Below are positions 1-64,000 of a stretch of 64,000 nucleotides of DNA, piece by piece (positions within the stretch are counted from its first letter, which is position 1; every line of letters starts with the position of its first letter). The stretch spans positions 70,367-134,366 of the forward strand of contig CAADVD010000016.1 of the NCBI GenBank assembly GCA_900752435.1. The letters run 5' to 3'. The notes below the pieces were generated by a model. The model was not told where the DNA came from. It saw nothing but the letters and a program-made list of their open reading frames with translations, and made no database searches. The DNA is from Oscillospiraceae bacterium. Lineage in GTDB: Bacteria; Bacillota; Clostridia; Oscillospirales; Ruminococcaceae. The position numbers and the translations under genes are program-made.

Positions 1-93
1 ATTCATATAATCCAGCATTTTTGTGATTTCATAGGCGTTCAGCGGTTTTTCATTGATTAATCCCAAAAGCATGGTCGCGGTTTTGGATAGCAT
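1..93 (-). CDS. PadR-family transcriptional regulator, N-terminal fragment (gene continues beyond window start)
   Basis: Minus-strand ATG at 93-91, preceded by a GGAGG Shine-Dalgarno at 106-110. Translation MLSKTATMLLGLINEKPLNAYEITKMLDYMN matches the PadR winged-helix N-terminus. Not in the ORF track because it is truncated by the window edge. Confidence 0.5.
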   Translation of the reverse strand, partial: MLSKTATMLLGLINEKPLNAYEITKMLDYMN

Positions 94-394
94 TTGTTTG
101 ATAACCTCCACTTCTCAATTTTAATGCTATATATATGTAGTACTACTATAATATAGCACATATCGTCAGAAAACGCAAGAAAAATTTTTGCAATCGCGGC
201 AGCTATATGGAGCCACCATACGAAAACGCCGCGGTATGAGCAAACACTCTTATCGCGGCGTTCCAATAGGATTCGGCTGACTTGTAAACAATTTCTAAAT
301 ACTTGCGAAAAGTTGCACGTCAACGTGCAACTTTTCGCTTATTTTGAGGGAATAGTGAAAGGGCTTTTTAAGACAATGCCTTTTCCCTTTCAGC

Positions 395-428
395 AAAAAA
401 CAGGCCTGCATATGCAGACCTGTTTTGA
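395..428. terminator. bidirectional rho-independent terminator (downstream of decarboxylase beta subunit)
   Basis: A-run, then near-perfect hairpin ACAGGCCTGCA-TA-TGCAGACCTGT, then T-run. Confidence 0.5.
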
Positions 429-439
429 AAGATTTCGTA

Positions 440-1735
440 TTAACCGAAAATGCTAATCAACACACCAGCGGCTACACCCGAACCGATAACACCGGCTACG
501 TTTGGACCCATTGCGTGCATCAACAGGAAGTTCGTCGGATTTTCCTGTGCGCCCACCTTCTGGGATACACGGGCAGCCATCGGAACAGCCGATACACCAG
601 CAGAACCAATGAGCGGATTGACCTTGCCTTTGGTGAAGATGTACATGAGCTTGCCGAAGAGCACACCGCCAGCCGTACCAACGCAGAATGCACACAAGCC
701 AAGGATGACAATGGCGATGGTTTGCGCGGTCAGGAAGCGTTCCGCAGTCGCGGTTGCACCAACCGTAACGCCGAGGAAAATGGTGACGATGTTCATCAAT
801 TCGTTCTGTGCGGTCTTAACCAAACGGTCAACCACGCCGCTTTCTTTGAACAAGTTACCGAGCATCAGCATACCAACGAGCGGTGTTGCGGATGGAACGA
901 GCAGGCAGACAATCAAAGTAACCATAATCGGGAAGATAATCTTCTCGGTTTTGGAAACCGGACGAAGCTGTTCCATGACAACGGCACGTTCTTTCTTGGT
1001 GGTCAGCGCTTTCATGATCGGCGGCTGAATTACCGGTACCAAAGCCATGTAAGAGTATGCGGCAACCGCAATCGGACCGAGCAGTTCCGGCGCAAGCTTA
1101 CCGGTTGTGTAAATGGCAGTCGGGCCATCCGCACCACCGATGATAGCGATGGAAGCAGCTTGCTCCATGGAGAAGCTCAGGCCAGGAATGTTCAGTGCGG
1201 AAATCGCCATCGCACCAATAAAGGTGATGAAGATACCAAGCTGAGCAGCAGCGCCGAGCAGGAAAGATTTCGGGTTCGCAATCAGCGGACCAAAGTCGGT
1301 CATACAGCCAATGCCGAGGAAAATGAGCGGCGGATAGATGCCGAGTTTCACGCCCTGATAGAGATAGTAGAGCAAACCGCCGTTGGCGTAATTGGCGTTC
1401 TGCGTATTGACAAAGAATTCAACGGTACTTCCATTGTCCGTCAATAGCTGAATCGTTTGGAAATGCGTGGCGGAGTCGTAATTGCTCATATTGGCAATTG
1501 GCTCCAAGACCATCGTTGGATAGTCCATGACGCCGCCATTCGGGATGTTCACCAACAACATACCAAAGGCGATCGGCAACAGCAGGAGTGGTTCATATTG
1601 TTTGACCACAGCCAGATAAATCAGTACACAAGAGATTGCGATCATGATGATGTTGCGCCAGTCGCCGCTGAAAAACGCCACGAAACCGGACTCATTCCAC
1701 AAATCGCTGACACTCTTTAAAAACAAATCGAGCAT
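440..1735 (-). CDS. Na+-translocating decarboxylase beta subunit (oxaloacetate/methylmalonyl-CoA/glutaconyl-CoA decarboxylase family)
   Basis: 431-aa polytopic membrane protein with the typical OadB/GcdB/MmdB sequence throughout. Confidence 0.9.
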   Translation of the reverse strand: MLDLFLKSVSDLWNESGFVAFFSGDWRNIIMIAISCVLIYLAVVKQYEPLLLLPIAFGMLLVNIPNGGVMDYPTMVLEPIANMSNYDSATHFQTIQLLTDNGSTVEFFVNTQNANYANGGLLYYLYQGVKLGIYPPLIFLGIGCMTDFGPLIANPKSFLLGAAAQLGIFITFIGAMAISALNIPGLSFSMEQAASIAIIGGADGPTAIYTTGKLAPELLGPIAVAAYSYMALVPVIQPPIMKALTTKKERAVVMEQLRPVSKTEKIIFPIMVTLIVCLLVPSATPLVGMLMLGNLFKESGVVDRLVKTAQNELMNIVTIFLGVTVGATATAERFLTAQTIAIVILGLCAFCVGTAGGVLFGKLMYIFTKGKVNPLIGSAGVSAVPMAARVSQKVGAQENPTNFLLMHAMGPNVAGVIGSGVAAGVLISIFG

Positions 1736-1790
1736 TGCGTTTGATTCCTTCCTTTTCTTTTTATTTTTTCAAGCACAAGCTTTGCCTGCA

Positions 1791-2165
1791 TTAAAATGGG
1801 CGGGTATTTTCTACCAATCCAGCGTAATTCCAAGCATTGCGCGCTTCACGAACACGTTTGATGCTTTTGATGGCAAACGGCTTGTTTCCCTCGCCTTCGG
1901 ACGACAGCACCACGCTGATCGCCGCAGTGATGGCCGCTACTACATCATCCGTCAAACCGTCGCTGTCTTCTGTAACCACCGGTGCCGGTGCTGCGGGAGC
2001 AGCCGGTTTTACCGGCAGTTCTTTACTGGTTTTGTTTTTTTTTGAATTGTCGATGCTTTCAAAGATTTTTCCCATAATGGATACAATGACAATCAAAATG
2101 ACCAGTACCAAGAATACGACCGCGATGCCCGTAACCATAACGGAAAGAATAAATCCCCAATCCAT
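1791..2165 (-). CDS. Na+-pump decarboxylase gamma subunit (OadG-like)
   Basis: N-terminal transmembrane helix followed by a Pro/Ala-rich linker, typical of OadG, immediately upstream of the beta subunit. Confidence 0.6.
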   Translation of the reverse strand: MDWGFILSVMVTGIAVVFLVLVILIVIVSIMGKIFESIDNSKKNKTSKELPVKPAAPAAPAPVVTEDSDGLTDDVVAAITAAISVVLSSEGEGNKPFAIKSIKRVREARNAWNYAGLVENTRPF

Positions 2166-2263
2166 ACCTTTGATCTTCCTTTCATATACATTTAGAACAA
2201 TTGAAGCACAGGGTTCGACAGACTACTTCTGTTTACACTGTGTTCAAAAAATTGACCTAGTTT

Positions 2264-2292
2264 ATTATAGCCGAAAAGCGCGGGCATTTCAA
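2264..2292 (-). promoter_or_regulatory. sigma70-type promoter for the gamma/beta decarboxylase genes
   Basis: Minus strand reads TTGAAA, 17 nt, TATAAT. Confidence 0.5.
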
Positions 2293-2389
2293 TACTTTTC
2301 GCGAATTTTCTTCGCGCAAAATGAAAAAATGTTATTTTTTTAACAATGTAAGCGAACAAATTCTGCCTGTATGCTTGGCTTACAATTAC

Positions 2390-2420
2390 AACGAAAAAGG
2401 ACGCGCGGCGCGCGTCCCCG
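2390..2420 (-). terminator. rho-independent terminator
   Basis: GC-rich hairpin GGACGCGC-N3-GCGCGTCC followed by TTTTTCG on the minus strand, downstream of the two mini-ORFs. Confidence 0.45.
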
Positions 2421-2423
2421 GCG

Positions 2424-2513
2424 TTAGTTTTCGATCACTTCCTTTTTAATTTTAAATATGGCCCGCAAAATACCAGCCAACACCTTCGGACTTTTCCAAA
2501 CAACGATTTTCAT
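2424..2513 (-). CDS. candidate 29-aa cationic peptide (MKIVVWKSPKVLAGILRAIFKIKKEVIEN)
   Basis: ATG with a strong SD (GAGGAGG, 7-nt spacer). Below the ORF-track length cutoff. Confidence 0.3.
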   Translation of the reverse strand: MKIVVWKSPKVLAGILRAIFKIKKEVIEN

Positions 2514-2543
2514 GCAAATTCCTCCTCTGCACACGCTTGCCTG

Positions 2544-2687
2544 TTACGGCAGCAAAATGATGCCTATGACAATCACCAGCACTGACGCCGCCAACAGCAA
2601 CCCGGGAAAGGCGTGAAAGAAAAGTCCCAGCAAACCGGCACCAATCAGCAGTCCTCCGGAGGGCTTGCTGCAAGGGCGTTTCTTCAT
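2544..2687 (-). CDS. candidate 47-aa small membrane protein (MKKRPCSKPSGGLLIGAGLLGLFFHAFPGLLLAASVLVIVIGIILLP)
   Basis: ATG preceded by GGAGG, with one predicted transmembrane helix. Not in the ORF track because of the size cutoff. Confidence 0.35.
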   Translation of the reverse strand: MKKRPCSKPSGGLLIGAGLLGLFFHAFPGLLLAASVLVIVIGIILLP

Positions 2688-2805
2688 GTTGACCGCCTCC
2701 CTTTTGCGTTTACTGGTCTATCCTATGCGATTCTGGGAAAAAGGGTGCGAAAAATTTTTAAAATGCACGGAGGAATGGCTGTATCCGAAAAAAGACGCGC
2801 TTTTT

Positions 2806-3435
2806 TTATCGATCCTTGGTGCGCAGAATGAGAAGCATGCCACGGCGCACGGTAATGCTGGCGGTTGGCGCGGCCAGCTCATTGCTGACGGTCAGGCCGC
2901 CGGTGGTGTTGTACAGGGTTTTCTCCGTCAGCGGATACCGAAATCCGGTTAGGGTAACGCCCTCGCTTTGGGAGGAATGCGAAAAAATGGACACATAGGG
3001 ATACTCGTTGGGGGTAAGCGTTCGCGTGCCGTTTTGCAGCATGGTCACTTCATTTTGTGCATCCAGCAGAGTGGCTTGTATACCGCGTTCGGTCAGCGAA
3101 GCCAACAACTGCAAATTGGCAACGGTGTGATCCAAACGGCCGCCAAGCGCACCGTACAGCACAAAGGTACGATAGCGTAGCGAAATCCCCTGTGCCACGG
3201 CCAGTTCCATGTCCGTATCGTCCTTTTCCGGTTTGACGCGGATGGTGTTGGGAAGCAGAACCTCCGCCGATTCCGAATCGAAATCGCCGACCACCCAATC
3301 GGGCTGTAAACCGCAGGCTAGGGCGTGATGGTAGCCGCCGTCCGCGCAAATGACCGCATCGCTGTCGTCCAATTCCAGATGAATAAAGCGGTAATCATCA
3401 ATGGGCGCAGCGCCAAAAATATAGCAAGTGTTCAT
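2806..3435 (-). CDS. thiN: thiamine pyrophosphokinase
   Basis: 209 aa with TPK catalytic and thiamine-binding regions, in the same position as B. subtilis yloS/thiN after rsgA. Confidence 0.85.
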   Translation of the reverse strand: MNTCYIFGAAPIDDYRFIHLELDDSDAVICADGGYHHALACGLQPDWVVGDFDSESAEVLLPNTIRVKPEKDDTDMELAVAQGISLRYRTFVLYGALGGRLDHTVANLQLLASLTERGIQATLLDAQNEVTMLQNGTRTLTPNEYPYVSIFSHSSQSEGVTLTGFRYPLTEKTLYNTTGGLTVSNELAAPTASITVRRGMLLILRTKDR

Positions 3436-3454
3436 GTTTTACTTCTTCTCCTTT

Positions 3455-3533
3455 GCAAAACAAAACCACCGCAGAAACGGAAATCGGCTTACCGTATGAG
3501 TTCTGCGGCGGCAAAGCCGATGCAATCGGCTTT
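3455..3533 (-). terminator. tandem hairpins with T-tract between rsgA and the TPK gene
   Basis: Perfect 9-bp hairpin AAAGCCGAT-TGC-ATCGGCTTT, then CCGCAGAA...TTCTGCGG, followed on the minus strand by TGGTTTTGTTTTG. Confidence 0.4.
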
Positions 3534-3535
3534 TG

Positions 3536-4432
3536 TTATTTGAGTTCCCACTCTTTGATCTGCTTGGCTTCGTTGTACAGCTCCACGTAGCTGGCGTGTC
3601 GGGAAGCTTCAATTTTCCCTTCTGCCAAAGCCTCCAGCACGGCACAGCCCTTTTCTACCGTATGGGAACAGCCGGTAAACCGGCAATGTCCCAGATACGG
3701 TTCAAATTCGCGGAAACAATACTGCAAATCGTCCTTTAAAATCACATCGTAACGCATCAAGTCCATGGAACTAAACCCCGGCGTATCGGCCACATAGCCA
3801 TTTACATCCTCTAGTTTGTACAGTTCTACATGACGAGTGGTATGTTTGCCGCGTCCCAGCTTTTGACTAATCTGCGCTGTTTTGAGCTGAAACTCCGGAT
3901 ACAGTGCGTTGAGAAAGCTGGATTTGCCCACGCCGGTATTGCCGGTAAACGCACATACGCTGTTTCGCAACAGCTCCTTGGCTTCCGCCACAAAATCATC
4001 GGCTTGATTGCTGACTGCCAGCACACGAAAACCGGCGTGGCGGTACACGCGTTCCAACGGTTCGGTATCCATCAAATCACTTTTGGTGATGATCACGACT
4101 GGCTCAATGCCCTTGTGCTCGCTCATCGCCAAAAATTTGTCCATCACAAACAAATTCGGCTGAGGCTCACAGATGGAGGCAACCACAAAAATTTTATCCA
4201 GATTGGCCATCGGCGGACGGAGCACTTCGTTTTTGCGCGCAAAAATCTCGGTGACCGTACCCTTTTCCTGTGCATCCAGTTCGATGGCTACGTGATCGCC
4301 GACCACGGGCGAAGTTTCCTTTTTGCGGAATACTCCGCGTGCACGGCATTCATAGACACCGTCGGAGGTCTCTACATAGTAGAAACCTCCGAGCGCTTTT
4401 ACAATGAGTCCTGTTTGCTTCTTTTTCTCCAT
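3536..4432 (-). CDS. rsgA: ribosome small-subunit-dependent GTPase A
   Basis: Circularly permuted GTPase motifs (TKSDL...GNTGVGKSS) and a C-terminal zinc-finger Cys cluster. Confidence 0.9.
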   Translation of the reverse strand: MEKKKQTGLIVKALGGFYYVETSDGVYECRARGVFRKKETSPVVGDHVAIELDAQEKGTVTEIFARKNEVLRPPMANLDKIFVVASICEPQPNLFVMDKFLAMSEHKGIEPVVIITKSDLMDTEPLERVYRHAGFRVLAVSNQADDFVAEAKELLRNSVCAFTGNTGVGKSSFLNALYPEFQLKTAQISQKLGRGKHTTRHVELYKLEDVNGYVADTPGFSSMDLMRYDVILKDDLQYCFREFEPYLGHCRFTGCSHTVEKGCAVLEALAEGKIEASRHASYVELYNEAKQIKEWELK

Positions 4433-4434
4433 CG

Positions 4435-6495
4435 CTAGTTCCGATTCTCAAGCGGCCAGTCAATGGTAGGAGCACTGGATGGTGTTTCGCTTGGCGTAGA
4501 AGATGGTGTAGGTGTTGGGGTTGGAGTTGGCGCAGGTGCAGAGGAAGACGGCGCTGGCGCACTGCTGGATGCCGGTGCCTGAATCATGGACTGATCGCTG
4601 GAGGTCATGTCCGCACGGCCATTGTCAAAGTCCACGGTAACAACCGCAAACTGCTGTCCGTCCGCCTTGATGACCACCTGCTGTTTGCCGGAGCCTTCCA
4701 CCGTCCAAGTAAACGCACCTGCTGTCGCCGGATTGATGGTGGTGGTGCCCACATTGACGCCATCCAGATAGATGCTGAAGGTCACGTTCTTATTCACCGG
4801 ATTGCCCGTAAACGGAATGGAAATCGGTACTTTTTCTTTCGGAGCCTTGCCATTGCTGACTTCAAACGGAATGGTCGCACCTTTCTTCGCCGTACCGGTT
4901 ACACTTTGTTTCAATACAGTTCCCTTTGTCTTTTTGCTGTCCACATAGCTCGGCTGACCCTTCAAACCGGCGTCCTTGAGCAATTTCAGCGCTTCTTCTT
5001 CCGTATGGCCGACCAAATTCGGTACATTCACCGTCGGTGTTTTGCCGGAACTGAGGTAAACGTTGATGGTTTGGCCGGTCTTGGTAACCGTACCTTCGGC
5101 CGGATCGGTGCGAATGACCAGATCCTTTTCAATGTCGTCGTTGTATTCACTCTGGAAGCTAACCTTGAATCCAGCTTCTTCCAGCAATGCTTTCGCAACC
5201 TCTTTGGTTTGACCGGATACGCTTGGAATCGCGGTCGATTCCAGACCGGAGCTGACGACAACGGTCACTTTAGCTCCTTCTTTTACGCGCGTACCCTCTT
5301 TCGGCGATTGTGAAATAATTTGTCCTTTGTCGTACGTATCGCTCTTTTTCTCTTCTCCCACAACAATCTTAATGTTGTCGTATTTCGGATCGTCTTTGAT
5401 GTCGTCGTATACCAATCCAACAAGATTAACCATATCAAATTCATCTTTGGACTGCTTCAATCCCACCATAAAGAGCACCACAGCGGCAATCATGACAATC
5501 GCGCAGGCCAATGCAACCGCCATCAGTACCTGCATGCTGGCCGAGGATTTTTTCTTTTTCTTCGGCTCGCCTTCCTCCTCCGTTTGCTCATCGGAAACGG
5601 CGTCAAAATACTTGGTACTGCCGTCCTCGGTGAAGTATTTGTATTCAAAAACAGTATTGGGATTGCGCTTGAATTCGTCGATGTCGCGCAGCATTTCCGA
5701 TGCGGTCTGATAGCGCAGATCGGGATCTTTTTTCATGGCGCGCACCACGATTTCTTCCAGCCCAATCGGAATATCCGGATTGATGGAACGCGGTTTCGGC
5801 GCTTCCTCCTGCATTTGCTTCACGGCAATGGAAACCGGAGTGTCACCGTCAAACGGCAGACGGCCAGTGAGCATTTCAAACATCAGCACGCCGACGGAAT
5901 AAATGTCGGTTTTTTCATCGGTGACATCGCCTCTGGCCTGTTCCGGGCTGATGTAGTGCACCGAGCCAATGGCTTTCTCGGAGATGGTGCGGCCGTTGTC
6001 ACGGGCAAAGCGCGCAATGCCGAAATCCATCACTTTGACGGTGCCGTCCTGCAAGAGCATCACGTTTTGGGGCTTGACGTCACGGTGCACAATGCCGTTG
6101 TCATGGGCGTGCTGGAGTGCGCGCAGAATCTGCACGGTGAAGTGCACGGCTTCTTTCCATGTGACAACCTTCTGCTGTTCGATGTATTCTTTTAAGGTGA
6201 TGCCGTCCACATATTCCATGACAATGAACTGCACGCGGTCGCCGAAGCTCACGTCAAAAATCTTGACGATGTTTGGGTGCGACAACACGGCAATCGCCTT
6301 GGATTCGTTCCGGAAACGCCGTTTGAAATCCTCGTTGGTCAGGTATTCTTCTTTTAAAATTTTGACGGCGACCTCTTTGTTTTCCGCCAAATCGTACGCC
6401 TTGTAAACATCGGCCATGCCGCCAATGCCAATCAGTTCGCGGATTTCATAGCGGTCGTCGAGACGCTTTCCCAAATACTTATTCAAATTTCCCAC
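4435..6495 (-). CDS. prkC: Ser/Thr protein kinase with PASTA repeats (PrkC/Stk1 family)
   Basis: Hanks kinase motifs (HRDVKPQN, DFGIA), a transmembrane helix, PASTA repeats, an extra C-terminal beta-rich domain and a Pro/Thr/Ser-rich tail. Confidence 0.9.
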   Translation of the reverse strand: MGNLNKYLGKRLDDRYEIRELIGIGGMADVYKAYDLAENKEVAVKILKEEYLTNEDFKRRFRNESKAIAVLSHPNIVKIFDVSFGDRVQFIVMEYVDGITLKEYIEQQKVVTWKEAVHFTVQILRALQHAHDNGIVHRDVKPQNVMLLQDGTVKVMDFGIARFARDNGRTISEKAIGSVHYISPEQARGDVTDEKTDIYSVGVLMFEMLTGRLPFDGDTPVSIAVKQMQEEAPKPRSINPDIPIGLEEIVVRAMKKDPDLRYQTASEMLRDIDEFKRNPNTVFEYKYFTEDGSTKYFDAVSDEQTEEEGEPKKKKKSSASMQVLMAVALACAIVMIAAVVLFMVGLKQSKDEFDMVNLVGLVYDDIKDDPKYDNIKIVVGEEKKSDTYDKGQIISQSPKEGTRVKEGAKVTVVVSSGLESTAIPSVSGQTKEVAKALLEEAGFKVSFQSEYNDDIEKDLVIRTDPAEGTVTKTGQTINVYLSSGKTPTVNVPNLVGHTEEEALKLLKDAGLKGQPSYVDSKKTKGTVLKQSVTGTAKKGATIPFEVSNGKAPKEKVPISIPFTGNPVNKNVTFSIYLDGVNVGTTTINPATAGAFTWTVEGSGKQQVVIKADGQQFAVVTVDFDNGRADMTSSDQSMIQAPASSSAPAPSSSAPAPTPTPTPTPSSTPSETPSSAPTIDWPLENRN

Positions 6496-6498
6496 TCC

Positions 6499-7230
6499 TT
6501 AACTCCTTGTCATATACACAACTGTAATGTTGTCCATCCCGCCGGCATGATTGGCAAGCCGAATCAGGGTGTCACAGACTTCTTCCGGTTTTCGTTCCAG
6601 CATCACGTTTTTGATGAGTTCGTCACTGACGGTGTTGGTCAGACCGTCGGAGCAGAGCAGAAGGCTGGAGTCTTCCACCGTGCTTACCTCGATGTAATCA
6701 ATGTCCACAAAGCGGCTCACGCCGATGGCGCGCGTAATCATATTTTTCTGCGGATGTCTGGCCGCTTCCTCCGGGGTGATTTTCCCCTGATCGAGCAGGG
6801 TTTGCACAATGGAGTGATCATGCGTAATCTGATACAGCTCCTCATCGCGCAGCAAATACAGACGGCTGTCCCCCACATGGGCAATGTAAGCCTTGTCCCC
6901 CACGACCAAAGCCAAAACGCCGGTGGTGCCCATTCCTTTGTAAAGCGGATTGCCCTTTGCCTTTTCGTAAACGGCCACATTGCCGTCGCTCACCGCTTCA
7001 ATGATGATGTCTTTGTAGTCGTCGTCCGACAATCCGCTTTTGTAGTTTCGCTTTAACTCCTCGCAAATGACTTGGCTGGCCACGGCGCTGGCAATTTGAC
7101 CGCCGTTTTCGCCGCCCATGCCGTCGCAGACAATGCCAAAGCAGGCGTTGTCATCCAGCGTTTCAATTTGATAGACATCCTGATTGGAGGAGCGGATTTG
7201 CCCGATGTCGGTTTGACCATATAATAACAC
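6499..7230 (-). CDS. prpC: PP2C-family Ser/Thr phosphatase
   Basis: PP2C metal-binding motifs (DGMGG, GDSR), immediately upstream of the kinase gene. Confidence 0.9.
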   Translation of the reverse strand: MLLYGQTDIGQIRSSNQDVYQIETLDDNACFGIVCDGMGGENGGQIASAVASQVICEELKRNYKSGLSDDDYKDIIIEAVSDGNVAVYEKAKGNPLYKGMGTTGVLALVVGDKAYIAHVGDSRLYLLRDEELYQITHDHSIVQTLLDQGKITPEEAARHPQKNMITRAIGVSRFVDIDYIEVSTVEDSSLLLCSDGLTNTVSDELIKNVMLERKPEEVCDTLIRLANHAGGMDNITVVYMTRS

Positions 7231-7251
7231 GTTCTTTTCACCTCTGTTGGT

Positions 7252-8304
7252 TCAATTTTCGTTTGGTTCTTCGGTTTTAATGTGGTTCCGCCGCAGCTGG
7301 CCGCAGGCAGCACTGATGTCCGCGCCGAGTGTACGCCGGATGGTGGCGTTGACGCCGCGCTTGATGAGTTCATTTTGGAAGCGCAGGATATGCGCACGGC
7401 CGGATTGGTGAAACGACGTTTCGGCAACATCGTTGACGGGAATCAGGTTGACGTGGCAAAGCTGGCCTTTTAGTAAGTTTGCAAGCTTTGCGGCATCCTC
7501 TACGCTGTCGTTTTTCTGATGAATCAGCGCGTATTCAAATGAAATGCGCCGATTGGTTGTGTCGGTGTACCGCTTGCAGGCGGCCAATAAGGCTTCGATG
7601 TTGTAACGGTGGTTGACCGGCATGATGCTGTCACGCGTGGCGTCGTCCGACGCGTGCAGGGAAATGGAAAGCGTCACGCCCAGCTTGAGCTTGGCAAGCT
7701 CGTCAATTTTGTCCACCAGCCCGCAAGTCGAAAGGGAAATATTTCTCAAACTAATATTAGCACCGAATGGAGAATTTATCAACTGCAAAAAGGTTACAAC
7801 ATTCTGATAATTGTCGAGCGGTTCGCCGATGCCCATCAAGACGATATTGGAAATGCGCAGATTCAAGTCGCGCTCGGTCTGGTAAACCTGTTCAAGAATC
7901 TCGCTGGCGGTGAGGCTTCGGACAAAGCCCGCTTTGGTGGAGGCACAAAAGGCACAGCCCATTTTACAGCCTACTTGTGAAGAAACGCAGATGCTGTTGC
8001 CGTGCTTGTACTTCATCAGCACGCTTTCCACGCATTCGCCGTCGGGCAGTGCGTAAAGGTACTTCACCGTGCCGTCAAGCTTGGAAACCAGCTTGCACTG
8101 AATGGTCAGCGTGGTGATTTGCGCCATTTCCTCCAACTGTTCGCGAAGCGCCAGCGGAAGGTTTTTCATTTCCGCAAAGGAGGAAACGCGTTTTTGATGC
8201 AGCCAGTCAAAAATTTGCTTGGCGCGGAACTTGGGCTGGGACAGCGAAACCAGCAGTTCTTCCAGCGCAGGCAGTTCGAGTGATTTGATGTCAATTTTCT
8301 GCAA
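7252..8304 (-). CDS. rlmN: 23S rRNA (adenine2503-C2)/tRNA methyltransferase, radical SAM
   Basis: CxxxCxxC (GCKMGCAFCAS) with the overall RlmN sequence. Start assigned to an in-frame TTG after GGGAGGAAG; the ORF-track ATG at 8358 would overlap rsmB by 29 nt. Confidence 0.85.
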   Translation of the reverse strand: MQKIDIKSLELPALEELLVSLSQPKFRAKQIFDWLHQKRVSSFAEMKNLPLALREQLEEMAQITTLTIQCKLVSKLDGTVKYLYALPDGECVESVLMKYKHGNSICVSSQVGCKMGCAFCASTKAGFVRSLTASEILEQVYQTERDLNLRISNIVLMGIGEPLDNYQNVVTFLQLINSPFGANISLRNISLSTCGLVDKIDELAKLKLGVTLSISLHASDDATRDSIMPVNHRYNIEALLAACKRYTDTTNRRISFEYALIHQKNDSVEDAAKLANLLKGQLCHVNLIPVNDVAETSFHQSGRAHILRFQNELIKRGVNATIRRTLGADISAACGQLRRNHIKTEEPNEN

Positions 8305-8329
8305 ATGAGCTTCCTCCCTTCCGGAAAAA

Positions 8330-9670
8330 TTAATTTTTACGGGTGAATAGGGCGACAAAAAAGCCGTCGCTGTTCATGAATTGCGGCAAAAAGGTTGCCA
8401 TGTTGTCCTCAATCAATGCACGGCCTTGCAGGGTGGATGGAATGGACAGCGGAGCGAAATTCGGGTGCTCAGCCAAAAATGCGGCGGCAACGTCTTGGTT
8501 TTCCGCACGGTTCAGCGAACAAGTGGAGTAAATCAGGCGTCCGCCTGTTTTGACGTAACGGGCGGCGTTGTCCAAAATGCGCCGCTGAATCGGCAGCAGC
8601 TGGTCAAGTTCCGTTTGGGGTTTGTATTTGATTTCCGGCTTGCGGCGGATGATACCGAGTCCGGAACAGGGCACGTCACAGAGCACCTTGTCCGCAAGTC
8701 CCAATGCTTCATTGTATGCGCCGGCATCGCCTTTTTTGACTGCGAGGTTGCGGATGCCCAGTTTGTCCGCAGTTTTCTGAATCAGCTCCAGCTTGTGGTC
8801 GTAGAGGTCGAAGGCCAGAAGTTCGCCTTGGTTGTTCATGGTCTGCGCCATGGTGAAGCTCTTGGAGCCGGGGGCGGCGCAGAGGTCAAAGACGCGCTCA
8901 CCGGGCTGAGCGTCTGCCAGCTTGGCGCAAAACTGCGAGGAAAGGTCTTGGATATAGAAGTGACCGGCTTGGAATTCCGGAATTTGTTCCAAATTGCCGG
9001 TATGCGTCAGCTCCAGCGCATGTTCGAGGCAGCGGCTGGGCGTGACATGGATGCCGCGCTGTTTGAGGGCGGCAGTCAGGGCTTCGTCCGTGGTGAGCAG
9101 GGTGTTGACACGCGCGGTGAGCGGCGGTCTGCCCATGGAGCATTGCAGCAGTTTTTTGGTCTGCTCATAGGAATATTCGGCCGTCCACTTCTGCACCAGC
9201 CACAGCGGACAGGAATACGCGATGGAGAGCGATTTAAGGTCGTCCGGTTCGCGGATGGTGAGGCGCTTGCCGTCACGGATAAAGCCGCGGAGCACACCGT
9301 TGACAAAGCCTTTGGCGCTGACCTTTTTCACTGCATAGCAAAGATTGACGCATTCATTGACAACGGCGTTATCCGGTATGCTATTTAGATAGAGCAGTTC
9401 ATAAAAGCCCATTTTCAAAATCAGCGCTACCTCCAAATCGAGCTTTTGGCAGGATTTTTTGGAATACTGATTCATCAGGTATTCCAGCGTTAAGTCACGC
9501 TCAATCACGCCGTAAACCAATGCGGTGACAAAGGCGTTGGTTTTCTCCTGTTTGCCCCGCCCTTTGGGGAGAAGCTTGTTTAAGGACAGATTGGAGTAGC
9601 CGCCGTTTCGATACACGTCCAGCAGAACGTCCAATGCAAGCTGTTGTTCGTTTTTCACCATGGTTTTCAT
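8330..9670 (-). CDS. rsmB: 16S rRNA (cytosine967-C5)-methyltransferase
   Basis: NusB-like N-terminal domain plus Sun/NOL1 methyltransferase motifs (DLCAAPGSK, PCSG). Confidence 0.9.
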   Translation of the reverse strand: MKTMVKNEQQLALDVLLDVYRNGGYSNLSLNKLLPKGRGKQEKTNAFVTALVYGVIERDLTLEYLMNQYSKKSCQKLDLEVALILKMGFYELLYLNSIPDNAVVNECVNLCYAVKKVSAKGFVNGVLRGFIRDGKRLTIREPDDLKSLSIAYSCPLWLVQKWTAEYSYEQTKKLLQCSMGRPPLTARVNTLLTTDEALTAALKQRGIHVTPSRCLEHALELTHTGNLEQIPEFQAGHFYIQDLSSQFCAKLADAQPGERVFDLCAAPGSKSFTMAQTMNNQGELLAFDLYDHKLELIQKTADKLGIRNLAVKKGDAGAYNEALGLADKVLCDVPCSGLGIIRRKPEIKYKPQTELDQLLPIQRRILDNAARYVKTGGRLIYSTCSLNRAENQDVAAAFLAEHPNFAPLSIPSTLQGRALIEDNMATFLPQFMNSDGFFVALFTRKN

Positions 9671-9680
9671 CCTGTTCGCG

Positions 9681-10370
9681 TTAACGTCTGCGGTTGTTGG
9701 CTAAGGCCAGCAGACGCAGAAGATTGGCAATGGCCATCAGCAGTGCCGCTACATAAGTCAGCGCGGCCGCTTGGAGCATGCGCTTCGCACCGTCGTACTC
9801 CGCACCCTCCAAAATCATATCTTCGCGGATGGTTTTGAGCGCGCGTGCGCTGGCGTTGAATTCCACCGGCAGGGTGACCAATTGGAACACCACAACGGCG
9901 ACAAACAGCCAGATCCCAATGGTGATGAGCGGTTCAAAGCTCAGGACAATACCGGCAATGGCAAGCGGCCATGCCAGCGTAGAACCGAGCTGCGTGATGG
10001 GAACGATGGCAGTGCGGATTTTGATGGGCGCATAACCGACGTTGTGCTGAATGGCATGGCCGACTTCGTGTGCCGCAACGCCGATGGCCGCCACGGATCG
10101 GGAATTGTAAACGGCATCGGACAGGCGCACCACCGAGGCGGAGGGGTCAAAGTGATCGGTCAGCGAACCGGCCACGCGCTCAATGCGCACGGAGTACAGG
10201 CCGTTCTGGTCGAGGATGCGGCGGGCGATGTCATAGCCGGTAAAGCCGCGGGAATTGTTGAGTTTGCTGTATTTGTTGAATGCAGAGGACACATTCATCT
10301 GCGCCAGTGCAACGATGATGAGCGCCGGTATGACGAACATAATGTAATACTGATCAAAAAACCAAAACAT
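9681..10370 (-). CDS. membrane Zn-metallopeptidase (YpfJ-type neutral zinc metallopeptidase family)
   Basis: HEVGH zinc-binding motif (GVAAHEVGHAIQH) flanked by transmembrane helices. Confidence 0.7.
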   Translation of the reverse strand: MFWFFDQYYIMFVIPALIIVALAQMNVSSAFNKYSKLNNSRGFTGYDIARRILDQNGLYSVRIERVAGSLTDHFDPSASVVRLSDAVYNSRSVAAIGVAAHEVGHAIQHNVGYAPIKIRTAIVPITQLGSTLAWPLAIAGIVLSFEPLITIGIWLFVAVVVFQLVTLPVEFNASARALKTIREDMILEGAEYDGAKRMLQAAALTYVAALLMAIANLLRLLALANNRRR

Positions 10371-10397
10371 AACATTCCTCCTTGAAATTCTGAACCA

Positions 10398-11318
10398 TTA
10401 ACCGAGCAGAGTTCCCTTTTCAATGTGCTGGCCGCGCAAAAAGGCTTCGGCAGGCATGCGCTTGGAGCCTTCAAACTGCACTTCCAGCAGACGGATGGCG
10501 GTGCCATCGCCGCAGGCGACGACAAAGGTTTTGTTGTCGAGCACTTCGCCCGGTTTTCCTGTGCCGTTTGCCAACTGGGATTTGTAGACCTTGAGGCGTT
10601 TGCCCATCAGCGAAGTGACAGCACACGGCCATGTGGACAGGCCGCGAATCTGGTTGTGCACCAGTTGGGCGGGTTTGGTGAAGTCCAGTGCGCAAAGCTC
10701 TTTGGTGAGCATGGGGGCGTGGCTGGCTTCTTCGTCGTTTTGCACGGTGCGCGGCACTTGGCCGGTGTGCACCAAACGGAGGGTATCCAATAAGGTTTGC
10801 GCACCCAGCACGGCCAAGCGGTCGTGCAGTTCGCTGGCGGTTTCATCCTCGCCGATGGCAGTCTCCGATTTTAGAATCATGTCGCCGGTGTCAATTCCTT
10901 CCGCCATGTACATGGTGGTAACGCCGGTTTTCGTTTCACCGTTGAGGACGCTCCATTGAATCGGGCCTGCACCGCGATACTTCGGCAGTAAGCTGGCATG
11001 GACGTTGATACAGCCGTGCGGTGGAACATCCAGAATCGCTTGGGGCAGGATTTTGCCGTAAGCCACGACCACAGCCAAATCCGGTTTGAGTGCGGCAAAT
11101 TTGGCCTGCGCTTCCTCGGTGCGGAGCGTTGCCGGCTGGTAAACCGGAATGCCATGCGAAACGGCCAGCTCCTTGACCGGCGGCGGCAATACTTTATGCC
11201 CTCTTCCCTTGGGCTTATCGGGCTGGGTATACACGGCGATCACCTGTTCGCCGCTGTCCAGCAGAGCTTGCAGGCACGGAACGGCAAAATCCGGCGTGCC
11301 CATAAAAACAATGTTCAT
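10398..11318 (-). CDS. fmt: methionyl-tRNA formyltransferase
   Basis: MNIVFMGTPDFAV N-terminus and formyltransferase HASLLPKYRG motif. Confidence 0.95.
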   Translation of the reverse strand: MNIVFMGTPDFAVPCLQALLDSGEQVIAVYTQPDKPKGRGHKVLPPPVKELAVSHGIPVYQPATLRTEEAQAKFAALKPDLAVVVAYGKILPQAILDVPPHGCINVHASLLPKYRGAGPIQWSVLNGETKTGVTTMYMAEGIDTGDMILKSETAIGEDETASELHDRLAVLGAQTLLDTLRLVHTGQVPRTVQNDEEASHAPMLTKELCALDFTKPAQLVHNQIRGLSTWPCAVTSLMGKRLKVYKSQLANGTGKPGEVLDNKTFVVACGDGTAIRLLEVQFEGSKRMPAEAFLRGQHIEKGTLLG

Positions 11319-11345
11319 GCAGTTCTCCTTGTGATATGAGTTGGG

Positions 11346-11804
11346 TTATCCCTTGACTTTCACCATTTCGGTGGCGATGTCCTTAAATATTTTACCCTCC
11401 AAATGGTCGATTTCATGACAGAAGGCGCGCGCCAGCAAATCCGTACCGGTGATGGTGAATTCTTCGCCGTGACGGTTTTGAGCCTTCACCTTGACCTTGC
11501 TCGGGCGGGTCACCTTGCCGTATTCGCCCGGACAGGACAGACAGCCCTCGGTGTCCGTTTGGCTTCCTTTAGCGGAGACAATGACCGGATTGATTAGTTC
11601 AATCAATCCCTCGCCGATGTCCACAACAACAGCGCGGCGCAGAATGCCGACCTGCGGCGCGGCCAGTCCTACGCCGTCCGCTTTGTGCATGGTTTCGGCC
11701 ATATCGTCGAGCAGTGTCCAGAGCTTCTGGTCAAAATTGGTGACGGGTTTGGAGATTTTGCGCAGAACTTCATCGCCTTCCAGGCAGATGTTACGGATTG
11801 CCAT
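11346..11804 (-). CDS. def: peptide deformylase
   Basis: GLAAPQVG, EGCLS and HEIDHL motifs. Confidence 0.95.
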   Translation of the reverse strand: MAIRNICLEGDEVLRKISKPVTNFDQKLWTLLDDMAETMHKADGVGLAAPQVGILRRAVVVDIGEGLIELINPVIVSAKGSQTDTEGCLSCPGEYGKVTRPSKVKVKAQNRHGEEFTITGTDLLARAFCHEIDHLEGKIFKDIATEMVKVKG

Positions 11805-11834
11805 GATGATTGCTTCCTTTCTTTATGAATCGGT

Positions 11835-14330
11835 TCAGTTGTTGATGTCGCCGTTGACGTCCACATAAACGGTGATGTTGCGAAAGCGCTTGTCCTTGCT
11901 GGTACCCAGCAGGCATGTGCGCAAATACGAACGGAAGACGGCGTTGCAGCGGCATTTGATGAGAATTTTTTGACGATATTTGCCATTTAAGCGATAAATG
12001 GCCGGTTTGATGGGTCCGATGACTTTAAACGCCAACCGGTTTTCATAGCCGCTCAATGATTGCTTCATCAAGCTCAAAAAGGCTTCGGCGGCGGCGGTGA
12101 CATGCTCCTCGCGCAGTCCGGCCAGACTCACCACACAGATGTCACAATAGGGCGGATACAACAGAGCTTTGCGGCTGACGATTTCGTCCTCGTAAAACGC
12201 TGTGTAATTCTGCTCCGCCGCAAAGCGCAGAACGGGATTGTCCGGCAGATATGTCTGGATGTAGGCGCGGCCGGTTTTTTCCGCGCGTCCGCTTCGTCCG
12301 ACCACCTGCGTAATGAGCGAAAAGACGCGTTCCACGCCCCGATAATCGTTGGCGTACAGTCCGGCGTCCGCATCCAGCACGCCGACGAGAGTGACATTGG
12401 GAAAATCCAGTCCCTTGGCAATCATCTGTGTGCCAATGAGGAGGTCGTAATCGCCGCGGCGAAAGGCATCGAACTTTTCGCTGTAAGCATAGCGGGAATA
12501 AGTGGTATCGGTGTCCATGCGCAGGATGCGCGCGGTGGGAAACAAGCCTGCCAGCTCATCTTCAATTTTTTGTGTGCCTTGGCCGGAGAGTTTCAGGTGT
12601 TCGCTGTGACAGGACGGGCATTCGCGCCGGAATTTGCGGGCATGCCCGCAGTAGTGGCACATCAGGTAGCCGTTGTCCTTGTGGTAGGTCAGCGGTACGT
12701 CGCATTTCGGGCATTTGACCACCTCACCGCAGGCCAGACAGCAGGCGATGGTGTTGTAGCCGCGGCGGTTGATGAACAAAATCGTCTGCTCGCCGCGCGC
12801 TAGGTTTTTGGTGATTTCCTGCTGAAGCAGCGTGCTGACGGAAGTCGTGTTGGCATTTTTTTCCTCGTCCTTGCGGTCAACGATGTACACTTCCGGCAAT
12901 GTAGCGTTGGCGTAGCGCTCATGCAGTTCAAACAAGCGGTACACGCCGGTTTTGGCTTTGTAGTAGCTTTCCACCGACGGAGTGGCTGAGGCCAACAGCA
13001 GTACGGCATTGTGACGCAGAATCCGCAGTTTGGCGATTTCGCGAGCATGGTAGCGCGGTGCGGAATCGGATTTGTAGGAGGCTTCCCCCTCCTCATCCAA
13101 AATCACCAGACCAATGCGGTCAAACGGCGCAAATACCGCGCTCCGCGTACCCACCACGATGCTGGCCTTGCCCTGTTTCATGCGCTTATACTCATCCAGC
13201 CGTTCGCCCAGCGACAGACTGCTGTGCATCACTGCGACCTGTTCACCGAACAGACTTTTGAAGCGCTGTACGATTTGCGGTGTAAGGGAAATTTCCGGTA
13301 CGAGCATCAGCGCTTGTTTGCCCTGCTGTACGGTTTGTTCAATGAGCTTGATAAAAACGGAGGTTTTGCCGCTTCCGGTCACGCCATGCAATAGGGCAAC
13401 CTGCGGCTTTCCCTGCGCCATCAGCGAACAGAGGCCATCGTACACCGTTTGCTGTTCGTCCGACAGCACCAAGTCCGACAGGCTCTCCCGTTCCCCAACC
13501 GGCAATTCCGGTGTGCGGAACACCTCGCGTTCATAGTATTCCACAATGCTCTTTTGGCCGAGCTTTTTAATCACGCCTTCCCCAACGGCACAGAAATACA
13601 TGATTTCCCGTTTGGTTGCCGCGCCCACGCCCATTAGAAAGTCCACAACCTCACGCTGTTTCGGCGTGAGCTTCAGTTCGTCCGCCAGCATGAGAAAGCG
13701 CTCGGACAAACGCACCATCTGAATGGTTTTGTCGGATACCTTTTGCTTGAGCTGTTCCTGCTTTTGAATCACGCCTTTGGCGAGCAGGGCGTCCACCACC
13801 GGTTTTTTGACGAGATTGCCGGTGCAGTTTAAAAATTCGTCCAGCTCACGCTGGGTTTTGGCATTTTGTAAAAAGGCGATGAGGTTGCGTTCCTCATAGG
13901 TGAAGTCCTGCAGCTCTTCCTCATCAAATCTGCGGACAAGCCGGTAGGTTTCGGTCACCTGCATCCCATAGGCATTGGGCAGGATGGTTTTCACGGCGTC
14001 ATAATAGGTACAGAAGGTTTGGTTGACCATGAAGTCGGCCATGGCAAACATCTCTTCGTCAAAGATGGGTTCGCGGTCAATCTGCGCAAGGATGGGCTTG
14101 AAGCTGGGAGGCTTTTTGCCGGACGGCAGAGCTTCCTCCATCGGATGGAGATTCATCACCATGCCCTGACGGGCGCGGTTGCCATTGCCGAACGGCACAA
14201 GCACCCGACAGCCGCGCTGGAGCGTCGTGTGCAGTTCTTCCGGCACCAGATAGTCAAAGGCCTTGTCAAAATGAAAGACCGCTTTGTCCACGTGAACTGC
14301 GGCCAACAGGCGCTTTTGCATCATGACCAT
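11835..14330 (-). CDS. priA: primosomal protein N' (replication restart helicase PriA)
   Basis: 831 aa with Walker A (GVTGSGKT), DEEH, a Cys4 zinc-binding insertion and helicase C-terminal motifs. Confidence 0.95.
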   Translation of the reverse strand: MVMMQKRLLAAVHVDKAVFHFDKAFDYLVPEELHTTLQRGCRVLVPFGNGNRARQGMVMNLHPMEEALPSGKKPPSFKPILAQIDREPIFDEEMFAMADFMVNQTFCTYYDAVKTILPNAYGMQVTETYRLVRRFDEEELQDFTYEERNLIAFLQNAKTQRELDEFLNCTGNLVKKPVVDALLAKGVIQKQEQLKQKVSDKTIQMVRLSERFLMLADELKLTPKQREVVDFLMGVGAATKREIMYFCAVGEGVIKKLGQKSIVEYYEREVFRTPELPVGERESLSDLVLSDEQQTVYDGLCSLMAQGKPQVALLHGVTGSGKTSVFIKLIEQTVQQGKQALMLVPEISLTPQIVQRFKSLFGEQVAVMHSSLSLGERLDEYKRMKQGKASIVVGTRSAVFAPFDRIGLVILDEEGEASYKSDSAPRYHAREIAKLRILRHNAVLLLASATPSVESYYKAKTGVYRLFELHERYANATLPEVYIVDRKDEEKNANTTSVSTLLQQEITKNLARGEQTILFINRRGYNTIACCLACGEVVKCPKCDVPLTYHKDNGYLMCHYCGHARKFRRECPSCHSEHLKLSGQGTQKIEDELAGLFPTARILRMDTDTTYSRYAYSEKFDAFRRGDYDLLIGTQMIAKGLDFPNVTLVGVLDADAGLYANDYRGVERVFSLITQVVGRSGRAEKTGRAYIQTYLPDNPVLRFAAEQNYTAFYEDEIVSRKALLYPPYCDICVVSLAGLREEHVTAAAEAFLSLMKQSLSGYENRLAFKVIGPIKPAIYRLNGKYRQKILIKCRCNAVFRSYLRTCLLGTSKDKRFRNITVYVDVNGDINN

Positions 14331-14359
14331 CCTTTCTCCTCCGAGTTACCGCTCGTTTT

Positions 14360-15547
14360 TTACAGCTCCAACAATTGCGTCAGCACGCGGTCGGCCGCTT
14401 CGGCTTTGCTCATTTTGGGGAGCGGAAGCACGCGGTCTTTGGTAATCAGCGTGATGATGTTGGTATCGCCGCTGAAACCGGCGCCCTCTTCTTTTAAGTT
14501 GTTGGCGACAATCAAATCGGCGTGCTTCTTTTGCAGCTTGGCTTGGGAATTTTCCACCATGTTCTGCGTTTCCATGGAAAAGCCGCAGATTTTCTGGCCA
14601 GGACGTTTGTGCTCGCACAGATAGCTTAAAATGTCCGTGGTTCGCTTGAGCGGAAGCGACAGGGTATCGCTGTCTGATTTTTTCATCTTCTCCGCCATGG
14701 TTTGTGCCGGTGTGAAGTCGGCAACGGCGGCGGCTTTGATGACAAAATCGGCTGTTTGCGCGTGTTCACGCACGGCATCAAACATCTCGGCGGCACTGCG
14801 AATGGAGATTACCTTCACCCCTACCGGCGCTTCCAAATTGGTCGGGCCGGAAATCAGAATGGTATTCGCACCGCGCTTGACAGCGGCGCGCGCCAGCTCA
14901 TAGCCCATTTTACCGCTCGAATGGTTGGTGAGATAGCGCACCGGATCGATGTCCTCGCAGGTTGGGCCGGCGGTGACAAGTACGGTTTTGCCGGACAAAT
15001 CCTTTTGCTTGCACAGCGCGTTCATCAGATAGCCGTGCAGAACCTCCGTTTTGGGCAAGCGGCCTTTTCCGATGTCCTTGCAGGCAAGCACGCCCGATTC
15101 GGCTTCAATGACGGTATGACCGAGTTCTTTCAAGGTTTCCAGATTTCGCTGAGTGACCGGATTCTCATACATCGCGGTGTTCATCGACGGCGATACGAGA
15201 ATCGGACAGCGCGCCGCCAACAAGGTGGTCGTCAGCATATCATCGGCAATGCCGTGCGCCATCTTTGCCACCACATTGGCGGTGGCCGGTGCAACCAAAA
15301 AGACATCGGCGCGCTTGGCCAGCGAAACGTGCTTGACATCCCACTCAAAATCGCGTGCAAACGTATCGGTGATACACTTGTTGCCCGTTAAGGTTTCAAA
15401 GGTGAGCGGTGTGATGAATTCCATGGCGTTTTTGGTCATGATGACGTGAACGTCATAGCCCTCCTTGGTCAGACGGCTAGCCAAATCGGCCATTTTATAC
15501 GCCGCAATGCCGCCGGTTACGCCCAGTACAATTGTTTGCTGTTCCAT
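14360..15547 (-). CDS. coaBC: bifunctional phosphopantothenoylcysteine decarboxylase / phosphopantothenate-cysteine ligase
   Basis: N-terminal flavoprotein domain and C-terminal DFP/CoaB domain. Confidence 0.95.
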   Translation of the reverse strand: MEQQTIVLGVTGGIAAYKMADLASRLTKEGYDVHVIMTKNAMEFITPLTFETLTGNKCITDTFARDFEWDVKHVSLAKRADVFLVAPATANVVAKMAHGIADDMLTTTLLAARCPILVSPSMNTAMYENPVTQRNLETLKELGHTVIEAESGVLACKDIGKGRLPKTEVLHGYLMNALCKQKDLSGKTVLVTAGPTCEDIDPVRYLTNHSSGKMGYELARAAVKRGANTILISGPTNLEAPVGVKVISIRSAAEMFDAVREHAQTADFVIKAAAVADFTPAQTMAEKMKKSDSDTLSLPLKRTTDILSYLCEHKRPGQKICGFSMETQNMVENSQAKLQKKHADLIVANNLKEEGAGFSGDTNIITLITKDRVLPLPKMSKAEAADRVLTQLLEL

Positions 15548-15571
15548 TGTACCCTTCTTTCCTTGATGGAA

Positions 15572-15790
15572 TTATTCGATGTCGTCGCCGATGTCATGTG
15601 ATTCAATCAATTTATATTTGCCTTTGGCAAATTCGTCCACGGCAAGCTGTACCGGTTTGATTTTCAATTCCTTGTGCTGTTCCTCGGCTTCCTCGGCAAT
15701 TTCACGGGCGCGTTTGGCCACGGCCACCACCAATGAATAATAGCTTTCTCCGTTTTTCAGAATTTCTGTGCTTGCTGGTCTGTGCATCAT
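15572..15790 (-). CDS. rpoZ: DNA-directed RNA polymerase subunit omega
   Basis: YSLVVAVAKRAREI core. Start moved to the ATG preceded by GGAAAGGAAG (MMHRPAS...). Confidence 0.85.
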   Translation of the reverse strand: MMHRPASTEILKNGESYYSLVVAVAKRAREIAEEAEEQHKELKIKPVQLAVDEFAKGKYKLIESHDIGDDIE

Positions 15791-15837
15791 AATGCTGTTC
15801 TTCCTTTCCTGATTCAATACGGGTTGTTCCGTGCGGT

Positions 15838-16446
15838 CTATTCCGCGATTTGCTTCAAAAACGCCTGCATGCGTTTGGCACTGCTTTTTTCTGCGCGGAT
15901 GATGGCTTCCATGTCCTTGGCGGCTTCGGAAACCGTATCGTTGACCACGATGTAGTTGTATTTGCTCGCCGAATTCATTTCCTGGCGCGCCGTGTTCAAG
16001 CGGCGGCGGATGGTTTCGGAATCCTCCGTCTGGCGGTCAGTCAGGCGGCGTTCCAGTTCCTGCAAGCTCGGCGGCATCACGAAGATGGAAACGGCTTCGG
16101 GGTATTTTTCAATCACCTGCATCGCGCCCTGTACTTCGATTTCCAAAATCACGTCTTCGCCGTTTTCCAGCCGGTCAAACACCGGTTGTTTCGGGGTGCC
16201 GTAGTAGTTGCCGCAGTAGTTGGCGTATTCGAGCATGCCGTCCTGTTTGATTTCGGTTTTGAACTGTTCCTGCGACAGGAAGTAGTAATGGGTGCCGTCC
16301 ACTTCGCCCGGTCTGGGGCTACGCGTGGTGGCGGAGGTGGACAGGAACACCCGGTCCGTATCGGCAAGCAGTTCCTTCAAAATCGTGCCCTTGCCGCATC
16401 CGGACGGGCCGGACACCACCAAAAGCAAACCCTTCTTTTGCTTCAT
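15838..16446 (-). CDS. gmk: guanylate kinase
   Basis: P-loop GPSGCGKGT and GMP-binding motifs. Start at MKQKKG, preceded by AAGGAGAG which overlaps the remA stop. Confidence 0.95.
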   Translation of the reverse strand: MKQKKGLLLVVSGPSGCGKGTILKELLADTDRVFLSTSATTRSPRPGEVDGTHYYFLSQEQFKTEIKQDGMLEYANYCGNYYGTPKQPVFDRLENGEDVILEIEVQGAMQVIEKYPEAVSIFVMPPSLQELERRLTDRQTEDSETIRRRLNTARQEMNSASKYNYIVVNDTVSEAAKDMEAIIRAEKSSAKRMQAFLKQIAE

Positions 16447-16462
16447 TGACTTTTCTCTCTCC

Positions 16463-16723
16463 TTATTCATCGGCTTCTTCTTCATCCTCGTTGTCGTCCA
16501 GACGGTTGGCCACCGTTTCCGGCTGAATGGCGGAAAGAATGACGTGATCGCTGTCCATCACAATGACGGCGCGCGTGCGGCGGCCATAGGTGGCGTCAAT
16601 CAGACAGCCTTTATCACGGGCGTCCTGAATGATGCGTTTGATGGGCGCGGATTCCGGACTGACAATGGCAATCAAACGGTTGGCCGATACCATGTTGCCG
16701 AAGCCGATGTTAATCAGTTTCAT
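16463..16723 (-). CDS. remA: DUF370 / RemA-family regulator (YlzA homolog)
   Basis: 86 aa with an acidic C-terminal tail, in the same position as B. subtilis ylzA between yicC and gmk. Confidence 0.85.
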
Positions 16724-16752
16724 GGTTGTTCTCTCCTTCTTCGCATGGACGT

Positions 16753-17631
16753 TTATTCGATGTTTTGGATTTGTTCGCGGATTTTTTCAATTTCAGATTT
16801 GATGTCCACCACATAGCCCGTGATTTCCACGTTCTGCGCTTTGGAACCGATGGTATTTGCCTCGCGGTTCAATTCCTGTACCAGAAAGTCAAGCTTGCGG
16901 CCGACGGCCTCCTCCGATTCCAGCATACTGCGAAACTGCTTTAAGTGGCTGCGCAGGCGGACGGTTTCTTCATCCACGGCGATTTTTTCCGCGTAGATGG
17001 CGGCTTCCATCAGCAGACGCTGTTCGTCTACGGCAGTATCCGCCAGCACCTCGCGCATTTTGGCGGCAAGACGTTCGCGGTAAGCGGTGACCGTCTGTGG
17101 TGCGGCCGCTTCAATTTTTTCAACAAGACTGCCGATGGTATCCAGTCGGGCGCAGACATCCTGCTTCATGCGTTCGCCCTCAACGGCGCGCATCGCCACA
17201 AAGCGCTCCACCGCCTCAGCGGCAACCGTCTGCACATCGTTCCAGATGACCTCTTCGTCCTCCACCGCCTTGCGCACGGAGAAGATGTCCGAAAAACGCG
17301 TTAAGTCGGAAAGCGTCAAATCATCCGCCAAACGCAAGGGTTCGCTCACCTCACGCAGTGCATCCATGTAGCCCTGTGCCAGCGAGCGGTTGATTTCCAC
17401 TTCGGATTCCTTGCCCTCCAGCACAAAGATGGTGACGGCCACATCCACCTTGCCGCGGGAAACGAGCGACTGCACATAGGCTTTCAGCTTTCCTTCCAAG
17501 TAGCCGTACACACGCGGAACACGGGCGGAAAATTCAAAAAAGCGGTGGTTGACCGATTTAATTTCCACGGAGATGTCGCGGCCATTTAAGATTTGCTGGC
17601 TGCGGCCATATCCGGTCATGCTTTTCACCAT
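16753..17631 (-). CDS. YicC/YloC-family stress-induced protein
   Basis: MTGYGRS N-terminus and YicC N/C domains. Confidence 0.9.
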
Positions 17632-17754
17632 AAGTTTTGATTCTCCTTTTGTCCAGTATGGGCAGAATACGCCGCACCATGCCGATACTTTACCAGTTTA
17701 TGATTCTTATCATTTTAGCATAGTTTTTTTCAGAATACAAGTTTTTGTTCATAG

Positions 17755-17780
17755 ATTGTTTACAACTAATTGTAAACAAT
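17755..17780. promoter_or_regulatory. perfect 11-bp inverted repeat ATTGTTTACAA-CTAA-TTGTAAACAAT (candidate operator)
   Basis: Seen directly, in the divergent intergenic region between yicC and the 17901 membrane-protein gene. Confidence 0.3.
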
Positions 17781-17833
17781 TTTTACTACACGAACTACTT
17801 GCACTGTATTTTTTGAATATCGGTTATTTTTTA

Positions 17834-17862
17834 TTGACAAACAATAATATTCATGCTATACT
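17834..17862 (+). promoter_or_regulatory. sigma70-type promoter (TTGACA, 17 nt, TATACT)
   Basis: Seen directly, upstream of the membrane-protein gene. Confidence 0.45.
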
Positions 17863-17900
17863 GCCTTAACCAAACAATTGTTGGAAGGAATGTGTCGAAT

Positions 17901-19115
17901 ATGTTGATTCGAGAGGTCGGAGATGTGATGGGATATCTGGTGCTGCTGGTATTGGGGGGGTTCTTTTTTGTTGTTCCCTTTGTCCTTTGCTGGTTGGAAT
18001 TCTGGTACTTGGTGATGGCCATGGTTCTTCACCGCCATTTTGAGGAACGGGAGGGCGACCCTCTGCAAAAACGGGTGAAAAACCGCTGGCGGCGCATGAC
18101 AGTCGTGGATGGACTGTCCCTTGGATTGGGGTTTTTCTTTTCGTCCATCCTGCTTTATGAGCTGCCGGAATATGATGAGGCTTTTTGGGTTGGCGAGAAC
18201 TATATCAATGCGCATACCCCGATTTCGTGGGACAATGGCGGAATCGTTCTGATTCTGCTGTGGCTTGTCGGCGTGGCCGGTATCTTTCTGACCAGTCATG
18301 CCTGCCGCAAAACGCTTCCGCCGCTGCTGACTGTGCTGGCGCTGGGAGCGAATGTGCTGGGAATCGTGGTCATGGCCGTGTATTTGGTGCAGCTGACCAC
18401 ATTTGAGGGAGGAATCATGCTGCTGTTGTTTCCGCTGGCGCACCTGCTCTGTGCAGTGCGAAGTCTGGTGCTGTTCGTCTGGCATTACACGGAACAGCAT
18501 TTGTCAAAACAGGCCGAAATTCCATCTAAGGTGCAGTTTTATGCGGCGGAATTGCTCCGGCAAAGTGCAAAATGGATGGGGCTGGCCGTGCTGGGAGCGC
18601 TTCCGCTTTTGCTGATTTGCACGGTGATTTTGCTGTTGTGCGGTCAGCGGCCGGATGCGTTCATCCGCGCCTTTACACAGACGAGTGACTGGCGGTTGTC
18701 CCAGCAGATTGCGCCGCCGGATTTGGTGTATGACGCGCACTATCTGTGCACCGTTTCCCTGCGCGGACACCGCAGGCTTGTGCGGCCGCTTCGTTATGGC
18801 ATCCGACAAAATCACCGGATTGTGGTCAACCGGCAGTTGATGGCGGCCAATGCGTTTGAGGATTTGCTGATGGAACGCACACCGCGCTTTCACCGGCTAG
18901 TGCGGTCGCTGTATGACCGGTATGGGTATCCGGTGGCGCGCCACATTCGTTCGGCATGGAGTGCGGATGTGGTGTATCTGCTGATGAAGCCGCTGGAATG
19001 GCTGTTTGTCGCGGTGCTGTATTTGTGCGATGTAAAGCCGGAGAATCGGATTGCAGTGCAGTATCTGCCGTGGGAGTTTCAGCAGAAAGTGCGAGAGGCG
19101 CGGAAGATGGGATAA
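17901..19115 (+). CDS. hypothetical polytopic membrane protein with a basic cytoplasmic C-terminal domain
   Basis: Multiple hydrophobic helices. Start at ATG 17901 after GGAAGGAA. No recognisable family. Confidence 0.6.
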   Translation: MLIREVGDVMGYLVLLVLGGFFFVVPFVLCWLEFWYLVMAMVLHRHFEEREGDPLQKRVKNRWRRMTVVDGLSLGLGFFFSSILLYELPEYDEAFWVGENYINAHTPISWDNGGIVLILLWLVGVAGIFLTSHACRKTLPPLLTVLALGANVLGIVVMAVYLVQLTTFEGGIMLLLFPLAHLLCAVRSLVLFVWHYTEQHLSKQAEIPSKVQFYAAELLRQSAKWMGLAVLGALPLLLICTVILLLCGQRPDAFIRAFTQTSDWRLSQQIAPPDLVYDAHYLCTVSLRGHRRLVRPLRYGIRQNHRIVVNRQLMAANAFEDLLMERTPRFHRLVRSLYDRYGYPVARHIRSAWSADVVYLLMKPLEWLFVAVLYLCDVKPENRIAVQYLPWEFQQKVREARKMG

Positions 19116-19161
19116 AGAAAACCCTTGTATCGCTTTTTGATACAAGGGTTTTAATTTACAA

Positions 19162-20544
19162 TTACACAATCGCTTCTTTTACTGCCTGCAAAATCGTACT
19201 CACGCCTACCACATCAATCTCCGTCAGCTCCACTGCCGCCAACGCTTTCAGCGACTGCCTCGGCACAATGCACTTGCGGAAGCCCAGCCGCTGGGCTTCC
19301 TTGACGCGCGGCACGATGTTGTTCACACTCCGCACCTCGCCGGTCAAGCCGATTTCGCCGAACGCCAGCACATCGTGCGCAATGGGCTTGTCCCGCAGGC
19401 TGGAAATCAGCGCCAGCGCAATGGACAAATCCGCCGCCGGTTCATCCAGCCGCAGACCGCCGACCACGTTGACGTACGCGTCCAGATTGGCGAAAAAGTA
19501 ACCGCACCGTTTTTCCAGCACCGCCAAAATCAGCGCCATGCGGTTGTAATCAAATCCAGTGGCCGTACGCCGCGGATTGCCGAACGCCGTCTTGCTCACC
19601 AGCCCCTGCACCTCTGCCAGCATCGGGCGTGAGCCCTCCATGACGCATGCCACGCAGGTGCCGGAGGCGTTCTCCGGACGGCCGGACAGCATCATTTCAG
19701 ACGGGTTCTCCACCTCCTGCAAACCAACGTCGAGCATCTCAAACACGCCGATTTCATTGGTTGAGCCAAAACGGTTTTTGACCGCGCGCAGAATGCGGTA
19801 GCTCTGGTTGCGGTCGCCCTCAAAATGAAGCACCGCGTCCACAATGTGCTCCAGCACCTTAGGGCCGGCAATCGCGCCGTCCTTGTTGACGTGACCGACA
19901 ATGATAATGGGAATGTCCTCGCTCTTGGCGATGTGCAAAAAGGCATTTGTGCTCTCGCGCACCTGCATGATGCTTCCCGGTGAGGACTGGATTTTTTCGA
20001 TGCTCATCGTCTGGATGGAATCGACCATCACGATGTCGGGATGATTGGCTACAATGGTGTTGGCGATGGTTTCCACGTCGGTATTGGCGAGCAGGTACAG
20101 GTTTTCGCTGTGCACCTGCAAGCGGTTGGCGCGCAGTTTGATTTGCCGAACCGATTCTTCACCGGACACATACAAAATTTTTAGACTGCGCCCCAGATAT
20201 TCGCAGATTTGCAGCAACAACGTAGATTTTCCGATACCGGGATCACCGCCCAACAGCACCAGACTTCCCTTGACAATACCGCCGCCCAACACGCGGTCCA
20301 ACTCGTTGACGCCGGTCTGAAAACGGATTTCATCGTCGATGTCCACTGAATTGATGTTGTACAAGCTTCCCTGACGTCCGCCAGCATCGACACGCACTTT
20401 TTTCGTGCCGCCCGCAACGGCGGAAACCGGTTCGGCGATATGCTGTTCAAGGGTGTTCCACTGTCCGCAGCCAGGGCATTTGCCGTACCATTTCGGGGTT
20501 TCATAGCCGCATTGACTGCATACATAGGTATCGCGTTTTTTCAC
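19162..20544 (-). CDS. radA: DNA repair protein RadA/Sms
   Basis: N-terminal C4 zinc finger, RecA-like Walker A (GDPGIGKST), KNRFG motif and a Lon-like C-terminal domain. Confidence 0.95.
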   Translation of the reverse strand: MKKRDTYVCSQCGYETPKWYGKCPGCGQWNTLEQHIAEPVSAVAGGTKKVRVDAGGRQGSLYNINSVDIDDEIRFQTGVNELDRVLGGGIVKGSLVLLGGDPGIGKSTLLLQICEYLGRSLKILYVSGEESVRQIKLRANRLQVHSENLYLLANTDVETIANTIVANHPDIVMVDSIQTMSIEKIQSSPGSIMQVRESTNAFLHIAKSEDIPIIIVGHVNKDGAIAGPKVLEHIVDAVLHFEGDRNQSYRILRAVKNRFGSTNEIGVFEMLDVGLQEVENPSEMMLSGRPENASGTCVACVMEGSRPMLAEVQGLVSKTAFGNPRRTATGFDYNRMALILAVLEKRCGYFFANLDAYVNVVGGLRLDEPAADLSIALALISSLRDKPIAHDVLAFGEIGLTGEVRSVNNIVPRVKEAQRLGFRKCIVPRQSLKALAAVELTEIDVVGVSTILQAVKEAIV

Positions 20545-21332
20545 TGAGAGGTGCCTCCTTCGCTCTGCACATCGGATGCGGCTGCATCGGATGGATCAGA
20601 GGGTGTTTGAACTTCCTGATTTTGTTTGTAATGGAGAATGCCGCAGTAAATGGTGAACGCCACCTTTTGCTGGTAGGCATCGTCGGTGAGCAGGACGGAT
20701 TCCTCGCCGTTCGAGAGAAATCCGCATTCCACCAGCACCATGGGCACAGTGGCATGCTCGAGCAGATAGACCGAGTGCGTTCCCTCCTTGACCTGCCGCG
20801 TGTTGTCGGCCTGCAAATTGGTGACAAAAGCTGTTTGCAGGCTGTTGGCCAGTTCTTGACTGAGCGGATTTTGCTTGGCATAGAACATCTGGGCGCCGCG
20901 TGAGGAGCTTTCCTCGAATTTATTCTGATGGATGGAAACGGCGATGCAGTTGGGATTGGCTTCGATGATTTTTAAACGGTTTTTGATGTCCGAGCGCTTT
21001 TGCTCCGCCACCGTTTCACAGCCCTTGTCGTGAATGGACTCATCATCATCGCGCGTCATCACCACATCAAAGCCGCTGAAGGTGAGCATGGCTTCCAGCT
21101 TTTTGGCAATCGCCAAGTTGATGTCCTTTTCAATTTCGCCGTGAATGCCCACTGCGCCGCCGTCCAATCCCCCATGACCGGCGTCCACCACAATCTGCTC
21201 CATCTGCACCGGCGCGGTGTTTGTGGCAACGGACACGCCGCGGTTGGTTGTGAGGTATATACCTGCACAGACAGCGGCAACAGCCAGCGCCGTCACTTTG
21301 ACCGCTGTCAATTCGTTTCTCCGTTTATACAT
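20541..21332 (-). CDS. N-acetylmuramoyl-L-alanine amidase (Amidase_3 family, CwlD-like)
   Basis: Signal-anchor followed by IVVDAGHGG...D...E catalytic motifs. Confidence 0.8.
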   Translation of the reverse strand: MYKRRNELTAVKVTALAVAAVCAGIYLTTNRGVSVATNTAPVQMEQIVVDAGHGGLDGGAVGIHGEIEKDINLAIAKKLEAMLTFSGFDVVMTRDDDESIHDKGCETVAEQKRSDIKNRLKIIEANPNCIAVSIHQNKFEESSSRGAQMFYAKQNPLSQELANSLQTAFVTNLQADNTRQVKEGTHSVYLLEHATVPMVLVECGFLSNGEESVLLTDDAYQQKVAFTIYCGILHYKQNQEVQTPSDPSDAAASDVQSEGGTSQ

Positions 21333-21422
21333 GGAAACACACCCTTTCACAATACAAGTTTCCCTGTATCATGTATATGGGTGTGCCAATTTTTTTATCC
21401 CTGCCGGTAACCGGCACTGCGC

Positions 21423-22001
21423 TCAAGCTTTTGGGGTTTTCTTCTGATTTTTATAAATCACTTTTTCGGCTATGACAATGTCTTTGTAACCCAGCAGATA
21501 GTAAACTTCCCAAATCACCGGCGGAATGAAGTTGAGCAGGCAAACTCCGATGACCTGCGGCCAAGAAACCATGGTCAAATACGCACTTTGCACACCGCGA
21601 AACGCTCCGTCAATCAATCCGATAAAGGCCAGCATTTCCCCGTTCACCAATTTGTAGATGATGTAGAAGTTCGGCAGCAGCTCCGCTTTTGCCAGCAGCA
21701 GTCCAATCGCCAGCACAAACATGGGCACGGACGCCACCATTCCAATTTTGAAACCGCGCAGCAAATCCTGTTCGCGGCGTTTGAATTTGACTTTATTTAA
21801 ATCGCGGTTTCCCTGCTGCCATGCCGGCGAACCAATGATGCTTCCATAAAGGAGCAAGGACAGTATGCCAATCAGCACCAGCAACGGCGTGGAATTCGTC
21901 AGCGCCGTTAACGCAAAGGAAAGAAGAAAGCACAAAATCACTCCCATTACATGTCTGCCGAACCAGCCCCATGCAATCCGAATCACCGATTTTTCTTTCA
22001 T
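21423..22001 (-). CDS. hypothetical membrane protein
   Basis: 4-5 predicted transmembrane helices. No recognisable family. Confidence 0.55.
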   Translation of the reverse strand: MKEKSVIRIAWGWFGRHVMGVILCFLLSFALTALTNSTPLLVLIGILSLLLYGSIIGSPAWQQGNRDLNKVKFKRREQDLLRGFKIGMVASVPMFVLAIGLLLAKAELLPNFYIIYKLVNGEMLAFIGLIDGAFRGVQSAYLTMVSWPQVIGVCLLNFIPPVIWEVYYLLGYKDIVIAEKVIYKNQKKTPKA

Positions 22002-22037
22002 TTTGCTGCCGCCTTTCTTACTCTTGTCTATTCAGCT

Positions 22038-22247
22038 TTACGCCTTATTTTTTCTATACTCAGCTTTTACAACGTCAATTGTCTTTCCGCCAATTCCGAT
22101 GTTTTGATCCGGCAATTCTTTTATTGTGGTCATGAAAAATTCGGGTGGAATTTCCATGATTTCAGCGGCCGTTTCGGTCAATCGTCTAATCAAATTTTCT
22201 TTTTGCTCATCGGTTAATTTTCCGCCTTCAACTGTAATATAGGGCAT
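22038..22247 (-). CDS. 4-oxalocrotonate tautomerase-family protein
   Basis: MPYITVEGG... Pro1 tautomerase signature. Start at the ATG after AGGAGA. Confidence 0.75.
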   Translation of the reverse strand: MPYITVEGGKLTDEQKENLIRRLTETAAEIMEIPPEFFMTTIKELPDQNIGIGGKTIDVVKAEYRKNKA

Positions 22248-22351
22248 CGTATTTCTCCTATCAAACAAAGATTCTGACTTTCAGTGTACCACAAGCCCGT
22301 TCGAGAGGTATGAAAATTGTCTGAATTTTTCAAAATTCAGCAATTTACACA

Positions 22352-22390
22352 AGAAAAAAGAGTTGTTTTGCACAATCAACAAAACAACTC
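22352..22390 (-). terminator. rho-independent terminator downstream of ptsH
   Basis: 11-bp stem GAGTTGTTTTG...CAAAACAACTC followed by TTTTTTCTT on the minus strand. Confidence 0.5.
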
Positions 22391-22407
22391 TTCAACAATT
22401 CGCATTA

Positions 22408-22671
22408 TTATTCCGCGAAACCGGATTCCACCAATTTCACCAAACCATCTACCGCATCCTGCTCATCCGAACCGTCCGCAATAATTTTAATGGTCGTACC
22501 GCCAACGATGCCCAGCGACAAAACGCCCAATAAGCTCTTTGCGTTGACTCTTCTTTCGTCTCTTTCAATCCAAATCGACGATTTGTACTCATTGGCTTTC
22601 TGAATAAAGAAAGTTGCCGGACGCGCATGTAAACCAACCTGATTTTGTACTTCAACATCTTTAATGTACAT
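22408..22671 (-). CDS. ptsH: phosphocarrier protein HPr
   Basis: His15 region GLHARPAT and Ser46 region. Start at MYIKDV after AAGGAGAG. Confidence 0.9.
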   Translation of the reverse strand: MYIKDVEVQNQVGLHARPATFFIQKANEYKSSIWIERDERRVNAKSLLGVLSLGIVGGTTIKIIADGSDEQDAVDGLVKLVESGFAE

Positions 22672-22761
22672 GTTTCTTACTCTCCTTAACTGCTTATCTC
22701 CATCAAGTGCCAAACATACACACCGTGCCGTTGGCCACTTACACTTGTTTTCAATGGTTTT

Positions 22762-22790
22762 ATTATAGTCTTAAAAGAAAAGACCGTCAA
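22762..22790 (-). promoter_or_regulatory. sigma70-type promoter for ptsH (TTGACG, 17 nt, TATAAT)
   Basis: Seen directly. Confidence 0.5.
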
Positions 22791-22914
22791 GAAGTTGTAA
22801 AATTTTTTAGATTATTTTCCAACTTGAAAGAATCTGTCAATCGGTTGTTTGTGTAAAACCTCTATAAACTTTTCAACACTTTAAGTGAACTTTTCTATGA
22901 TTTTTCAACAGAAT

Positions 22915-23622
22915 TTATTTTTCGCTGTGATTTTGTCGATATTTGTCCATCATATCCGGCCGTTTGCGCTCTGTGCGCGCCAGCGATTCCTCCAGCCGCC
23001 ACCGCTCAATGTTAGCGTGATGGCCGGACAACAGCACCTCCGGCACGCTTCGCCCTTCCCAGACTTCCGGTCTGGTATACTGCGGATATTCCAGCAAACC
23101 GTTGTAATGGCTCTCCTGTTCAAAGCACTCCGAACCGGACAGCACCCCATCGCACAGCCGCACCACACTGTCCGTCAGCACCAATGCCGGCAGTTCGCCG
23201 CCGGTGAGCACATAGTCACCGATGGAAATTTCCTCGTCTACGATTTTCTCAATGACGCGTTCATCCACGCCCTCATAGTGTCCGCAGAGCAAAATCAAGT
23301 GCTCCATTTTGCTGTACGCAATGGACTTCTGCTGTGTTAGGCAATTCCCCTGCGGCGACAAATAAATGACGTAAGGGCGCTCCGTGCCAGCCATTTCCTT
23401 GACCGCCTGATAACACCGATCAATCGGCTCGGCCTGCATCACCATGCCCTTGCCGCCGCCATAGGGCGCATCGTCTACCCGACGGTGCTTGTCCAGCGTA
23501 TAGTCGCGGATGTTGTGACAGTACAGCTCCACCAGCCCGCTGCGCCGCGCCCGTCCGACGATGCTTTCGTTGAGCACCGTTTCACACATCTCCGGAAACA
23601 GCGTTAAAATGTCAATTCTCAT
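22915..23622 (-). CDS. trmD: tRNA (guanine37-N1)-methyltransferase
   Basis: MRIDILTLFPEM N-terminus and the SPOUT knot motifs. Confidence 0.95.
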   Translation of the reverse strand: MRIDILTLFPEMCETVLNESIVGRARRSGLVELYCHNIRDYTLDKHRRVDDAPYGGGKGMVMQAEPIDRCYQAVKEMAGTERPYVIYLSPQGNCLTQQKSIAYSKMEHLILLCGHYEGVDERVIEKIVDEEISIGDYVLTGGELPALVLTDSVVRLCDGVLSGSECFEQESHYNGLLEYPQYTRPEVWEGRSVPEVLLSGHHANIERWRLEESLARTERKRPDMMDKYRQNHSEK

Positions 23623-23624
23623 GT

Positions 23625-24152
23625 CTAGCGTACTTCCTCCGCTTCATCAAATAAGCCCTTGAGCGGCGTAATGGCCATAAAGCCCTCTTCCACATTGGTT
23701 TCCTTCACCACATCGGCGATGGCCGGAATCAGCACAACGTTGCCGCTCTCTTCTTTAATGTGGTAGACATCGTTTGCACCCGTTTCCGTCACATCCACCA
23801 GTTTGCCGTATACCTTGTCCGGTTGATCAGCGTCAATCACCTGAAGCCCCAGCAAATCCTGAATGAAATAGCTTCCCTCTTCCAGCTCCACGTCGTCGCG
23901 GTTCATGTACAGAATTTTGTTGCGGAGAGCCTGTGCGGCATTCATATCGTTGACGCCGGCCAGCTTCATCACCACCACGTTCTTGTGCACGCGCGCTTCT
24001 TCCACCTCCACCGCTGTTCGTCCTTTGTCAAAATACAGCGTATCAAATTCCGTCAAAAATTCACTGCTGTCACACCACGCCTGCACGCGGACTTCGCCCT
24101 TGATGCCATGAGTGGATACAATTTTTCCAATCTCCAAAAACTGCTTTTTCAT
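23625..24152 (-). CDS. rimM: ribosome maturation factor RimM
   Basis: GKIVSTHGIKGEV... PRC-barrel. Start at MKKQF; the ORF-track start further upstream lacks an SD. Confidence 0.9.
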   Translation of the reverse strand: MKKQFLEIGKIVSTHGIKGEVRVQAWCDSSEFLTEFDTLYFDKGRTAVEVEEARVHKNVVVMKLAGVNDMNAAQALRNKILYMNRDDVELEEGSYFIQDLLGLQVIDADQPDKVYGKLVDVTETGANDVYHIKEESGNVVLIPAIADVVKETNVEEGFMAITPLKGLFDEAEEVR

Positions 24153-24289
24153 CTGCCGGTTCGCTTCCTTTCCCGATTCGTACCACACAGTATACCAAAT
24201 TCCCTCCAAAAACGCAACACAGGGAAGTGTAAACACACACTTCCCTGTTTGACTATTCATCCTGATACCGGATGCAAGCGTGGCCGCTG

Positions 24290-24523
24290 TCAATCAATCT
24301 CGACAGCAATTTTTTGATCCACTCTGCTTGCGCCTGCACGCATCACGGCACGGATCGCTTTTGCAATGCGGCCCTGTTTGCCAATGACACGTCCCATGTC
24401 GTCCGACGCCACGTGCAAATGATACACAATGACGCCCTCTTCATTGGGTTCATCAACCTGTACCTCGACAGCGTCTTTATTCTCCACAAGACCCTTTGCA
24501 ATGGTTTCCAGCAATTCTTTCAT
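24290..24523 (-). CDS. KH-domain RNA-binding protein (YlqC/UPF0109)
   Basis: GRVIGKQGRIAKAIR KH motif, in the conserved position between rpsP and rimM. Confidence 0.8.
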   Translation of the reverse strand: MKELLETIAKGLVENKDAVEVQVDEPNEEGVIVYHLHVASDDMGRVIGKQGRIAKAIRAVMRAGASRVDQKIAVEID

Positions 24524-24540
24524 TCCAATTCCCTCATCCA

Positions 24541-24783
24541 TTACTCAGCGGAAGAAATTTTAATCAATTTCTTGACGGTATCGGTCGGTTGCGCGCCATT
24601 TGCCATCCATTTCTGAGCCTTTTCCATGTCAATTTTAATCACGGACGGTTCTTTGGTCGGATCGTAGTAACCGATTTCTTCAATGAAACGGCCATCTCTC
24701 GGATATCTGGAGTCTGCTACAACGACACGGTAAAACGGTGCTTTCTTTGCGCCCATACGACGTAATCTAATTTTAACAGCCAT
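24541..24783 (-). CDS. rpsP: 30S ribosomal protein S16
   Basis: [26 protein letters not shown]. Confidence 0.95.
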
Positions 24784-24867
24784 GTACTGTCACCTCCTGC
24801 AACTTTTCTCATAATAGGTTATATTGACAACCGTCCGCCAAACGGCAAACAGTGTAATACCAAAGAC

Positions 24868-26250
24868 TTAAAACGGCAGTGAGCCTCCGCCCATTCCATT
24901 CATACCGCCCATGCCGCCTTTCGGCATCAACGGAAAACCGCGGCGTTTTTTCTTGCCGCCTTTGCCGCCCAATTGCTTCATCATCTTCTGCATTGTCTCA
25001 AACTGCTTGAGCAGTTGGTTGACGTCCTCCACCTTATTGCCGGAACCGGCCGCAATGCGGCGCTTACGGCTGGGGGGAATGATTTTCGGATTGGCGCGTT
25101 CTTCTTTTGTCATGGAGTAGATGAGCGCTTCTGTGCGCTTCATACGCACATCGCCCTGCTCCAAGTCTGCCTCTTTAATCTTGTCGCCGCCCGGAAGCAT
25201 GCTGACAATTTGTTTGATGGGTCCCAATTTTTTGACCTGTTTCATTTGGTCAAGCAAATCGTTCATGTCAAAGCTGTTTTGTTTGAGCTTTTCCATCATT
25301 TTGGCGGCTTCTTTTTCATCGAGCGTGGCCTGCGCCTTGTCAATCAGCGAAAGCACGTCGCCCATACCCAGAATACGGGAAGCCATACGCTCCGGATGGA
25401 ACGGTTCAAGATCATCCAGTTTTTCACCGATACCGGCAAATTTGACCGGTTTCCCCGTCACCGCCAGTACGGACAGCGCCGCACCGCCACGGGTATCGCC
25501 GTCGAGCTTAGTCAAAATCACCCCGTCGATGCCCAGCGCATCATTGAAGCTTTCCGCCACATTGACGGCATCCTGACCGGTCATGGAGTCCACCACCAGC
25601 AAAATTTCCGTTGGTTCCACGGTGGATTTGATGTTTTTCAGCTCGTTCATCAGCGTTTCGTCAATGTGCAGACGGCCTGCGGTATCCAAAATCACCAAAT
25701 CATGGCCGTAATCCTTGGCATGTGCCACCGCCTTTTGCGCAATGGTCACCGGATCAATCTGCCCCATCTCAAACACCGGTACGCCGGCTTTTTCACCGAC
25801 CACCTGCAGCTGCTGAATCGCCGCCGGACGATAGACGTCGCACGCCACCAACAGCGGCCGATGTCCCTGCGCTTTAAAATGTTTGGCAAGTTTTGCCGAA
25901 TGCGTTGTTTTACCAGAACCCTGCAATCCGCACATCATCACGATGCAGGGCGGCTTGGACGGAAACCGAATGCGGGAATTTTCATTTCCCATCAGCTTGC
26001 AAAGTTCTTCGTTGACAATTTTAATCACCTGTTGAGCCGGCGTCAGGCTCTCCAGCACTTCCACACCCACCGCGCGTTCGCTCACGCCTTTGACAAAGTC
26101 CTTTACGACCTTGTAGTTGACATCCGCTTCCAGCAGTGCCAGCCGCACTTCGCGCATGGCCAGTTTGATGTCGTCTTCGTTCAGTTTTCCCTTGGATTTG
26201 AGCTTTTTAAATACCGCCGACAATTTATCGGACAAACCTTCAAACGCCAT
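24868..26250 (-). CDS. ffh: signal recognition particle protein Ffh
   Basis: N, G (GLQGSGKTT, DTAGR) and Met-rich M domains. Confidence 0.95.
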   Translation of the reverse strand: MAFEGLSDKLSAVFKKLKSKGKLNEDDIKLAMREVRLALLEADVNYKVVKDFVKGVSERAVGVEVLESLTPAQQVIKIVNEELCKLMGNENSRIRFPSKPPCIVMMCGLQGSGKTTHSAKLAKHFKAQGHRPLLVACDVYRPAAIQQLQVVGEKAGVPVFEMGQIDPVTIAQKAVAHAKDYGHDLVILDTAGRLHIDETLMNELKNIKSTVEPTEILLVVDSMTGQDAVNVAESFNDALGIDGVILTKLDGDTRGGAALSVLAVTGKPVKFAGIGEKLDDLEPFHPERMASRILGMGDVLSLIDKAQATLDEKEAAKMMEKLKQNSFDMNDLLDQMKQVKKLGPIKQIVSMLPGGDKIKEADLEQGDVRMKRTEALIYSMTKEERANPKIIPPSRKRRIAAGSGNKVEDVNQLLKQFETMQKMMKQLGGKGGKKKRRGFPLMPKGGMGGMNGMGGGSLPF

Positions 26251-26290
26251 TCGGAAACCTCCCCTCTATCTTCACTGCGGCATTGCCGCT

Positions 26291-26656
26291 CTAGTTGTTT
26301 TCTAATTGCTGTGCCGCGATTTGCCGCAATCGTTTGGCGTTGGTGCGCAGCTTTTGCGACTGGTACCCCTCGCTGATTTGCTCAATTTCCGCAGACAGCT
26401 GAGCAATTTCCTCAAACACCGCCTGCGTTTCTTTATAACGCTTGAACAGGCCGAGCTTTTCTTCCAGCTCATACAAAAAGACCTCGCCGCGCTTGACGCT
26501 GTCGCGCACACCCTGACGGGTGATTTTTTGAAGCTGGGCAATTTCCCCCAGCGACAAGTCCTCGTTGTAATATAAATCAATCAAATCGCGTTGTTTGTCG
26601 GTGAGCATTTCGCCGTAAAAATCCAGCAAAATCGAAATATCCAGATTCTTCGCCAC
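26291..26656 (-). CDS. ylxM: YlxM/p13-family putative DNA-binding protein (UPF0122)
   Basis: Conserved protein upstream of ffh. Start assigned to the GTG after GGGAGGAAG. Confidence 0.8.
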   Translation of the reverse strand: MAKNLDISILLDFYGEMLTDKQRDLIDLYYNEDLSLGEIAQLQKITRQGVRDSVKRGEVFLYELEEKLGLFKRYKETQAVFEEIAQLSAEIEQISEGYQSQKLRTNAKRLRQIAAQQLENN

Positions 26657-26709
26657 GGCGCTTCCTCCCAACCGTTTTTTCTGTAAAGGAATTTGCTTTA
26701 CAAGGTGCT

Positions 26710-26738
26710 ATTATACACGAAACCCGAACGGCTGTCAA
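26710..26738 (-). promoter_or_regulatory. sigma70-type promoter of the ylxM-ffh-rpsP-rimM-trmD operon (TTGACA, 17 nt, TGnTATAAT)
   Basis: Seen directly. Confidence 0.5.
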
Positions 26739-26780
26739 GCTTTTTCCTTTACACATTGGAACAAAAACAAAAATCAGCAA

Positions 26781-26802
26781 AACGCACAAAAAGGCGGCCG
26801 CC
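26781..26802 (-). terminator. short GC hairpin (GGCGGCCGCC) plus T-tract downstream of ribH
   Basis: Seen directly; this is a weak terminator. Confidence 0.35.
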
Positions 26803-26850
26803 CTTCCCAGAAGAGCTGGCAGCCTTTTGTATGCTGAATCGGCTAAAATC

Positions 26851-27324
26851 TTAGTCTTCGATTTCTCGAATCAGATTCACCATTTCAATCGCACCCAACG
26901 CACAATCGTAGCCCTTATTGCCTGCTTTTGTACCGGCGCGTTCAATCGCCTGCTCAATGTTTTCCGTTGTCAGTACGCCGAACATCACCGGAATATCACT
27001 GGCCAAAGAAACGGAAGCAATCCCTTTGGAAACCTCACTGCACACATAGTCATAATGACTGGTACTGCCGCGAATGACCGCTCCCAGACAAATCACCGCA
27101 TCGTACTTGCCGCTTTTCGCCATTTTGGAGGCAATCAGCGGAATTTCAAATGCGCCGGGCACCCACGCTACGTGAATATCCTCTTCCTTTACTTCGTGAC
27201 GCAGCAAACCATCCATAGCACCGCCAAGCAGTTTGGATGTGATAAACTCGTTAAAACGTGCGGCAACAATACCGACTTTGATTCCTTTGGATACTAAATT
27301 TCCTTCATACGTTTTCATCATCAA
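26851..27324 (-). CDS. ribH: 6,7-dimethyl-8-ribityllumazine synthase
   Basis: Lumazine synthase fold motifs. Confidence 0.95.
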
Positions 27325-27340
27325 TCGTCTCCTATTTCAT

Positions 27341-28540
27341 TTAGTAGTTTAAAATATGACCCATTTTTGCTTGTTTTGTTTTTAAATAGAACAAATCCTC
27401 TGTTGTTGCGTCCATTTGAATGGGAACACGTTCCGTAATTTCCATACCAAAATCCGAAAGCTGATAAACTTTATCGGGATTGTTGGTGAGAAGACGCAGG
27501 GTTTTCGCCCCCAAATCGCGCAAAATTTGTGCTCCGATGTAATATTCACGCTCATCACCGGCAAAGCCGAGTGCCAGATTGGCCTCCAAGGTATCCATCC
27601 CCTGCTCCTGAAGCTCATAAGCGCGCAATTTGTTGATGAGGCCAATGCCGCGTCCCTCCTGGCGCATATAAAGCAGGATACCACGGCCTTCCCTCTCAAT
27701 CTGAGTCATGGCCGCCGCAAACTGCTGGCCGCAGTCACAGCGTAAGGACCCGAACGTATCACCGGTCAGACATTCGGAATGCACTCTGCACAGCAAATTC
27801 TCGCCATTCCCGATTTCTCCCTTTACCAAAGCCACATGATGTTCGCCGTTGAGCCGGTTGACATAGCCATAAGCCATAAAGTTCCCATATTTAGTAGGCA
27901 TCTTTGTCACCGTCACACGATCCACCAGTTTTTCATGCCGCTTGCGGTAGGCCTGCAAAGCTTGAATGGTGATGAATTTTAACTTCCATTTTTGAGCCAG
28001 TTCCATCAGCTCCGGAGTCCGCATCATCGTGCCGTCCTCCCGCATGATTTCACAGCACAGTCCGCATTCCTTCAGTCCTGCCAAACGCATCAAATCCACT
28101 GTGGCTTCGGTGTGGCCGTTTCGCTCCAGTACGCCGTTTCTCTTCGCCAACAGCGGAAACATATGCCCCGGACGGCGGAAATCCTCCGGCTTGACGCCGT
28201 CTTCCACGCACTTCATAGCGGTGACGGAACGTTCTGCGGCAGAAATCCCAGTCGTGGTGCTGATATGGTCGATGGAAAACGTAAAGGCAGTTTCGTGATT
28301 ATCCGTATTTTGCGTCACCATTTGAGGAATTTGCAGTTTGCGCACATATTCCTCCGACATGGGCATACAGATAAGCCCTTTCCCATGCGTTGCCATGAAG
28401 TTGATGTTTTCCGTCGTAGCAAACTGCGCGGCGCAGATAAAATCGCCCTCATTTTCCCGTTCCGGATCATCCGTGACCAGCACAACTTTCCCCTGCCGCA
28501 GATCGTCCAATGCTTCTTCAATTGTGTTGAATGTAACCAT
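27341..28540 (-). CDS. ribBA: bifunctional 3,4-dihydroxy-2-butanone-4-phosphate synthase / GTP cyclohydrolase II
   Basis: N-terminal DHBP synthase and C-terminal GCHII with a CxxGxxxxSxRCDC zinc motif. Confidence 0.95.
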
Positions 28541-28559
28541 TCTCCAGCTCCTCTCTTCG

Positions 28560-29207
28560 TCAATAACCGTATTTGGCCAAAAATTCTCGTGTCAATCCGC
28601 CGTTCGGTTGGGAGACAGCTTTGGGACACAGAAATTTTTCAACATACTTTCCAACAATGTCCGTTTCCAGATTGACGGCATCTCCAATCCGCCGTTCTTT
28701 TAAGGTCGTTTCGCGGACGGTATGCGGAATGGCGGAAATCGAAAAATACGCCGTTTCCACCTTTGCCACCGTTAAACTGATGCCGTCAATCGCAATCGAG
28801 CCTTTCTCGACAATGTATTTCATCACCGATTCCGCCGCCTGGACGGTGTACCAAACGGCATTGTCGTCCTGCTCAATCCGCATAATCTTTCCCATGCCAT
28901 CTACATGGCCGGCCACAATATGACCACCAAAACGTCCGTCAACCGGCATGGCACGCTCCAAATTCACACGACTGCCGGTTTGAAGCAGCGCAAGAGCGGA
29001 ACGGTTCAACGTTTCGTGCATGACATCCGCCGAAAAGCCCTGCTTATGAAACGAAGTGACGGTCAGGCACACCCCATTGACCGCTACACTGTCGCCAATC
29101 TTCAAATCATCCAAAATCTTCTGCGCCTGGATGTGCAGAACGGCGGAATGCGAACCATTCTGAATGCGTTCAATCTTTCCAACTTCCTCAATGATTCCCG
29201 TAAACAT
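28560..29207 (-). CDS. ribE: riboflavin synthase alpha subunit
   Basis: [10 protein letters not shown] duplicated lumazine-binding repeats. Confidence 0.9.
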
Positions 29208-30294
29208 CTCCGCACACCTCGCTCTCAATCAAAAAATCTTCTCCCAACGGCAAAATCGTACTATTTTTCAAACGCACCGCATCCGCTGGTTCGGCAAAAC
29301 CCAGTCCGCTGACCGGTGATTTCGCAGTCCGCCCCCCGAATAATTTCGGCGCAACATACGCCTGCACTTTCTGTACAATGCCGCTTTCAAGCGCCGCCCA
29401 GTTGAGTTCCGCACCGCCCTCCAGCAGAATGCTGTCAATGCCAATCGAACCAATCTGTTTCATCAGCTCCTGCAAATCAACACGACCGTTTCGTTTCGGC
29501 AGAGTAAAAACACGGCACCCCGCATTTTGATAGGCCAACTGCCTCTCCTCATCGGTACAGCAAGTGGCCAGTATCGTGGGAACCTCCTTGGCTGTCTGCA
29601 CCAACTGAGCGGAAAGCGGCGTCCGAAGCTGTGTGTCACAAACGATGCGAACCGGGTTCTTACCGCCCTCAATGCGGCAGGTCAACAGTGGATCATCGGC
29701 CAACACCGTTCCGATTCCCACCATAATGGCACTGTATCGGTGCCGCTGCTGATGAACATGCTTCCGAGCCGTTTCCCCCGTAATCCATTGGGAAGCACCA
29801 GTATACGTCGCCATTTTCCCATCCATCGTCATCGCGTATTTCAGCACCACATAAGGGCGCTTAGTCCGAATAAAATGGAAGAACACCTCGTTGAGCTTCC
29901 TGCATTCTTCAGCCAAAACCTGTTCCGTGACGGCTACGCCATGCCGGCGGAGAATCTCAATCCCCTTACCCGAAACCAAGGGATTCGGGTCGCCGGAGCC
30001 AATCACCACACGGGCAATTTTCGCCTCCAAAACCGCTTCCACACAGGGCGGCTGTTTGCCGTGGTGACAGCATGGCTCCAACGTGACATACATCGTCGCA
30101 CCGGCAGGTGATTCCGTACAGGCGGCCAAAGCGTTTCGCTCGGCATGGAGTTCCCCGTATTTTGCATGATACCCCTGCCCAATGATGCGCCCGTTTTTCA
30201 CAATCACCGCTCCTACCATGGGATTGGGCGATACCCAGCCACAGCCCTTTTGGGCAAGCTGTATGGCAAGATTCATGTACTCTGGGTCGCTCAT
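29188..30294 (-). CDS. ribD: bifunctional diaminohydroxyphosphoribosylaminopyrimidine deaminase / 5-amino-6-(5-phosphoribosylamino)uracil reductase
   Basis: CMP/dCMP deaminase zinc motif (HAE...PCxxC) plus a RibD C-terminal reductase domain. Start at the ATG after GGAGGGG. Confidence 0.9.
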   Translation of the reverse strand: MSDPEYMNLAIQLAQKGCGWVSPNPMVGAVIVKNGRIIGQGYHAKYGELHAERNALAACTESPAGATMYVTLEPCCHHGKQPPCVEAVLEAKIARVVIGSGDPNPLVSGKGIEILRRHGVAVTEQVLAEECRKLNEVFFHFIRTKRPYVVLKYAMTMDGKMATYTGASQWITGETARKHVHQQRHRYSAIMVGIGTVLADDPLLTCRIEGGKNPVRIVCDTQLRTPLSAQLVQTAKEVPTILATCCTDEERQLAYQNAGCRVFTLPKRNGRVDLQELMKQIGSIGIDSILLEGGAELNWAALESGIVQKVQAYVAPKLFGGRTAKSPVSGLGFAEPADAVRLKNSTILPLGEDFLIESEVCGDVYGNH

Positions 30295-30310
30295 TTTGTT
30301 CCCCTCCAAA

Positions 30311-30346
30311 AGCAAAAAATGTCTTGAACGAAATCGTTCAAGACAT
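30311..30346 (-). terminator. riboswitch expression-platform terminator (attenuator)
   Basis: GTCTTGAACGATTTCGTTCAAGAC hairpin followed by TTTTTTGC, immediately before the ribD SD. Confidence 0.6.
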
Positions 30347-30575
30347 TGATAAAAGGAACGCCAATACGGCTTTGCTCAAAACACAAAATGGCTCTGAAAT
30401 GATACACATTCCAGAGCCATGATACGCAAACAAATCCATGCAATCCTGCATTCCATCATCTTCTTTCATCCAGACTGTACTGTCGGCTTCGGAGTTTCAC
30501 CGAATCATACCTTGCGGTTCGTGGGCTATACCACCGGTAGGGAATTCCACCCTGCCCTGAAGATTTCGATTCAAT
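30323..30575 (-). ncRNA. FMN riboswitch (RFN element) leader of the rib operon
   Basis: The minus strand contains conserved blocks ...CAGGGCAGGGTGGAATTCCCTACCGG...GGTGAAACTCCGAAGCCGACAGTACAGTCTGGATGAAAGAAGATG..., matching the RFN consensus (GGTGAAATTCC / GCCGACAGT / AGTCTGGATG / GAGAAG). Confidence 0.85.
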
Positions 30576-30581
30576 TGTTTT

Positions 30582-30610
30582 TATTATATCCGTCAAACAC
30601 GGTTTTGTCA
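30582..30610 (-). promoter_or_regulatory. sigma70-type promoter of the rib operon (TTGACA, 17 nt, TATAAT)
   Basis: Seen directly upstream of the riboswitch. Confidence 0.55.
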
Positions 30611-30629
30611 ACACAAAGCCTTTGCACGT

Positions 30630-32866
30630 TTAATTCCCAGTTGCTACGCCAGCCTTGTAGTAACCGCCATTTTTCTGCACAACGCCGCTGTCATCCAAAT
30701 AGCTGAAATCCTTTGGCTCGTAAGTCGCATAAATCTGGCTGAAAATATTATACCAGACGCGCGCCGGTGAATAAACCAAATCGGAATCAATGCTGCTGTT
30801 ATCGTCGTAGCCCATCCAAATAGAAGACACATAATATGGTGTTGCTCCGACGAAGGCCAAGCCCTTGTCTTCACCAGTACCGGTTTTACCAATGACTTCA
30901 ATGCCCAAGCTATCCAAGCTGGCCGCCGTACCAGTCGAGCCAGACTGCGCGATAACGGTGCGAAGCAGACGATTCATAATATAAGCCGTATCGGAATCAA
31001 GCGCTTGATTGCCCGCCGTATCCGCTTCCAAGACAACCTCACCTTTGGAGTCGTACACAATCGTATAGTTTTTCGGATCATGATGTACGCCGTTGTTGCC
31101 GAACATCAGATAACCGGCTGTAAATTCATCCAAATGTACGCCATTGGTCATACTTCCCAATGCCGTTGCATAACCATCGCCTGCATAATCCACGGTACTG
31201 ATGCCGAGATCGTGCTCCATCCATTGCAAAACGGATTCCATTCCCATCTGCATTTCCAATTCAACTGGAATGGTGTTTTTAGACCAGCGCAAAGCATCCA
31301 CAATGGTCACATTGCCGGAATAGCTGTCGTTCCAGTTATTCGGCCAGTTGGCTTTGCCGTCCTTTTTGAGTTCGCCGGTGTCGTCGTCAATACACAATTT
31401 CGCTTCGTCTTTCCGAACCTGATCCCAATAAATCAAATCATTCTGAAGCGCCGGCGCATAGGCGGCCAGCGGTTTCATACAAGAACCGACGTTCAGCATC
31501 CCGCTGAACACTTTACTGTCTCCAAGATAACCGGTCTTTGGCTGACGGCTTCCGACCTGCGCCACCACGTTGCCTTCATAGTCCATGACACAAACTGCCG
31601 CATCCGGCGGATTTTCCGGCATCCAGCTGTTAAACGTATCCGGATTGGTCATAATCGACTCCAACTGATTCTGCAAATCGATGTCAATCTTCGTATAAAT
31701 ACTATAACCGCCGCTCTTGAGCTTGCTGATGGCCGTTTCGTAATCCCAGCCTTCCTGATCGGCCAAGTCCTCGGCCACATCGTGCATGGTGGCGTCTACC
31801 GCCCACGAATAATAACCTTTATCGTCCGTGCCATCGTCCACCGTGCCGTCATGCGGAATCAACGCCGCTTGAATGTCCTCGTTGATGGCTTGGTCGTACT
31901 CTTCCTGCGTGATGTACTCTTCTTCCAACATAGTTTTGAGTACCCAGCTGCGGCGTTCCTTGTTGTCTTCCGGACCATCAATCGGGTTGTAATAGGCTGG
32001 AGACTTGGTGATACAAGCCAAAGACGCCGCTTCGGCAATGGTCAGCTCCTGCGTGCTTTTACCAAAGTAATATTCCGCACCGGCTTCAATTCCGTAGTTG
32101 TTGTAGCCCAGAGAAATATAGTTCATATAAGCGCCCAGAATCTGTTGTTTGGAATAGGTTTTTTCCAAATTGAGCGCCGCCAAAATCTCTTTTACCTTGG
32201 TTGAAGCTTCACGGTTGTAGAAATCCGCATTGATATTTTTAATCAGCTGCTGTGTAATGGTGGAAGCACCGCTGTCAAATCCCAAATCAAGTCCCACATA
32301 TCCCAGCATCATATTGGTAAACGCCGCAAACGTACGCGGCCAGTCCACCCCTTCGTGCTCGAAAAAGCGCTTATCCTCCGCACAGATTACCGCATCCTGC
32401 ACATGTTCCGGAATCTCCGTAATATCCAGCCACTCGCGGTTTCCTTGGTTGGAGATGCTCTGAATGATGACTTCTTGTCCGGCGCTTAACCCGATGATGT
32501 TGGTTGTGTATGTGGTCTGCACATTGTTGAGGTCATAAGTGCTCTCCGAATCGACGTACTTCATGACAAATACCGTCAGCGCCGTCGCGGCGATACAACC
32601 CACAATCACCATCAGCAAAAACAGTGCCGCGATGGTTTTTCCAATAATTCCAAACGTTTTGGTCAAAACACGGACGCCGACCGGACGCTGTTTTTTCTTG
32701 CTTTTTTTGCTCTTTCCGCTCGTTTTGCTTTTGGCACTTTTGCTGCTCGTTTTGGACGTTTGTCCAGATGCAAGGCGCTGCTGTGCCGCTTTTTTCTGTT
32801 CCTCCGCACTGGGCGCTGTCCGGACAACTCGTTTCACCGGTTTTTTCTGGTTGCTGTCGCCCATAA
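30630..32866 (-). CDS. penicillin-binding protein 1A (bifunctional glycosyltransferase/transpeptidase)
   Basis: GT51 motifs (EDKRFFEHEGVD) and transpeptidase motifs (SxxK, SxN, KTG), with a long Lys/Ser-rich cytoplasmic N-tail. Start at ATG 32866 after AAGGAGG. Confidence 0.9.
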
Positions 32867-33269
32867 AATACCTCCTTGTTGTTGACCGCTGTGCATCTTG
32901 GCACAGCACACATACGCACGGTCCTGTTTCCATCCATATGCTTCTGCTTCAATAGACTTGTTCGGAAATCTTACTAAAAGATAAAAAAGTGTAAACTTGA
33001 GAAGGCTTTCGAGCCAATTTAATTGAATCAAAAAAGATTTCCTTCTCTGTCAAAGGCAATCTTCCTATAAGTATAGCACAAACCCCGCAATTTGTTAAGC
33101 AAATCCGGAAAAAAGTCGGGCTTTCACGTATAAAACTCCCATTATCGCCAAGAATAAAAACGTAAGTTTCCACTTTTTTTATAGGATTGTACCAATTCAA
33201 GCTGTCAATATCACACATATTTTTACATAATCTCTGTGGCCATTTCCCAACGGCCGCATTAAGAAAGGT

Positions 33270-33596
33270 GTGTATGGTGTGAAATTCACTCGTACCAATT
33301 TGATTCTAAGCATCACAGCCGCTGTTATCGCACTGCTTGTGTTCTTTTTTTTCGGCTTTTGGTGCGGACAGGCAACCGCTTCTGCAAACGATGTGGCAAC
33401 CGAACAGGAATCACTTCTGCTGAAGGATTACCACGGTCAAGTAGCGTTATTCATTCCGCCGTCCGATACGCCCGAAACCGTCTATGATATCTACTCCCAG
33501 ACCTTGCCAAAGCTGGATCAACAGCGTTTACTGGAAGGAATTCCGCTCAAAGACGAGCAAGAGCTGAAGTTATATCTGAACGATTTTGACAGCTAA
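33270..33596 (+). CDS. hypothetical small membrane-anchored protein
   Basis: GTG start after AAGAAAGG, with an N-terminal transmembrane helix. No confident family. Confidence 0.45.
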   Translation: MYGVKFTRTNLILSITAAVIALLVFFFFGFWCGQATASANDVATEQESLLLKDYHGQVALFIPPSDTPETVYDIYSQTLPKLDQQRLLEGIPLKDEQELKLYLNDFDS

Positions 33597-33754
33597 GGTC
33601 TGCGCGAAACCCCTGTTCTTCCTATCCTTTCCTATTTTCAAACTGATGTACGCTCAGTATATCTGCTGAATATGAAAAAAATAAGAAGAAATTCTTAAGA
33701 ATACCATTAGGATTCCTTAAATCACACAGCGAATAGGCGGTATTAGCTTTCATT

Positions 33755-34606
33755 TCACAATGAAGTTTTTTGCCCATTCAACTGTGCTTGCTGTTTGCGG
33801 TATTCTTTGGGAGAACAATGCATCCACTTTTTAAAAACCTTAGAAAAATAGAGCGGATCTTCATATCCGACGGAGTTGGCCACTTCGCTGACACTTAAGG
33901 AAGTCTGCTCAAGCAGTATGCTTCCCTGCTTTATGCGGTAACGCTCCAAATAGGATTGCGGCGAAGCGCCGGTATACTTCATAAATACGCGGTACAAATG
34001 ACTTCGGCTGATTCCCAAATGCGAAGCGATATCCGCCACTGCAATGCGAGTTCCGTAATTTTCACTGATAAAGTCCACCGATTTTTTACTGTAAACCTGC
34101 AAAATGTCCACTTCCTCCTCCTTTTTCTCAGAGCAGGCAATCAGTACGGATAAAAATAAATACAAATACCCCACCATTGCAATGTGCCGGTAAAACTCTC
34201 CGCCGCTGGAATGATAAATGCTGAGCAAAATTTCTTTCAATTCTTCGCCACGCTGCGTATGAATCACGGCGTGTTCCGGCGAAAAGTCCGTTTTGGCGAT
34301 CAGCGACTTCACATCCACTCCGCCAAACCCCACCCAATAGTACTCCCACGGATCACTTTCATCCGCGACATACGATACCACCTTATTGGGATAAATAATA
34401 AATGTATCGCCCTCATGAATTTCATAAGTATGCTGATCCACGGTATAACGACCCTTGCCGGACACCACATGGTGAATCAAATATCGATTGCGCACCACCG
34501 GCCCCATCGCATACCCGCTCTCGCACTTCTGGTAACCGCAGTTGTATACGTTAATCAAAATATTGTCGTCTTTTTCCGTTTTATAGGAATACTTAAAGCT
34601 GTCCAT
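33755..34606 (-). CDS. AraC-family transcriptional regulator (cupin sensor plus HTH)
   Basis: C-terminal AraC HTH signature. Divergent from galK-galT. Confidence 0.85.
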   Translation of the reverse strand: MDSFKYSYKTEKDDNILINVYNCGYQKCESGYAMGPVVRNRYLIHHVVSGKGRYTVDQHTYEIHEGDTFIIYPNKVVSYVADESDPWEYYWVGFGGVDVKSLIAKTDFSPEHAVIHTQRGEELKEILLSIYHSSGGEFYRHIAMVGYLYLFLSVLIACSEKKEEEVDILQVYSKKSVDFISENYGTRIAVADIASHLGISRSHLYRVFMKYTGASPQSYLERYRIKQGSILLEQTSLSVSEVANSVGYEDPLYFSKVFKKWMHCSPKEYRKQQAQLNGQKTSL

Positions 34607-34812
34607 ATTGCCCTCCGTTTCATCGAATCGGATCCGTTTGCTTTATTATAGCAAAAGCAAAACAACGACACAACATTTTTCCATATTTATAAAACAAATA
34701 GAAATTGACTTTTCCCTTGAAAAAGAATACACTGAAAGCACAATAAATCGGAATAATTGCTAAAAATTCATTTGCAATCGAAAAATAGTTAGACAAAAAA
34801 GGAGTTCTTGCC

Positions 34813-36102
34813 ATGAGCACACTCACTGTTCTCAAACAACAAATTCTTGCCGGAGACTACAATCCTCTGTTTGCAAAATTATACGGCAAACGACAATCGT
34901 ACATATCCGCACAACAAAAGCGCTACCTGCAAGCCATGGATAAATTTTCCGAGCTTTTCCCAAACAGCAAAGAAATTTCTCTCTTTTCCGCACCGGGACG
35001 CACCGAAGTCGGAGGAAACCACACCGATCATCAGCATGGCGCCGTCTTAGCGGCCGCCGTCAATCTGGATGTCATCGCGGTTGTTTCGCTCAACCATTCC
35101 GACACGATCCGTGTGCAGTCCCAAGGTTTTCCAATGGATACCGTCGATCTCGCCGATTTGGGTGTTTGCGAAACAGACAAAGGAACCTCCACCGCCATCA
35201 TTCGCGGCATCGTATCACGCTTTGCGCAGTTGGGCTATGCCGTCGGCGGCTTTGACGCCTACACCACCTCCAACGTCCTCAAAGGCTCCGGTTTGTCCTC
35301 CTCCGCCGCATTTGAAAATCTCATCGGTACGATTCTGAATCACGCGTTCAACGCCGGCCGCATTTCCGCTGTCGAAATCGCCCAAATCAGTCAGTACGCA
35401 GAAGTGCACCATTTTGGAAAAGCCTGCGGTCTGATGGATCAAATGGCCAGCTCTGTCGGCGGCTTTTCTTCCATGGATTTCCGCGACCCCATCCATCCGG
35501 CCATCGAAAAAATTGATTTTAACTTCGCGGACTGCGGCTATGCACTGTGTGTGGTGGATACCAAGGGCAGTCATGCCGACCTCACGCCGGACTATGTCGC
35601 CATCCCCACCGAGATGAAACAAGTTGCCGCGTACTTTGGCAAAGAAGTTCTGCGCGAAGTGGATGAAACAGAATTTTATGCAAACATTGCCGTTTTGCGT
35701 CATTCGGTGTCCGATCGTGCTATTCTGCGCGCCATTCACTTTTTTGCTGAAAACCGCACTGCGCTGGAAGAAGCCGCCGCCCTCAAGCAGGGCAACTTTG
35801 ACGCGTTTTGCCGTCTGGTCAAATCCTCCGGCAATTCCTCGTTTAAATTTCTGCAAAACATCTATTCCAGCGCGCATCCAGCCGAACAGGGCGTGAGTCT
35901 GGGACTGGCGCTCAGCGAACGGATTTTGGGTGAGCGCGGTGCCTGCCGCGTGCATGGCGGCGGCTTTGCGGGCACCATACAAAGCTTCGTGCCGCTCGAT
36001 TTGGTGGAAGTGTACCAACAAGCTATGGAGCAGGTTTTCGACACCGGTTCTTGCTATGTGCTCAACATTCGGCCGCTGGGCGGTGTTGCCGTAGAAGTCT
36101 AA
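34813..36102 (+). CDS. galK: galactokinase (GHMP kinase)
   Basis: GHMP ATP-binding motif GSGLSSSAA and N-terminal GRTEVGGNHTDHQ sugar-kinase motif. Adjacent to galT. Confidence 0.8.
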   Translation: MSTLTVLKQQILAGDYNPLFAKLYGKRQSYISAQQKRYLQAMDKFSELFPNSKEISLFSAPGRTEVGGNHTDHQHGAVLAAAVNLDVIAVVSLNHSDTIRVQSQGFPMDTVDLADLGVCETDKGTSTAIIRGIVSRFAQLGYAVGGFDAYTTSNVLKGSGLSSSAAFENLIGTILNHAFNAGRISAVEIAQISQYAEVHHFGKACGLMDQMASSVGGFSSMDFRDPIHPAIEKIDFNFADCGYALCVVDTKGSHADLTPDYVAIPTEMKQVAAYFGKEVLREVDETEFYANIAVLRHSVSDRAILRAIHFFAENRTALEEAAALKQGNFDAFCRLVKSSGNSSFKFLQNIYSSAHPAEQGVSLGLALSERILGERGACRVHGGGFAGTIQSFVPLDLVEVYQQAMEQVFDTGSCYVLNIRPLGGVAVEV

Positions 36103-36134
36103 ACGCAGTTGAACCGACGGAAAGAGGAAGTGCT

Positions 36135-37637
36135 ATGACAACCGAACAAAACATCAAAGCCTTAGTGCAGTACGGTCTGCATACCGGACTCTTGGAACCG
36201 GCTGATGCAATTTACACCACCAATCGCTTGCTGGAATTGTTTCGGCTTGACGATTACAGTGACCCTGCGCTTCCGGCTGAAGAAGGCACACTGGAAGATA
36301 TTCTGAAAGCGCTCCTTGACGACGCCTATGAACGAGGAATCGCAAAAGAAAACAGCATTGCTTACCGCGATTTACTGGATACCAAAATCATGGGCTTGCT
36401 CACGCCGCGTCCAAGCGAAGTGATACACCGTTTCTATACGCTCTACGAACAGTCTCCCGAGCAGGCCACCGACTATTTTTACAAGCTCTGTCAAGACAGC
36501 GACTATATTCGCCGGTACCGCATCCGCAAGGACATCAAATGGGTAACGCCCAGTCCTTACGGCAACATCGACATCACCATCAATCTTTCCAAGCCGGAAA
36601 AAGACCCCAGGGCCATCGCGGCCGCCAAGCTTGCCAAACCAAGCGGCTATCCAAAATGTCAGCTCTGCAAGGAAAACGAGGGCTATGCCGGACGCGGCAA
36701 CCATCCGGCACGTCAAAATCACCGCATCATTCCCATTACCATTCACGGTTCGGACTGGGGCTTTCAATATTCACCCTATGTGTACTACAACGAACACTGT
36801 ATCGTGTTCAACGGTCAGCACACGCCGATGAAAATCGGGCGCGATACCTTTGTCAAGCTGTTCGATTTCATTAAGCTATTTCCGCATTACTTCATCGGCT
36901 CCAACGCCGACCTGCCGATTGTGGGCGGTTCCATTTTGAGCCATGACCATTTTCAGGGCGGCCGTTATCCGTTTGCCATGGCATCCGCACCGATTGAGGC
37001 GCACTACACCATCGCCGGCTATGAAGATGTGGAAGTCGGCATTGTGCATTGGCCGCTGTCCGTGATTCGCATTCGCTCCACGGATGAACAGCGATTGATT
37101 GCATTGGGCGATCACATTCTAACCCACTGGCGCGCTTACACCGACGAGTCCGCCTTCATCTTTGCCGAAACAGATGGAGAACCGCACAACACCATCACGC
37201 CAATTGCGCGCATGGTGGACAACACGTTTGAGTTGGACTTGGCTCTGCGCAACAACATCACCACAGAGGAATTTCCGCTGGGTGTCTACCATCCTCATGA
37301 AAAGCTCCATCACATCAAAAAAGAAAACATCGGCCTGATTGAAGTGATGGGATTGGCCGTACTGCCTGCCCGTCTGAAAGACGAAATGAACCAACTGGCC
37401 GATTTTATCCTGCACGGAAAAGACCTTCGCACCAACGATGCGCTGGCCAAACACGCGGATTGGGTGGATGAATTTTTGCCGCGTTATCCCAATTTGAACG
37501 CGGACAACATCATGGAGATTCTGCATCAGGAAATCGGCATCGTCTTCACGCAGGTGCTGGAAGATGCTGGTGTGTTTAAGTGTACGCCGGAAGGACGCAA
37601 AGCGTTTGGGCGGTTTTTAAACTCCCTGTCGCGTTAA
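36135..37637 (+). CDS. galT: galactose-1-phosphate uridylyltransferase, class II (Firmicutes type)
   Basis: About 500 aa with the HDHFQGG motif. Start at the ATG after GAGGAAG; the ORF-track N-terminal extension lacks an SD. Confidence 0.85.
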   Translation: MTTEQNIKALVQYGLHTGLLEPADAIYTTNRLLELFRLDDYSDPALPAEEGTLEDILKALLDDAYERGIAKENSIAYRDLLDTKIMGLLTPRPSEVIHRFYTLYEQSPEQATDYFYKLCQDSDYIRRYRIRKDIKWVTPSPYGNIDITINLSKPEKDPRAIAAAKLAKPSGYPKCQLCKENEGYAGRGNHPARQNHRIIPITIHGSDWGFQYSPYVYYNEHCIVFNGQHTPMKIGRDTFVKLFDFIKLFPHYFIGSNADLPIVGGSILSHDHFQGGRYPFAMASAPIEAHYTIAGYEDVEVGIVHWPLSVIRIRSTDEQRLIALGDHILTHWRAYTDESAFIFAETDGEPHNTITPIARMVDNTFELDLALRNNITTEEFPLGVYHPHEKLHHIKKENIGLIEVMGLAVLPARLKDEMNQLADFILHGKDLRTNDALAKHADWVDEFLPRYPNLNADNIMEILHQEIGIVFTQVLEDAGVFKCTPEGRKAFGRFLNSLSR

Positions 37638-37695
37638 TTCGTCCATGAGATTCGGTATCCTGCTGAAAAATACCCTTTCACTATACCCGCAAAAG

Positions 37696-37733
37696 GAAGA
37701 AAAAGTTGCACGCTTTTGTGCAACTTTTTCTTC
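37696..37733. terminator. bidirectional rho-independent terminator after galT
   Basis: Perfect 16-bp stem GAAGAAAAAGTTGCAC / GTGCAACTTTTTCTTC with A- and T-tracts. Confidence 0.6.
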
Positions 37734-37880
37734 ATGATTCAGGAAATGTTTACAATATTCATAAAATAGTCATCATCCTTGTCTGCCCTAAGAAAAAGCC
37801 TTCTTGACCGTTCCGGAAGGAAAGGTTAAAATGAGGTAGAACAATCCATCGACAGACAATTGCAAACAAAGGAGATTTTT

Positions 37881-38246
37881 ATGAACCACGAAAAAGACCC
37901 CATTGAAACCTGCGACACCACCTGCAATCACCGCGATACACTGGACGCCATCGCCAACCAAATGCCGGCGGACGAAATCTTATACGACGTTGCCGAACTG
38001 TTCAAAGTTTTCGGCGACTGCACCCGCATTAAAATTCTCTGCGCGCTGTTTGAAAGCGAATTGTGCGTCTGCGACATCGCCGATGTGCTGGGCATGAGCC
38101 AATCCGCCATCTCCCACCAACTGCGCGTACTCAAGCAAACCCGTCTGGTCAAATACCGTCGAGAAGGCAAAACCGTCTTTTACAGCTTGGCAGACGCGCA
38201 CATTCAAACCATCTTTAATCAAGGCTTGGAGCATGTGCTGGAGTGA
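37881..38246 (+). CDS. ArsR/SmtB-family metal-sensing transcriptional repressor
   Basis: ArsR HTH (CVCDIADVLGMSQSAISHQLRVL) plus an N-terminal Cys cluster (CDTTCNH). Start after AAAGGAG. Confidence 0.85.
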   Translation: MNHEKDPIETCDTTCNHRDTLDAIANQMPADEILYDVAELFKVFGDCTRIKILCALFESELCVCDIADVLGMSQSAISHQLRVLKQTRLVKYRREGKTVFYSLADAHIQTIFNQGLEHVLE

Positions 38247-38248
38247 TC

Positions 38249-39538
38249 CTACAGCAGAGCGGGACGCTCGGCTGGTTGTTCCGTTCCGATGATAAACGCC
38301 TCGTCCAACAGCCGTTGTGCCGGTTTCAGCCGTTCCTCCTCGGAGGTGTACAGTTCTGCAATCACATCACCTGACGATACCGCATCGCTGTAATTTTTAT
38401 GAAGCACAATGCCGGCGCCGTAATCAATGGCATCCTCCTTGCGCTCCCGTCCAGCGCCCAGCACACAGGCCGCCATGCCGCATTTCTGCGTATCGATGCG
38501 GCTGATAAAGCCGGATGCTTTCGCTCGATAGGCCGTACAAATCGGTGACCGAGCCAACCGCTCGGGATGTTCGATGCACCGCACATCACCACCCTGTGCG
38601 CACACCACCTCGCAGAGCTTGCGAAATGCCGAACCATCTTTGATGCTTTGCTGTGCCATCCGGCGGCAATCGGGCAATTCCCCTTTGTCCGCCAGAACCA
38701 GCATCTGGGCGGTCAGTTCGATGCAAAGAGCAGTCAAGCGCGCTTCGCCCCGTCCGCGCAGTACGTCCACGGCTTCGGCTGTTTCCAGCGCATTTCCGAT
38801 GGTTCTCCCCAACGGCATTTCCATATCTGTCAAGACGGCCGCTGTTTTGCGGCCTGCACGCTCGCCAATGGCTTTCATGGTCTCGGCGAGCTTTTTGGCG
38901 TCCGCTTTGGTTTTCATAAACGCGCCGCTTCCTACCTTGACATCCAGCAGAATCGCATCCGCTCCTGCGGCAATTTTCTTGCTCATGATGCTGGCCGCAA
39001 TCAGCGGAATGCTCTCCACCGTACCGGTTACGTCGCGCAAAGCGTAGATGCGCTTATCCGCCGGCGCCAAATTGCCTGTTTGCCCCACCAAGGCAATGCC
39101 GATTTCACGCACTTGCTTCACAAATTCTTCCGTGCTCAGTCCAATTCGGTAACCCGGTATGGACTCCAGCTTATCCGCTGTTCCGCCGGTGTGACCCAGT
39201 CCGCGGCCGGACATTTTTGCCACCGGTACGCCGCATGCCGCAGCCATCGGACCGACAATCAGCGTTGTTTTATCGCCCACGCCGCCGGTGGAATGCTTAT
39301 CTACCTTGATTCCCGGAATGGAGGACAAGTCCAACTGTTCGCCCGACCGCGCCATGCACTGGGTCAACTGCGCCGTTTCCGCTTCGTCAAATCCGTTGAG
39401 AAATCCGGCCATCAACAGCGCCGCCATCTGGTAGTCGGGAATGATTCCTGCCGTGTACCCCTCCACCACAAAGCGAATTTCTTCATCGGACAGTTCCTGT
39501 CCGTTCCGTTTCTTGACAATGCAGTCCGTCATGCGCAT
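38249..39538 (-). CDS. pdp: pyrimidine-nucleoside (thymidine) phosphorylase
   Basis: KHSTGGVGDK motif and the glycosyl-transferase family 3 fold. Confidence 0.9.
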   Translation of the reverse strand: MRMTDCIVKKRNGQELSDEEIRFVVEGYTAGIIPDYQMAALLMAGFLNGFDEAETAQLTQCMARSGEQLDLSSIPGIKVDKHSTGGVGDKTTLIVGPMAAACGVPVAKMSGRGLGHTGGTADKLESIPGYRIGLSTEEFVKQVREIGIALVGQTGNLAPADKRIYALRDVTGTVESIPLIAASIMSKKIAAGADAILLDVKVGSGAFMKTKADAKKLAETMKAIGERAGRKTAAVLTDMEMPLGRTIGNALETAEAVDVLRGRGEARLTALCIELTAQMLVLADKGELPDCRRMAQQSIKDGSAFRKLCEVVCAQGGDVRCIEHPERLARSPICTAYRAKASGFISRIDTQKCGMAACVLGAGRERKEDAIDYGAGIVLHKNYSDAVSSGDVIAELYTSEEERLKPAQRLLDEAFIIGTEQPAERPALL

Positions 39539-39650
39539 CTGGATTCCCTCTTTCCGTTTTCTTTATCACCAAATTACTCCAAACGAGGGCAATCAATTCC
39601 TCTCGTATGCCTAACGATCATGAAAAAAGTGTCTCACATAAACTGGAATT

Positions 39651-40361
39651 TTACTCATTATACCAATATCCCTTTTCATCCACCCTCCGAGGATGTTCTT
39701 TCAAATAGGGGCTGTTATCTCCCACAAGCCAATAATCACACACAGTATTGTTGGAACAAGTATGTTTCCGGATTAGGCCTGCATGTAAAAGCTCCATAGC
39801 CGGATAATCTCCATTGCAAAATGCGGGCATTAAGTTTAGATAGTTATGCGCTTTTGCAAATTCTGCAATCGGACATTGTTCAAATTGATAGTGTATGCCT
39901 TTCTCTTTGTCATAAGCGTCCACCTTCATAATATATCCACTGGGGATGGCATTCTTTTCATCTTTTTTTGCTGTGGAAACAAAAGCCTGATTCAACAGTC
40001 TCAACACCAGCGGATGATTCGCATTGATCACTTTTCCCAGCAATTGAAACGCCGGAAGGAATGTCTCATTATTCATCTGATACAGTTCATTCATCGACGG
40101 TTTCTCATCCTGTACTTCATAATAAGCAAAGAGCGCAATGCAGTCATAGGTGCCTCCTGTCCCGTTATGTTCGTTTTTCTTCCCTCCCAGATCAGGAAGA
40201 TCTTGCAGAAATTCAACATACTGCATCTGTACTTTTTCCCACATATCTTGAGCCGCTTCTTCAGAATAATGCATCCGAAGGTGTTTCTGTATGACTGTTT
40301 TCACCCGTTTTGAATAGCACACATGTTTTTCTCGGTCAAAGTTTATGCTTTTTTCATCCAT
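39651..40361 (-). CDS. hypothetical Cys-containing protein (possibly ATC-hydrolase-like, from memory); first gene of the low-GC island
   Basis: 236 aa, AT-rich relative to flanking DNA, start after GAGGTGA. Weak family recollection only. Confidence 0.45.
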   Translation of the reverse strand: MDEKSINFDREKHVCYSKRVKTVIQKHLRMHYSEEAAQDMWEKVQMQYVEFLQDLPDLGGKKNEHNGTGGTYDCIALFAYYEVQDEKPSMNELYQMNNETFLPAFQLLGKVINANHPLVLRLLNQAFVSTAKKDEKNAIPSGYIMKVDAYDKEKGIHYQFEQCPIAEFAKAHNYLNLMPAFCNGDYPAMELLHAGLIRKHTCSNNTVCDYWLVGDNSPYLKEHPRRVDEKGYWYNE

Positions 40362-40568
40362 TAACGTTCACCTCAAATTTAGGTCTACTACTTTATTGTA
40401 ACACGTTCTGCTGTTCATTGCCACTACATTCTCTCCGGATGCTCCTCGGATATCCTTGCACAATCGAATGGTCGTACACAACCGAAAACAGCCCACTGCA
40501 ATACAGTGAGCCGTTCCGGAAAAATATCATATTCGCTTTATGAAAAGGCTTTCGCCCAATCACCAAAA

Positions 40569-41111
40569 TTAATAGTTTTGCGCTTTTACTTGGAAGTAAG
40601 CCTGCGGATGTGCGCATACCGGACAGATTCCCGGCGCTTGTTTGCCAATGTGAATGTGACCGCAGTTGGCGCACTGCCAAATGGTGTCGCCGTCCTTGGA
40701 AAAGACCAGTCCGTCTTTGACATTTGCCAACAGCTTGAGGTAACGTTCCTCGTGTTCCTTTTCGATTCGGCCGACCGCTTCAAACAGATACGCAATGTGG
40801 TCAAAGCCTTCCTCTTTGGCTACTTTGGCAAATTCAGCGTACATGTCCGTCCACTCGTAGTTTTCACCGTCCGCCGCGTCTTTCAGATTGGCCGCTGTGT
40901 CCGGAATGCTGCCGTCGTGAAGCAGTTTAAACCAAATTTTCGCATGCTCTTTTTCGTTGTTGGCAGTTTCTTCAAAAATCTGTGCGATTTGAACGAAACC
41001 GTCTTTTCTTGCCTTGGAAGCGTAATAAGTATACTTGTTTCTTGCCTGGCTCTCGCCCGCAAACGCCGCCTGTAAGTTTGCTTCTGTTCTTGAACCTTTT
41101 AATTCCATCAT
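40569..41111 (-). CDS. rbr: rubrerythrin (ferritin-like diiron domain plus C-terminal rubredoxin-like CxxC...CxxC)
   Basis: ExxH diiron motifs and CANCGH...CPVCAHP. Start at the ATGATG after AAAGAGG. Confidence 0.9.
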
Positions 41112-41161
41112 CAAAACCTCTTTCTTTTTTCGCCTATTGTATCGGATTGCCTGTATGTGTG

Positions 41162-41548
41162 CTAATGTCCTTGTTTTTTGCTGCATTCTTTGCAAGTGCC
41201 GTAAAACAACAGCTCGCAGCGCGATACAGCAAAACCAGTCTGTTCAAAGATGGATTCCTCCAGCGATTTCCACTCTGGAAGCTCCACGTCCAACACCGTT
41301 TTGCATTCACTGCAAATCATGTGAAAATGCGGCTGGGTGCATCCATCAAACCGGTCGCTTCCGTTGGGTACGCTGATTTTTAAAATATCGCCGTTTTGCG
41401 CCAACAGATTGAGGTTGCGATAGACGGTACCCAAACTGATGTTGGGCAATTTTTGGCGAATCAGCGCATACACGTCATCGGCCGTTGGATGAATCCGATT
41501 CTGCAGCACGGTCTCCAAAATTAACTCCCGCTGTTTGGAATATTTCAT
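41162..41548 (-). CDS. perR: Fur-family peroxide-responsive repressor (PerR-like)
   Basis: Fur-family HTH, HFHMIC...C and CxxC metal sites. Directly upstream of rubrerythrin. Confidence 0.8.
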
Positions 41549-41571
41549 TCCTCCACCTCCGCTGTTGTTTA

Positions 41572-41602
41572 ATCAATAATAGTAATCATTACTATTATTG
41601 AT
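41572..41602. promoter_or_regulatory. 31-nt perfect palindrome (14-bp arms TCAATAATAGTAAT/ATTACTATTATTGA); putative PerR/Fur box
   Basis: Seen directly, between the perR -10 element and the SD. Confidence 0.5.
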
Positions 41603-41608
41603 GTGTTT

Positions 41609-41637
41609 ATTATATCGCATCCGCATCCGGTTGTCAA
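41609..41637 (-). promoter_or_regulatory. sigma70-type promoter of the perR-rbr operon (TTGACA, 17 nt, TATAAT)
   Basis: Seen directly. Confidence 0.5.
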
Positions 41638-41878
41638 GGAATTTTTTTATTTTTTCTCCTTTATTTTGAGCGATTTTTGTTTTGCCTATACAAGTCTGCA
41701 AATAAAAAGCCAAGAACGAAATGGAAGTACATTCACAAATCTACACGCCGAAAAAATTTTTTCAAAAAATTTTTCCTTCCGTGAAAGTGTCTGAAATGCC
41801 CATTGTTACACAATTGTTTCCTTTTGGTAACCGTCCAATAGTGTCCTTTTGGTAACTACGCCACAATAAAGTGCTTAC

Positions 41879-41907
41879 TTTACAGGTGAAACTTGCCTGC
41901 GTATAAT
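41879..41907 (+). promoter_or_regulatory. sigma70-type promoter (TTTACA, 17 nt, TATAAT) of the FMN-protein/macro/SIR2 operon
   Basis: Seen directly. Preceded by direct repeats CCTTTTGGTAAC at 41820-41831 and 41855-41866. Confidence 0.45.
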
Positions 41908-42017
41908 ATAGACAAGAGCTACAAAGAGCGGCCGCTCCGAAGCCAAAATGACAAACACTTAGAAAGTTCTTGAACTCATTAACACTTTCGCTACTGATGA
42001 TTAGGAGGACAGAAAAG

Positions 42018-42632
42018 ATGGACTATTTACGATATTTAGAACAAGAAATCCATTCCGTCGTTATGGCAACTGTTGATCATACAGGATTGCCTGTTACCTG
42101 TGCCGTTGACATCATGGATAGTGACGAAAAAGGACTGTATTTTCTTACCGCAAAAGGAAAGGGCTTTTATGACCGATTAAAAAAGAACGGCTATGCTGCA
42201 CTAACCGGAATGAAAGGAAATGATACGCTGTCCTGCGTGGCAGTTTCTGTTCGTGGTAAAGTATGTGAGCTTGGGAGTAAACCGCTTCCTAGGTTGTTTG
42301 CAAAAAACAAATATATGAACGAAATCTACCCAACCGAACAATCCCGCAAAGCTCTTACCGTTTTTCAGCTTTATGAGGGCAGCGGAGAATGGTTTGATCT
42401 TTCAAAGAGGCCGATTGAGCGAGCTTCTTTTACAATTGGAGATAAACAAGAAGAAACACAGGGTTATTGGATTACCAAAAAATGTACCGGCTGTGAAGTC
42501 TGCAAAACCGTTTGTCCGCAGGGCTGTATTGATTTTACGGCCGCCCCTGCTATAATAAAACAGGAAAATTGCCTGCATTGCGGTAACTGTTTGGAGATTT
42601 GTCCGCAAGGTGCAGTTGTTCGGAAAGGATAA
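42018..42632 (+). CDS. pyridoxamine-5'-phosphate-oxidase-like FMN-binding split-barrel protein fused to a 2x[4Fe-4S] ferredoxin domain
   Basis: Start after AGGAGG. The C-terminus carries CTGCEVCKTVCP and CLHCGNCLEICP ferredoxin motifs. Confidence 0.7.
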   Translation: MDYLRYLEQEIHSVVMATVDHTGLPVTCAVDIMDSDEKGLYFLTAKGKGFYDRLKKNGYAALTGMKGNDTLSCVAVSVRGKVCELGSKPLPRLFAKNKYMNEIYPTEQSRKALTVFQLYEGSGEWFDLSKRPIERASFTIGDKQEETQGYWITKKCTGCEVCKTVCPQGCIDFTAAPAIIKQENCLHCGNCLEICPQGAVVRKG

Positions 42633-42636
42633 AAAA

Positions 42637-43416
42637 ATGACACAAACCGAAAGAAGAAAGTATTTGATCTCGGCGCTTTTGAAAGAACAGCCACAGTATT
42701 CTAAAATTGAAATTCCGGCGAGTGAGCAGGAACAAAAAGTTCTGCTCCGTTCGCTTTTTAATATTCGTATGGCACAGCCTGTGAGCGATGAATTTTTAGA
42801 AGTGCAGGACACCTATCTGAAAGAGGAAACCAAGAAAAAGGGGATCACTGACCTTGCCGACTTACAGCCTATACAGCAAGGCTTCTATCTTTGGCAAGGT
42901 GATATTACCACGCTTCGGTGTGACGCTATTGTAAATGCTGCCAACAGTCAAATGCTCGGCTGTTTCTATCCAAATCACGGGTGCATTGATAATGCCATTC
43001 ACACTTTTGCGGGGGTGCAGCTGCGTATTTCTTGTGCGGAATTGATGAAAAAACAGGGACACGAAGAAGCGACGGGAAAAGCAAAGATCACGCCTGCCTT
43101 TAATCTGCCCTGTAAATATGTCATCCATACCGTTGGTCCGATTGTTCGTAATAGGCTTACAAAAAAAGACAAGGAGCTGCTTGCGTCTTGCTACCATTCC
43201 TGTCTGGAGCTGGCGGAAAGAAGGGGTGTGAACAGCATTGCGTTTTGCTGTATTTCTACGGGAGAGTTCCATTTTCCCAATGATCAAGCGGCAAAGATTG
43301 CGATACAGACTGTAAAGGCGTACAAAGCACAGACACACAGCGAAATAGAGGTGATTTTCAATGTTTTTAAGGAAATCGATTATAGCATCTACCGAGAACT
43401 GCTCCGAGCAAATTAA
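42637..43416 (+). CDS. macrodomain protein (ADP-ribose-binding/hydrolase; SirTM-associated type)
   Basis: GDITTLRCDAIVNAANSQMLG...HTVGP macro motifs. Start is 5 nt after the upstream stop. Confidence 0.8.
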   Translation: MTQTERRKYLISALLKEQPQYSKIEIPASEQEQKVLLRSLFNIRMAQPVSDEFLEVQDTYLKEETKKKGITDLADLQPIQQGFYLWQGDITTLRCDAIVNAANSQMLGCFYPNHGCIDNAIHTFAGVQLRISCAELMKKQGHEEATGKAKITPAFNLPCKYVIHTVGPIVRNRLTKKDKELLASCYHSCLELAERRGVNSIAFCCISTGEFHFPNDQAAKIAIQTVKAYKAQTHSEIEVIFNVFKEIDYSIYRELLRAN

Positions 43417-44227
43417 CAAGCTGAAAAAAGAGCTCGAAACTGCCGATGCTATCGTAATCGGAGCAGGTGCGGGAATGTCTGCTTCGGCGGGTTTTGCGTA
43501 TGACGGCGAACGGTTCAAACGGTATTTTTCCGACTTTGAAGCAAAATACGGTTTTCACGATATGTATTCCGGCGGATTTTACCCTTATGAAACATTAGAG
43601 GAATACTGGGCGTGGTGGTCGCGGCATATATGGATAAACCGATATGATATTGGTGTTGGAAAACCATATGCCGATTTGCTGGAGCTTATAAAGGACAAGG
43701 ACTATTTTGTGCTTACCACCAACGTGGATCACCAATTCCAGCTTGCCGGTTTTGATAAAAAACGGCTGTTCTATACGCAGGGAGATTACGGCTTGTGGCA
43801 GTGCTCCAAAGCCTGTCACGATCAAACCTATGACAATGAGGACGCCGTGCGAATCATGGTGGCAGAACAAAAGAATATGAAAATCCCCACCAATCGGATT
43901 CCGAAGTGCCCTGTCTGCGGTGCTCCTATGACCATGAACTTACGCTGTGATGATCAATTCGTACAGGATAAAGGCTGGTATGCCGCCGCTGACCGATACG
44001 ATGACTTTATCCGTCGCCACAAAGATTTGCATATTCTGTTTTGGGAAATGGGCGTCGGGTTGAATACTCCTGTTATCATTAAATATCCGTTCTGGCAGAT
44101 GACGGCAAAGAACCCGAAAGCGGTCTATGCCTGCGTCAATGCCGGGGAGACTTATGCTCCAAGGGAAATCAAAGACCGATCCATCTGTATCAATGCAGAT
44201 ATTGGGGAGGTACTGGAACAATTATAA
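43361..44227 (+). CDS. SIR2-family protein, macrodomain-linked (SirTM-like putative protein ADP-ribosyltransferase)
   Basis: GAGAGMSASAG, TTNVDHQ and CPVCG zinc ribbon. The ATG lies 56 nt inside the macro gene, after AGAGGTGA. Confidence 0.8.
   Translation: MFLRKSIIASTENCSEQINKLKKELETADAIVIGAGAGMSASAGFAYDGERFKRYFSDFEAKYGFHDMYSGGFYPYETLEEYWAWWSRHIWINRYDIGVGKPYADLLELIKDKDYFVLTTNVDHQFQLAGFDKKRLFYTQGDYGLWQCSKACHDQTYDNEDAVRIMVAEQKNMKIPTNRIPKCPVCGAPMTMNLRCDDQFVQDKGWYAAADRYDDFIRRHKDLHILFWEMGVGLNTPVIIKYPFWQMTAKNPKAVYACVNAGETYAPREIKDRSICINADIGEVLEQL
44048..44227 (+). repeat. copy 1 (in the intact gene) of the SIR2 3'-end direct repeat
   Basis: About 80 nt are near-identical to 45866-45946 and there is about 70-75% identity to 46766-46930. 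Confidence 0.7.
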
Positions 44228-44430
44228 AACAACAGATTTAATTACACTTCTATGGTGTCATTTATCGTGTCAAACACTGGTTAGAATAATGGGTAGAATC
44301 GATATGCTTTCATTCTATAACTTGGAAAATAGCATTGAATTTGAGTGTAATACTCGCCTACATTTGTGGGCATAATGAAAAATATCAGGTCAAATCGGGT
44401 CGTGATTGGGTCAGAATCGGGTCATGTGCA

Positions 44431-44459
44431 TTGACGCGATTGCCCCGATTTGATATAAT
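44431..44459 (+). promoter_or_regulatory. sigma70-type promoter (TTGACG, 17 nt, TATAAT) for the AlbA_2 gene
   Basis: Seen directly. Upstream direct repeats ATCGGGTC occur twice at 44393-44427. Confidence 0.55.
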
Positions 44460-44493
44460 GTGTCCAGCGAATGAAAGCAAAGGAGATGGTATT

Positions 44494-45843
44494 ATGCTTT
44501 TTCGGGAAAGTGAAACCGTAGAACTGAAGGAAGTAATTGTAGATGATATAAAAAAGGAAATCATTGCTTTTGCTAACTGTGACGGCGGCAAACTGTATAT
44601 AGGTGTCCGGGATGATGGTACAGTCGTTGGCCTTGATGATCCTGACGGCGTTTCTTTACAGATCAGCAATATGGTAAGGGATGCAATCAAGCCCGATGTG
44701 ACGATGTTCCTGCATTATAAAACGATAAAGGAAGATGGAAAAGACCTTGTTGCGGTGGAGATTCAGCGCGGAACGAATCGCCCGTATTATCTTGCTAAAA
44801 AAGGGATGCGGCCAGAAGGCGTATATGTCAGGCAGGGATATTCTTCTGTTCCGGCCACTGACACGGCAATCCGCCATATGATTAAGGAAACGGATGGAGA
44901 CCGCTTTGAGGCTATGCGCTGCTTAAATCAGGAACTTACATTTGAAGCCGCAAAAAAAGAATTTGATCTTCGGGAAGTAGAGTTCGGACCACAGCAAATG
45001 CGTACTTTGAAGCTGATTGATCAAGATAACCTTTATAGCAATTTAGGCCTGCTTCTGTCCGATCAATGCGTCCATACGATTAAAGTCGCTGTTTTTCAGG
45101 GAACAGATCAGACAGTTTTTAAGGATCGCCGGGAATTTTCCGGATCGCTGATGCAGCAAATGAATGAAGTCTATGATTTTATTGACTTCCGTAATCAAAC
45201 CCGTGCAACCATAAAAAAGCTGTATAGAATTGATGTCAGGGACTACCCGGAAATCGCCGTTAGGGAAGCGTTACTAAATCTGCTGGTTCATCGCGATTAT
45301 TCCTTTAGTGCCAGTGCGCTTATCAGTATTTATGATGACCGGATTGAATTTATATCGATTGGCGGATTGATGCCGGGAATTGACCTGGAGGATATTATGG
45401 TAGGCATTTCTGTATGCAGAAACCAGGATCTTGCGAATGTGTTCTACCGGCTGCACTTGATTGAGGCTTATGGTACCGGAATGGGAAAGATTATGAGGGC
45501 ATACGAAGGTATGGAAGAAAAGCCCTTGATTGAAACGACCAAAAATGCCTTTAAGATCATATTGCCTAACATTAACGCAAAATATGAAATGGGAAAGGTT
45601 TCTGCACCGAAAACAGAATCAATCACAAATTCTGTTGCCGGAGCTAAAAAAAGCCTGAGCAATGAAGAAAGAGTATTGGAATATGCTCAGTCTCATGGTG
45701 TTATTACAAGAAATGATGTCATCGAATTGCTTGAAGTAAGTACATCTACCGCTTCCAGAGTTATTCGGAAAATGGTAAAAAACAACTTGCTAAAGCGGAA
45801 TGGAAAAGCAAGAAGCACCAATTACACTGTTATAAAACAGTAA
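44494..45843 (+). CDS. Schlafen/AlbA_2 (divergent AAA) domain protein with C-terminal HATPase-like region and HTH (RecG-like putative transcriptional regulator)
   Basis: N-terminal ...LKEVIVDDIKKEIIAFANCDGGKLYIGV... is typical of AlbA_2. C-terminal winged HTH. Start after AAAGGAGATGG. Confidence 0.75.
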   Translation: MLFRESETVELKEVIVDDIKKEIIAFANCDGGKLYIGVRDDGTVVGLDDPDGVSLQISNMVRDAIKPDVTMFLHYKTIKEDGKDLVAVEIQRGTNRPYYLAKKGMRPEGVYVRQGYSSVPATDTAIRHMIKETDGDRFEAMRCLNQELTFEAAKKEFDLREVEFGPQQMRTLKLIDQDNLYSNLGLLLSDQCVHTIKVAVFQGTDQTVFKDRREFSGSLMQQMNEVYDFIDFRNQTRATIKKLYRIDVRDYPEIAVREALLNLLVHRDYSFSASALISIYDDRIEFISIGGLMPGIDLEDIMVGISVCRNQDLANVFYRLHLIEAYGTGMGKIMRAYEGMEEKPLIETTKNAFKIILPNINAKYEMGKVSAPKTESITNSVAGAKKSLSNEERVLEYAQSHGVITRNDVIELLEVSTSTASRVIRKMVKNNLLKRNGKARSTNYTVIKQ

Positions 45844-45844
45844 A

Positions 45845-46027
45845 ATGGTGCGCAATAAACATAACACCCCTGTTATCATTAAATATCCGTTCTGGCAGAT
45901 GACGGCAAAGAACCCGAAAGCGGTCTATGCCTGCGTCAATGCCGGGGAGGCTTATGTGCCAAAGGAAATCACAGACCGTGCAATCTGTATAAATGGAGAC
46001 ATTGGTCAGATTCTGGAGAAAATATAG
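45845..46027 (+). pseudogene. orphan SIR2 C-terminal fragment (copy 2 of the repeat)
   Basis: 60-aa ORF MVRNKHNTPVIIKYPFWQMTAKNPKAVYACVNAGEAYVPKEITDRAICINGDIGQILEKI aligns with the last ~57 aa of the SIR2 gene. No SD; the ATG is 1 nt after the AlbA_2 stop. Confidence 0.5.
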
Positions 46028-46062
46028 GCGGCGCCTACCATAAGTAAACGCCGCCTCTGTTC

Positions 46063-46329
46063 TTAAAACTGGTCTAAAATATCATGGTGTCCGACATCAA
46101 TGAGGATAATCATTTTGTCGCCCTCGTAGTACCAGATAATGCGGATGTCCATGTTGACGCTGCATTCAAACAAATCTCTGGTGCCTTGGATGCGCTTGGT
46201 GCGTAGGGATGGGTGCATAGGATTCTCAGCTAAAAGCTGCAATTTATTTTAAAGCTGCTTTTTCTCCTGTGCGCTCAGACCTTTAAAGTGTTTTTGAAAC
46301 CGTTTGGTAAAGGTAAACTGGTAGGCCAT
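46063..46329 (-). pseudogene. RelE/ParE-family type II toxin gene disrupted by an in-frame TAA at codon 27
   Basis: Reading through the stop gives MAYQFTFTKRFQKHFKGLSAQEKKQL*NKLQLLAENPMHPSLRTKRIQGTRDLFECSVNMDIRIIWYYEGDKMIILIDVGHHDILDQF, a ParE/RelE fold signature. The ATG overlaps the antitoxin stop (ATGA). Confidence 0.6.
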
Positions 46330-46589
46330 CAATCCGCCTCCAGTTTCGCAAACAGTGCGTCTACACTGTCGAATACGGGCTGTTCGCCGGAGGCAATCTT
46401 TGCTTTTGCCTCGTCAATTTCTCCTCGGAGCTCATCGAGGTACTTTTTCGGATATACGGCAACCGGCATCATGCAGATGGTTCCGTCCTGCTCGAAAATG
46501 TCCAGCATATCGCCTTCAGATAGTCCCAGTTTTACGATGATTTCTTTGGGGATGGTAATCTGTGACTTCTGACGTAATTCGGCCAGCAT
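46329..46589 (-). CDS. AbrB/MazE (SpoVT_AbrB)-type antitoxin
   Basis: SQITIPKEIIVKLGLSEGDML swapped-hairpin motif, SD AAGGAGATG, directly upstream of the toxin remnant. Confidence 0.7.
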   Translation of the reverse strand: MLAELRQKSQITIPKEIIVKLGLSEGDMLDIFEQDGTICMMPVAVYPKKYLDELRGEIDEAKAKIASGEQPVFDSVDALFAKLEAD

Positions 46590-46744
46590 ACAATCATCTC
46601 CTTTGCTGCAAGAGTGAAAGTAGGAATTTCTAACTTTCTTACTTATAGTATATCCACTTTTGGAGGATTATGCAAGAGAATGCGAAAAAATTCACAAAGT
46701 AAAACAATATTATTCCACGTAAAAGGCATGAATGGTTTCATAAA

Positions 46745-46930
46745 ATGGCGCGCAATAAACACAGCACCCCTGTTATCATTAAATATCCGTTCTGGCAGAT
46801 GACGGCCCAAAACAGGAAAGCCACCTATGCTTGTATCAACTTCGAACAGGCTGTCTGCCCGAAAGAGATTCAAGGGCAGTCTATCTGCATTGACAGCGAC
46901 ATCGGAAGCGTCTTAAATGCTCTAAAATAA
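46745..46930 (+). pseudogene. orphan SIR2 C-terminal fragment (copy 3 of the repeat)
   Basis: 61-aa ORF MARNKHSTPVIIKYPFWQMTAQNRKATYACINFEQAVCPKEIQGQSICIDSDIGSVLNALK. No SD. Confidence 0.5.
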
Positions 46931-47232
46931 GAGAGCGGCAAAGAAAAAGGGCGCTGCCAAAACGACAGCGCCGCAACACAAAAGAAAGGAAGAATGGAAG
47001 GGTAAACAGTCCACAGAAACAAATTGTCCGTATTGCGTCATTTTTTCATTGAAAAAGATTGAAAAATTTTTCATTTTATGCTTAAATGAAAAAGGTACAA
47101 TGCAGTTTCAAACAACACAATTGACAATTCATTTTTGAGTACATCCATAGTATAACACAAACACCCCCATGAGTTTGTCGAAAAACTGTATGTTTATCAT
47201 GAAATTTTTATGACCGAAAGGAAACTTTTCCG

Positions 47233-48396
47233 ATGCTCATTCTAAACGCCAACATCCTCTCCATGGAAAAACACAATTACCCAAACGGGTATTTGCACAT
47301 TCAAGACGGCCTCATCCAAGCGGTCGGCGACATGCAGAGTCTTACCATTGAAGATGCCGAAACACTGGATGTGCAGGGCGCAACCGTCATTCCCGGCTTG
47401 ATTGACGCACATTCTCATTTGGGCATGTGGGAGGACGGCTTGGGCTTCGAGGGAGATGACGGCAACGAGGAAACCGACCCGGTCACGCCGCAAATGCGCG
47501 CCATCGACGCGGTCAATCCGGCTGACCGGTGCTTTACGGAAGCGCTTCAAGCCGGTATCACCACCGTGCTGACGGGACCGGGCAGCGCCAACCCGATTTC
47601 CGGTGTGTGGTGTGCCATGAAAACCTATGGCCGCCGCATTGACGATATGCTTCTTCAAGCGCAGGCCGGTATGAAGTTCAGCCTCGGCGAAAATCCCAAA
47701 AGCGTTTACAACGGCAAAAATGAAACGCCCATGACGCGCATGGCGACCGCCGCCCTTATCCGCGAACAGCTTGAAAAAGCCAGACGTTACATGCAGGACG
47801 TCAAACGCGCCAAAAAAGAGCATGAAGATCCACCGGAATATGATATTAAGTGCGAAGCGCTGATTCCGGTTCTGAAGCGCAAAATGAAAGCGTTTTTCCA
47901 CGCTCACCGCGCGGACGATATCTTTACAGCCATTCGCATCGCAAAAGAATTTGAACTCGATTATGTCATTGTTCACGGTACGGAAGGCTACCAAATTGCC
48001 GATATTCTGGCGGCAGAACAGACGCGTGTCATCGCCGGTCCGATTCTCTGTGACCGCTCGAAGCCGGAACTGCGCAATCTGAACATTGAAAATCCGGCCA
48101 TCTTAGCCGCGCACGACGTCACCACCGCCATTTGCACCGACCATCCGGTGATTCCGATTCAATATCTGCCGCTGACCGGCGGCATTGCCGTCAGGGCTGG
48201 ATTGGATGCAGACAAAGCACTTGCCATGATGACCAGCGTTCCGGCAAAAATTTGTGGCATCGACAAGCGCGTCGGCTCCATCAAGCCGGGCAAAGACGCC
48301 GATTTGCTGATTTACCGCGGCGATTTGCTCAATGTTTATTTCAATCCCGACTATGTACTGATAAACGGCGAAATTGTCGTCAACAATAAGAAGTAG
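47233..48396 (+). CDS. metal-dependent amidohydrolase-family protein
   Basis: IDAHSH metal-binding motif and a TIM-barrel amidohydrolase layout. Confidence 0.8.
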   Translation: MLILNANILSMEKHNYPNGYLHIQDGLIQAVGDMQSLTIEDAETLDVQGATVIPGLIDAHSHLGMWEDGLGFEGDDGNEETDPVTPQMRAIDAVNPADRCFTEALQAGITTVLTGPGSANPISGVWCAMKTYGRRIDDMLLQAQAGMKFSLGENPKSVYNGKNETPMTRMATAALIREQLEKARRYMQDVKRAKKEHEDPPEYDIKCEALIPVLKRKMKAFFHAHRADDIFTAIRIAKEFELDYVIVHGTEGYQIADILAAEQTRVIAGPILCDRSKPELRNLNIENPAILAAHDVTTAICTDHPVIPIQYLPLTGGIAVRAGLDADKALAMMTSVPAKICGIDKRVGSIKPGKDADLLIYRGDLLNVYFNPDYVLINGEIVVNNKK

Positions 48397-48414
48397 GAAA
48401 AGAGTTGTGCTAGC

Positions 48415-49260
48415 ATGAAAGAAATTCATACCGACCTCATTACCAAAACGATACGCGACCTGTGCATTCAGGCCAATATGGTGCTTCCCTGTGATTTGAA
48501 CGCGCTCATTGACCACAGTAGAGAAACCGAGCAGTTTGATTTGGCAAAAAGCGTGCTGTCCGATATTTCCGACAACATCACCTGCGCCAAGGAAATCAAT
48601 GTTCCCATTTGTCAGGATACCGGCATGGCGGTGGTGTTCATGGAGCTTGGTCAGGACGTACATTTGGTCGGAAAAAGCTTGGATGAAGCCGTCAACGAGG
48701 GCGTTCGCCAGGGCTATCTGGAGGGCAAGCTGCGCTGTTCCATCGTTTCCGATCCGCTGCGCCGCGTCAATACCGGCGACAATACGCCTGCCGTACTGCA
48801 TCTGCACCTGGTGGACGGCGAACGCATTCACATCACCGTTGCACCCAAAGGCTTCGGCAGTGAAAACATGAGCGCCATGCGCATGTTCACCCCGTCCGCC
48901 ACACCGGACGACATTGTCCATTACGTTGTCCGTCAAATCGAAATTGCCGGTTCCAATCCCTGCCCGCCGATGGTGATTGGCGTGGGTATTGGCGGCGACT
49001 TTGAAAAGTGCGCGTATTTGGCGAAAAAGGCACTTTGCCGCGCGGTATCCGAGCACAATCCGGATCCGTTTTACGCCGATATGGAAGCGCGGATGCTCGA
49101 GGGCATTAACGCGCTCGGCATTGGTCCGCAGGGCTTCGGCGGTACGACCACCGCGTTGGCTGTCAACATCGAAACCTACCCCACCCACATTGCCGGACTG
49201 CCCGTTGCCATCAACGTCGGCTGTCACGTCACCCGTCATGCCAGCGCAGTCATCGAATAA
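48415..49260 (+). CDS. Fe-S hydro-lyase (class I fumarate hydratase / L(+)-tartrate dehydratase) alpha subunit
   Basis: CQDTGM...C...C cluster-binding motifs of FumA/TtdA N-terminal-domain type. No beta-subunit gene follows. Confidence 0.85.
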   Translation: MKEIHTDLITKTIRDLCIQANMVLPCDLNALIDHSRETEQFDLAKSVLSDISDNITCAKEINVPICQDTGMAVVFMELGQDVHLVGKSLDEAVNEGVRQGYLEGKLRCSIVSDPLRRVNTGDNTPAVLHLHLVDGERIHITVAPKGFGSENMSAMRMFTPSATPDDIVHYVVRQIEIAGSNPCPPMVIGVGIGGDFEKCAYLAKKALCRAVSEHNPDPFYADMEARMLEGINALGIGPQGFGGTTTALAVNIETYPTHIAGLPVAINVGCHVTRHASAVIE

Positions 49261-49269
49261 AGGAGTACC

Positions 49270-50385
49270 ATGAGCAATCTCACCTATCTTGCACCCTGCC
49301 ACTTTGGACTGGAAAGCATTCTGGCAGGCGAACTCAAACGCATGGGCGCGGAGGACGTCCGCGCCGACAACGGCAAAGTGGAATTTTCCGGAGATTTTCA
49401 CCTGCTTGCACGCGCCAACCTTGGTTTGCGCACGGCGGAACGTGTGCTCATCAAGTTGGGCGCTTTTCCGGCACACAGCTTTGAGGATTTGTTTCAAGGC
49501 GTCAAGGCCATTCCGTGGGAGGATTTCATCGGCAAGAAGGACGCCTTTCCAGTCAAGGGATGGAGTCTGAACTCTCAGCTTCGCAGTGTGCCGGACTGTC
49601 AGTCCATTGTTAAAAAGGCTGTGGTGGAACGCTTGAAAGCGCATTATGGACAGTCTTGGTTTGTCGAAACCGGTTCACTGCACCAAATTCAGTTTTCTAT
49701 CCTTAAAGATGAAGTGACCGTCATGCTGGACACCTCCGGCGCAGGCTTGCACAAGCGCGGCTACCGTCAAAAATCCAACGAAGCGCCCATCAAGGAAACG
49801 CTGGCCGCCGGTATTGTGGATTTGGCGCGCGTGAAGGACTTCTCTACTGTCTGCGACCCGTTTTGCGGCTCCGGGACGGTTTTTATTGAAGGCGCTACCC
49901 AAGCGCTGAACATTCCGCCGTGCATCCGCCGCAAATTCATTGCGCAGGACTGGGGCTTATTCGAGGAATCCGTCTGGAAGGAAGAACGCGCCCGTGGGCT
50001 GGACGGCATCAAACGGGATGCCGAATTTGCCGGTTATGGAAGCGACCTTGATCCGCACGCGGTGGAGCTGACCAAAGCCAATGCCAAAAAGGCTGGTGTA
50101 CTTGGGCGGCTTTCCGTTACCACTGCCGATATCAAGAATTTCCGCGCCAAAGAAAAGCTCATCACCTTTGCCAATCCGCCTTACGGCGAACGTATGCTGG
50201 AAAAGAAAGATGCGGAGCGCATTTATCAGATTATGGGCAAGGTGTTTCGGCGGATGGAACAGAACAGCTATTGGATTATTTCACCGCATGAGGAGTTTGA
50301 ACAGATTTTCGGACGGCGTGCGGATAAAAAGCGAAAAGTCTATAACGGAATGATGAAATGCAATGTGTTTCAGTATTTCCGGTAA
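49270..50385 (+). CDS. THUMP-domain class I SAM-dependent RNA methyltransferase (RlmL/YpsC-like)
   Basis: THUMP domain plus DPFCGSGT SAM motif and NPPYG catalytic motif. Confidence 0.85.
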   Translation: MSNLTYLAPCHFGLESILAGELKRMGAEDVRADNGKVEFSGDFHLLARANLGLRTAERVLIKLGAFPAHSFEDLFQGVKAIPWEDFIGKKDAFPVKGWSLNSQLRSVPDCQSIVKKAVVERLKAHYGQSWFVETGSLHQIQFSILKDEVTVMLDTSGAGLHKRGYRQKSNEAPIKETLAAGIVDLARVKDFSTVCDPFCGSGTVFIEGATQALNIPPCIRRKFIAQDWGLFEESVWKEERARGLDGIKRDAEFAGYGSDLDPHAVELTKANAKKAGVLGRLSVTTADIKNFRAKEKLITFANPPYGERMLEKKDAERIYQIMGKVFRRMEQNSYWIISPHEEFEQIFGRRADKKRKVYNGMMKCNVFQYFR

Positions 50386-50388
50386 CTT

Positions 50389-50423
50389 AAAAAAGTCATG
50401 CTTTTATTGAGCATGACTTTTTT
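50389..50423. terminator. bidirectional rho-independent terminator between convergent genes
   Basis: AAAAAGTCATGC-loop-GCATGACTTTTTT. Confidence 0.6.
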
Positions 50424-50429
50424 GTGTCG

Positions 50430-51200
50430 TTATTCTTCCATTCCAATCAGATAATCGAGCGCCATCTTCACTGCCGGCTGCCAAAAGCTCCAGTCATGTA
50501 CGCCGCTCCATTCGCGGTATTCATAGTCCAAATCCAACGTTTGCATGTAATCGCGAAAACGCACGTTCATATCGTACAGTACATCCTCCGTGCCGCACAG
50601 GTGCAGGATTTTCGGCTGTACCGGCTGACCCTCCAACTGCTTGGCAATCCGAAACAAGTCCTCCTGTTCCAGATTTTCATAGTTCAGGCCGAATACAGCC
50701 TGAAATTCCGCATCGTCCACAAGGGGATTGCCGCCCACGTTGTCCTTGATGTCACAAACCGCTGAAAACGCCGCCACACCGCAGTAGGTCTCCGGATGGC
50801 GCATCGCGCATTTGAGCGCACCATAACCGCCCATTGACATGCCGATGATGTAGGTGTCCTCCCGTTTGGCGGAAATGTTGAACAAACTGGCGCAGAGCTT
50901 CGGAAGCTCCTCCGAAATATAGGTGAAGTATTTAAGCCCATACTTCATATCCGTGTAAAAGCTGCGCTGAACTTCTGCGGTGATAAACACCACATTGTAT
51001 TTCGTCGCGTTAATTTGCGCCTCCGTATTGATAAGCCAGTCGGCGCTGTTGGCGGACAGCCCATGCAGCAGGTATACCACCTTATAGGGCTTTCCATTGT
51101 ATTCGCGTCCGAAAGGAATGGCTTTTTTGGGTGCAATCACCGCAATGTTGGTGTCCATACGCAGTGTTTCCGAATAAATGGTTCCAGTAAAATACGCCAT
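50430..51200 (-). CDS. esterase-family protein (esterase D / S-formylglutathione hydrolase-like alpha/beta hydrolase)
   Basis: GMSMGG nucleophile elbow plus a His/Asp triad. Start at MAYFTG after AAGGAGAG. Confidence 0.8.
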   Translation of the reverse strand: MAYFTGTIYSETLRMDTNIAVIAPKKAIPFGREYNGKPYKVVYLLHGLSANSADWLINTEAQINATKYNVVFITAEVQRSFYTDMKYGLKYFTYISEELPKLCASLFNISAKREDTYIIGMSMGGYGALKCAMRHPETYCGVAAFSAVCDIKDNVGGNPLVDDAEFQAVFGLNYENLEQEDLFRIAKQLEGQPVQPKILHLCGTEDVLYDMNVRFRDYMQTLDLDYEYREWSGVHDWSFWQPAVKMALDYLIGMEE

Positions 51201-51315
51201 GATCTCTCTCCTTTTTATTGAACAGCAAAGCGGGCAAGGATTGCTCCCCACCCGCTTATGAATCGTGGATTCCCTTCGCCTGCCGCCCCTCTATCGTGTT
51301 CGGCGTGCGATTGCT

Positions 51316-52593
51316 TTATTCATACAGTGGGTATTTGTCGCCCAATGCAATAATTTTTGCGCGAATTTCGTCCGCTTTGTTCTCAAAATCAGATGCCGCC
51401 AAATAAATGCACTCCGCAATCACTGCCATGTCTTCCGGCTGCATGCCGCGGCTGGTCACTGCCGGCGTACCGATGCGGATACCGCTGGTTACAAACGGTT
51501 TTTCCGGATCGTTCGGAATCGCATTTTTGTTGACTGTGATGTACACTTCGTCCAAACGTCTTTCCAATTCTTTGCCGGTGATGTGGAAGTTGCGTGTATC
51601 CACCAGCATCAAGTGGTTATCCGTACCGCCGGAAACGAGGTCAAAGCCGTAATCCATCAAGCCCTTTGCCAGTGCCGCCGCGTTGTCAATGACCGTCTGT
51701 GCGTACACCTTAAAGGATGGTTTCAGCGCTTCGCCAAGGCAAACGGCTTTCGCCGCAATGATGTGCATCAGCGGGCCGCCCTGTGTGCCTGGGAAAATGG
51801 CTTTGTCAATGGCTTTGGCGTATTCCTCTTTGCAGAGAATCAAACCGCCTCTTGGGCCGCGAAGCGTCTTGTGCGTGGTCGTGGTCACCACATCGGCATA
51901 CGGAACCGGACTCTGGTGCAGACCAGCGGCCACCAAGCCAGCGATGTGCGCCATGTCCACCATTAAATAAGCGCCGACTTCCTTCGCGATTTTGCCCAGC
52001 TCTTCAAAATTGATGGCACGCGGATACGCGGAGGCACCTGCCACAATCATTTTCGGTTTGACTTCATTCGCCAATGCACGGACTTTATCATAATCAATGA
52101 CCTGCGTATCGTCTTCCACACCGTAGGAGACAAAGTTGAAGTATTTACCGGACATGTTGACCGGAGAACCGTGGGTCAGATGGCCGCCGTGTGCCAAGCT
52201 CATGCCCAACACGGTATCGCCCGGCTGTAACAGCGCAAAGTAAACCGCCATGTTGGCCTGTGCTCCGGAATGCGGCTGCACGTTGGCGTGTTCCGCGCCG
52301 AACAATTTTTTTGCACGGTCAATGGCAATCTGCTCCACCACGTCCACGCACTGACAGCCACCGTAATAACGTTTGCCCGGATAGCCCTCCGCATATTTGT
52401 TGGTGAGCACGCTGCCCATCGCCGCCATTACGGCCGGTGAAACGATGTTTTCGCTCGCGATTAACTCGATATTTCTTCTCTGTCTGGTCAGCTCCGCCTG
52501 CATGGCTTCGCCGACTTCTTGATCATAGCCTTCTACAAAGCCGATGGTATCCATCAAATCTTGAAACATGTTTGTGTACTCCTTTTCTATCAT
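51316..52593 (-). CDS. glyA: serine hydroxymethyltransferase
   Basis: PLP-lysine region [13 protein letters not shown] and full-length SHMT similarity. Confidence 0.95.
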
Positions 52594-52706
52594 GTGGAAA
52601 ATTTTATTTTCCTTGTAACGATAATTTTATTATACACAGTTTTCCAGACGAATTCAAGAAAAAGTCGAAAAGCCATGTGGTTTTTAAACAAATTTTTCAA
52701 TTTAAA

Positions 52707-52735
52707 TTGCTTTCTCTCCCAAACAATGCTACAAT
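52707..52735 (+). promoter_or_regulatory. candidate promoter (TTGCTT, 17 nt, TACAAT) for the GT2 gene
   Basis: Seen directly. Confidence 0.35.
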
Positions 52736-52773
52736 AAAAACAATTCAAAGCACAATTCTATTTCACACCGACC

Positions 52774-52801
52774 ATTTGCAATTTGCAATTTACAATTTGC
52801 A
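52774..52801. repeat. heptanucleotide tandem repeat (ATTTGCA x4, one ATTTACA variant) in the 5' leader of the GT2 gene
   Basis: Seen directly. Ends 18 nt before the start codon. Confidence 0.7.
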
Positions 52802-52819
52802 ATTTTCCGAGGTATCGCC

Positions 52820-53770
52820 ATGAAACACAACGACATTCTCTACCTAGTCATCCCCTGCTACAACGAAGAAGCCGTCCTTCACGAAACCGCCAAGCGTTTA
52901 AAAGAAAAGCTCAACACCATGATGGACAACGCGCTCATCTCCCCTGACAGCCGCATTGTCTTTGTCAACGACGGCTCCAAAGACCGCACATGGGACATTA
53001 TCCAAGAACTGCATGAGCAGAATCCCTTGTTCTGCGGCATCAAGCTTTCGCGCAATAAAGGACATCAGAATGCCCTGCTCGCCGGATTGATGACCGTCAA
53101 GGCGCACTGTGATATGGCCATTTCGCTGGACGCCGATTTGCAGGATGATGTGGATGCCATTGACCGGTTTGTGGAAAAATATTATGAGGGATGTGACGTT
53201 GTTTACGGCGTGCGCAGTGCGCGCGACACCGACACCTTCTTTAAAAAAACGACTGCTGAGGGCTTTTACAAGGTCATGAAAATGCTGGGCGTGGACATTG
53301 TGTACAACCATGCCGATTACCGTCTGATGAGCAAGCGTGCGCTGGATGAGCTGGAAAACTTCAAGGAGGTCAACCTCTTCCTGCGCGGCATTGTTCCGCT
53401 CATCGGCTTTCGGTCGGATACGGTGCTGTATGAACGCCACGAACGCTTTGCAGGCGAGAGCAAATACCCGCTCAAAAAGATGCTGGCCTTTGCGTTTGAC
53501 GGCATTACGTCGTTCAGCGTAAAGCCCATTCGCCTGATTACCACCTTGGGTGTGATTATCTTTTCCATCAGTTTGCTGATGCTGTTGTACTTTCTCATCC
53601 TTTATTTTATGGGAAAAACCGTTGCCGGATGGGCCACTATCGTCATTTCCATCTGGGCAATTGGCGGGTTGCAGCTGCTGTCCATCGGCGTGATTGGCGA
53701 ATACATCGGGAAAATCTATTTGGAAACCAAAGCACGGCCAAAATTTATTGTGGAAACCTTTTTACATTGA
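52820..53770 (+). CDS. family-2 glycosyltransferase, polyisoprenyl-phosphate hexosyltransferase (GtrB/CsbB-like)
   Basis: GT-A DxD region (NDGSKD...D...DAD) plus two C-terminal transmembrane helices. Confidence 0.85.
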   Translation: MKHNDILYLVIPCYNEEAVLHETAKRLKEKLNTMMDNALISPDSRIVFVNDGSKDRTWDIIQELHEQNPLFCGIKLSRNKGHQNALLAGLMTVKAHCDMAISLDADLQDDVDAIDRFVEKYYEGCDVVYGVRSARDTDTFFKKTTAEGFYKVMKMLGVDIVYNHADYRLMSKRALDELENFKEVNLFLRGIVPLIGFRSDTVLYERHERFAGESKYPLKKMLAFAFDGITSFSVKPIRLITTLGVIIFSISLLMLLYFLILYFMGKTVAGWATIVISIWAIGGLQLLSIGVIGEYIGKIYLETKARPKFIVETFLH

Positions 53771-53824
53771 GCATGAAAATTACCCCTGCTGTTACACTTT
53801 TTTGTGCAACACCAGGGGCAGTTT

Positions 53825-54355
53825 TTATGCTTTCTTCAATTGCTGAACAAACTCTACAATCGGTTCAATCAACGCTTGATCTGAAATATCATACGAATGG
53901 CTGATCATGTTCAGCATTTGCTCTTCCTGCGGCGTCCGATTGGGCTTTTTCTCCAAAGAAGTGCACAGCATTTTCATCATTGTTTTGGAGACAAATCCCA
54001 TCTTTTCATAATTCAGTCCGCCCTGCAAATAGAAGCTCTTCACTGCACTTTCCGGCGGAACATTCTTTTCCATAGCTGTGTTTACATCCGGACTGGCCAT
54101 CGGCGATGCGCCCACTGCAAACACTGCGTAGTGCTTCTGCGGATGCTTCTTCTGCATCTCCCAAAGCCAGTTGAGCTTTAAAATGCGCCCTGCATGACAC
54201 CAGCTTCCAAAAATAAGTACGTCATACGCATTGACGTCCACTCGTCCGCGCTCCTCATAGCGGACACAGTCGCAGTTGAGTGCCTGCGCTAACCACTCTG
54301 CATACCGCTTGGTAAAACCCGTCTTTGAATAATACACAATTAATGTCTTCATCAA
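53825..54355 (-). CDS. flavodoxin-domain protein (cytoplasmic)
   Basis: MKTLIVYYSKTGFTKRYAEW flavodoxin phosphate-binding-loop-like N-terminus. Confidence 0.7.
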   Translation of the reverse strand: MMKTLIVYYSKTGFTKRYAEWLAQALNCDCVRYEERGRVDVNAYDVLIFGSWCHAGRILKLNWLWEMQKKHPQKHYAVFAVGASPMASPDVNTAMEKNVPPESAVKSFYLQGGLNYEKMGFVSKTMMKMLCTSLEKKPNRTPQEEQMLNMISHSYDISDQALIEPIVEFVQQLKKA

Positions 54356-54391
54356 AATAATCCACCTTTCCTCGGAACAGCTAACATGCTG

Positions 54392-54862
54392 TTATTCCTG
54401 CCTATTTTCCATGTTTTTTTCCAGTGTCATCAGTACGCGCAAGGTGCTTTTCAGCTCATCCGGCTGAGTTCCTGCAAACAACTGCTTGATAAATTCCGTC
54501 TCTTTTTCGTGATACGCAGATGCCAATTCTGCGCATTTGTCTGTTTTTGCTACCCGGCTTTTTCGGCGGTCACGTGCGTCTGTATACAGTTGTACATAAC
54601 CTTTCTGCTGCAGCTTCAATACAAGCTGTTTGACGTTTTGATGTGAACTGCCGACTGCATCGGACAGTTCATTCAGCGTGGGGTGCTCCTCCCCAAACAG
54701 CTCCAATGTCACGAGCACAAACCACTGTTTCGCGGTAATTTCTTGGTAAAACCGATCGCCGATTACCTGCAGTCGATTGCTGACGGCAAAAATCATTCCG
54801 AACAGCAAATAGGAATCTGGATACGGCGGAAGTGTTGGCAACATAGAAAAACATCCTTTCAT
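54392..54862 (-). CDS. MarR-family transcriptional regulator
   Basis: Winged-helix MarR core (LNELSDAVGSSHQNVKQLVLKLQQKGYV). Confidence 0.8.
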   Translation of the reverse strand: MKGCFSMLPTLPPYPDSYLLFGMIFAVSNRLQVIGDRFYQEITAKQWFVLVTLELFGEEHPTLNELSDAVGSSHQNVKQLVLKLQQKGYVQLYTDARDRRKSRVAKTDKCAELASAYHEKETEFIKQLFAGTQPDELKSTLRVLMTLEKNMENRQE

Positions 54863-55743
54863 TATTGTTTCTTTCCACAGACATAAGAAATGCGATCAAC
54901 GTTCCCATCAAAATAAATGAAATCGCCCTCTTCATAATTCCATACTGCCTGAAATACCGTCGGATGAAGAATTCCATCCGAATTTTCTCGATATTCACCG
55001 CAAACCGCTGACCACGGCACTTGTTCCACTGTGCCGTCCGATGCAATATTCCTGCGGTCCTCCGTGGTGAACAGCACCATCTCCCAATTGTCATTGAACG
55101 TAAACACGCCGCTGGCGGTCAAATCTTTATAAGAAATGGTCGCCTGAATGTGATATTCATCCAGTTCCTCTAAGGTTATATAATCCTGCAATAAGGAAGT
55201 CGGTGCAAACAAGCACTCGGCTAAAAAAGTCGCCAAACAGGCTCTATCCATCTCCTCACCGGTTTGATGAAACAGACAGATCAGTTTTCCGATAACCCCT
55301 TTCATTCCGCCTTTCCCATTTAAAAAATAGTCATACCCTTCAAACGGAATACCATACAATCCACTGTCTATCAGTGCCAAACGGCTTGGCTGTGCAATAA
55401 AATTATACTGCGTATAATCAATGGTCAGCGCTGGGCCATTCTTGCTCTGCATAAAATCCACGTCGTGATACTCCATCTTCATGTACGTCATTTTTGGCGT
55501 TCCGATATAACCGCAATGTTCCAAATAGCGTTGAATCGCCATTGGAAAGTTCGCAAACTCTTCTTTCTGAAACACTCCATTTACATCCAAATCGTTGCTT
55601 GTTTCCGCTAAACTTTTCACATCTCGATGAAATTCCCGTTTCAGCGGCGAATCATTGACATTGAAGAAAATAATAACCGCTCCAACCAGCAGCAAAACAG
55701 CTCCAATCCACAGCATTCTTTTCCTCGCTTTCTTCATTGGCAT
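54862..55743 (-). CDS. hypothetical N-terminally membrane-anchored protein
   Basis: N-terminal transmembrane helix, then a ~260-aa domain of unknown function. Stop overlaps the MarR start. Confidence 0.55.
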   Translation of the reverse strand: MPMKKARKRMLWIGAVLLLVGAVIIFFNVNDSPLKREFHRDVKSLAETSNDLDVNGVFQKEEFANFPMAIQRYLEHCGYIGTPKMTYMKMEYHDVDFMQSKNGPALTIDYTQYNFIAQPSRLALIDSGLYGIPFEGYDYFLNGKGGMKGVIGKLICLFHQTGEEMDRACLATFLAECLFAPTSLLQDYITLEELDEYHIQATISYKDLTASGVFTFNDNWEMVLFTTEDRRNIASDGTVEQVPWSAVCGEYRENSDGILHPTVFQAVWNYEEGDFIYFDGNVDRISYVCGKKQ

Positions 55744-55950
55744 TCTCTCCTCTGAATAAATGTAACTTATTACCTTTTATATTATGTAGTATATTACATT
55801 TTAATTCATCTGTCAAGTACAAGCACATGCTGCATCATGTTGAATTTTTGGTGAACTTAAATTAAACTATCTAATTTTTGTAATATATAACAAAATACCA
55901 GTTTGTATATACGATATGTTTTGCCCTATACCACGCAAATAACCTTTTGA

Positions 55951-55989
55951 GGGTAAAAAGAAATCCCGACCTTGAACAACGATCGGGAT
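55951..55989 (-). terminator. rho-independent terminator downstream of apbE
   Basis: ATCCCGA...TCGGGAT hairpin followed by TTCTTTTTACC on the minus strand. Confidence 0.5.
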
Positions 55990-56032
55990 ACCTCTCAAAC
56001 GGCGCAAGCCAATATCAATATTTTCTGTTTAC

Positions 56033-57070
56033 TCATCTCGTTATCACATAAATCTCCATATCGGAAAAATCCTTATTCAGAATGAAATCATCTTTAATTC
56101 CTTCTGTCAGATAAATTTCTTTTTCATCCGTTATCAGCAACATTTCAAAATTGCCGTTTTCCTGCCAGTATTCTGTTGCTCCATTAAGCCCCATTACATA
56201 AATAGCCGTAGACAGGGCATCGCACAACTTGCCTTCTTTTGCCATGATGGAAACAGAGGCTAAACCGCTTTCTGCCGGATAGCCGGTGGAAGGGTCAATA
56301 ATATGCCCGTATTGCTTTCCATCCTCACCTACAAAATATCTCTCATAATTCCCGGACGTCACCACAGCACTGTCCTCGCTCTCCAAAATACCCAAGCTGC
56401 CTTCTCCAAACGGGTTCTGTATGCCAAGCCGCCACCTGCTGCCATCTGGTTTTCTGCCGACCATCTGAATATTTCCGCCTATATCCAACAGAGCCGAAGT
56501 AACTCCCTGCTCTTTCAGTAATTCTGCTATGATGTCGCCTGTATATCCTTTTCCCACCGCGCCGAGATCCAACTGCATTCCATCTGGCAGGGTTACAAAG
56601 TTTTCTTCTAAAAGCACTTTTTCATAGTCTACGTTTTTCAATAGGCCTGTCAGTTCATCCGCAGCAGGTATTTGATATTCTCCGCTGATAAAGCCCCATG
56701 CAGTCACAACTGGGAAAATGGTCGGATCAAGTGCTCCATTTGTCCGATGCGCCATATCCAGTGCAAATTGTAAAATTTCTGCTGTTTCTTCGTGAATCTC
56801 GGTTGGTATACCGCCGTTTTGGTTCACTGTATAAATATCGCTGTTTTCATCCGTAACCGACCATAGGGATTCCAGTTCTTTAATTCTATCCTCGGAAAGC
56901 GTAAGCGCTTCCTCTGCTGACTCTCCATAGGCAGTCAGTGTCATATAGGTACCCATTGCAAACACTCCGACTGTGTGTTCTTCCTCTGGTTTGCTCTGTA
57001 CGCTGCACCCGGAAAGCAACAGCGCAAATAAGAGCAGAAGGGAAATGAATTTATTGCTTTTTCTCCACAA
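56033..57070 (-). CDS. apbE: FAD:protein FMN transferase ApbE, lipoprotein
   Basis: ApbE-family sequence throughout. Start at an in-frame TTG 7 nt after GGAAGGAGG, giving the lipobox LLSGCS. The ORF-track ATG extension has no signal peptide. Confidence 0.85.
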   Translation of the reverse strand: MWRKSNKFISLLLLFALLLSGCSVQSKPEEEHTVGVFAMGTYMTLTAYGESAEEALTLSEDRIKELESLWSVTDENSDIYTVNQNGGIPTEIHEETAEILQFALDMAHRTNGALDPTIFPVVTAWGFISGEYQIPAADELTGLLKNVDYEKVLLEENFVTLPDGMQLDLGAVGKGYTGDIIAELLKEQGVTSALLDIGGNIQMVGRKPDGSRWRLGIQNPFGEGSLGILESEDSAVVTSGNYERYFVGEDGKQYGHIIDPSTGYPAESGLASVSIMAKEGKLCDALSTAIYVMGLNGATEYWQENGNFEMLLITDEKEIYLTEGIKDDFILNKDFSDMEIYVITR

Positions 57071-57245
57071 GTTTTTTCCTCCTTCCGGCCAGCTTTTGAA
57101 TCCCCTTGGAAGTATAATGTGCCAGAAAAACCAACAGGCCCATGATGGCAATATACTCCGTAAAAAAGAGCAGGACAGGCCTTTCAAAATCAAAGAAAAC
57201 AAAGGAGGATGTCAAAAACATATAGGACAAAAATTGATTTTTCAC
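57051..57245 (-). CDS. possible 64-aa two-helix membrane peptide overlapping the apbE start
   Basis: ORF-track entry; hydrophobic. No clear SD. Speculative. Confidence 0.2.
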   Translation of the reverse strand: MKNQFLSYMFLTSSFVFFDFERPVLLFFTEYIAIMGLLVFLAHYTSKGIQKLAGRRKKLVEKKQ

Positions 57246-57260
57246 GAAAGCATAAAGGCC

Positions 57261-57752
57261 TTACCCGGCCACCAAGGCCGCAGCTATGCGCAGAAGGATT
57301 CGCAACGGTTTAGAAGCAACCGGCCCGGTGGCTTTACGCACCATGCCGAGAATCATATTCCAGTGTAGGCCGAGATGCAGGGCCATCAGCACAAATCCCC
57401 AAAATGCGGAAAGCACATGCAACGGCCTTGCCAGAGCGATACCGCCGGAAATCGGCAGGAAAGCGAAAACCTCTCTGGAAAGAATCATTCCGCTTACCAT
57501 TAAACCGAACATGGAGAGCAGTACAGCGAAATTTGTCACTGTCTGCAAAATGCGTATAGGCGTATATTTTCCTTTGAAAAGATGGCTATACCAGCTCCGG
57601 TTGAGAATATGATGGGCAATCCATAAAATAAGCATACCCGCTCCGAGCCATTCATGAGCGGAATCTCCGGTGAGCTGCCGCGCCATGAGGAACAGCAATA
57701 AGACCGTCATGATCAGATCCATGACGATTTTGCATATCCATTTTTTCTTCAT
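57261..57752 (-). CDS. 4-TM His-rich membrane protein (DUF4405-like, from memory)
   Basis: Four predicted transmembrane helices with conserved His (HEWLG, HHILN, HVLSAFW, HLGLHW). Start at MKKKW after GGGAGGAA. Confidence 0.55.
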   Translation of the reverse strand: MKKKWICKIVMDLIMTVLLLFLMARQLTGDSAHEWLGAGMLILWIAHHILNRSWYSHLFKGKYTPIRILQTVTNFAVLLSMFGLMVSGMILSREVFAFLPISGGIALARPLHVLSAFWGFVLMALHLGLHWNMILGMVRKATGPVASKPLRILLRIAAALVAG

Positions 57753-57823
57753 CAGAAACATTCCTCCCATTTGCAGATAAGAGCCTGCCTGTCAAACCAC
57801 GGGCAGGCCCTTACTTGTTATCA

Positions 57824-58582
57824 TTACTCGGCGGCCAAATTAAGACCATTCACCCAATCCACAACATCACTCTCTGCTCCTGATACACTGTTTCGGGAAA
57901 TAGAAAGACCGTCGGAAATAACGGTTGCGTTCGGCTGCAATTCCGAGATCGTCTGAATGGTTCTGGAAAATCCGCTTCCACCGTGAGTGGTAAATGGAAT
58001 AATGGTTTTGCCGCTGAAATCATATTCTTCAAGAAATGTATAGAGCGGCATCGGCAAGTCGGCATTCCAGTTCGGGTAGCCCAAGAAAATCACGTCATAG
58101 CTGTCGAGGTTTTCAATCTGTGTCGCAAGCTCTGGTCTGGCATTGTCGGCTTTTTCATTGTAGGCAAATTCCAAGAGGGGATCGTGCGTGGTCGGATATT
58201 CCTGCACCGTTTCAATGGCAAACAGATCGCCGCCCGTTTCGCGCTGAATCATTTGTGCAATGTACTCGTTATTTCCCAAGACCTCTCCGTTTACTGCTAC
58301 GCGACTTGCACCGGCTACGGTGTCCACGCCGTCCGTTTCCATGACGGAAAAATATGCAATCAGAATATTGCTGTTACCCGCTTCCGCAGTTTTCGCGCTG
58401 TCTGTGATGCTTTCCATTCTTTCTCCCGGACTTTCCACACTGCTGTCACCGGATTCCATTGTCGGAGCTTTGGACTCCGTTCCTGCTGATGTATCCTCCA
58501 CAGTATTTTGATTGCTGTTGCCACAAGCAGCCAGAGAAAGAACCAGCAGAGCAGAAAGAAGTATGGCTGTTAATTTTTTCAT
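57824..58582 (-). CDS. flavodoxin-like lipoprotein carrying a flavinylation-like DTVAGAS insertion in place of the FMN phosphate-binding loop
   Basis: Lipobox LSLAACG, and YFS followed by VMETDGVDTVAGASRVAVNGEVLG where paralogs have the YTGNT loop. The rest aligns with the flavodoxin lipoproteins at 59682 and 62031. Confidence 0.7.
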   Translation of the reverse strand: MKKLTAILLSALLVLSLAACGNSNQNTVEDTSAGTESKAPTMESGDSSVESPGERMESITDSAKTAEAGNSNILIAYFSVMETDGVDTVAGASRVAVNGEVLGNNEYIAQMIQRETGGDLFAIETVQEYPTTHDPLLEFAYNEKADNARPELATQIENLDSYDVIFLGYPNWNADLPMPLYTFLEEYDFSGKTIIPFTTHGGSGFSRTIQTISELQPNATVISDGLSISRNSVSGAESDVVDWVNGLNLAAE

Positions 58583-58621
58583 AGAATTTTGCTCCTTTAC
58601 TTTTTATTATCATGATCTATG

Positions 58622-59164
58622 TCAACAGATATTTTTACCCATCTGGTATGCTTCCTGCATTGCAGGATTTCTTTGAATATCGCCAAGCTGCCAAGCTCCA
58701 GCGCCATAGATAACGCCCATCTCTTTTGCTCCCGGCAGGCATTCGATGTAACCGCGCAGCCCGTCAACTGTCCGTTCCATAGCCGCCTTTTCATCGGCGG
58801 CAGTAGCGATCAGATAAAACTCTTTGTTTTCCAGACCGGCTTTCTGCGCTCCGCCCAAAGTACGGTCGATTATGGTTTTCATCTGCGCACACATGGTGTA
58901 GAAGTATACAGGAGTAGCCAAAACGATCACATCCGCATCCCGCATTTTCGCAATGACCGATTCCATATCATCCTGCTTCACACAATGTCCTAGCTTTTTA
59001 CAGGCATAGCAGGCGGAACAATAGTCAATGATGAGTTCCGCAAGCCGGATTTTATTCACCCGATTGCCCACTTCTTCCGCGCCTTTCATAAACTGATCGC
59101 AAAGCGTGTCTGAATTGCCGCTCTTACGGGGGCTGGACGAAATAATCAAAACATTTTTACTCAT
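58622..59164 (-). CDS. iron-sulfur flavoprotein / NAD(P)H-dependent FMN reductase family (cytoplasmic)
   Basis: Flavodoxin-like fold (LIISSSPRKSGNS) plus CxxCxxCx5C (CSACYACKKLGHC). Confidence 0.75.
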   Translation of the reverse strand: MSKNVLIISSSPRKSGNSDTLCDQFMKGAEEVGNRVNKIRLAELIIDYCSACYACKKLGHCVKQDDMESVIAKMRDADVIVLATPVYFYTMCAQMKTIIDRTLGGAQKAGLENKEFYLIATAADEKAAMERTVDGLRGYIECLPGAKEMGVIYGAGAWQLGDIQRNPAMQEAYQMGKNIC

Positions 59165-59669
59165 TTGCAGTCTGAACTCCTTCCTCATTCACTAATTCCA
59201 ATCGTACCGTTCCTGATTCATTTGCCATTGTTTCGGCTCCTGTTTCCGCATGGCCCAACGGAATTACCTCTACAATGGTCTGTTCATAAATATCATCGTA
59301 GAAAATCGCGAGGTCTGGCCCGGCGTTCCAGTAGCCAAAATCTCCAATCTCGTATTCCCTTGTTGTGGCTTCTACAGAGGAAAGGCGTTCCGGCAGCGTC
59401 ATGCCTTTTGCAAAACTGTTCCTTTCAATCAATGTCATTTCCAGCGGCAGCATTGTCACCAGATCGGCAGCAGCCCTCGAATCGTTTAATGTAATAACTA
59501 CCTCTGTATTTTCGGTAATCATTTTGATTTGAGTGCCTTCTACACTCTCATAGCTGCTATTTTCAGATACATCGAGCTCCCCTGTATCCTGCTGTCTGGC
59601 TACTCCACAGGCCGCCAGAGAACAAAGCATAAGGAAAAGCAGTCCGACGCTAAGTGCTTTTTTGAACAT
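59157..59669 (-). CDS. cyclophilin-like-fold lipoprotein
   Basis: Lipobox SLAACG, with ...ITLNDSRAAADLVTMLPLEMTLIERNSFAKG...GDFGYWNAGPDLAIFYDD... resembling the cyclophilin-like family commonly paired with flavodoxins (from memory). Confidence 0.55.
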   Translation of the reverse strand: MFKKALSVGLLFLMLCSLAACGVARQQDTGELDVSENSSYESVEGTQIKMITENTEVVITLNDSRAAADLVTMLPLEMTLIERNSFAKGMTLPERLSSVEATTREYEIGDFGYWNAGPDLAIFYDDIYEQTIVEVIPLGHAETGAETMANESGTVRLELVNEEGVQTANE

Positions 59670-59681
59670 AGGCTTTCTCCT

Positions 59682-60326
59682 TTATTCCATAAGTCCAAGC
59701 CCCTGAATCCACGGATCAATATCATTCAGATCATTTGCGGTAAGTCCTTCTGCAATCTCCGCATCCGGGCAAAGCTCACTGAAAATATGCAGGCTGTTGC
59801 CAATGTCGTCGCTGGAGCTTGTGCAGAAGGGGATGATCGTCTTACCCGAAAAATCATTCTCTGCAAGGAAAGTCGCTATCATGGCCGGAGCCTCATCCCA
59901 CCAGATCGGATAACCTACAAAAATCGTGTCGTATCCCTCAATACTATCCACGGACACAGTAATCTCCGGGTGTATGCCATCCAAAATTTCTGCCTCGGCT
60001 TCCTCCTGCAAATCTCCATATTCTTCTGTACGCTGAATCTCAGCCAAAGTGCCGCCAGTGTATTCCGCAATCATCTGCGCTACTTCTTCCGTGTTTCCTG
60101 TATAGGAAAAATATGCAATCAAAACATTTCCACCATTCGCTCCTGTCTCTGCGGTTTCCGGTTCTGTTGTTTCAGGTTCTTCTGTTTGCAGCGCCTCCGA
60201 TACAGTCTCGGTTTCGTCAGCCACAGAAGATGTTTCTGCAGAAGGGTTATTGTTACCGCAAGCTGCCAATACAAAGCTGAGAACCAACATTAAAGTAAGA
60301 AGTAAAATACTTTTTCTGATTTTCAT
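59682..60326 (-). CDS. flavodoxin-like lipoprotein (extracytoplasmic)
   Basis: Lipobox LAACG, acidic linker, YFSYTGNTE FMN loop and GYPIWW motif. Confidence 0.7.
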   Translation of the reverse strand: MKIRKSILLLTLMLVLSFVLAACGNNNPSAETSSVADETETVSEALQTEEPETTEPETAETGANGGNVLIAYFSYTGNTEEVAQMIAEYTGGTLAEIQRTEEYGDLQEEAEAEILDGIHPEITVSVDSIEGYDTIFVGYPIWWDEAPAMIATFLAENDFSGKTIIPFCTSSSDDIGNSLHIFSELCPDAEIAEGLTANDLNDIDPWIQGLGLME

Positions 60327-60348
60327 TGTGTACCATCCTTTCTCAAAA

Positions 60349-61296
60349 TCATTCTTTGTGTGTATTCAAATATTCCAAAATCCAGTCGATTGCCTGTCTG
60401 GCATCCTCACCCGAAAAGCCATGTCCGGCTCCCGGAAGCACTTCCAGCCGGGCAGAATCATAAGTCTCCACTGCTTTTTCCGAATAGGAGAGAGGAACAA
60501 TACTGTCGGCATCTCCATGAATCATAAGAACGTCCTTGTCATAAGCTGAAATTGCCTCATAAATATCATAATCCAACAAATTTTCTGCATAGGCGCGCCC
60601 TACTGTCATCCACATCAAATAATAAGTATCTGGAATGTCCTCCACGTTCTCAAACTGTTCTTTTGCGCGATCCACCAGCACAAAGGCCGGATACAAAAGA
60701 ATGGCACCTTTGATTTCTTCTTTGTTCGCAGCAGCGGTAATAGCCGATACTGCGCCACCCTGACTTGTTCCCATTAAGAACATATTTTCTTCGTCCACAA
60801 AAGGCTGCTCCTGTATCATGTGGATTACCGCTTCTAAATCTGCCTGCTCAGTGAAAATGGACATATCCAAAGTGGAGCCGTCGCTCCGGCTTCCCGGACT
60901 TCCTCCGCAAAAATCAAAGCAATAGACTACATATCCTTTCCCGGCAAAAGCTTCCGCAAATTGCGTTCCAACCTGATAATTACCTCCAAATCCATGAGAA
61001 AAGATAACCGCTGGCATTTTCTCTCCTGCGTTCTTCGGAACGTAGAGCAGTCCATAGATTTGGTTTTCATCCCGCCTTGCATAAAGCTCCTGTGTTTCAT
61101 ATTCGTAAACAGGCGTTTCCAATGTTGGAGTGTCATCAGTAGTCGATGCAGGCGCTGTCTCCGTCTTTTCTTCGCTTGCAGTATCACCAGCCTGCATTTC
61201 TGATGATGCGGAAGCCTCATGATTAACAGCACATCCGCTTAATATCAACAGTGGGAGCATAAGCATACAGAGTATAAGATAGATGCTTTTTCTCAT
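60349..61296 (-). CDS. alpha/beta-hydrolase lipoprotein
   Basis: Lipobox ILSGCA, nucleophile elbow GTSQGG, and a C-terminal His/Asp. Confidence 0.7.
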   Translation of the reverse strand: MRKSIYLILCMLMLPLLILSGCAVNHEASASSEMQAGDTASEEKTETAPASTTDDTPTLETPVYEYETQELYARRDENQIYGLLYVPKNAGEKMPAVIFSHGFGGNYQVGTQFAEAFAGKGYVVYCFDFCGGSPGSRSDGSTLDMSIFTEQADLEAVIHMIQEQPFVDEENMFLMGTSQGGAVSAITAAANKEEIKGAILLYPAFVLVDRAKEQFENVEDIPDTYYLMWMTVGRAYAENLLDYDIYEAISAYDKDVLMIHGDADSIVPLSYSEKAVETYDSARLEVLPGAGHGFSGEDARQAIDWILEYLNTHKE

Positions 61297-61308
61297 TTCC
61301 GCCTCCTG

Positions 61309-62019
61309 CTATTTGCTGCTCACCGTATATACCAACCGGATTCCATCACCTTTCAGTCGCTCTATATTCTTGAGCTGAAAGACTGCCGGATCACTTGGTG
61401 GAAGCATGGCTGATTTTTCAAACACCGTTACGGAATCCGGATTTCCATCCGCAGCCGGAGCAAGCAAAAGGCTTAGTTCATCCACTGCACCCTGCTGTAA
61501 AAATGTCCAGTTAATTGTGCCTCCGCCGCAGATCAACAACGTGCCAATGCCAAATAACCGGTACAACTTCTCCGCAACGATTTTGCTATCCAGCATTTCC
61601 GATCCGGCTAAAATATAGGACACTCCACGTTTACGAAGATAAGCTCGGTAAGCTGGTGCTGTACGCTCTGTCAATACTTCGATCACATGGGCGTCTGGCC
61701 TTCCAGCTTTTCGGAATATACCGGACTCCCATCCAATTTCTCCCTGTGTGTCTACAGAGACATAGTAAAGTGCCGCATCATTTTCCGCCACAAAGTCCCC
61801 GTCAGGAACCTCTGTCACAGAATCAAGCTCCGGCTTACGCCTCTGTGTAAATTCTTTCGTTGTTACCGTTCCATAAAGCCATGCATCCGCCTGATACTCT
61901 GAACGAATACGAGCATATTCCTCACTTACGGTCTGCGCCGTTTTGGTTCCCATGAACGCGCCTGTAATTTTCCCATCCAGCGCACTCAAGATGTGACAGA
62001 TCGTATATGGTCGCTCCAT
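61309..62019 (-). CDS. RibD C-terminal domain / dihydrofolate-reductase-like family protein
   Basis: ...ILSALDGKITG...GGGTINWTFLQQGAVDELSLLLAP... is typical of the RibD_C/DHFR-like reductases. Confidence 0.75.
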   Translation of the reverse strand: MERPYTICHILSALDGKITGAFMGTKTAQTVSEEYARIRSEYQADAWLYGTVTTKEFTQRRKPELDSVTEVPDGDFVAENDAALYYVSVDTQGEIGWESGIFRKAGRPDAHVIEVLTERTAPAYRAYLRKRGVSYILAGSEMLDSKIVAEKLYRLFGIGTLLICGGGTINWTFLQQGAVDELSLLLAPAADGNPDSVTVFEKSAMLPPSDPAVFQLKNIERLKGDGIRLVYTVSSK

Positions 62020-62030
62020 AATAACCTCCT

Positions 62031-63242
62031 TTATTCTACAAATCCATTCTCTGTCAGATAAGCAAGGATACCCTCCGTATCAGATGCCTCTGTAAACAGA
62101 CCATCATGGACATTCGCTCCCGCAGCGCTTTCCCGCACAAATCCCATAGAATTTTCAAACTGTTCTGTATCCATGGATGCGGACTGCGTGAAAGGATAAA
62201 CCTCAACACCGGAAAGATCGTAGTTTTCTAAAAATGTTCCGATAATCATCGGAGCCGTATGCCACCAGATGGGATAGCCCACGAAGACTGTATCATATTC
62301 TGAAATGGAATCCGGCAGATTGGCTATTTCCGGTCGGGCATTTTCGTCACGTTCTACCAACGCAACATCTCCACATTCTTCATAGTCTGTCGGATAGGGA
62401 ATCAGAGGTTCAAGCTCCAGCAGGTCGCCGCCAATCTGCTCCTGAATGTAGGTTGCCATTTTCTCCGTGTTTCCAGAGGTAGACCATGAGAAATATACAA
62501 TCAAAGTTTTTCCATTCTCACCAGATACCCCTGTTGCCTCTTTACCTTCCTCGCTTACAGTCGTTTCAGGTTTCGAAGGTTCAGCCTGAGTTTCATCACT
62601 GGGCTGCGCAGCATTCCCAGTCAACCCTAATTCTGAAAGCCATCCATCAATCTGGCTTGTTCCACTGATCCGTCTTTCCCCATATACTGCTAAGCCGTCA
62701 CAGGAATTAAGGAATGTTGGCATTGTTTCGTCAATGTCACTTCCGCCGCTGGTGCAGAACGGAATAATAAGTTTTCCTGTCAGATCATAGCTTTCCAAAA
62801 ACGTGTTGATGGGGGCCGGTGTTGCGTGCCACCATACCGGATAGCCCACAAACACAATGTCATATTCCTCCATGTTTTCCACTGTATCCGTCAAAGCTGG
62901 CCGTTCATTTCCCCTGATTTCACGATTGGATTCCATATATACATTGGAATAGCCATCCTGCGGGGTTATCTCAAACAAGTCGCCGCCAGTTTTTTCGCTG
63001 ATTGCATTTGCAATGTTTTTTGTTGTCCCGGAATAGGAAAAATAAGCAACCAGCACTTTTATGTCGGATTGAGAAAGGATTTCCTCCCTCACTTCCTCAA
63101 CCTGCGAATCATTCAAAGAATTGTCCGTCAAACTTCTGAACATTGCAGGGTAACGGTAAATGTTGTACCCTACGAAAGCGAGGGCAAGAATAACGATCAC
63201 TGCGATTACCGCAATGAAACCTTTTTTACGCTTCATTGTCAT
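62031..63242 (-). CDS. membrane-anchored tandem (double) flavodoxin-like protein
   Basis: N-terminal transmembrane anchor, then two flavodoxin modules (YFSYSGTTK...GYPVWW and YFSWSTSGNTEK...GYPIWW) joined by an acidic linker. Confidence 0.7.
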   Translation of the reverse strand: MTMKRKKGFIAVIAVIVILALAFVGYNIYRYPAMFRSLTDNSLNDSQVEEVREEILSQSDIKVLVAYFSYSGTTKNIANAISEKTGGDLFEITPQDGYSNVYMESNREIRGNERPALTDTVENMEEYDIVFVGYPVWWHATPAPINTFLESYDLTGKLIIPFCTSGGSDIDETMPTFLNSCDGLAVYGERRISGTSQIDGWLSELGLTGNAAQPSDETQAEPSKPETTVSEEGKEATGVSGENGKTLIVYFSWSTSGNTEKMATYIQEQIGGDLLELEPLIPYPTDYEECGDVALVERDENARPEIANLPDSISEYDTVFVGYPIWWHTAPMIIGTFLENYDLSGVEVYPFTQSASMDTEQFENSMGFVRESAAGANVHDGLFTEASDTEGILAYLTENGFVE

Positions 63243-63248
63243 CTCTCC

Positions 63249-64000
63249 TTACATACATTCCATCAGAATCTGATAAATTTCCTCCCGGTCAAGTTCGCGG
63301 GGATTGCACTTAATGATATTGCAGGTATCAGCCACCTGCCGCAGTACCTCCGGCGTAATTTCCACCGTGGATTTGAGCTGACTCATTTTGGTAGGAAGCC
63401 CGCACTCTTTGATAAAGTTTTCCAGAGCGTCTACACCAGCTTCGGCAGTATCTACATCGAAAACAACCTTTGCCAATCGAGTAAATTTGTCCGGCGCATC
63501 CTTTACGATGTGGCGGTAATAGGCGGGATGGATCACCGCAAGCCCCTGCCCGTGGTTACAATCTGTATAAGCGCCCAACTGATGCTCAATCTGATGTGCC
63601 TGAAAATCAGTCAAGCGGCCACATTTCAAAATCCCGTTTTCCGCCATGGCAGAGTCCCACATCAAATTGCTCCGAGCCTGCCTATCATTGATATTTTCCA
63701 GCAGACGGCGCATATTGACCACAGTGTTGCGCATGATTGCCAGCGCCACATCATCTGACACATTATCTTCATCGGAGGTTCCGAGATAGGTTTCCATCGC
63801 ATGGCTCAGCGTATCAAAAGCGCCGGAGAGCACCTGCATGGGCGGCACCGACATGGTATAAGCCGGATCAAGAACAGCAAAGGAGGCTGCGGTTCCAAAA
63901 ACTGGCCCTTTCCACTTTTTCTCCTCATAAGTAATCACCGCACCAGCGTTCATTTCCGCGCCGGTGCCGGAAGCCGTCACAACCGCACCCATCGGAATCC
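63249..64000 (-). CDS. iron-containing alcohol dehydrogenase, C-terminal part (gene runs past window end)
   Basis: Fe-ADH signature region ...GxxH...H... (AYTDCNHGQGLAVIHPAY). The N-terminus is outside the window. Confidence 0.8.
   Translation of the reverse strand, partial: IPMGAVVTASGTGAEMNAGAVITYEEKKWKGPVFGTAASFAVLDPAYTMSVPPMQVLSGAFDTLSHAMETYLGTSDEDNVSDDVALAIMRNTVVNMRRLLENINDRQARSNLMWDSAMAENGILKCGRLTDFQAHQIEHQLGAYTDCNHGQGLAVIHPAYYRHIVKDAPDKFTRLAKVVFDVDTAEAGVDALENFIKECGLPTKMSQLKSTVEITPEVLRQVADTCNIIKCNPRELDREEIYQILMECM

Follow-up and report, generated by a model that had tools for sequence, protein, structure and literature searches.

A predicted SirTM/Zn-Macro writer/eraser pair coupled to a putative flavin/iron-sulfur protein gene in gut anaerobes

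The window analysed, a 64-kb stretch of DNA from an Oscillospiraceae bacterium, contains three co-oriented genes on the forward strand, and the sequence features that an earlier note had named in them were all found where it had placed them. Gene 1 (42018..42632, +) starts with an ATG at 42018, 8 nt downstream of an AGGAGG sequence, ends with a stop at 42632 and codes for a predicted PNPOx-like/2x[4Fe-4S] protein of 204 amino acids (Pfam PNPOx_N and Fer4). Gene 2 (42637..43416, +), whose ATG at 42637 lies 4 nt after the gene 1 stop and which ends at 43416, codes for a predicted zinc-dependent macrodomain (Zn-Macro, protein-ADP-ribose hydrolase) of 259 amino acids, assigned from NCBIfam NF003163, PDB matches and motifs. 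Gene 3 (43361..44227, +) codes for a predicted class-M sirtuin (SirTM) of 288 amino acids, assigned from its PDB match 5a3a and its catalytic residues; its ATG at 43361 is located inside gene 2, with an overlap of 56 nt, behind a GAGGTG, where the earlier note had seen a good Shine-Dalgarno sequence, and it ends at 44227. The GC content of the module region is 43%, against 49% in the flanks. The best explanation is a single operon whose three genes are coupled in translation.

The operator/promoter of the module (41816..41907, +), also conserved ahead of the module elsewhere among species, is composed of two GTKTCCTTTTGGTAAC repeats (41816–41831 and 41841–41856), a CAC-AATAAA-GTG inverted repeat that extends to the -35 box, and the promoter itself, TTTACA (41879–41884) and TATAAT (41902–41907) separated by a 17-nt spacer (11/12 match). 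Matches of this quality are not enriched in the region (12 found versus 13.5 expected in shuffled sequence). The TTTACA-17-TATAAT promoter of the earlier note is very probably real, since promoter and operator-like repeats are kept upstream of the module in other species. The block GTTACC-N4-GGTAAC, AGCAC-N6-GTGCT, TTTACA-N17-TATAAT is also present 5' of the module in loci L001, L003 and L006, and, with an 18-nt core searched at up to 3 mismatches, the promoter/operator block was identified in 36 of the 80 species loci. There is no hxlR or rrf2 gene within the 64-kb window, so that for this locus we infer regulation from the operator alone, at which an HxlR-type regulator may bind.

Gene 3 had been proposed to be a macrodomain-linked SIR2 protein of the SirTM type, and our searches agree. 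The only matches in a PDB sequence search were 5a3a, the S. pyogenes SirTM (5e-78, 43% identity over 269 columns), and 8rsn, a fungal Macro-SirTM fusion. In the alignment, N121, Q140-G141 and R195 correspond to N118, Q137 and R192 of the S. pyogenes enzyme, with QG in place of the catalytic HG of sirtuins. N121 and G141 are near-invariant among 31 diverse SirTMs, Q140 and R195 are invariant in an 8-sequence alignment, and near-invariance extends to the four zinc cysteines, C148, C152, C183 and C186. That gene 3 could be an ordinary CobB-type deacylase beside an unrelated macrodomain, an outcome that would have contradicted the proposal, is suggested by weak matches to the NCBIfam CobB/NAD-dependent deacylase models (approximately 25 bits, E 6e-6), but these scores are about ten-fold under the curated cut-offs (221–252), the profile search gave no Pfam SIR2 match in gene 3, the catalytic HG is replaced, the sole PDB sequence matches are of SirTM type, and Macro lies directly 5' of SirTM in 64 of 66 related loci; we regard this reading as scarcely credible.

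The macrodomain assignment of gene 2 was likewise borne out, and could be refined to the SirTM-linked zinc type. The protein matches Pfam Macro (1.6e-40) and NF003163 (379.6 bits against a cut-off of 272, covering residues 2–257), and in the PDB it matches 5kiv/8rsl (S. aureus, 2e-83) as well as 8rsi, with the 5kiv alignment spanning residues 5–257. The motifs NAAN (VNAANS), Cx4HxC (CFYPNHGC) and Dx3H (DNAIH), defined as Zn-Macro motifs (PMC11490716), are all present, and the Cx4HxC zinc loop that characterizes Zn-Macros occupies the place of the glycine-rich catalytic loop. By homology to SauMacro/SpyMacro over the full length, an N-terminal three-helix extension may also be expected. For the two enzyme identities taken jointly, we consider it highly probable that gene 3 encodes a true class-M sirtuin, a predicted ADP-ribosyltransferase with the catalytic residues of SpySirTM, and gene 2 the SirTM-linked zinc macrodomain that would act as its eraser partner.

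The gene 1 protein had been described as having a PNPOx-like N-terminus and two C-terminal ferredoxin motifs, CTGCEVCKTVCP and CLHCGNCLEICP, and both Pfam and the folds closest to its AlphaFold2 model (pLDDT 87.9) confirm this architecture. PNPOx_N matches residues 7–117 (PF01243, 38.4 bits versus a cut-off of 28.1) and Fer4 families match residues 147–200. The best PDB sequence match is 2hhz (1.9e-11), which is also the closest fold of the model (Foldseek E 1e-9, TM 0.75 on target), with GS26-like proteins, NimA/C and PNPOx among the other close folds. The two CxxCxxCxxxCP motifs (C156/C159/C162/C166-P and C185/C188/C191/C195-P) are invariant in 25 homologues, as are two non-cluster cysteines, C28 and C170. 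Gene 1 thus codes, as judged from sequence and model, for a PNPOx-like split barrel of flavin type fused to a C-terminal 2x[4Fe-4S] ferredoxin domain, with flavin binding predicted; barrels of this type can bind FMN, heme or F420, and flavin is the putative cofactor. NimA/NimC split-barrel proteins are related in fold to the predicted barrel of gene 1. Giardia NR1, NR2 and NR3 similarly combine a 2x[4Fe-4S] ferredoxin with a small flavoenzyme in an anaerobe, but there the ferredoxin is N-terminal and the flavoenzyme has a nitroreductase fold, whereas gene 1 has a PNPOx-like barrel and a C-terminal ferredoxin (PMC7938412).

A separate observation concerns the 3' end of the SirTM gene, which is an insertion site for small mobile cassettes without integrase. 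Cassette A (44107..45862, +), absent from the same-species contig L001, provides a replacement SirTM 3' end up to 44227: the last ~40 codons of SirTM (from 44107) come from the cassette and the 3' end is chimeric relative to L001. It carries an AlbA_2(Schlafen-like)/HATPase_c_4/wHTH gene (44494–45843), has the terminal junction motif GCGCAATAAACATAACAC, is 81–88% identical in nucleotides to cassettes in the same position in L035, L058 and L071, and is no part of the operon function. Cassette B (45863..46762, no strand assigned) contains a displaced SirTM 3' fragment (45863–46026, 88% to the intact SirTM end), a MazE-like antitoxin (46329–46589, -) and a short toxin-like ORF (46063–46242, -); it ends with GCGCAATAAACACAGCAC and shows 70% nucleotide identity to the L006/L008 cassette. 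The displaced ancestral SirTM 3' end (46763..46930, +) follows; from here the window runs collinearly with L001 through the end of SirTM and the genes after it (98.7% between window positions 46766–48500 and L001 8047–9781).

Oxidative stress induces the canonical SirTM operon; two flavin oxidoreductases flank it, and it encodes the only known SirTM substrate, GcvH-L (PMC4518038, PMC11490716), whose gene lies directly 5' of Macro (PMC11490716). Stand-alone ("minimal") Zn-Macro/SirTM operons are known in Clostridiaceae, Lachnospiraceae, Enterococcaceae, Spirochaetaceae, Veillonellaceae and archaea (PMC4518038, PMC11490716); their targets, and in the later paper their roles too, were called unknown (Rack 2015, PMC4518038; Ariza 2024, PMC11490716), and their Zn-Macros do not demodify SpyGcvH-L (PMC11490716). 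On contigs carrying an identical SirTM, no called gene within 10 kb on either side matched the GCV_H, lipoate-ligase, luciferase-like or OYE Pfam families, the luciferase-like monooxygenase (PF00296) and OYE (PF00724) both being absent from the Pfam matches of these genes. Searches with E. coli GcvH and LplA, which have limited power towards a divergent GcvH-L, gave best tblastn E values of 3.4 and 0.48 in the 64-kb window (without a positive control), nothing with phmmer at E≤1 in the same window, and no match in 80 related loci. The statement that GcvH-L and LplA2 are missing near the module therefore stood, and an adjacent gcvH-L/lplA2 pair, which would have spoken against it, was not found within those 10 kb. 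This absence does not make the module "non-canonical", nor is it new: papers of 2015 and 2024 had already reported minimal operons.

With the S. aureus and S. pyogenes extended operon (GcvH-L, Zn-Macro, SirTM plus LplA2; LLM and OYE are nearby), the module shares the same two enzymes with the same motifs (PMC4518038, PMC11490716), the Macro-then-SirTM order with overlapping frames, a small protein gene right 5' of Macro with almost no non-coding DNA, and an association with flavin oxidoreductases and oxidative-stress biology. In contrast, GcvH-L, LplA2, LLM and OYE do not occur within 10 kb here; the gene 5' of Macro is the PNPOx_N + Fer4 gene, coding for the predicted PNPOx-like/2x[4Fe-4S] protein, and SirTM is followed by the inserted cassette and then an amidohydrolase gene. 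Modules of this type also differ in having interchangeable accessories (NmrA-like, nitroreductase, PNPOx-only, SnoaL_2, radical SAM), regulator genes of the HxlR or Rrf2 type with a conserved operator, and strict gut anaerobes as hosts. The minimal operons of Methanobrevibacter oralis, Enterococcus faecalis, Treponema pedis and Clostridium bolteae are likewise writer/eraser pairs without lipoyl carrier (PMC11490716, PMC4518038), but consist of the pair only, whereas here the pair is predicted to be co-transcribed and translationally coupled with a dedicated flavin/Fe-S gene. The module is not a minimal operon, because gene 1 is co-oriented 4 nt upstream of Macro, behind the only promoter-like site, and this arrangement is repeated in other species.

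The linkage of gene 1 to the pair was analysed in 80 loci, which represent the closest SirTM relatives (62–80% identity) and not the whole SirTM family, and in a metagenome sample of gene 1 relatives. Of 75 related species loci, 35 have gene 1 directly 5' of Macro (at ≥54% identity in 26), and the gene 1-Macro-SirTM order is repeated in three unrelated chromosomal contexts, so that the co-occurrence anticipated in the earlier note was found, and the three genes are syntenic in several species rather than in none. In the metagenome sample, which is redundant and includes many near-identical loci, Macro adjoins close gene 1 relatives in 73 of 77 loci, and SirTM is also present in 60 of the 66 with enough downstream sequence. 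In 111 of 114 loci, between -14 and +10 nt separate the gene 1 stop from the start codon of Macro, usually 4 nt, and even divergent gene 1 versions (33–47% identity) adjoin Macro. The flavin/Fe-S gene is no chance neighbour of the pair but is conserved with it and tightly coupled to it. It is nevertheless facultative, about half of the closely related pairs having no such gene: 40 of 75 do not carry it directly 5' of Macro and 35 have none within 7 kb upstream, bare pairs are found right behind the same promoter or hxlR (e.g., L022, L034 and L064), and the gene is scattered patchily over the SirTM tree (nearest neighbours concordant in 52/76, against 50% by chance). That it would replace the lipoyl carrier is therefore right for the position and only in that sense, since the gene is facultative and some pairs stand bare behind the same promoter. 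We came across no description of a link of gene 1 to the Zn-Macro/SirTM pair in PMC4518038 or PMC11490716, supplements included, and the association looks unreported.

An HxlR or Rrf2 regulator gene is present in 47 of 66 related loci, a divergently oriented redox-sensor gene of this kind being a frequent feature, and redox regulators and/or reductase genes accompany the pair in ~80% of related loci. The recurrent accessory genes code for NmrA-like, PNPOx-only, SnoaL_2, radical SAM-SPASM, nitroreductase and DUF1848 proteins and an unnamed 264-aa protein. The HxlR proteins beside the modules have a CPVE motif and are 75–92% identical across families; the best explanation is a horizontally spread, mosaic module in gut anaerobes. 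In MarR/DUF24 (HxlR-family) regulators, a conserved N-terminal Cys serves to sense diamide, quinones, aldehydes and hypochlorite, and the genes under their control code for azoreductase, nitroreductase and flavin oxidoreductase (PMC3351151). The Bacillus subtilis YodB, CatR and HypR regulons (AzoR1, YodC, CatE, HypO) have in common with these modules a divergent HxlR-family gene with Cys-Pro-Val-Glu, flavin reductase/nitroreductase-type genes beside the regulator and a palindromic operator over the promoter (PMC3351151), but they have no known ADP-ribosylation enzymes, and at the present locus the regulator gene is not in the window. The earlier note had also given weight to the neighbouring Fur-family (PerR-like) regulator gene (41162–41548, -; Pfam FUR 1.7e-28) and rubrerythrin gene (40569–41195, -; Pfam Rubrerythrin 6.5e-27). 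This adjacency exists here, but neither gene is found 5' of SirTM in any of the 66 related species loci; it is species-specific and incidental to the module, and the redox connection is plausible from the conserved reductase and HxlR/Rrf2 context in relatives.

We think it probable that the operon is a redox or electrophile-stress module. In the mechanism we propose, an HxlR-type thiol sensor would leave the operator under oxidant or electrophile stress, and expression of the operon would follow; the clusters of the gene 1 protein would feed low-potential electrons to its flavin, where a toxic oxidant or electrophile would be reduced, the role supposed for OYE and LLM, the flavoenzymes next to the SirTM operon of Staphylococcus/Streptococcus; and SirTM would use NAD+ to mono-ADP-ribosylate a redox-pathway protein, from which Zn-Macro would take off the mark. 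The complete picture, a coupled three-gene operon of a horizontally spread mosaic redox/electrophile-stress module, is our best explanation, at about an even chance, and whether gene 1 acts in it as a functional companion and not as a modified substrate seems to us evenly balanced: its near-exclusive tie to the pair and its GcvH-L slot fit a substrate at least as well. The gene 1 protein might itself be the physiological SirTM target, a tentative reading in which a predicted reversible mono-ADP-ribosylation would switch electron transfer; equally tentatively, the mark would sit on an acidic residue or an extra invariant cysteine of this protein encoded in the GcvH-L slot. Its gene has the position that GcvH-L has in the canonical operon (PMC11490716), the 4-nt or overlapping junction with Macro is kept in nearly all loci, its close relatives are almost confined to Macro/SirTM loci, its most divergent versions still adjoin Macro, the sole known SirTM substrate is operon-encoded, and Zn-Macros also cleave Cys-ADP-ribose, for which the invariant C28 and C170 could be candidates. 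The many close pairs without gene 1, the bare pairs behind the same promoter or hxlR and the near-chance concordance on the SirTM tree argue against a substrate, as does the fact that the flavoenzymes of the canonical operon are not SirTM substrates. A functional parallel would be DraT/DraG, an NAD+-dependent ADP-ribosyltransferase and a hydrolase that reversibly switch the [4Fe-4S] Fe protein of nitrogenase at a target arginine, but the enzyme families are unrelated (ART and ARH folds versus sirtuin and macrodomain).

DarT/DarG is a toxin/antidote ADP-ribosylation pair, and on this model SirTM could be a toxin acting on an essential target, with the macrodomain as antidote and the redox genes as hitch-hikers on a mobile island. 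The overlap of the Macro and SirTM genes, the patchy spread, the similarity of HxlR across families and the lower GC content, which fit horizontal transfer, and the TA and defence-like cassettes nearby are in line with such a selfish writer/eraser; we consider it improbable all the same, as those cassettes are independent insertions missing from L001, the pair shares its regulated operon, behind a conserved operator, with metabolic enzymes, no PADLOC match was obtained, and those SirTM/Zn-Macro pairs that have been characterised have a specific carrier protein as their target, as part of a stress response (PMC4518038, PMC11490716). The NAD+-consuming defence role that the earlier note had kept as an alternative found no support. 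SIR2 domains are common defence effectors, an AlbA_2/HATPase_c_4 gene lies just 3' of SirTM, and AbiEii and AAA_14 occur in related loci, but none of 5027 PADLOC models matched SirTM or Macro (E≤0.01), the gene 3 product is 43% identical to a protein ADP-ribosyltransferase of characterised activity and has the same catalytic residues, and the genes downstream are insertions into the SirTM 3' end that vary between strains and not conserved partners; an anti-phage NAD+-depleting system is thus very improbable. Membership in Thoeris, DSR, SIR2-HerA and SIR2-pAgo was rejected, as genes 2 and 3 both lack a PADLOC match and have no conserved defence partner.

The module is, as read from its genes, a SirTM/Zn-Macro writer/eraser pair coupled to a putative flavin/Fe-S gene in many gut anaerobes, and the arrangement is present in cultured Massiliimalia massiliensis, Guopingia tenuis and Ruminococcus flavefaciens. 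For the target question of lone SirTM/Zn-Macro pairs, concrete candidates come from this locus and those related to it: a translationally coupled flavin/Fe-S protein, a defined operator with a regulator family, and recurrent reductases. If the gene 1 protein were the substrate, it would be the second known for SirTM and the first outside lipoate biology, parallel to DraT/DraG, and the system would be a sirtuin-based ADP-ribosylation switch on an iron-sulfur flavoprotein, acting on low-potential electron flow under stress; should it prove not to be one, the finding would still be a useful description of operon context. The link between SirTM and redox stress would also be widened from aerobic-tolerant pathogens to strict gut anaerobes.

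The module comprises three genes on the forward strand: gene 1 (ATG at 42018, to 42632), with AGGAGG 8 nt 5' of its start; gene 2 (ATG at 42637, to 43416), which begins 4 nt past the gene 1 stop; and gene 3 (ATG at 43361, to 44227), which is preceded by GAGGTG and starts 56 nt within gene 2. They form an operon, with a promoter-like site on the same strand 5' of gene 1 (TTTACA, 17 nt, TATAAT; 41879-41907; 11/12 match); shuffled sequence yields matches of this kind at least as often as the region does. The peptide motifs that the earlier note had cited for the three proteins were all found in the sequence, and the enzymes can be identified with confidence. Among solved structures, gene 3 matches only the S. 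pyogenes class-M sirtuin SirTM (5a3a; 5e-78, 43% identity) and a fungal macrodomain-SirTM fusion (8rsn), and it did not match Pfam SIR2 in a profile search. Its Asn121, Gln140 and Arg195 residues align to Asn118, Gln137 and Arg192, the catalytic residues of the S. pyogenes protein (PMC8120803), and diverse SirTMs keep QG, in place of the sirtuin HG, together with four zinc cysteines. Gene 2 clears the curated NCBIfam protein-ADP-ribose hydrolase model (379.6 bits, cut-off 272), aligns over its full length with the SirTM-linked macrodomains of S. aureus and S. pyogenes (about 1e-80) and contains NAAN, Cx4HxC and Dx3H, the motifs that define zinc macrodomains (Zn-Macros; PMC11490716). Gene 1 encodes a PNPOx-like split barrel (PF01243, residues 7-117) followed by two CxxCxxCxxxCP motifs; its AlphaFold2 model (pLDDT 87.9) matches the folds of 2hhz, GS26-like proteins, NimA/C and PNPOx barrels, and a structure search with this model retrieved the fused architecture in no solved structure.

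The order gene 1, Macro, SirTM recurs in three homologue neighbourhoods (75-99% identical) that lie in three different chromosomal contexts; the three genes are syntenic in relatives. Across GTDB species, each represented by one genome, a query built from eight closer SirTMs gave 591 or more genomes that encode a relative of gene 3, of which we analyzed the 80 best (62-80% identity). These include Oscillospiraceae, Lachnospiraceae, Ruminococcus, Spirochaetales and Megasphaera, the nearest named relatives being Oscillospiraceae and other Clostridia. Among the carriers are cultured strains, namely Massiliimalia massiliensis Marseille-P2963T (L014), Guopingia tenuis NSJ-63 (L041) and Ruminococcus flavefaciens FD-1 (L042). 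Since longest-ORF gene calling on the loci gave antisense artefacts (families F5, F14, F24 and F26), neighbours were counted by tblastn with defined queries. The flavin/Fe-S gene accompanies the pair in part of these loci: gene 1 is immediately 5' of Macro in 35 of the 75 loci with sufficient upstream sequence (26 of the 35 at ≥54% identity) and within 7 kb in 40 of them. In the reverse direction, 80 metagenome loci with gene 1 relatives (65-82% identical; a redundant sample) have Macro 3' of gene 1 in 73/77 cases and SirTM in 60/66 cases with sufficient sequence. Of 114 loci, 111 have a distance of -14 to +10 nt between the gene 1 stop and the first base of Macro, most commonly 4 nt. Therefore, the sampled close relatives of gene 1 nearly always adjoin the pair, a linkage that is clearly conserved. 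The pair itself is frequently found without gene 1, whose presence on the SirTM tree is patchy (nearest-neighbour concordance 52/76).

The promoter/operator is likewise conserved. A block of GTTACC-N4-GGTAAC, AGCAC-N6-GTGCT (which overlaps the -35 box) and TTTACA spaced 17 nt from TATAAT (41816-41907 in the window) precedes the module in unrelated contexts and is present in 36/80 species loci, in some of them without an adjacent regulator. Past the promoter, the 5' leader (41914-41946) holds a conserved stretch, AGAGCTRCRRAGARCGGCCGYTSCGAA, with a GC-rich palindrome, and an equivalent stretch is found in related loci (L001, L003, L006 and many of L009-L088). A known RNA element was discarded, as no Rfam family covers 41550-42100 (the sole match being a chance miRNA, E 0.41); the stretch could be a regulatory RNA or a protein-binding element.

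Sixty-six loci have at least 3 kb upstream of Macro/SirTM. A divergent HxlR-family regulator, 75-92% identical across families, is present upstream in 35 of them and an Rrf2 regulator in 12, one or the other in 47; the remaining upstream genes encode NAD_binding_10/NmrA-like (19/66), PNPOx-only (11/66), double SnoaL_2 (6/66), radical SAM-SPASM (6/66), nitroreductase (3/66) and DUF1848 (3/66) proteins and a 264-aa protein without Pfam match (family F7, 12/66), while eight loci are bare pairs with none of these regulator or accessory genes. Family F7 is conserved and lies just 5' of gene 1 or Macro (L012, L014, L019, L009, L011, L013, L050 and others). We also noticed a second module type (L043, L057, L062, L067, L079 and L081), in which radical SAM-SPASM, nitroreductase and a divergent PNPOx-like/Fe-S protein (33-38% identical) accompany Macro/SirTM, with Macro and SirTM in swapped order in L079. 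HxlR (MarR/DUF24) proteins use thiol chemistry to sense diamide, quinones, aldehydes and hypochlorite and, via a conserved N-terminal cysteine, regulate genes for azoreductases, nitroreductases and flavin oxidoreductases (PMC3351151), and the HxlR regulators adjoining the related modules carry a matching CPVE motif. Neither hxlR nor rrf2 genes occur within the 64-kb window.

The earlier note had also attached meaning to the adjacent perR-rubrerythrin genes; these were rejected as functional partners, given that a Fur-family gene or rubrerythrin is upstream of Macro/SirTM in 0/66 related loci. The DNA upstream of the Fur-family (PerR-like) gene and of rubrerythrin contains a palindrome (41573-41601; TCAATAATAGTAAT-C-ATTACTATTATTGA) whose 14-nt arms match perfectly; it adjoins a minus-strand promoter match of 12/12 (41637-41609) and resembles an autoregulatory box of the Fur/PerR type. 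The stretch 39600-47200, which holds an ATC_hydrolase-like gene, rubrerythrin, perR, the SirTM module and the cassettes described below, has 43% GC against about 49% in the flanks, consistent with a foreign origin.

Strains differ by one gene in this operon: a SnoaL_2 gene (257 aa, double SnoaL_2) lies between the promoter and gene 1 in two same-species contigs, L001 (98% nucleotide identity to the window; compared region 5089-5984) and L002, where the window has only 55 bp (41947-42001). Other species (L010, L018, L032) likewise have the operon as three genes, with gene 1 immediately after the promoter. At the other end, the window carries a 2.66-kb insert 3' of SirTM that L001 lacks, and the last 164 nt of SirTM are present three times: at the end of the intact gene (44063-44226), at 45863-46026 (88% identical) and at 46763-46926 (63% identical), the latter being the ancestral end, which matches L001. 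Both displaced copies are preceded by the junction motif GCGCAATAAACAYARCAC, which also stands ahead of SirTM 3' fragments in four further lineages (L006-L008, L035, L037, L071). Insertions recur at the 3' end of SirTM, which is a hot spot for them (44063-46930 in the window; L006-L008, L035, L037, L058, L071). Two cassettes lie in tandem, one of 1.8 kb with an AlbA_2/HATPase_c_4 gene and one of 0.9 kb with a MazE-type toxin-antitoxin pair; each supplies a replacement SirTM 3' end and terminates in the conserved motif GCGCAATAAACAWAACAC, and the displaced fragments remain downstream, partly decayed. Cargo comprises AlbA_2/HATPase_c_4, AAA_14-DUF4143, AbiEii and ParE- or MazE-type toxin-antitoxin pairs, with no integrase among the cargo genes. 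The AlbA_2 cassette is 81-88% identical at the nucleotide level between hosts with SirTM proteins of no more than 60-70% identity. The cassettes are therefore mobile and apparently non-autonomous; their target is the stretch around SirTM codons 234-236, and they leave the gene restored, resembling the accretion of non-autonomous integrative elements at a gene 3' end. Viral contigs gave no match to the junction motif plus SirTM core.

The earlier note had described a non-canonical module without the carrier GcvH-L and the lipoate ligase LplA2. The absence holds: the families recorded for the 10 kb to each side of the module include no GCV_H, lipoate ligase, LLM or OYE, and E. coli GcvH and LplA queries gave no match in the 64 kb or the 80 related loci, a search with limited power against divergent GcvH-L in a sample that contains no Staphylococcus/Streptococcus-type operon and hence no such positive control. 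The term non-canonical does not hold, as lone pairs were already described in Clostridiaceae, Lachnospiraceae, Spirochaetaceae and Veillonellaceae (Rack 2015, PMC4518038); their macrodomains fail to demodify GcvH-L, and their targets are given as unknown (PMC11490716). The absence is thus not unusual.

We propose that the operon would be induced by stress, that gene 1 may act as a ferredoxin-linked flavin reductase, and that mono-ADP-ribose would be attached to a redox-pathway protein by SirTM and removed again by Zn-Macro. Gene 1 would then be a co-regulated effector, a reading to which we give roughly even chances, and would correspond to the OYE and LLM flavoenzymes found next to the Staphylococcus/Streptococcus operon. 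The gene 1 protein may instead be the SirTM substrate: it occupies the GcvH-L position, is tightly coupled to the pair and has close relatives almost restricted to Macro/SirTM loci. Nevertheless, gene 1 is absent from about half of the related pairs and bare pairs follow the same promoter, and we consider this possible but doubtful.

A toxin-antitoxin-like role of SirTM/Macro appears improbable. An NAD+-consuming defence role, the alternative raised by the earlier note, is more improbable still: neither Macro nor SirTM has a PADLOC match, and the defence-like genes beside SirTM are explained by cassette insertion, which implies no shared function. That gene 3 is an ordinary deacylase is scarcely credible; against CobB models it scored about 25 bits (cut-offs 221-252).

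Neither the enzymes nor the lone-pair arrangement is new. In SirTM papers, supplements and full-text searches, we found neither the flavin/Fe-S companion nor the HxlR/Rrf2 association, the conserved operator or the interchangeable reductase set, and no link of SirTM to pyridoxamine-oxidase-like, ferredoxin, HxlR or nitroreductase partners appeared in the literature, including the Rack 2015 supplements; literature coverage being incomplete, "unreported" is provisional for all of these. With this arrangement, the question of which targets lone SirTM pairs modify becomes directly testable.

Follow-up and report, generated by a model that had tools for sequence, protein, structure and literature searches.

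The 3′ end of a class-M sirtuin (SirTM) gene is present three times in the window, i.e. the whole 64-kb stretch of DNA analysed, and the three copies are very probably the footprints of serial site-specific insertion at a single SirTM attachment site, which now holds two recombinase-less cassettes in tandem. The SirTM gene (43361-44227, + strand) is intact and encodes a 288 amino acid product which lacks a Pfam match and is identified by its match to PDB 5a3a (e-value: 5.2e-78; residues 17-284). Directly upstream is a macrodomain protein-ADP-ribose hydrolase gene (42637-43416, + strand; Pfam Macro, e-value: 1.7e-40; NCBIfam NF003163, e-value: 5.6e-114), the operon partner of SirTM, with 56 nt of its 3′ end overlapping the start of SirTM; its exact 259 amino acid product is called on 11 contigs.

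The preliminary description of three direct copies of the sirtuin 3′ end is borne out by alignment, with the last ~160 nt of the gene found at 44063-44226 (copy 1, the end of the intact gene), 45863-46026 (copy 2; 88% identity) and 46763-46926 (copy 3; 63% identity and, as had been noted, more diverged). All three copies contain, without mismatch, a 35-nt core, CCTGTTATCATTAAATATCCGTTCTGGCAGATGAC, of which no occurrence is expected by chance (100 shuffles). Copies 1 and 2 had been described as near-identical over ~80 nt and ~75% identical thereafter, and they indeed share 81 identical nucleotides (44069-44149 and 45869-45949), followed by 78 nt with 75.6% identity. Each downstream copy likewise has its own ATG, opening intact ORFs of 60 and 61 amino acids, respectively. 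In the junction alignment the 41 nt directly following a CC dinucleotide are identical in all three copies, and no repeated sequence is found at the copies upstream of the N-T-P codons. Among the encoded C-terminal ends (CTs), which are ordinary homologues, amino acid identity is 62-81%, with the same conserved residues in all versions. In a comparison across genomes, three of the six downstream copies carry frameshifts or truncations (among them L057 and L063). The same cassette types measure 1,729-1,851 nt and 835 nt in other genomes, and the exact 1,800/900-nt spacing in the window is therefore a coincidence.

Syntenic loci with 98% identical flanks hold zero, one or two cassettes, and the variation predicted when a comparison of homologous loci was first proposed has thus been found. 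SirTM residues 1-235 joined to copy 3 as query gave a 99% match to the 289 amino acid empty-site protein P0001, in which the 235 N-terminal residues are identical. At the empty site (L160) the gene order is the same, no cassettes are present and the SirTM end is directly followed by the amidohydrolase gene. Either side of a 2,700-bp gap bounded by the core, its flanks match the window at 98.3-98.4% identity, with homology resuming at 46766 and continuing at 98.3% identity to 50000. As the empty-site SirTM gene ends in copy 3 (46771-46930, + strand; four nucleotide differences), this copy represents the native end, displaced to 2.7 kb downstream of the gene. It is preceded by a third crossover CC, the attR-type junction of cassette 2 and chromosome (46769-46770, + strand), and followed on the + strand by a terminator-like hairpin (46950-46972, - strand; 10-bp stem, pattern match only). 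The first core gene downstream, encoding an amidohydrolase (47233-48396, + strand; Pfam Amidohydro_1, e-value: 5e-22), is syntenic in L160-L166 and marks the right flank common to all alleles. In the one-cassette allele (L161-L166), SirTM ends in copy 2, which is the functional gene end in these strains, followed by an intact toxin-antitoxin pair, a 26-nt motif and an orphan copy 3. Removal of 44069-45868 (1,800 bp) from the window yields the L161/L166 allele, with 98.3-98.7% identity from 45863 onward. Also among the alleles with 98% identical flanks, a different, larger element, with one gene containing DUF5720, is joined at the same CC in L167-L169 and truncates SirTM to 274 amino acids; the L167 element has no surrogate 3′ end. 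A further SirTM protein, P0013, has a mixed copy-2/copy-1 end and is encoded on a 1.2-kb contig, potentially a chimera assembled across the repeat.

Cassette 1 (44069-45868; 1,800 bp) consists of a surrogate SirTM end, a promoter, an AlbA_2/HATPase_c_4/wHTH gene and a recombinase half-site. Alignment of the empty, one- and two-cassette junctions places its attL-type boundary with the chromosomal left arm at the crossover CC (44069-44070, + strand); SirTM codons 1-236 are native, and from the Pro codon on reading continues into the cassette. The surrogate end is copy 1 (44071-44227, + strand). Counted from the Thr codon (44066), its positions 1-84 are identical to copy 2 except for the Thr third base and share 70% identity with the CT linked to the L110 AlbA_2 cassette, while positions 85-162 share 87% identity with the latter; copy 1 is thus chimeric, the first 84 nt being host-like and the rest of AlbA_2-cassette type. 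A promoter-like site, TTGACG-17-TATAAT with a TG extension (44431-44459, + strand; 11/12 consensus matches, consensus match only), falls within the homology to L057, which starts at 44361. The cargo gene (44494-45843, + strand) encodes a 449 amino acid AlbA_2/Schlafen, HATPase_c_4 and winged-helix protein (Pfam SLFN_AlbA_2, e-value: 5.4e-22; HATPase_c_4, e-value: 1.6e-16), with AlbA_2 cargo in like units at L057, L110, L114, L131, L147 and L149. The right-end motif, an attP-type half-site or P arm (about 45842-45868, + strand), perfectly matches the family consensus and is followed by the second crossover CC (45869-45870, + strand), which comparison with the L161/L166 allele identifies as the junction of the two cassettes.

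Cassette 2 (45869-46768; 900 bp) comprises a surrogate end, a YafQ/ParE-MazE module and a half-site. Its surrogate end, copy 2 (45871-46027, + strand), in which the SirTM proteins P0012 and P0014 end, is orphaned in the window and is separated from the convergent toxin gene by a G+C-rich, terminator-like hairpin with a T-run (46026-46056, - strand; 14-bp stem, pattern match only). The YafQ/ParE-family toxin gene (46063-46329, - strand; Pfam YafQ_toxin, e-value: 2.2e-8; ParE_toxin, e-value: 2.4e-6) is a pseudogene in the window owing to an in-frame TAA on the minus strand (46249-46251); it is intact, with an 88 amino acid product, in L161-L166 and L072. The adjoining gene (46329-46589, - strand) encodes an 86 amino acid MazE/AbrB-type antitoxin (Pfam MazE_antitoxin, e-value: 5.1e-9). 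Both cargo identifications of the preliminary description, as an AlbA_2 gene and a toxin-antitoxin module, are hence upheld by Pfam. The right-end motif (about 46742-46768, + strand) is three positions off consensus, and its L166 copy additionally carries one substitution and a 1-nt deletion. With these motif deviations, the L166 indel and the toxin pseudogene, cassette 2 looks old.

The conserved 26-nt motif, AAAATGGYGCGCAATAAACAYARCAC, which precedes copies 2 and 3 and not copy 1 (none expected by chance), had gone unmentioned, as had the large serine recombinase (LSR) that neighbours it in related elements. All six orphan copies found by CT peptide alone start with this motif, whatever their cargo. 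A metagenome scan for the motif returned 65 loci, with 69 non-redundant sites counted, and in 33/69 of these sites the gene for a ~560 amino acid LSR abuts or overlaps the motif, which in the L102/L103/L130 type contains the last codons and stop of that gene. The LSR harbors Resolvase, Recombinase, Zn_ribbon_recom and DUF4368 domains, and its catalytic domain matches TnpX (PDB 2mhc; e-value: 2e-37), marking it as a TnpX/TndX-like enzyme. In L130, a complete LSR-bearing element of 4,957 bp, attL reads ACG/CC/AACAATAG and attR ACC/CC/CGTTATC, so that the two element ends share only the CC (2-bp overlap). The predicted attachment site is accordingly the CC of the Pro codon (positions 1-2) in the conserved N-T-P, 159 nt before the SirTM stop. 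Irrespective of cargo, conservation drops off sharply ~28 nt from the crossover, and dyad symmetry around the CC is weak as judged by eye. At ~9 loci non-SirTM DNA directly follows the ...ACACCCC of the motif; these junctions fit secondary sites and agree with the habit of the multi-targeting LSR clade of which DUF4368 is a marker (PMC10083194). Both window cassettes are without a recombinase and, consistent with the earlier observation that integrases and transposases are lacking, tblastn with the cognate LSR as sole query identified no homologue in the 64-kb window. The circle-junction ORFs expected upon excision (motif plus copy 1; cassette-2 motif plus copy 2) gave no exact look-up match, a weak negative, while two real orphan ORFs used as controls were found.

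The surrogate end belongs to, and travels with, the cargo on its right. An odd 'RMAHEWKNA' CT is 98% identical in L072, where it is attached to SirTM, and L110, where it is orphaned behind an AlbA_2 cassette. It is located directly left of the toxin gene in both, in a block of 96.5% identity whose left edge coincides with the junction and which reaches into the toxin gene; identity between the host SirTM genes is only 81%. The left CTs of L114 and L147 are identical and their AlbA_2 cargo is closely related (94.6% nucleotide identity overall), but their right CTs differ. Other species stack different cargo at the SirTM site, and AlbA_2, toxin-antitoxin, AbiEi/AbiEii and two kinds of AAA_14/DUF4143 ATPase units, the latter corresponding to the PADLOC candidate PDC-S01, occur in differing orders and hosts. 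Plain deletional decay is seen in the L057 and L110 arrays.

We suggest that the SirTM gene holds the chromosomal attachment site for a mobile-element family which would be moved by the TnpX/TndX-like, DUF4368-containing LSR, with strand exchange at the first two bases of the N-T-P Pro codon. Most elements would begin with their own copy of the last 53 SirTM codons, by which the gene stays intact after insertion, and end in the conserved ~26-nt recombinase half-site, which in autonomous members would abut or overlap the 3′ end of the LSR gene. LSR-less cassettes may be placed, and may still be movable, by an LSR supplied in trans. As the surrogate end resembles the native one, the gene-proximal junction would again be a usable attB, and new cassettes would consequently enter beside the gene, as at the integron attI. 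The chimeric copy 1 and the 41-nt tract are not predicted by clean LSR exchange, which suggests that homologous recombination or gene conversion among the copies also acted and produced the 84-nt and 41-nt identity tracts at their 5′ ends. The one- and two-cassette alleles could likewise be interconverted by homologous deletion instead of the LSR, and with no cognate LSR homologue in the window, LSR catalysis in this genome stays a proposal. That cargo entered the 3′ part of the sirtuin gene repeatedly, giving the order gene-CT, cargo, CT′, cargo, CT″, had been put forward in the preliminary description and is corroborated by the zero-, one- and two-cassette alleles. The target duplication proposed with it was rejected, as each insert brings its own surrogate end, the same CT variant accompanies the same cargo across genomes and array positions, and the native end, displaced, is the copy furthest downstream.

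A possible, although less probable, alternative accepts this origin by insertion and disputes only present-day mobility: the window cassettes would be dead remnants of larger recombinase-bearing elements, reduced by deletion to one gene and inherited vertically or exchanged only by homologous recombination via SirTM and the repeated ends as homology arms, without mobilisation in trans. The lack of an LSR homologue in the window and the circle-junction ORFs missed by exact look-ups are in its favor, as is the visible decay (the toxin pseudogene, the degenerate cassette-2 motif, also in L166, and the deleted L057 and L110 arrays), and homologous crossover or conversion would be expected to produce a chimeric copy 1 and identity tracts of 41 and 84 nt. 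Independent deletions would, however, leave variable recombinase stumps rather than conservation that stops sharply ~28 nt from the crossover, and the LSR-less sites, approximately half of all those with the motif, fall into a few recurrent single-gene types. Furthermore, the L072/L110 toxin-antitoxin unit keeps its whole surrogate end in two left contexts despite the divergence of its hosts, and its retention of the first bases after the junction argues for a site-specific and not a homologous event.

That the array is a programmed switch of the SirTM C-terminus, with the orphans as silent alternatives as in shufflons or orphan toxin-CT arrays, is very improbable. Each insertion or deletion does alter the last 53 residues of SirTM, of which three versions exist, and the mixed end of P0013 could be read in this way, but that short contig is a potential chimera, the conserved CT residues are unchanged among versions, orphans are often broken, the variable units are cargo genes rather than CTs, and an LSR gene, the recombinase looked for, is not found beside the array. 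The related proposal in the preliminary description, of alternative or orphan C-terminal cassettes, similarly fails in that the CTs are mutual homologues, the cargo does not consist of immunity genes and half of the downstream copies compared are defective. Decay of three tandem sirtuin paralogs finds a parallel in L028, which carries two complete SirTM paralogs in tandem, but is ruled out by the empty-site and one-cassette alleles with near-identical flanks; the repeats also do not extend upstream of the N-T-P codons, a mobile-element motif rather than sirtuin sequence precedes copies 2 and 3, and other genomes carry the intervening genes as recurrent units. An assembly artefact has next to no probability. 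Short-read assemblies do break inside repeats, and contigs L085, L086 and L090-L092 each have a terminus in the core, but the full array is present on at least six independently assembled contigs, among them a 440-kb and a 24-kb contig obtained from independent samples, which excludes this explanation, and intermediate alleles occur on many more.

A literature search identified no paper describing such arrays at a sirtuin gene, in line with the initial impression that a precedent is lacking there. Mechanistically there is a close precedent, and the closest analogue, in the SCCmec/psi-SCC composite islands at rlmH (orfX) in staphylococci, examples of which include recombinase-less psi-SCC at the rlmH 3′ end (bioRxiv 10.1101/336396; PMC7029136). 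In both systems LSRs target the 3′ portion of a conserved housekeeping-type gene, which survives the insertion, tandem elements are separated by repeats of the target-gene end, and recombinase-bearing and recombinase-less members are mixed. They differ in target (SirTM versus rlmH), recombinase (TnpX/TndX-like DUF4368 clade versus Ccr), extent of replacement (53 codons or ~160 nt versus a handful of codons) and cargo (toxin-antitoxin and defence-candidate genes versus resistance genes), and in that many members here are single-gene units of 0.8-2 kb and the hosts are gut Clostridia.

The clostridial mobilisable transposons Tn4451/Tn4453 (TnpX) and Tn5397 (TndX) share the recombinase type, with TnpX the closest catalytic domain and DUF4368 in common. 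TnpX/TndX enzymes need no separate directionality factor for either insertion or excision. In these transposons the crossover dinucleotide is GA, the recombinase gene is located at the opposite end and rebuilding of a target gene is not known, whereas the elements described here cross over at CC, have a recombinase gene that points outward at the right end and in most cases, the L167 element excepted, carry a surrogate target-gene 3′ end. We know of no description of recombinase-less single-gene unit arrays for them. Integron arrays are similarly composed of small, mostly single-gene units, each with a terminal recombination site, stacked at one chromosomal site and rich in toxin-antitoxin and defence-type genes, and the newest unit may, from the orders observed, adjoin the fixed site. 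Unlike integrons, no IntI tyrosine recombinase or folded attC sites are evident here, any recombinase is a serine recombinase encoded within one of the units, and each cassette has its own promoter and a fragment of the target gene. At the fda 3′ end of Streptococcus thermophilus (ICESt1/ICESt3), integrase-less, att-flanked CIME elements, mobilisable in cis or in trans, are likewise stacked in tandem with autonomous ones, although a tyrosine integrase, short identity segments and much larger elements are involved. In Rhs/CdiA orphan-CT arrays an intact gene is also followed by displaced 3′ fragments with their following genes, newer ends pushing older ones downstream. Those CTs are, however, unrelated toxins with immunity genes, displaced by homologous recombination, while here they are homologues of one enzyme tail with unrelated cargo between serine-recombinase sites. 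In related gut bacteria, the same site is found empty, with one cassette, or with other defence-type cassettes.

The gene at 43361-44227 encodes a class-M sirtuin (SirTM), residues 17-284 of which match PDB 5a3a (E=5.2e-78), and its start is overlapped by the gene for a macrodomain protein-ADP-ribose hydrolase (Macro; 42637-43416). Further neighbouring genes encode PNPOx-ferredoxin, Fur and rubrerythrin on the upstream side and an amidohydrolase on the downstream side, and the nearest named relatives of the SirTM protein are labelled Oscillospiraceae and Bianquea. The SirTM operons of Staphylococcus and Streptococcus include GcvH-like and LplA2 genes, both of which are absent among the genes neighbouring SirTM in the window. 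The rubrerythrin, Fur, PNPOx-ferredoxin, Macro and SirTM genes and the cassettes that follow them lie in a block of lower G+C content (~39600-47200; 0.37-0.51, mostly 0.40-0.47), flanked by DNA of 0.55-0.58. As a strain with an empty site has the same core genes, this block is not due to the cassettes alone.

The last ~160 nt of SirTM, encoding its 53-residue C-terminal tail (CT; copy 1), are present again at 45863-46026 (copy 2; 88% identical) and 46763-46926 (copy 3; 63% identical), and a 35-nt core is exact across all three, against a chance expectation of none. Copies 1 and 2 match perfectly over 81 nt (44069-44149 and 45869-45949), starting exactly at the crossover point, and share 75.6% identity over the remaining 78 nt. 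Both the triple direct repeat and the drop from near-identity to ~75% after ~80 nt, as reported in the preliminary description, are thus borne out. The three translated CTs are homologous to one another, with 62-81% amino acid identity. Cassette 1 (44069-45868) has, between copies 1 and 2, an AlbA_2/HATPase_c_4/winged-helix gene behind a promoter close to consensus, and the product of this gene gives only partial, weak, pAgo-associated matches in PADLOC (E~1e-13 over ~110 residues), and no defence role is claimed for it. In cassette 2 (45869-46768), copies 2 and 3 flank a MazE-type antitoxin gene, which is intact, and a YafQ/ParE-type toxin gene (46063-46329, minus strand) with an in-frame TAA at 46249-46251 in the place of AAA (Lys) in its relatives. 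A 23-nt inverted repeat (44476-44498 and 46585-46607; 87% complementary; AGCAAAGGAGATGGTATTATGCT) spans the ribosome-binding site and start codon of both the AlbA_2 and antitoxin genes, which have nearly the same translation-initiation region.

In a ranking of 80 SirTM homologues, with N-part identity set against identity to each of the three CTs, even the best relatives were only ~80% identical, and the native end of the gene was settled not by this ranking but by a database search with an artificial protein joining SirTM residues 1-235 to copy 3. This retrieved a 289-aa protein (P0001; 99% match, with an identical N-part) from locus L160, where SirTM ends in copy 3 and the amidohydrolase gene follows directly. 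The L160 sequence aligns with the window at 98.4% identity up to 44139 and at 98.3% from 46766, the two alignments overlapping in the shared core only. L160 is hence the empty allele, and copy 3 the displaced native end of SirTM. A one-cassette allele is found in six loci (L161-L166; P0012, P0014), in which SirTM ends in copy 2 and is followed by an intact 88-aa toxin gene, as also found in L072, by the antitoxin gene and then by the right-end motif and an orphan copy 3 (98.3-98.7% identity to the window from 45863). The window represents the two-cassette allele, with the AlbA_2 unit, the toxin-antitoxin unit and orphan copy 3. Three further loci from a sister lineage (L167-L169; P0055, P0056, P0059), matched by synteny, contain a larger, DUF5720-bearing element, and their SirTM proteins are cut to 274 amino acids because the left end of this element encodes no sirtuin tail. 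Besides the DUF5720 protein, this element (L167:10706-12352; also L168 and L169) encodes a 303-aa ORF without a Pfam match, and the contigs end inside the element.

The alleles thus contain zero, one or two small cassettes, or another element, always at the same dinucleotide, the CC of the Pro codon in the SirTM residues N-T-P (44069-44070, 45869-45870 and 46769-46770 in the window). The related loci therefore vary in cargo and copy number in the manner for which the preliminary description had proposed they be inspected, and their comparison shows that the insertion site is polymorphic within one lineage. Exact look-ups of the window SirTM, Macro and amidohydrolase proteins retrieved only the two-cassette array or contigs broken at the repeat, with no variation. 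A second indel polymorphism was observed in the operon region, where strains of the one-cassette lineage have an additional SnoaL_2-domain gene between the Fur and PNPOx-ferredoxin genes (L161:3803-4576; also L162-L165 and L167-L169) that the window, L160 and L166 lack.

Directly 5′ of copies 2 and 3, and not of copy 1, is a shared 26-nt motif (AAAATGGYGCGCAATAAACAYARCAC) that the preliminary description had missed. A scan of metagenomes for this motif yielded 65 loci. In about half of the loci a gene encoding a protein of ~560 amino acids terminates at or inside the motif, and in one subfamily GGTGCGCAATAA encodes its last codons, Gly-Ala-Gln-stop. The domain content of this protein (Resolvase, Recombinase, Zn_ribbon_recom and DUF4368) and its nearest solved structure, TnpX of Tn4451 (2mhc; E=2e-37), identify it as a large serine recombinase (LSR). 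DUF4368 characterises the TndX-like, multi-targeting LSR clade (PMC10083194). The LSR gene lies upstream of 33 of 69 non-redundant motif sites, and an AAA_14/DUF4143 ATPase gene (PADLOC candidate PDC-S01) of twelve, an AlbA_2 gene of eleven, a type II toxin-antitoxin pair of three and an AbiEi/AbiEii pair of two, with eight sites unresolved or too near a contig end. One LSR element (L103) also encodes a MobA/MobL relaxase, RepA_N, an IstB-like ATPase, a ParM-like protein and a STAND NTPase, and therefore looks like an integrative mobilisable element. No match to the motif was found in the viral contigs scanned, giving no sign that the elements are phages. At about nine loci non-SirTM DNA comes after the motif, starting immediately behind ...ACACCCC, and we take these to be secondary sites. 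A tblastn search with the cognate LSR found no homologue anywhere in the 64-kb window, and the window units are thus non-autonomous relatives rather than full members of the LSR elements. The 60- and 61-aa ORFs at 45845-46027 and 46745-46930, present in public databases as hypothetical proteins (P0121 and P0124), are by-products, displaced gene ends and not genes. Their start ATG falls within the element-end motif, and the bases holding it form, in another frame, the last LSR codons in one recombinase subfamily.

The crossover can be placed precisely in L130, whose SirTM gene is followed by a complete 4957-bp LSR-bearing element and then an orphan. The sequence is ACG|CC|AACAATAG at the left junction of the element and ACC|CC|CGTTATC at the right, so that its ends have only the CC of the N-T-P proline codon (bases 1 and 2) in common, the overlap that a serine recombinase leaves. 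The composition of the units emerges from comparisons between loci. A CT variant containing RMAHEWKNA (98% identical) completes SirTM in L072 and forms the orphan behind the AlbA_2 unit in L110, and in both the toxin gene is its immediate right-hand neighbour. The 96.5%-identity block shared by L072 and L110 begins exactly at the junction, the host SirTM genes being only 81% identical. Furthermore, L114 and L147 have identical left ends and closely related AlbA_2 cargo (94.6% nucleotide identity overall) and differ in their right-hand ends. These comparisons show that each cargo comes with the 3′ end on its left, and a unit consequently comprises a surrogate SirTM tail, the cargo and the 26-nt half-site.

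A SirTM protein scan with one genome per species returned 80 loci, 76 of which are without an orphan copy. Extra orphan 3′ ends are present in three of the loci: SirTM is separated from an orphan by an AlbA_2 gene in L057 and by an intact toxin-antitoxin pair in L072, and in L063 it is followed by two AAA_14/DUF4143 ATPase units, each with an orphan behind it. The 26-nt motif stands at the start of each of the six orphans, the window pair among them, and the sequences upstream of the motif are unrelated except between loci that share a cargo. Recombinase-less members form part of tandem arrays, with target-end repeats between the units, in the window, L063, L110, L131 and L144, and an LSR element adjoins an AlbA_2 unit in L124. 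The exact 1800- and 900-nt spacing of the copies in the window was considered as a possible sign of an artificial construct, which is ruled out by spacings of 1729-1851 nt and 835 nt in other genomes and by the existence of natural alleles. Two complete SirTM paralogs ~3.5 kb apart in one species (L028:6534-10909), the second with its own Macro gene and then a DUF4143 ATPase gene, are the one instance of tandem paralogs in this set of 80. In L146 (33-1910) the motif is followed by non-sirtuin DNA and then, on the other strand, by a SirTM N-part with a Macro gene, an arrangement that may reflect inversion between sites. In L099 (176-1232) and L117 an LSR-bearing element is joined, at the corresponding position, to the tail of a distantly related SirTM paralog with ~32% identity.

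The preliminary description offered two accounts of the repeats. Its suggestion that cargo had repeatedly inserted into the sirtuin 3′ end holds in outline, given the zero-, one- and two-cassette alleles. The accompanying target duplication does not, as the units bring their own tails, and the machinery it described was incomplete. The alternative of orphan C-terminal cassettes comparable to toxin-CT arrays resembles the locus in appearance only. Arrays of the Rhs/CdiA type consist of unrelated toxic C-termini, each with a cognate immunity gene. Here, by contrast, the CTs are homologous, no immunity genes accompany them, and what follows is an AlbA_2 regulator-like protein or a type II toxin-antitoxin pair. 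Furthermore, three orphans out of six carry a frameshift or a truncation, and the orphans are therefore not maintained as coding sequence. Similarly, the array logic is that of an integron and the enzymology is not. Integrons have the IntI tyrosine recombinase beside an attI site, and their cassettes terminate in folded attC sites. Because the unit ends here are a 26-nt serine-recombinase-associated motif, an integron is very unlikely. The sequence comparisons show that units with serine-recombinase-type crossover bounds were inserted into SirTM, each bringing a replacement tail.

Recombination among the copies appears to have overlain these insertions. Positions 1-84 of copy 1 are host-like and identical to those of copy 2, and positions 85-162 are cassette-like, with 87% identity to the AlbA_2-linked tail of L110 at positions 85-162 and 70% at 1-84. 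The first 41 nt after each CC are identical in all three copies. A clean serine-recombinase exchange does not give the copy 1 pattern, and gene conversion or homologous crossover among the copies is the likely source of the chimera and the identity tracts. The one- and two-cassette alleles could also be interconverted by homologous deletion, and the order of events is accordingly not certain. The pseudogenised toxin, together with three deviations from consensus in the cassette 2 motif, suggests that the toxin-antitoxin unit is older than the AlbA_2 unit. Between the SirTM stop codon and the AlbA_2 promoter region of L057 (10868-10935) lies a stump resembling the toxin gene 3′ end with a partial motif (TGGTGCGCAATAAACATAA), and this locus is a decayed array, its AlbA_2 unit having no surrogate tail of its own. 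The L110 array has decayed as well: there an ATPase gene directly follows a truncated toxin gene, with neither an antitoxin gene nor an intervening junction. In P0013, on a 1184-nt contig, the SirTM tail resembles copy 2 as far as ...GDIG and copy 1 (EVLEQL) in its final residues, the product either of true recombination between copies or of chimeric assembly over the repeat.

We infer with moderate confidence that the recombinase-less units are, or formerly were, moved by the recombinase of a sister element. Such movement in trans is supported by conservation that stops sharply ~28 nt from the crossover, equal to one half-site, whatever the cargo, and by the occurrence of the same unit with site-specific boundaries in hosts with far more divergent SirTM genes. 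More tentatively, since the surrogate tail starts like the native one, the gene-proximal junction may be attB-like and the motif junctions attP-like, in which case gene-adjacent insertion and excision by the recombinase alone would both be possible. TnpX and TndX need no directionality factor, which fits this arrangement. Dyad symmetry of the putative attP, scored by eye, extends to 9 of 13-14 positions in the window and is poor in L130, and is not counted as evidence. Exact look-up, an indirect check only, found no circle-junction ORFs of the predicted excised units.

A bolder proposal, possible although we consider it rather doubtful, is that the SirTM 3′ end of gut Clostridia forms an integron-like collecting platform served by a serine recombinase acting in trans. 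The minimal unit would combine a surrogate tail and the 26-nt half-site with a single defence or addiction gene under its own promoter, and would be excised and inserted by the TnpX/TndX-like recombinases of larger sister elements. With the first ~25 nt of the restored tail native-like, the gene-proximal junction would again be a working attB, so that there would be no limit to the growth and reshuffling of the array, with the last 53 residues of SirTM swapped at each event.

The nearest analogue is the staphylococcal SCC system, in which serine recombinases insert at the rlmH 3′ end and composite islands include recombinase-less psi-SCC (bioRxiv 10.1101/336396, PMC7029136). Common to both are tandem arrays with recombinase-less members and target-gene 3′-end repeats between them. 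The systems differ in that the target is SirTM rather than rlmH (orfX), the rebuilt gene end amounts to 53 codons, many units carry a single gene, the cargo is different, and the recombinase, by its nearest solved structure, is of the TnpX type rather than of the Ccr family. In the literature, our coverage of which is incomplete, no account was found of serine-recombinase elements or cassette arrays at a sirtuin gene, of SirTM with a mobile element, or of non-autonomous or tandem LSR units, which constitutes absence of evidence only.

The SirTM 3′ end is a real, polymorphic mobile-element hot spot, and the odd triple repeat is explained by the stacking of mobile DNA there without inactivation of the host gene. 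The CC in the SirTM N-T-P codons and the 26-nt element-end motif define, from sequence alone, a previously undescribed attachment site of a widespread serine-recombinase element family of human-gut Clostridia. As AbiE, toxin-antitoxin pairs, PDC-S01 ATPases and Schlafen/AlbA_2 proteins are found as cargo of the recombinase-less single-gene units, the motif offers a practical means of locating small defence or addiction modules and of following how gut species exchange them. If mobilised in trans, these units would represent a serine-recombinase counterpart of integron cassettes, and would supply a compact natural attP/attB pair for a multi-targeting LSR clade used in genome engineering.

Follow-up and report, generated by a model that had tools for sequence, protein, structure and literature searches.

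A predicted flavodoxin-based ApbE–DUF4405 electron-transfer module at the tail of a MerR-type operon in an Oscillospiraceae bacterium, with an in-frame stop codon in its DUF4405 gene

Clusters that combine apbE with genes for a DUF4405 protein and a flavinylated Flavodoxin_4 protein were described in Firmicutes by Huang, Meheust, Barquera & Light in 2024 (PMC11334425). In that work, ApbE-dependent flavinylation of two such Flavodoxin_4 proteins and the presence of haem b in a DUF4405 protein were demonstrated, and the ApbE attachment motif was defined with validated examples (PMC11334425). Because the literature searched brings DUF4405, ApbE and flavinylation together only in this paper, the link between DUF4405 and ApbE, which the original prediction had credited to papers of 2018 and 2021, belongs to it. 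Here, we analyzed a window of 64,000 nucleotides from an Oscillospiraceae bacterium (contig CAADVD010000016.1), in which three genes (g7, g8 and g9) encode members of the same three families, the likeness being one of domain, motif and description. It had been stated that the cluster could not be placed in any described system; its three-gene core was in fact already described and partly tested in 2024.

Nine minus-strand genes (g1 to g9), and not eight as previously counted, were identified from open reading frames and Pfam and NCBIfam domain searches.

63249–64000, minus strand: 3' part of a gene for an Fe-dependent alcohol dehydrogenase (Fe-ADH), the operon's gene ahead of g1, truncated where the window ends
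62031–63242, minus strand: g1, two Flavodoxin_4 domains (Pfam E 4.8e-66 in two stretches) with an N-terminal hydrophobic anchor
61309–62019, minus strand: g2, RibD_C/DHFR-like reductase (Pfam RibD_C 47.8 bits, E 2e-12)
60349–61296, minus strand: g3, alpha/beta-hydrolase lipoprotein (Pfam Hydrolase_4/DLH and related; lipobox LSGC)
59682–60326, minus strand: g4, Flavodoxin_4 lipoprotein without flavinylation insert (Pfam E 8.6e-28; lipobox LAAC)
59157–59669, minus strand: g5, cyclophilin-like lipoprotein (Pfam Cyclophil_like2, PF18050, E 5e-24; lipobox LAAC)
58622–59164, minus strand: g6, cytoplasmic FMN_red-family protein, iron-sulfur-flavoprotein (Isf)-like (Pfam FMN_red E 2e-23)
57824–58582, minus strand: g7, Flavodoxin_4 lipoprotein with flavinylation insert (NCBIfam PRK06934, 235 bits; lipobox LAAC)
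58304–58324, minus strand: codons for DTVAGAS, g7 residues 87–93, an [S/T]GA[S/T]-like ApbE motif
57778–57815, minus strand: GC-rich hairpin between g7 and DUF4405 (MFE -26 kcal/mol, z -4.6)
57261–57752, minus strand: g8 N-fragment, first 163 codons of DUF4405, four helices (Pfam E 2.6e-11)
57051–57260, minus strand: g8 C-fragment, remaining 69 codons, two helices, in the same frame and stranded behind a TAA
56033–57070, minus strand: g9, lipoprotein ApbE (FAD:protein FMN transferase), 345 aa (Pfam ApbE E 1e-83; lipobox LSGC)
55954–55989, minus strand: intrinsic terminator after ApbE (9-bp stem, 9-nt loop, then UUUCUUUUU)

The domain assignments, lipoboxes, TTG start of ApbE and terminator of the original prediction were recovered by Pfam/NCBIfam searches, translation and folding, and the upstream Fe-ADH gene by its open reading frame and independent gene calls. 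The lower GC content attributed to the cluster (46.3% versus 49.4% for the window) is not distinctive: the adjacent 16 kb are likewise at 46–47%. Successive genes are separated by 6–53 nt or overlap, and a terminator is found only after ApbE, which argues for a single operon. The terminator hairpin (MFE -21.9 kcal/mol, z -3.4) was not called by a consensus scanner because its 9-nt loop exceeds the scanner's limit of 8 nt. The hairpin between g7 and DUF4405 recurs at the equivalent place in many related loci with differing stem sequences, in some followed by a U-tract; it may act as a leaky terminator or affect the stability of the mRNA.

Only 6 nt separate the Fe-ADH gene from g1. On a longer contig (L001) this gene is complete (381 aa, with Fe-ADH Pfam matches); its best NCBIfam model, the YqhD-type PRK15138, scores 224 bits, far under the cut-off of 645. 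On the longer contig, the operon extends beyond the window: after Fe-ADH lie CMD and a second FMN_red gene, with a divergent MerR gene next to them. Genes g1 to g9 are the 3' part of this longer operon, which has a MerR-type promoter at its start. The promoter (TTGACC-N19-TATAAT, with a dyad in the spacer) is present in 40 of the 42 loci that carry the regulator. The adjoining regulator is NmlR-like in that NmlR is its best named model, at 69.5 bits, far below the curated cut-off of 175.

The g7 lipoprotein is predicted from its sequence to be the substrate of ApbE, with FMN attached at Ser93. More than 7,500 homologues were found, and D87, A92, S93 and R94 are invariant in the 18 that were aligned. 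In the AF2 model of g7, whose closest folds are the Flavodoxin_4 structures 4ICI, 4J8P and 3KLB, the insert (79–103) lies between beta1 (73–78) and alpha1 (104–116). The partner transferase g9 starts at a TTG at 57070 behind GGAGG, in agreement with independent gene calls of 345 aa, and carries the signal sequence MWRKSNKFISLLLLFALLLSGC; its best solved relative is 7ESA, a 'FAD:protein FMN transferase' (E 1.4e-57). The flavinylation insert is absent from both domains of g1. The N-terminus of this protein, MKRKKGFIAVIAVIVILALAFVG, is basic, then hydrophobic, and together with the two Pfam stretches it upholds the proposed tandem double-flavodoxin with an N-terminal anchor, predicted to be membrane-anchored and outward-facing. 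For g4, the prediction is an extracytoplasmic lipoprotein with non-covalently bound FMN.

The g8 product had been presented as a His-rich, DUF4405-like membrane protein with four transmembrane helices. It is indeed DUF4405-like, but the four helices are those of the N-fragment of a six-helix DUF4405 gene, whose 233-codon frame is interrupted by an in-frame TAA at 57261–57263. This TAA is identical in four independent assemblies/samples. Sister strains have TAT (Tyr) in its place, and in about 45 other species DUF4405 genes are intact, with Tyr at this codon in most. Residues H33, H47, H112, H126 and H130, conserved in 40 orthologues, are all N-terminal to the stop; within the pairs 33/47 and 112/126 they are 14 residues apart, a spacing that fits the expected paired haem ligands on two helices. 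The C-fragment matches the C-terminal end of orthologues without interruption (220–242 aa) at 41–90% identity, and its conserved residues include Y167, F169, D188, P192 and F196. Its 69 codons show no further damage, a GTG is present five codons beyond the TAA, and the true DUF4405 stop overlaps the ApbE start. Since the TAT-to-TAA change strips the last two cytochrome helices, the electron conduit of this strain is probably impaired or working as a split protein.

Among the remaining genes, g2 lacks a signal peptide, indicating a cytoplasmic protein, and its PDB matches are weak and to RibD-type reductases only. It was rejected as the housekeeping RibD, since the real ribD lies at 29188–30315 (187 bits, with a deaminase domain). 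A sequence search found no solved relative of g5. Gene callers start g6 as a 180-aa form, which contains a compact four-Cys motif, CSACYACKKLGHC (CxxCxxCx5C, residues 49–61). The lipobox Cys of g3, g4, g5, g7 and g9 is retained by most orthologues of other genomes.

Comparison of 80 Clostridia loci revealed a mosaic cassette of fixed gene order. Protein identity reaches 75–93% between different families, whose loci have no flanks in common, which points to lateral transfer. In 38 of 68 loci, the gene that directly follows the g7 orthologue encodes DUF4405. The full set as originally drawn is not a fixed unit, because of 57 related loci only 13 have ApbE as a neighbour, and each accessory gene is present in only 15–50% of loci. 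A supply of electrons from the cytoplasmic FMN_red and RibD_C proteins is putative; among the 52 loci with enough upstream sequence, only 15 have the Isf-like gene ahead of the flavinylated flavodoxin, and this gene is found both with and without DUF4405. Other loci carry genes for an EFR1-like flavodoxin-ferredoxin, Flavin_Reduct, CMD-cupin and an esterase lipoprotein. In sister strains, g4 and the entire promoter-proximal half (MerR to g1) are missing, and an IS110 transposase gene adjoins the breakpoint; this loss and the truncation of DUF4405 here suggest that the cassette is dispensable. Domains, lipoboxes, the insert and neighbourhood conservation agree with the proposed extracytoplasmic flavin-based module built on flavodoxin-fold lipoproteins and not on FMN_bind domains, in which ApbE would transfer the flavin and DUF4405 would provide the membrane component.

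We consider it probable that g7, g8 and g9 form an extracytoplasmic electron-transfer module, at the tail of a MerR-type operon, that acts in inducible defence or xenobiotic processing and not in a respiratory chain. This reading is based on the sharing of one operon by a MerR-type promoter, cytoplasmic detoxification-type enzymes (the YqhD-like ADH, CMD, two Cys-motif FMN reductases and the DHFR-like reductase) and exported helpers (the cinnamoyl-esterase-like hydrolase and the cyclophilin-like protein). Lipoprotein ApbE would attach FMN covalently to Ser93 in the g7 insert, and DUF4405 would act as a haem b cytochrome, its His pairs lying on helices 2 and 4, that takes electrons through the membrane from a donor in the cytoplasm; the Isf-like FMN_red protein g6 is a candidate for this donor. 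The next carriers after flavinylated g7 would be g4 and g1, whose Flavodoxin_4 domains would hold flavin non-covalently and sit on long flexible tethers; from there electrons would leave for a putative outer acceptor. Such a relay between flavodoxin domains is supported by exported proteins that join Flavodoxin_4 domains of both kinds, flavinylated and not, in one chain (P0008, P0076, L034, L038 and L068): g4-like and g7-like domains share one lipoprotein in P0008, P0076, L038 and L068, and in L034 the fusion partner of the flavinylated domain is a g1-like protein. Both at the surface and in the cytoplasm, the operon would reduce compounds that are electrophilic or oxidised, with phenolic quinones perhaps among them. 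The donor, the order of the flavin hops, the inducer and the acceptor are those that we infer.

The module could also be read as energy-conserving extracellular electron transfer, a respiratory outlet to iron, flavins, humics or organic acceptors similar to the flavin-based system of Listeria, as the original prediction implied. It shares with known ApbE-dependent systems the logic of an ApbE lipoprotein, a membrane electron carrier and a surface flavoprotein, its multiple flavodoxin domains could relay through the cell wall, and in four related loci ApbE is followed by genes for NusG_II and Hpre_diP_synt_I, the latter being what we take to be the family of the Listeria flavin exporter. A respiratory role is nonetheless quite unlikely, because genes for Ndh2 or another NADH dehydrogenase, EetA/B, PplA, FMN_bind and quinone biosynthesis are all absent within 10 kb on either side; moreover, this operon has a stress-type promoter at its head and abounds in detoxification-type enzymes, and a patchy cassette, truncated in natural strains, suits an accessory function better than core energy metabolism. 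A further reading is possible though doubtful: in this genome the cytochrome would be a pseudogene and the rest leftovers of a horizontally acquired operon, with no transmembrane electron transfer. The stop at a codon that is otherwise mostly Tyr, its fixation in four samples, the IS110-flanked loss in the sister lineage and the high identity across families all fit such decay, but the four-helix fragment, having all conserved His, might still bind haem, the undamaged C-fragment and the GTG make a split protein conceivable, and the remaining eight genes are intact.

A dietary polyphenol pathway, in which the exported esterase would act on chlorogenate-type or feruloyl esters to release hydroxycinnamic acids, and flavoproteins on both sides of the membrane would then reduce double bonds or quinone forms of these phenolics or of flavonoids, appears unlikely. 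The carriers of the cassette are gut Clostridia, CMD and CMD-cupin genes recall aromatic catabolism, and esterases of the cinnamoyl, chlorogenic acid and ferulic acid types are among the solved proteins closest to g3 (E 1e-16 to 1e-23). However, this fold is catalytically promiscuous, the structure matches of g3 also include MHETase-like and dienelactone hydrolases, and only 23 of 52 loci carry g3. Similarly, g6 has its best solved match in FLR, a flavone ene-reductase of the gut (7D38; PMC7862272), but this match covers only the generic FMN_red part, the N-terminal 100 residues including the Cys motif. The C-terminal tail of about 130 residues that g6 lacks is involved in substrate binding in FLR and, as its authors reason, may be essential for specific activity (PMC7862272). 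Phenolic-acid decarboxylase and known cinnamate reductase are absent as well. Flavin scavenging, in which ApbE would be a trafficking enzyme and the flavodoxin lipoproteins would bind or store flavin for uptake, is very improbable. PMC4767422 describes spirochaete ApbE homologues as flavin-trafficking proteins with FAD pyrophosphatase activity, and several FMN-binding domains are exported here; yet the attachment motif of g7 is invariant and its homologues are covalently flavinylated (PMC11334425), no neighbour is more constant than the transmembrane cytochrome, a transporter for flavin uptake is missing from the cluster, and the genome makes its own riboflavin.

Beyond the described core, the analysis adds a nonsense codon in DUF4405, an operon with a MerR-type promoter, a mosaic cassette of fixed order and, in several genomes, fused flavodoxin domains. 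The reading we favour is that the cassette would be induced to reduce electrophiles or phenolic quinones on the outside of the cell, a theme drawn from the names of the families involved.

Nine co-directional open reading frames were found on the minus strand between positions 56033 and 63242, with neighbours that overlap or lie 6-53 nt apart. They are listed here in the order of transcription as g1 to g9.

62031-63242, minus strand: g1, two Flavodoxin_4 domains after a basic-then-hydrophobic N-terminus
61309-62019, minus strand: g2, RibD_C
60349-61296, minus strand: g3, alpha/beta hydrolase; lipobox LSGC
59682-60326, minus strand: g4, Flavodoxin_4; lipobox LAAC
59157-59669, minus strand: g5, Cyclophil_like2; lipobox LAAC
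58622-59164, minus strand: g6, FMN_red with CSACYACKKLGHC
57824-58582, minus strand: g7, Flavodoxin_4 (NCBIfam PRK06934, 235 bits); lipobox LAAC
57051-57770, minus strand: g8, DUF4405 frame (PF14358) with a stop codon at 57261-57263
TTG start at 57070, minus strand: g9, ApbE (E 1e-83); lipobox LSGC

The original prediction had counted eight genes in one direction; the direction was correct and the number was not. All the domains that it had named were supported by Pfam and NCBIfam profile matches. The cluster had also been described as a lower-GC block. Its GC content is indeed 46.3%, below the 49.4% of the window as a whole; the neighbouring 16 kb, however, are equally at 46-47%, which rules out a distinct low-GC island.

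Export was judged by sequence rules and by conservation of the lipobox when the proteins were aligned by tblastn with 80 related loci. The N-termini of g3, g4, g5, g7 and g9 are textbook lipoprotein signals (LSGC, LAAC, LAAC, LAAC and LSGC respectively). At the position of the lipobox cysteine, the great majority of the aligned sequences from the 80 loci also have Cys, preceded by lipobox-like residues. For g7, LAAC is kept in 68/80 orthologue alignments. The signal of g9, MWRKSNKFISLLLLFALLLSGC, is read from the TTG start, and the signal peptide is identical in a sister strain. This TTG (57070) is preceded by GGAGG and gene calls on other contigs independently give the same 345 aa, confirming the start that had been proposed for ApbE.

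The g7 protein matches PF12682 at E 5.7e-21, and its PRK06934 score exceeds the 172-bit cut-off. In its AlphaFold model, an insert (residues 79-103) separates beta1 (73-78) from alpha1 (104-116). The insert carries the motif DTVAGAS; D87, A92, S93 and R94 are invariant among the aligned homologues. The best structural matches of the model are three Flavodoxin_4 crystal structures (4ICI, 4J8P and 3KLB), and the HMMER alignments of g7 to 4ICI and 3KLB omit residues 84-105, the insert being without counterpart there. Because of the insert between beta1 and alpha1, the [S/T]GA[S/T]-like motif and the fold matches, g7 fits the class of flavinylated Flavodoxin_4 proteins as a predicted substrate of ApbE, whose gene lies two genes downstream. 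The g7 family gave more than 7,500 matches, many of them 80-88% identical, from Frisingicoccus, Roseburia, Eubacteriales and [Clostridium] innocuum; among the GTDB species representatives, a Frisingicoccus sp. (88%) comes closest, together with a MAG named 'uncultured Peptococcaceae' (92%, partial). The g9 protein covers positions 1-265 of 266 of the PF02424 profile at 281 bits and matches 7ESA ('FAD:protein FMN transferase') at E 1.4e-57. Judged by its profile scores, it is an ApbE family member and not an E. coli-type orthologue (132.7 bits versus the 498-bit cut-off of the E. coli-type equivalog).

A full-text literature search for ApbE, DUF4405 and flavinylation together led only to Huang, Meheust, Barquera & Light 2024. 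According to PMC11334425 (mSystems 2024), Flavodoxin_4 proteins with a beta1/alpha1 insert and a flavinylation-like motif, termed '[S/T]GA[S/T]-like', are found together with apbE, for the most part in Firmicutes. Expressed in E. coli, two of these proteins became flavinylated in a way that required the Ser/Thr, and DUF4405 often co-localises with apbE and flavinylated Flavodoxin_4. The paper also reports haem b binding by one DUF4405 protein, an Oscillospiraceae homologue, whose model has six helices with four His in a central position; the proteins tested are SHO45324.1, WP_073032509.1 and MBD5117352.1. DUF4405 had been predicted as a cytochrome b family member already in 2015 (PMC5898192). 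The statement of the original prediction that the cluster could not be placed in any described system is incorrect because g7, g8 and g9 fit the cluster class described in PMC11334425. Its interpretation as an extracytoplasmic flavin-based electron-transfer module was right in kind, while the novelty is lost to an already described class. By its predicted gene products, the cluster is a further case of the ApbE/DUF4405/flavinylated-Flavodoxin_4 class.

The g8 gene, which matches PF14358 at E 2.6e-11, had been taken to encode a 4-TM His-rich membrane protein; it is in fact a six-helix DUF4405 gene interrupted by an in-frame TAA. This codon (57261-57263) divides the gene into 163 and 69 codons, and the frame extends 69 codons past it to 57051, where the true stop overlaps the ApbE start. 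The six TM segments are not carried by a single polypeptide here: four helices precede the TAA and the last two are encoded after it. A sequencing error was ruled out as the origin of the TAA, since four assemblies built from different samples (ENA, JGI, Logan) agree on it and on every base of the 720 nt around it. Sister strains, which are 98% identical in DNA sequence throughout the cluster and have the downstream flank in common with the window, carry TAT (Tyr) in place of the TAA. In about 45 other species, the DUF4405 orthologue is uninterrupted (220-242 aa), usually with ...AGYGLYAF... at the position of the TAA. Programmed recoding was rejected as unlikely because such close sister strains simply have TAT; we know of no TAA recoding in the host group. 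As the four assemblies agree, the sister strains have TAT and the other species are intact, the TAA is, on these comparisons, classified as a lineage-specific nonsense mutation.

Across 40 aligned orthologues, the DUF4405 histidines H33, H47, H112 and H126 (and H130) are 98-100% conserved, with residues counted from MKKKW. The pairs H33/H47 and H112/H126 are each 14 residues apart and all the conserved His precede the TAA. The stranded C-terminal part contains conserved non-His residues and no further damage. Because all the conserved His are located before the stop and the C-terminal part is otherwise undamaged, the truncated g8 product may still bind haem; alternatively, g8 may be a dead gene. 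A GTG is found five codons past the TAA, and a split DUF4405 protein is conceivable. In annotations, the '169-aa DUF4405 protein' would better be flagged as an interrupted gene, and the ApbE start set to the TTG at 57070.

The exact g7 protein was found on a 440-kb contig containing the window, where the operon runs beyond the window end. On this contig, a divergent MerR gene is followed by a second Cys-motif FMN_red gene, CMD (the operon gene upstream of Fe-ADH), Fe-ADH and g1-g9. The best named model for the regulator is NmlR (NF041849), with 69.5 bits versus a cut-off of 175; because this score is far under the equivalog cut-off, the regulator falls outside NmlR and is, by profile comparison, not an NmlR orthologue. 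The MerR-operon intergenic region, upstream of the window end (2523-2553 of the longer contig L001), contains TTGACC, a 19-nt spacer and TATAAT. This TTGACC-N19-TATAAT architecture is present in 40/42 regulator-carrying loci, and the spacer contains an inverted repeat, often a perfect CCGGTTGT-w-ACAACCGG (consensus). Promoters activated by MerR classically have such a 19-nt spacer, with a dyad operator in it.

Within the operon, a stable GC-rich hairpin (57778-57815, minus strand, -26 kcal/mol) is located between g7 and DUF4405. Hairpins with differing stems recur at this position (L009, L011, L014, L015, L017, L019, L021, L022, L025, L026, L032, L034, L035, L037, L038 and L048-L050), with a U-tract in some loci. 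This suggests that the hairpin lowers read-through into the DUF4405 and apbE genes, and it may be a leaky terminator lowering expression of the cytochrome and ApbE. L025 carries the hairpin with no DUF4405 following. The terminator expected 3' of ApbE was recovered as a hairpin and U-tract, with a 9-nt loop that explains why the consensus terminator scanner missed it. Past this terminator, a DUF6544/DUF6920 membrane-anchored protein, a MarR-family regulator and a Flavodoxin_5 protein are encoded at 53825-55743 (minus strand). This unit has its own strong promoter-like site (TTGACA-17-TATACT, 55816-55788). Its genes were ruled out as members of the system because they lie behind the terminator, have their own promoter-like site and are absent from 80/80 loci.

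Elsewhere in the window, an FMN riboswitch (Rfam RF00050, 111 bits; 30454-30568, minus strand) heads a riboflavin operon (27341-30315, minus strand) composed of ribD (deaminase and RibD_C), riboflavin synthase (Lum_binding) and ribBA, which implies that the organism makes its own flavin. The RibD_C gene of the cluster, g2, was ruled out as the riboflavin-pathway RibD since the true ribD is in the operon behind the riboswitch, and g2 is classified by sequence as a separate paralogue of ribD. Isf proteins are defined by an FMN_red/flavodoxin-like fold and a compact CX2CX2CX4-7C motif. The Isf-like g6 has an FMN_red domain and CSACYACKKLGHC; no solved Isf structure was matched and the best match was the N-terminal part only of the gut flavone reductase FLR (7D38). 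A flavone reductase was ruled out because this match is limited to the generic N-terminal domain and the substrate-binding tail is missing. A role of Isf as obligatory donor to DUF4405 is unsupported, as it is present both with and without DUF4405. The hydrolase g3 resembles cinnamoyl, chlorogenate and ferulate esterases, and this likeness and that of g6 to FLR are two leads that hint weakly at phenolics as the target. For Fe-ADH the best model was the YqhD-type PRK15138, with a score under its cut-off, and a PDB sequence search with the cyclophilin-like g5 gave no match.

A scan of GTDB species representatives yielded the 80 loci, and the operon proteins were mapped onto each. Cultured carriers among them are Clostridium methylpentosum DSM 5476, Blautia hominis KB1 and Clostridium sp. 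Marseille-P3244; in the first of these (L017), the gene set matches that of the window's operon. The genes form a cassette of fixed order and variable content, MerR< / (FMN_red) (CMD) ADH (2xFld4) (RibD_C) (hydrolase) and then (Fld4) (cyclophilin-like) (Isf-like) FLAVINYLATED-Fld4 (DUF4405) (ApbE), where Fld4 stands for Flavodoxin_4.

Occurrence of cassette genes relative to the g7 orthologue (loci with the gene/loci with enough flank)
DUF4405 directly downstream of the g7 orthologue: 38/68
ApbE in the locus: 13/57
MerR upstream: 33/52
ADH upstream: 33/52
Fld4 upstream: 25/52
Hydrolase upstream: 23/52
Isf-like upstream: 15/52
RibD_C upstream: 15/52
CMD upstream: 14/52
Cyclophilin-like upstream: 14/52

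Protein identities of 75-93% between Lachnospiraceae, Oscillospiraceae-type and Christensenellales genomes without shared flanking genes point to lateral spread of the cassette. Its content varies even within the species, since the sister strains (L086-L089) lack g4 and the promoter-proximal half with MerR, FMN_red, CMD, ADH and 2xFld4; in one of them, an IS110-family transposase gene (L086 1767-2945) is found at the breakpoint, just upstream of RibD_C. EFR1-like flavodoxin-ferredoxin genes are present in 16 loci (including L007, L013, L029, L032, L045, L047, L049, L056, L063, L064 and L071) and absent from the window's operon. They encode fusions of about 255 aa with a flavodoxin-like domain and two [4Fe-4S] motifs, and are located between MerR and CMD/ADH. 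Other loci contain Flavin_Reduct, CMD-cupin and another esterase lipoprotein, as well as genes judged aldo-keto reductase-like and SDR-like from sequence only. In four loci (L027 12721-13608 and three others), ApbE is followed by NusG_II and a membrane protein of the Hpre_diP_synt_I family, which we take to be that of the Listeria flavin exporter FmnA; both are absent from the window. If of the FmnA family, this gene would match the transporter mentioned in PMC11334425.

Non-flavinylated and flavinylated Flavodoxin_4 are fused in single exported proteins (P0008, P0076, L034, L038 and L068), that of L034 having 593 aa with g1-like and g7-like parts. Such fusions, present in several genomes, speak for a joint action of g1 and g4 with g7. 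The apparent Cyclophil_like2-Flavodoxin_4 fusion P0059 was ruled out as evidence of coupling because its junction consists of out-of-frame sequence created by a deletion. It is annotated as a 387-aa 'flavodoxin' in a Roseburia sp. (L012) and is a chimeric ORF: with the FMN_red gene deleted, the cyclophilin-like gene runs out of frame into sequence that precedes the flavodoxin.

The window shares with the clusters of PMC11334425 an insert-bearing Flavodoxin_4, a His-conserved DUF4405, ApbE and a host in the Firmicutes/Clostridia. Unlike those described there, a nonsense codon ends its DUF4405 after helix 4, its cluster is without a flavin-exporter gene, and its module ends a MerR-type operon with non-flavinylated exported flavodoxins and esterase-like and cyclophilin-like lipoproteins. 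The accessible part of that paper mentions no cyclophilin-like proteins and gives no physiological role. The paper also notes that DUF4405 resembles MsrQ and PepSY-like proteins, with low overall sequence homology. The likeness to MsrQ/MsrP and PepSY-like FoxB lies in a small membrane protein of the haem b type that has His pairs on two helices and brings electrons across the membrane to a redox partner outside the cytoplasm; unlike these systems, the cluster lacks an MsrP-type molybdoenzyme and a PepSY domain, and its predicted partner is a covalently flavinylated flavodoxin.

In Listeria monocytogenes, the ApbE-type lipoprotein FmnB reportedly flavinylates a surface lipoprotein receiving membrane electrons, a finding credited to Light et al. 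in 2018. Listeria EET and the cluster would have in common an ApbE-type lipoprotein, a surface flavoprotein and a Gram-positive cell. Listeria PplA is built from FMN_bind domains, not the flavodoxin fold, and receives electrons via Ndh2, a dedicated quinone and EetA/B. The cluster differs by its MerR-type promoter and by a flavodoxin-fold substrate in place of FMN_bind. No Ndh2, EetA/EetB, quinone pathway or PplA/FMN_bind was found in the Pfam annotation 10 kb either side of g7, and the PplA model gave a signal-peptide-level match only (16 bits versus a cut-off of 325). NmlR/AdhR-type MerR regulons serve carbonyl and electrophile stress. The operon resembles them by its short divergent MerR-family regulator, its dehydrogenase/reductase genes in first position and its 19-nt spacer with dyad, whereas its alcohol dehydrogenase is Fe-type versus class III Zn-type. 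Literature searches found no NmlR/AdhR-type regulon with exported flavodoxins, DUF4405 or ApbE, and nothing relevant on a function for the MerR/flavodoxin/cyclophilin-like/CMD combination or for exported flavodoxins.

The window locus has the core parts of the module, namely g7, g8 and g9, with predicted export. ApbE would attach FMN to the Ser of the g7 insert, as shown for homologues in PMC11334425. Electrons from a cytoplasmic donor would cross the membrane via DUF4405 to the covalent FMN of g7, then hop to non-covalent flavodoxins on 40-50-residue acidic tethers and finally to an acceptor. In the window's strain, the membrane electron step is probably weaker, or lost altogether, owing to the nonsense codon. 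We favour an inducible reduction of electrophiles or oxidised phenolics, at the surface and in the cytoplasm, over a respiratory outlet because of the MerR-type promoter, the accompanying enzymes and the lack of Ndh2, EetA/B, PplA or quinone genes within 10 kb either side. It is also possible, if rather unlikely, that the module is the output arm of a mobile, MerR-activated envelope-defence operon. In gut Clostridia, an electrophile or quinone signal would then drive electrons through the haem b cytochrome to a chain of tethered surface flavodoxins. Together with the exported esterase and the cyclophilin-like protein, this chain would render dietary phenolic quinones or similar oxidants harmless while they are still outside the cell. 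If true, extracytoplasmic flavodoxins would thereby gain their first physiological role.

The 2024 work gave the parts, flavinylated flavodoxins and DUF4405 cytochromes, whose purpose was not found in the literature searched. The present locus and its 80 relatives add a conserved MerR-type promoter with an NmlR-like regulator, recurring partner genes, fusions tying covalent to non-covalent surface flavodoxins, and a mosaic, mobile cassette. They also provide natural variants in one species, with a nonsense cytochrome allele here versus an intact cytochrome and a truncated operon in the sister strains. The cultured carriers, these natural variants and the regulatory context make the function of exported flavodoxins testable in abundant human-gut Clostridia.
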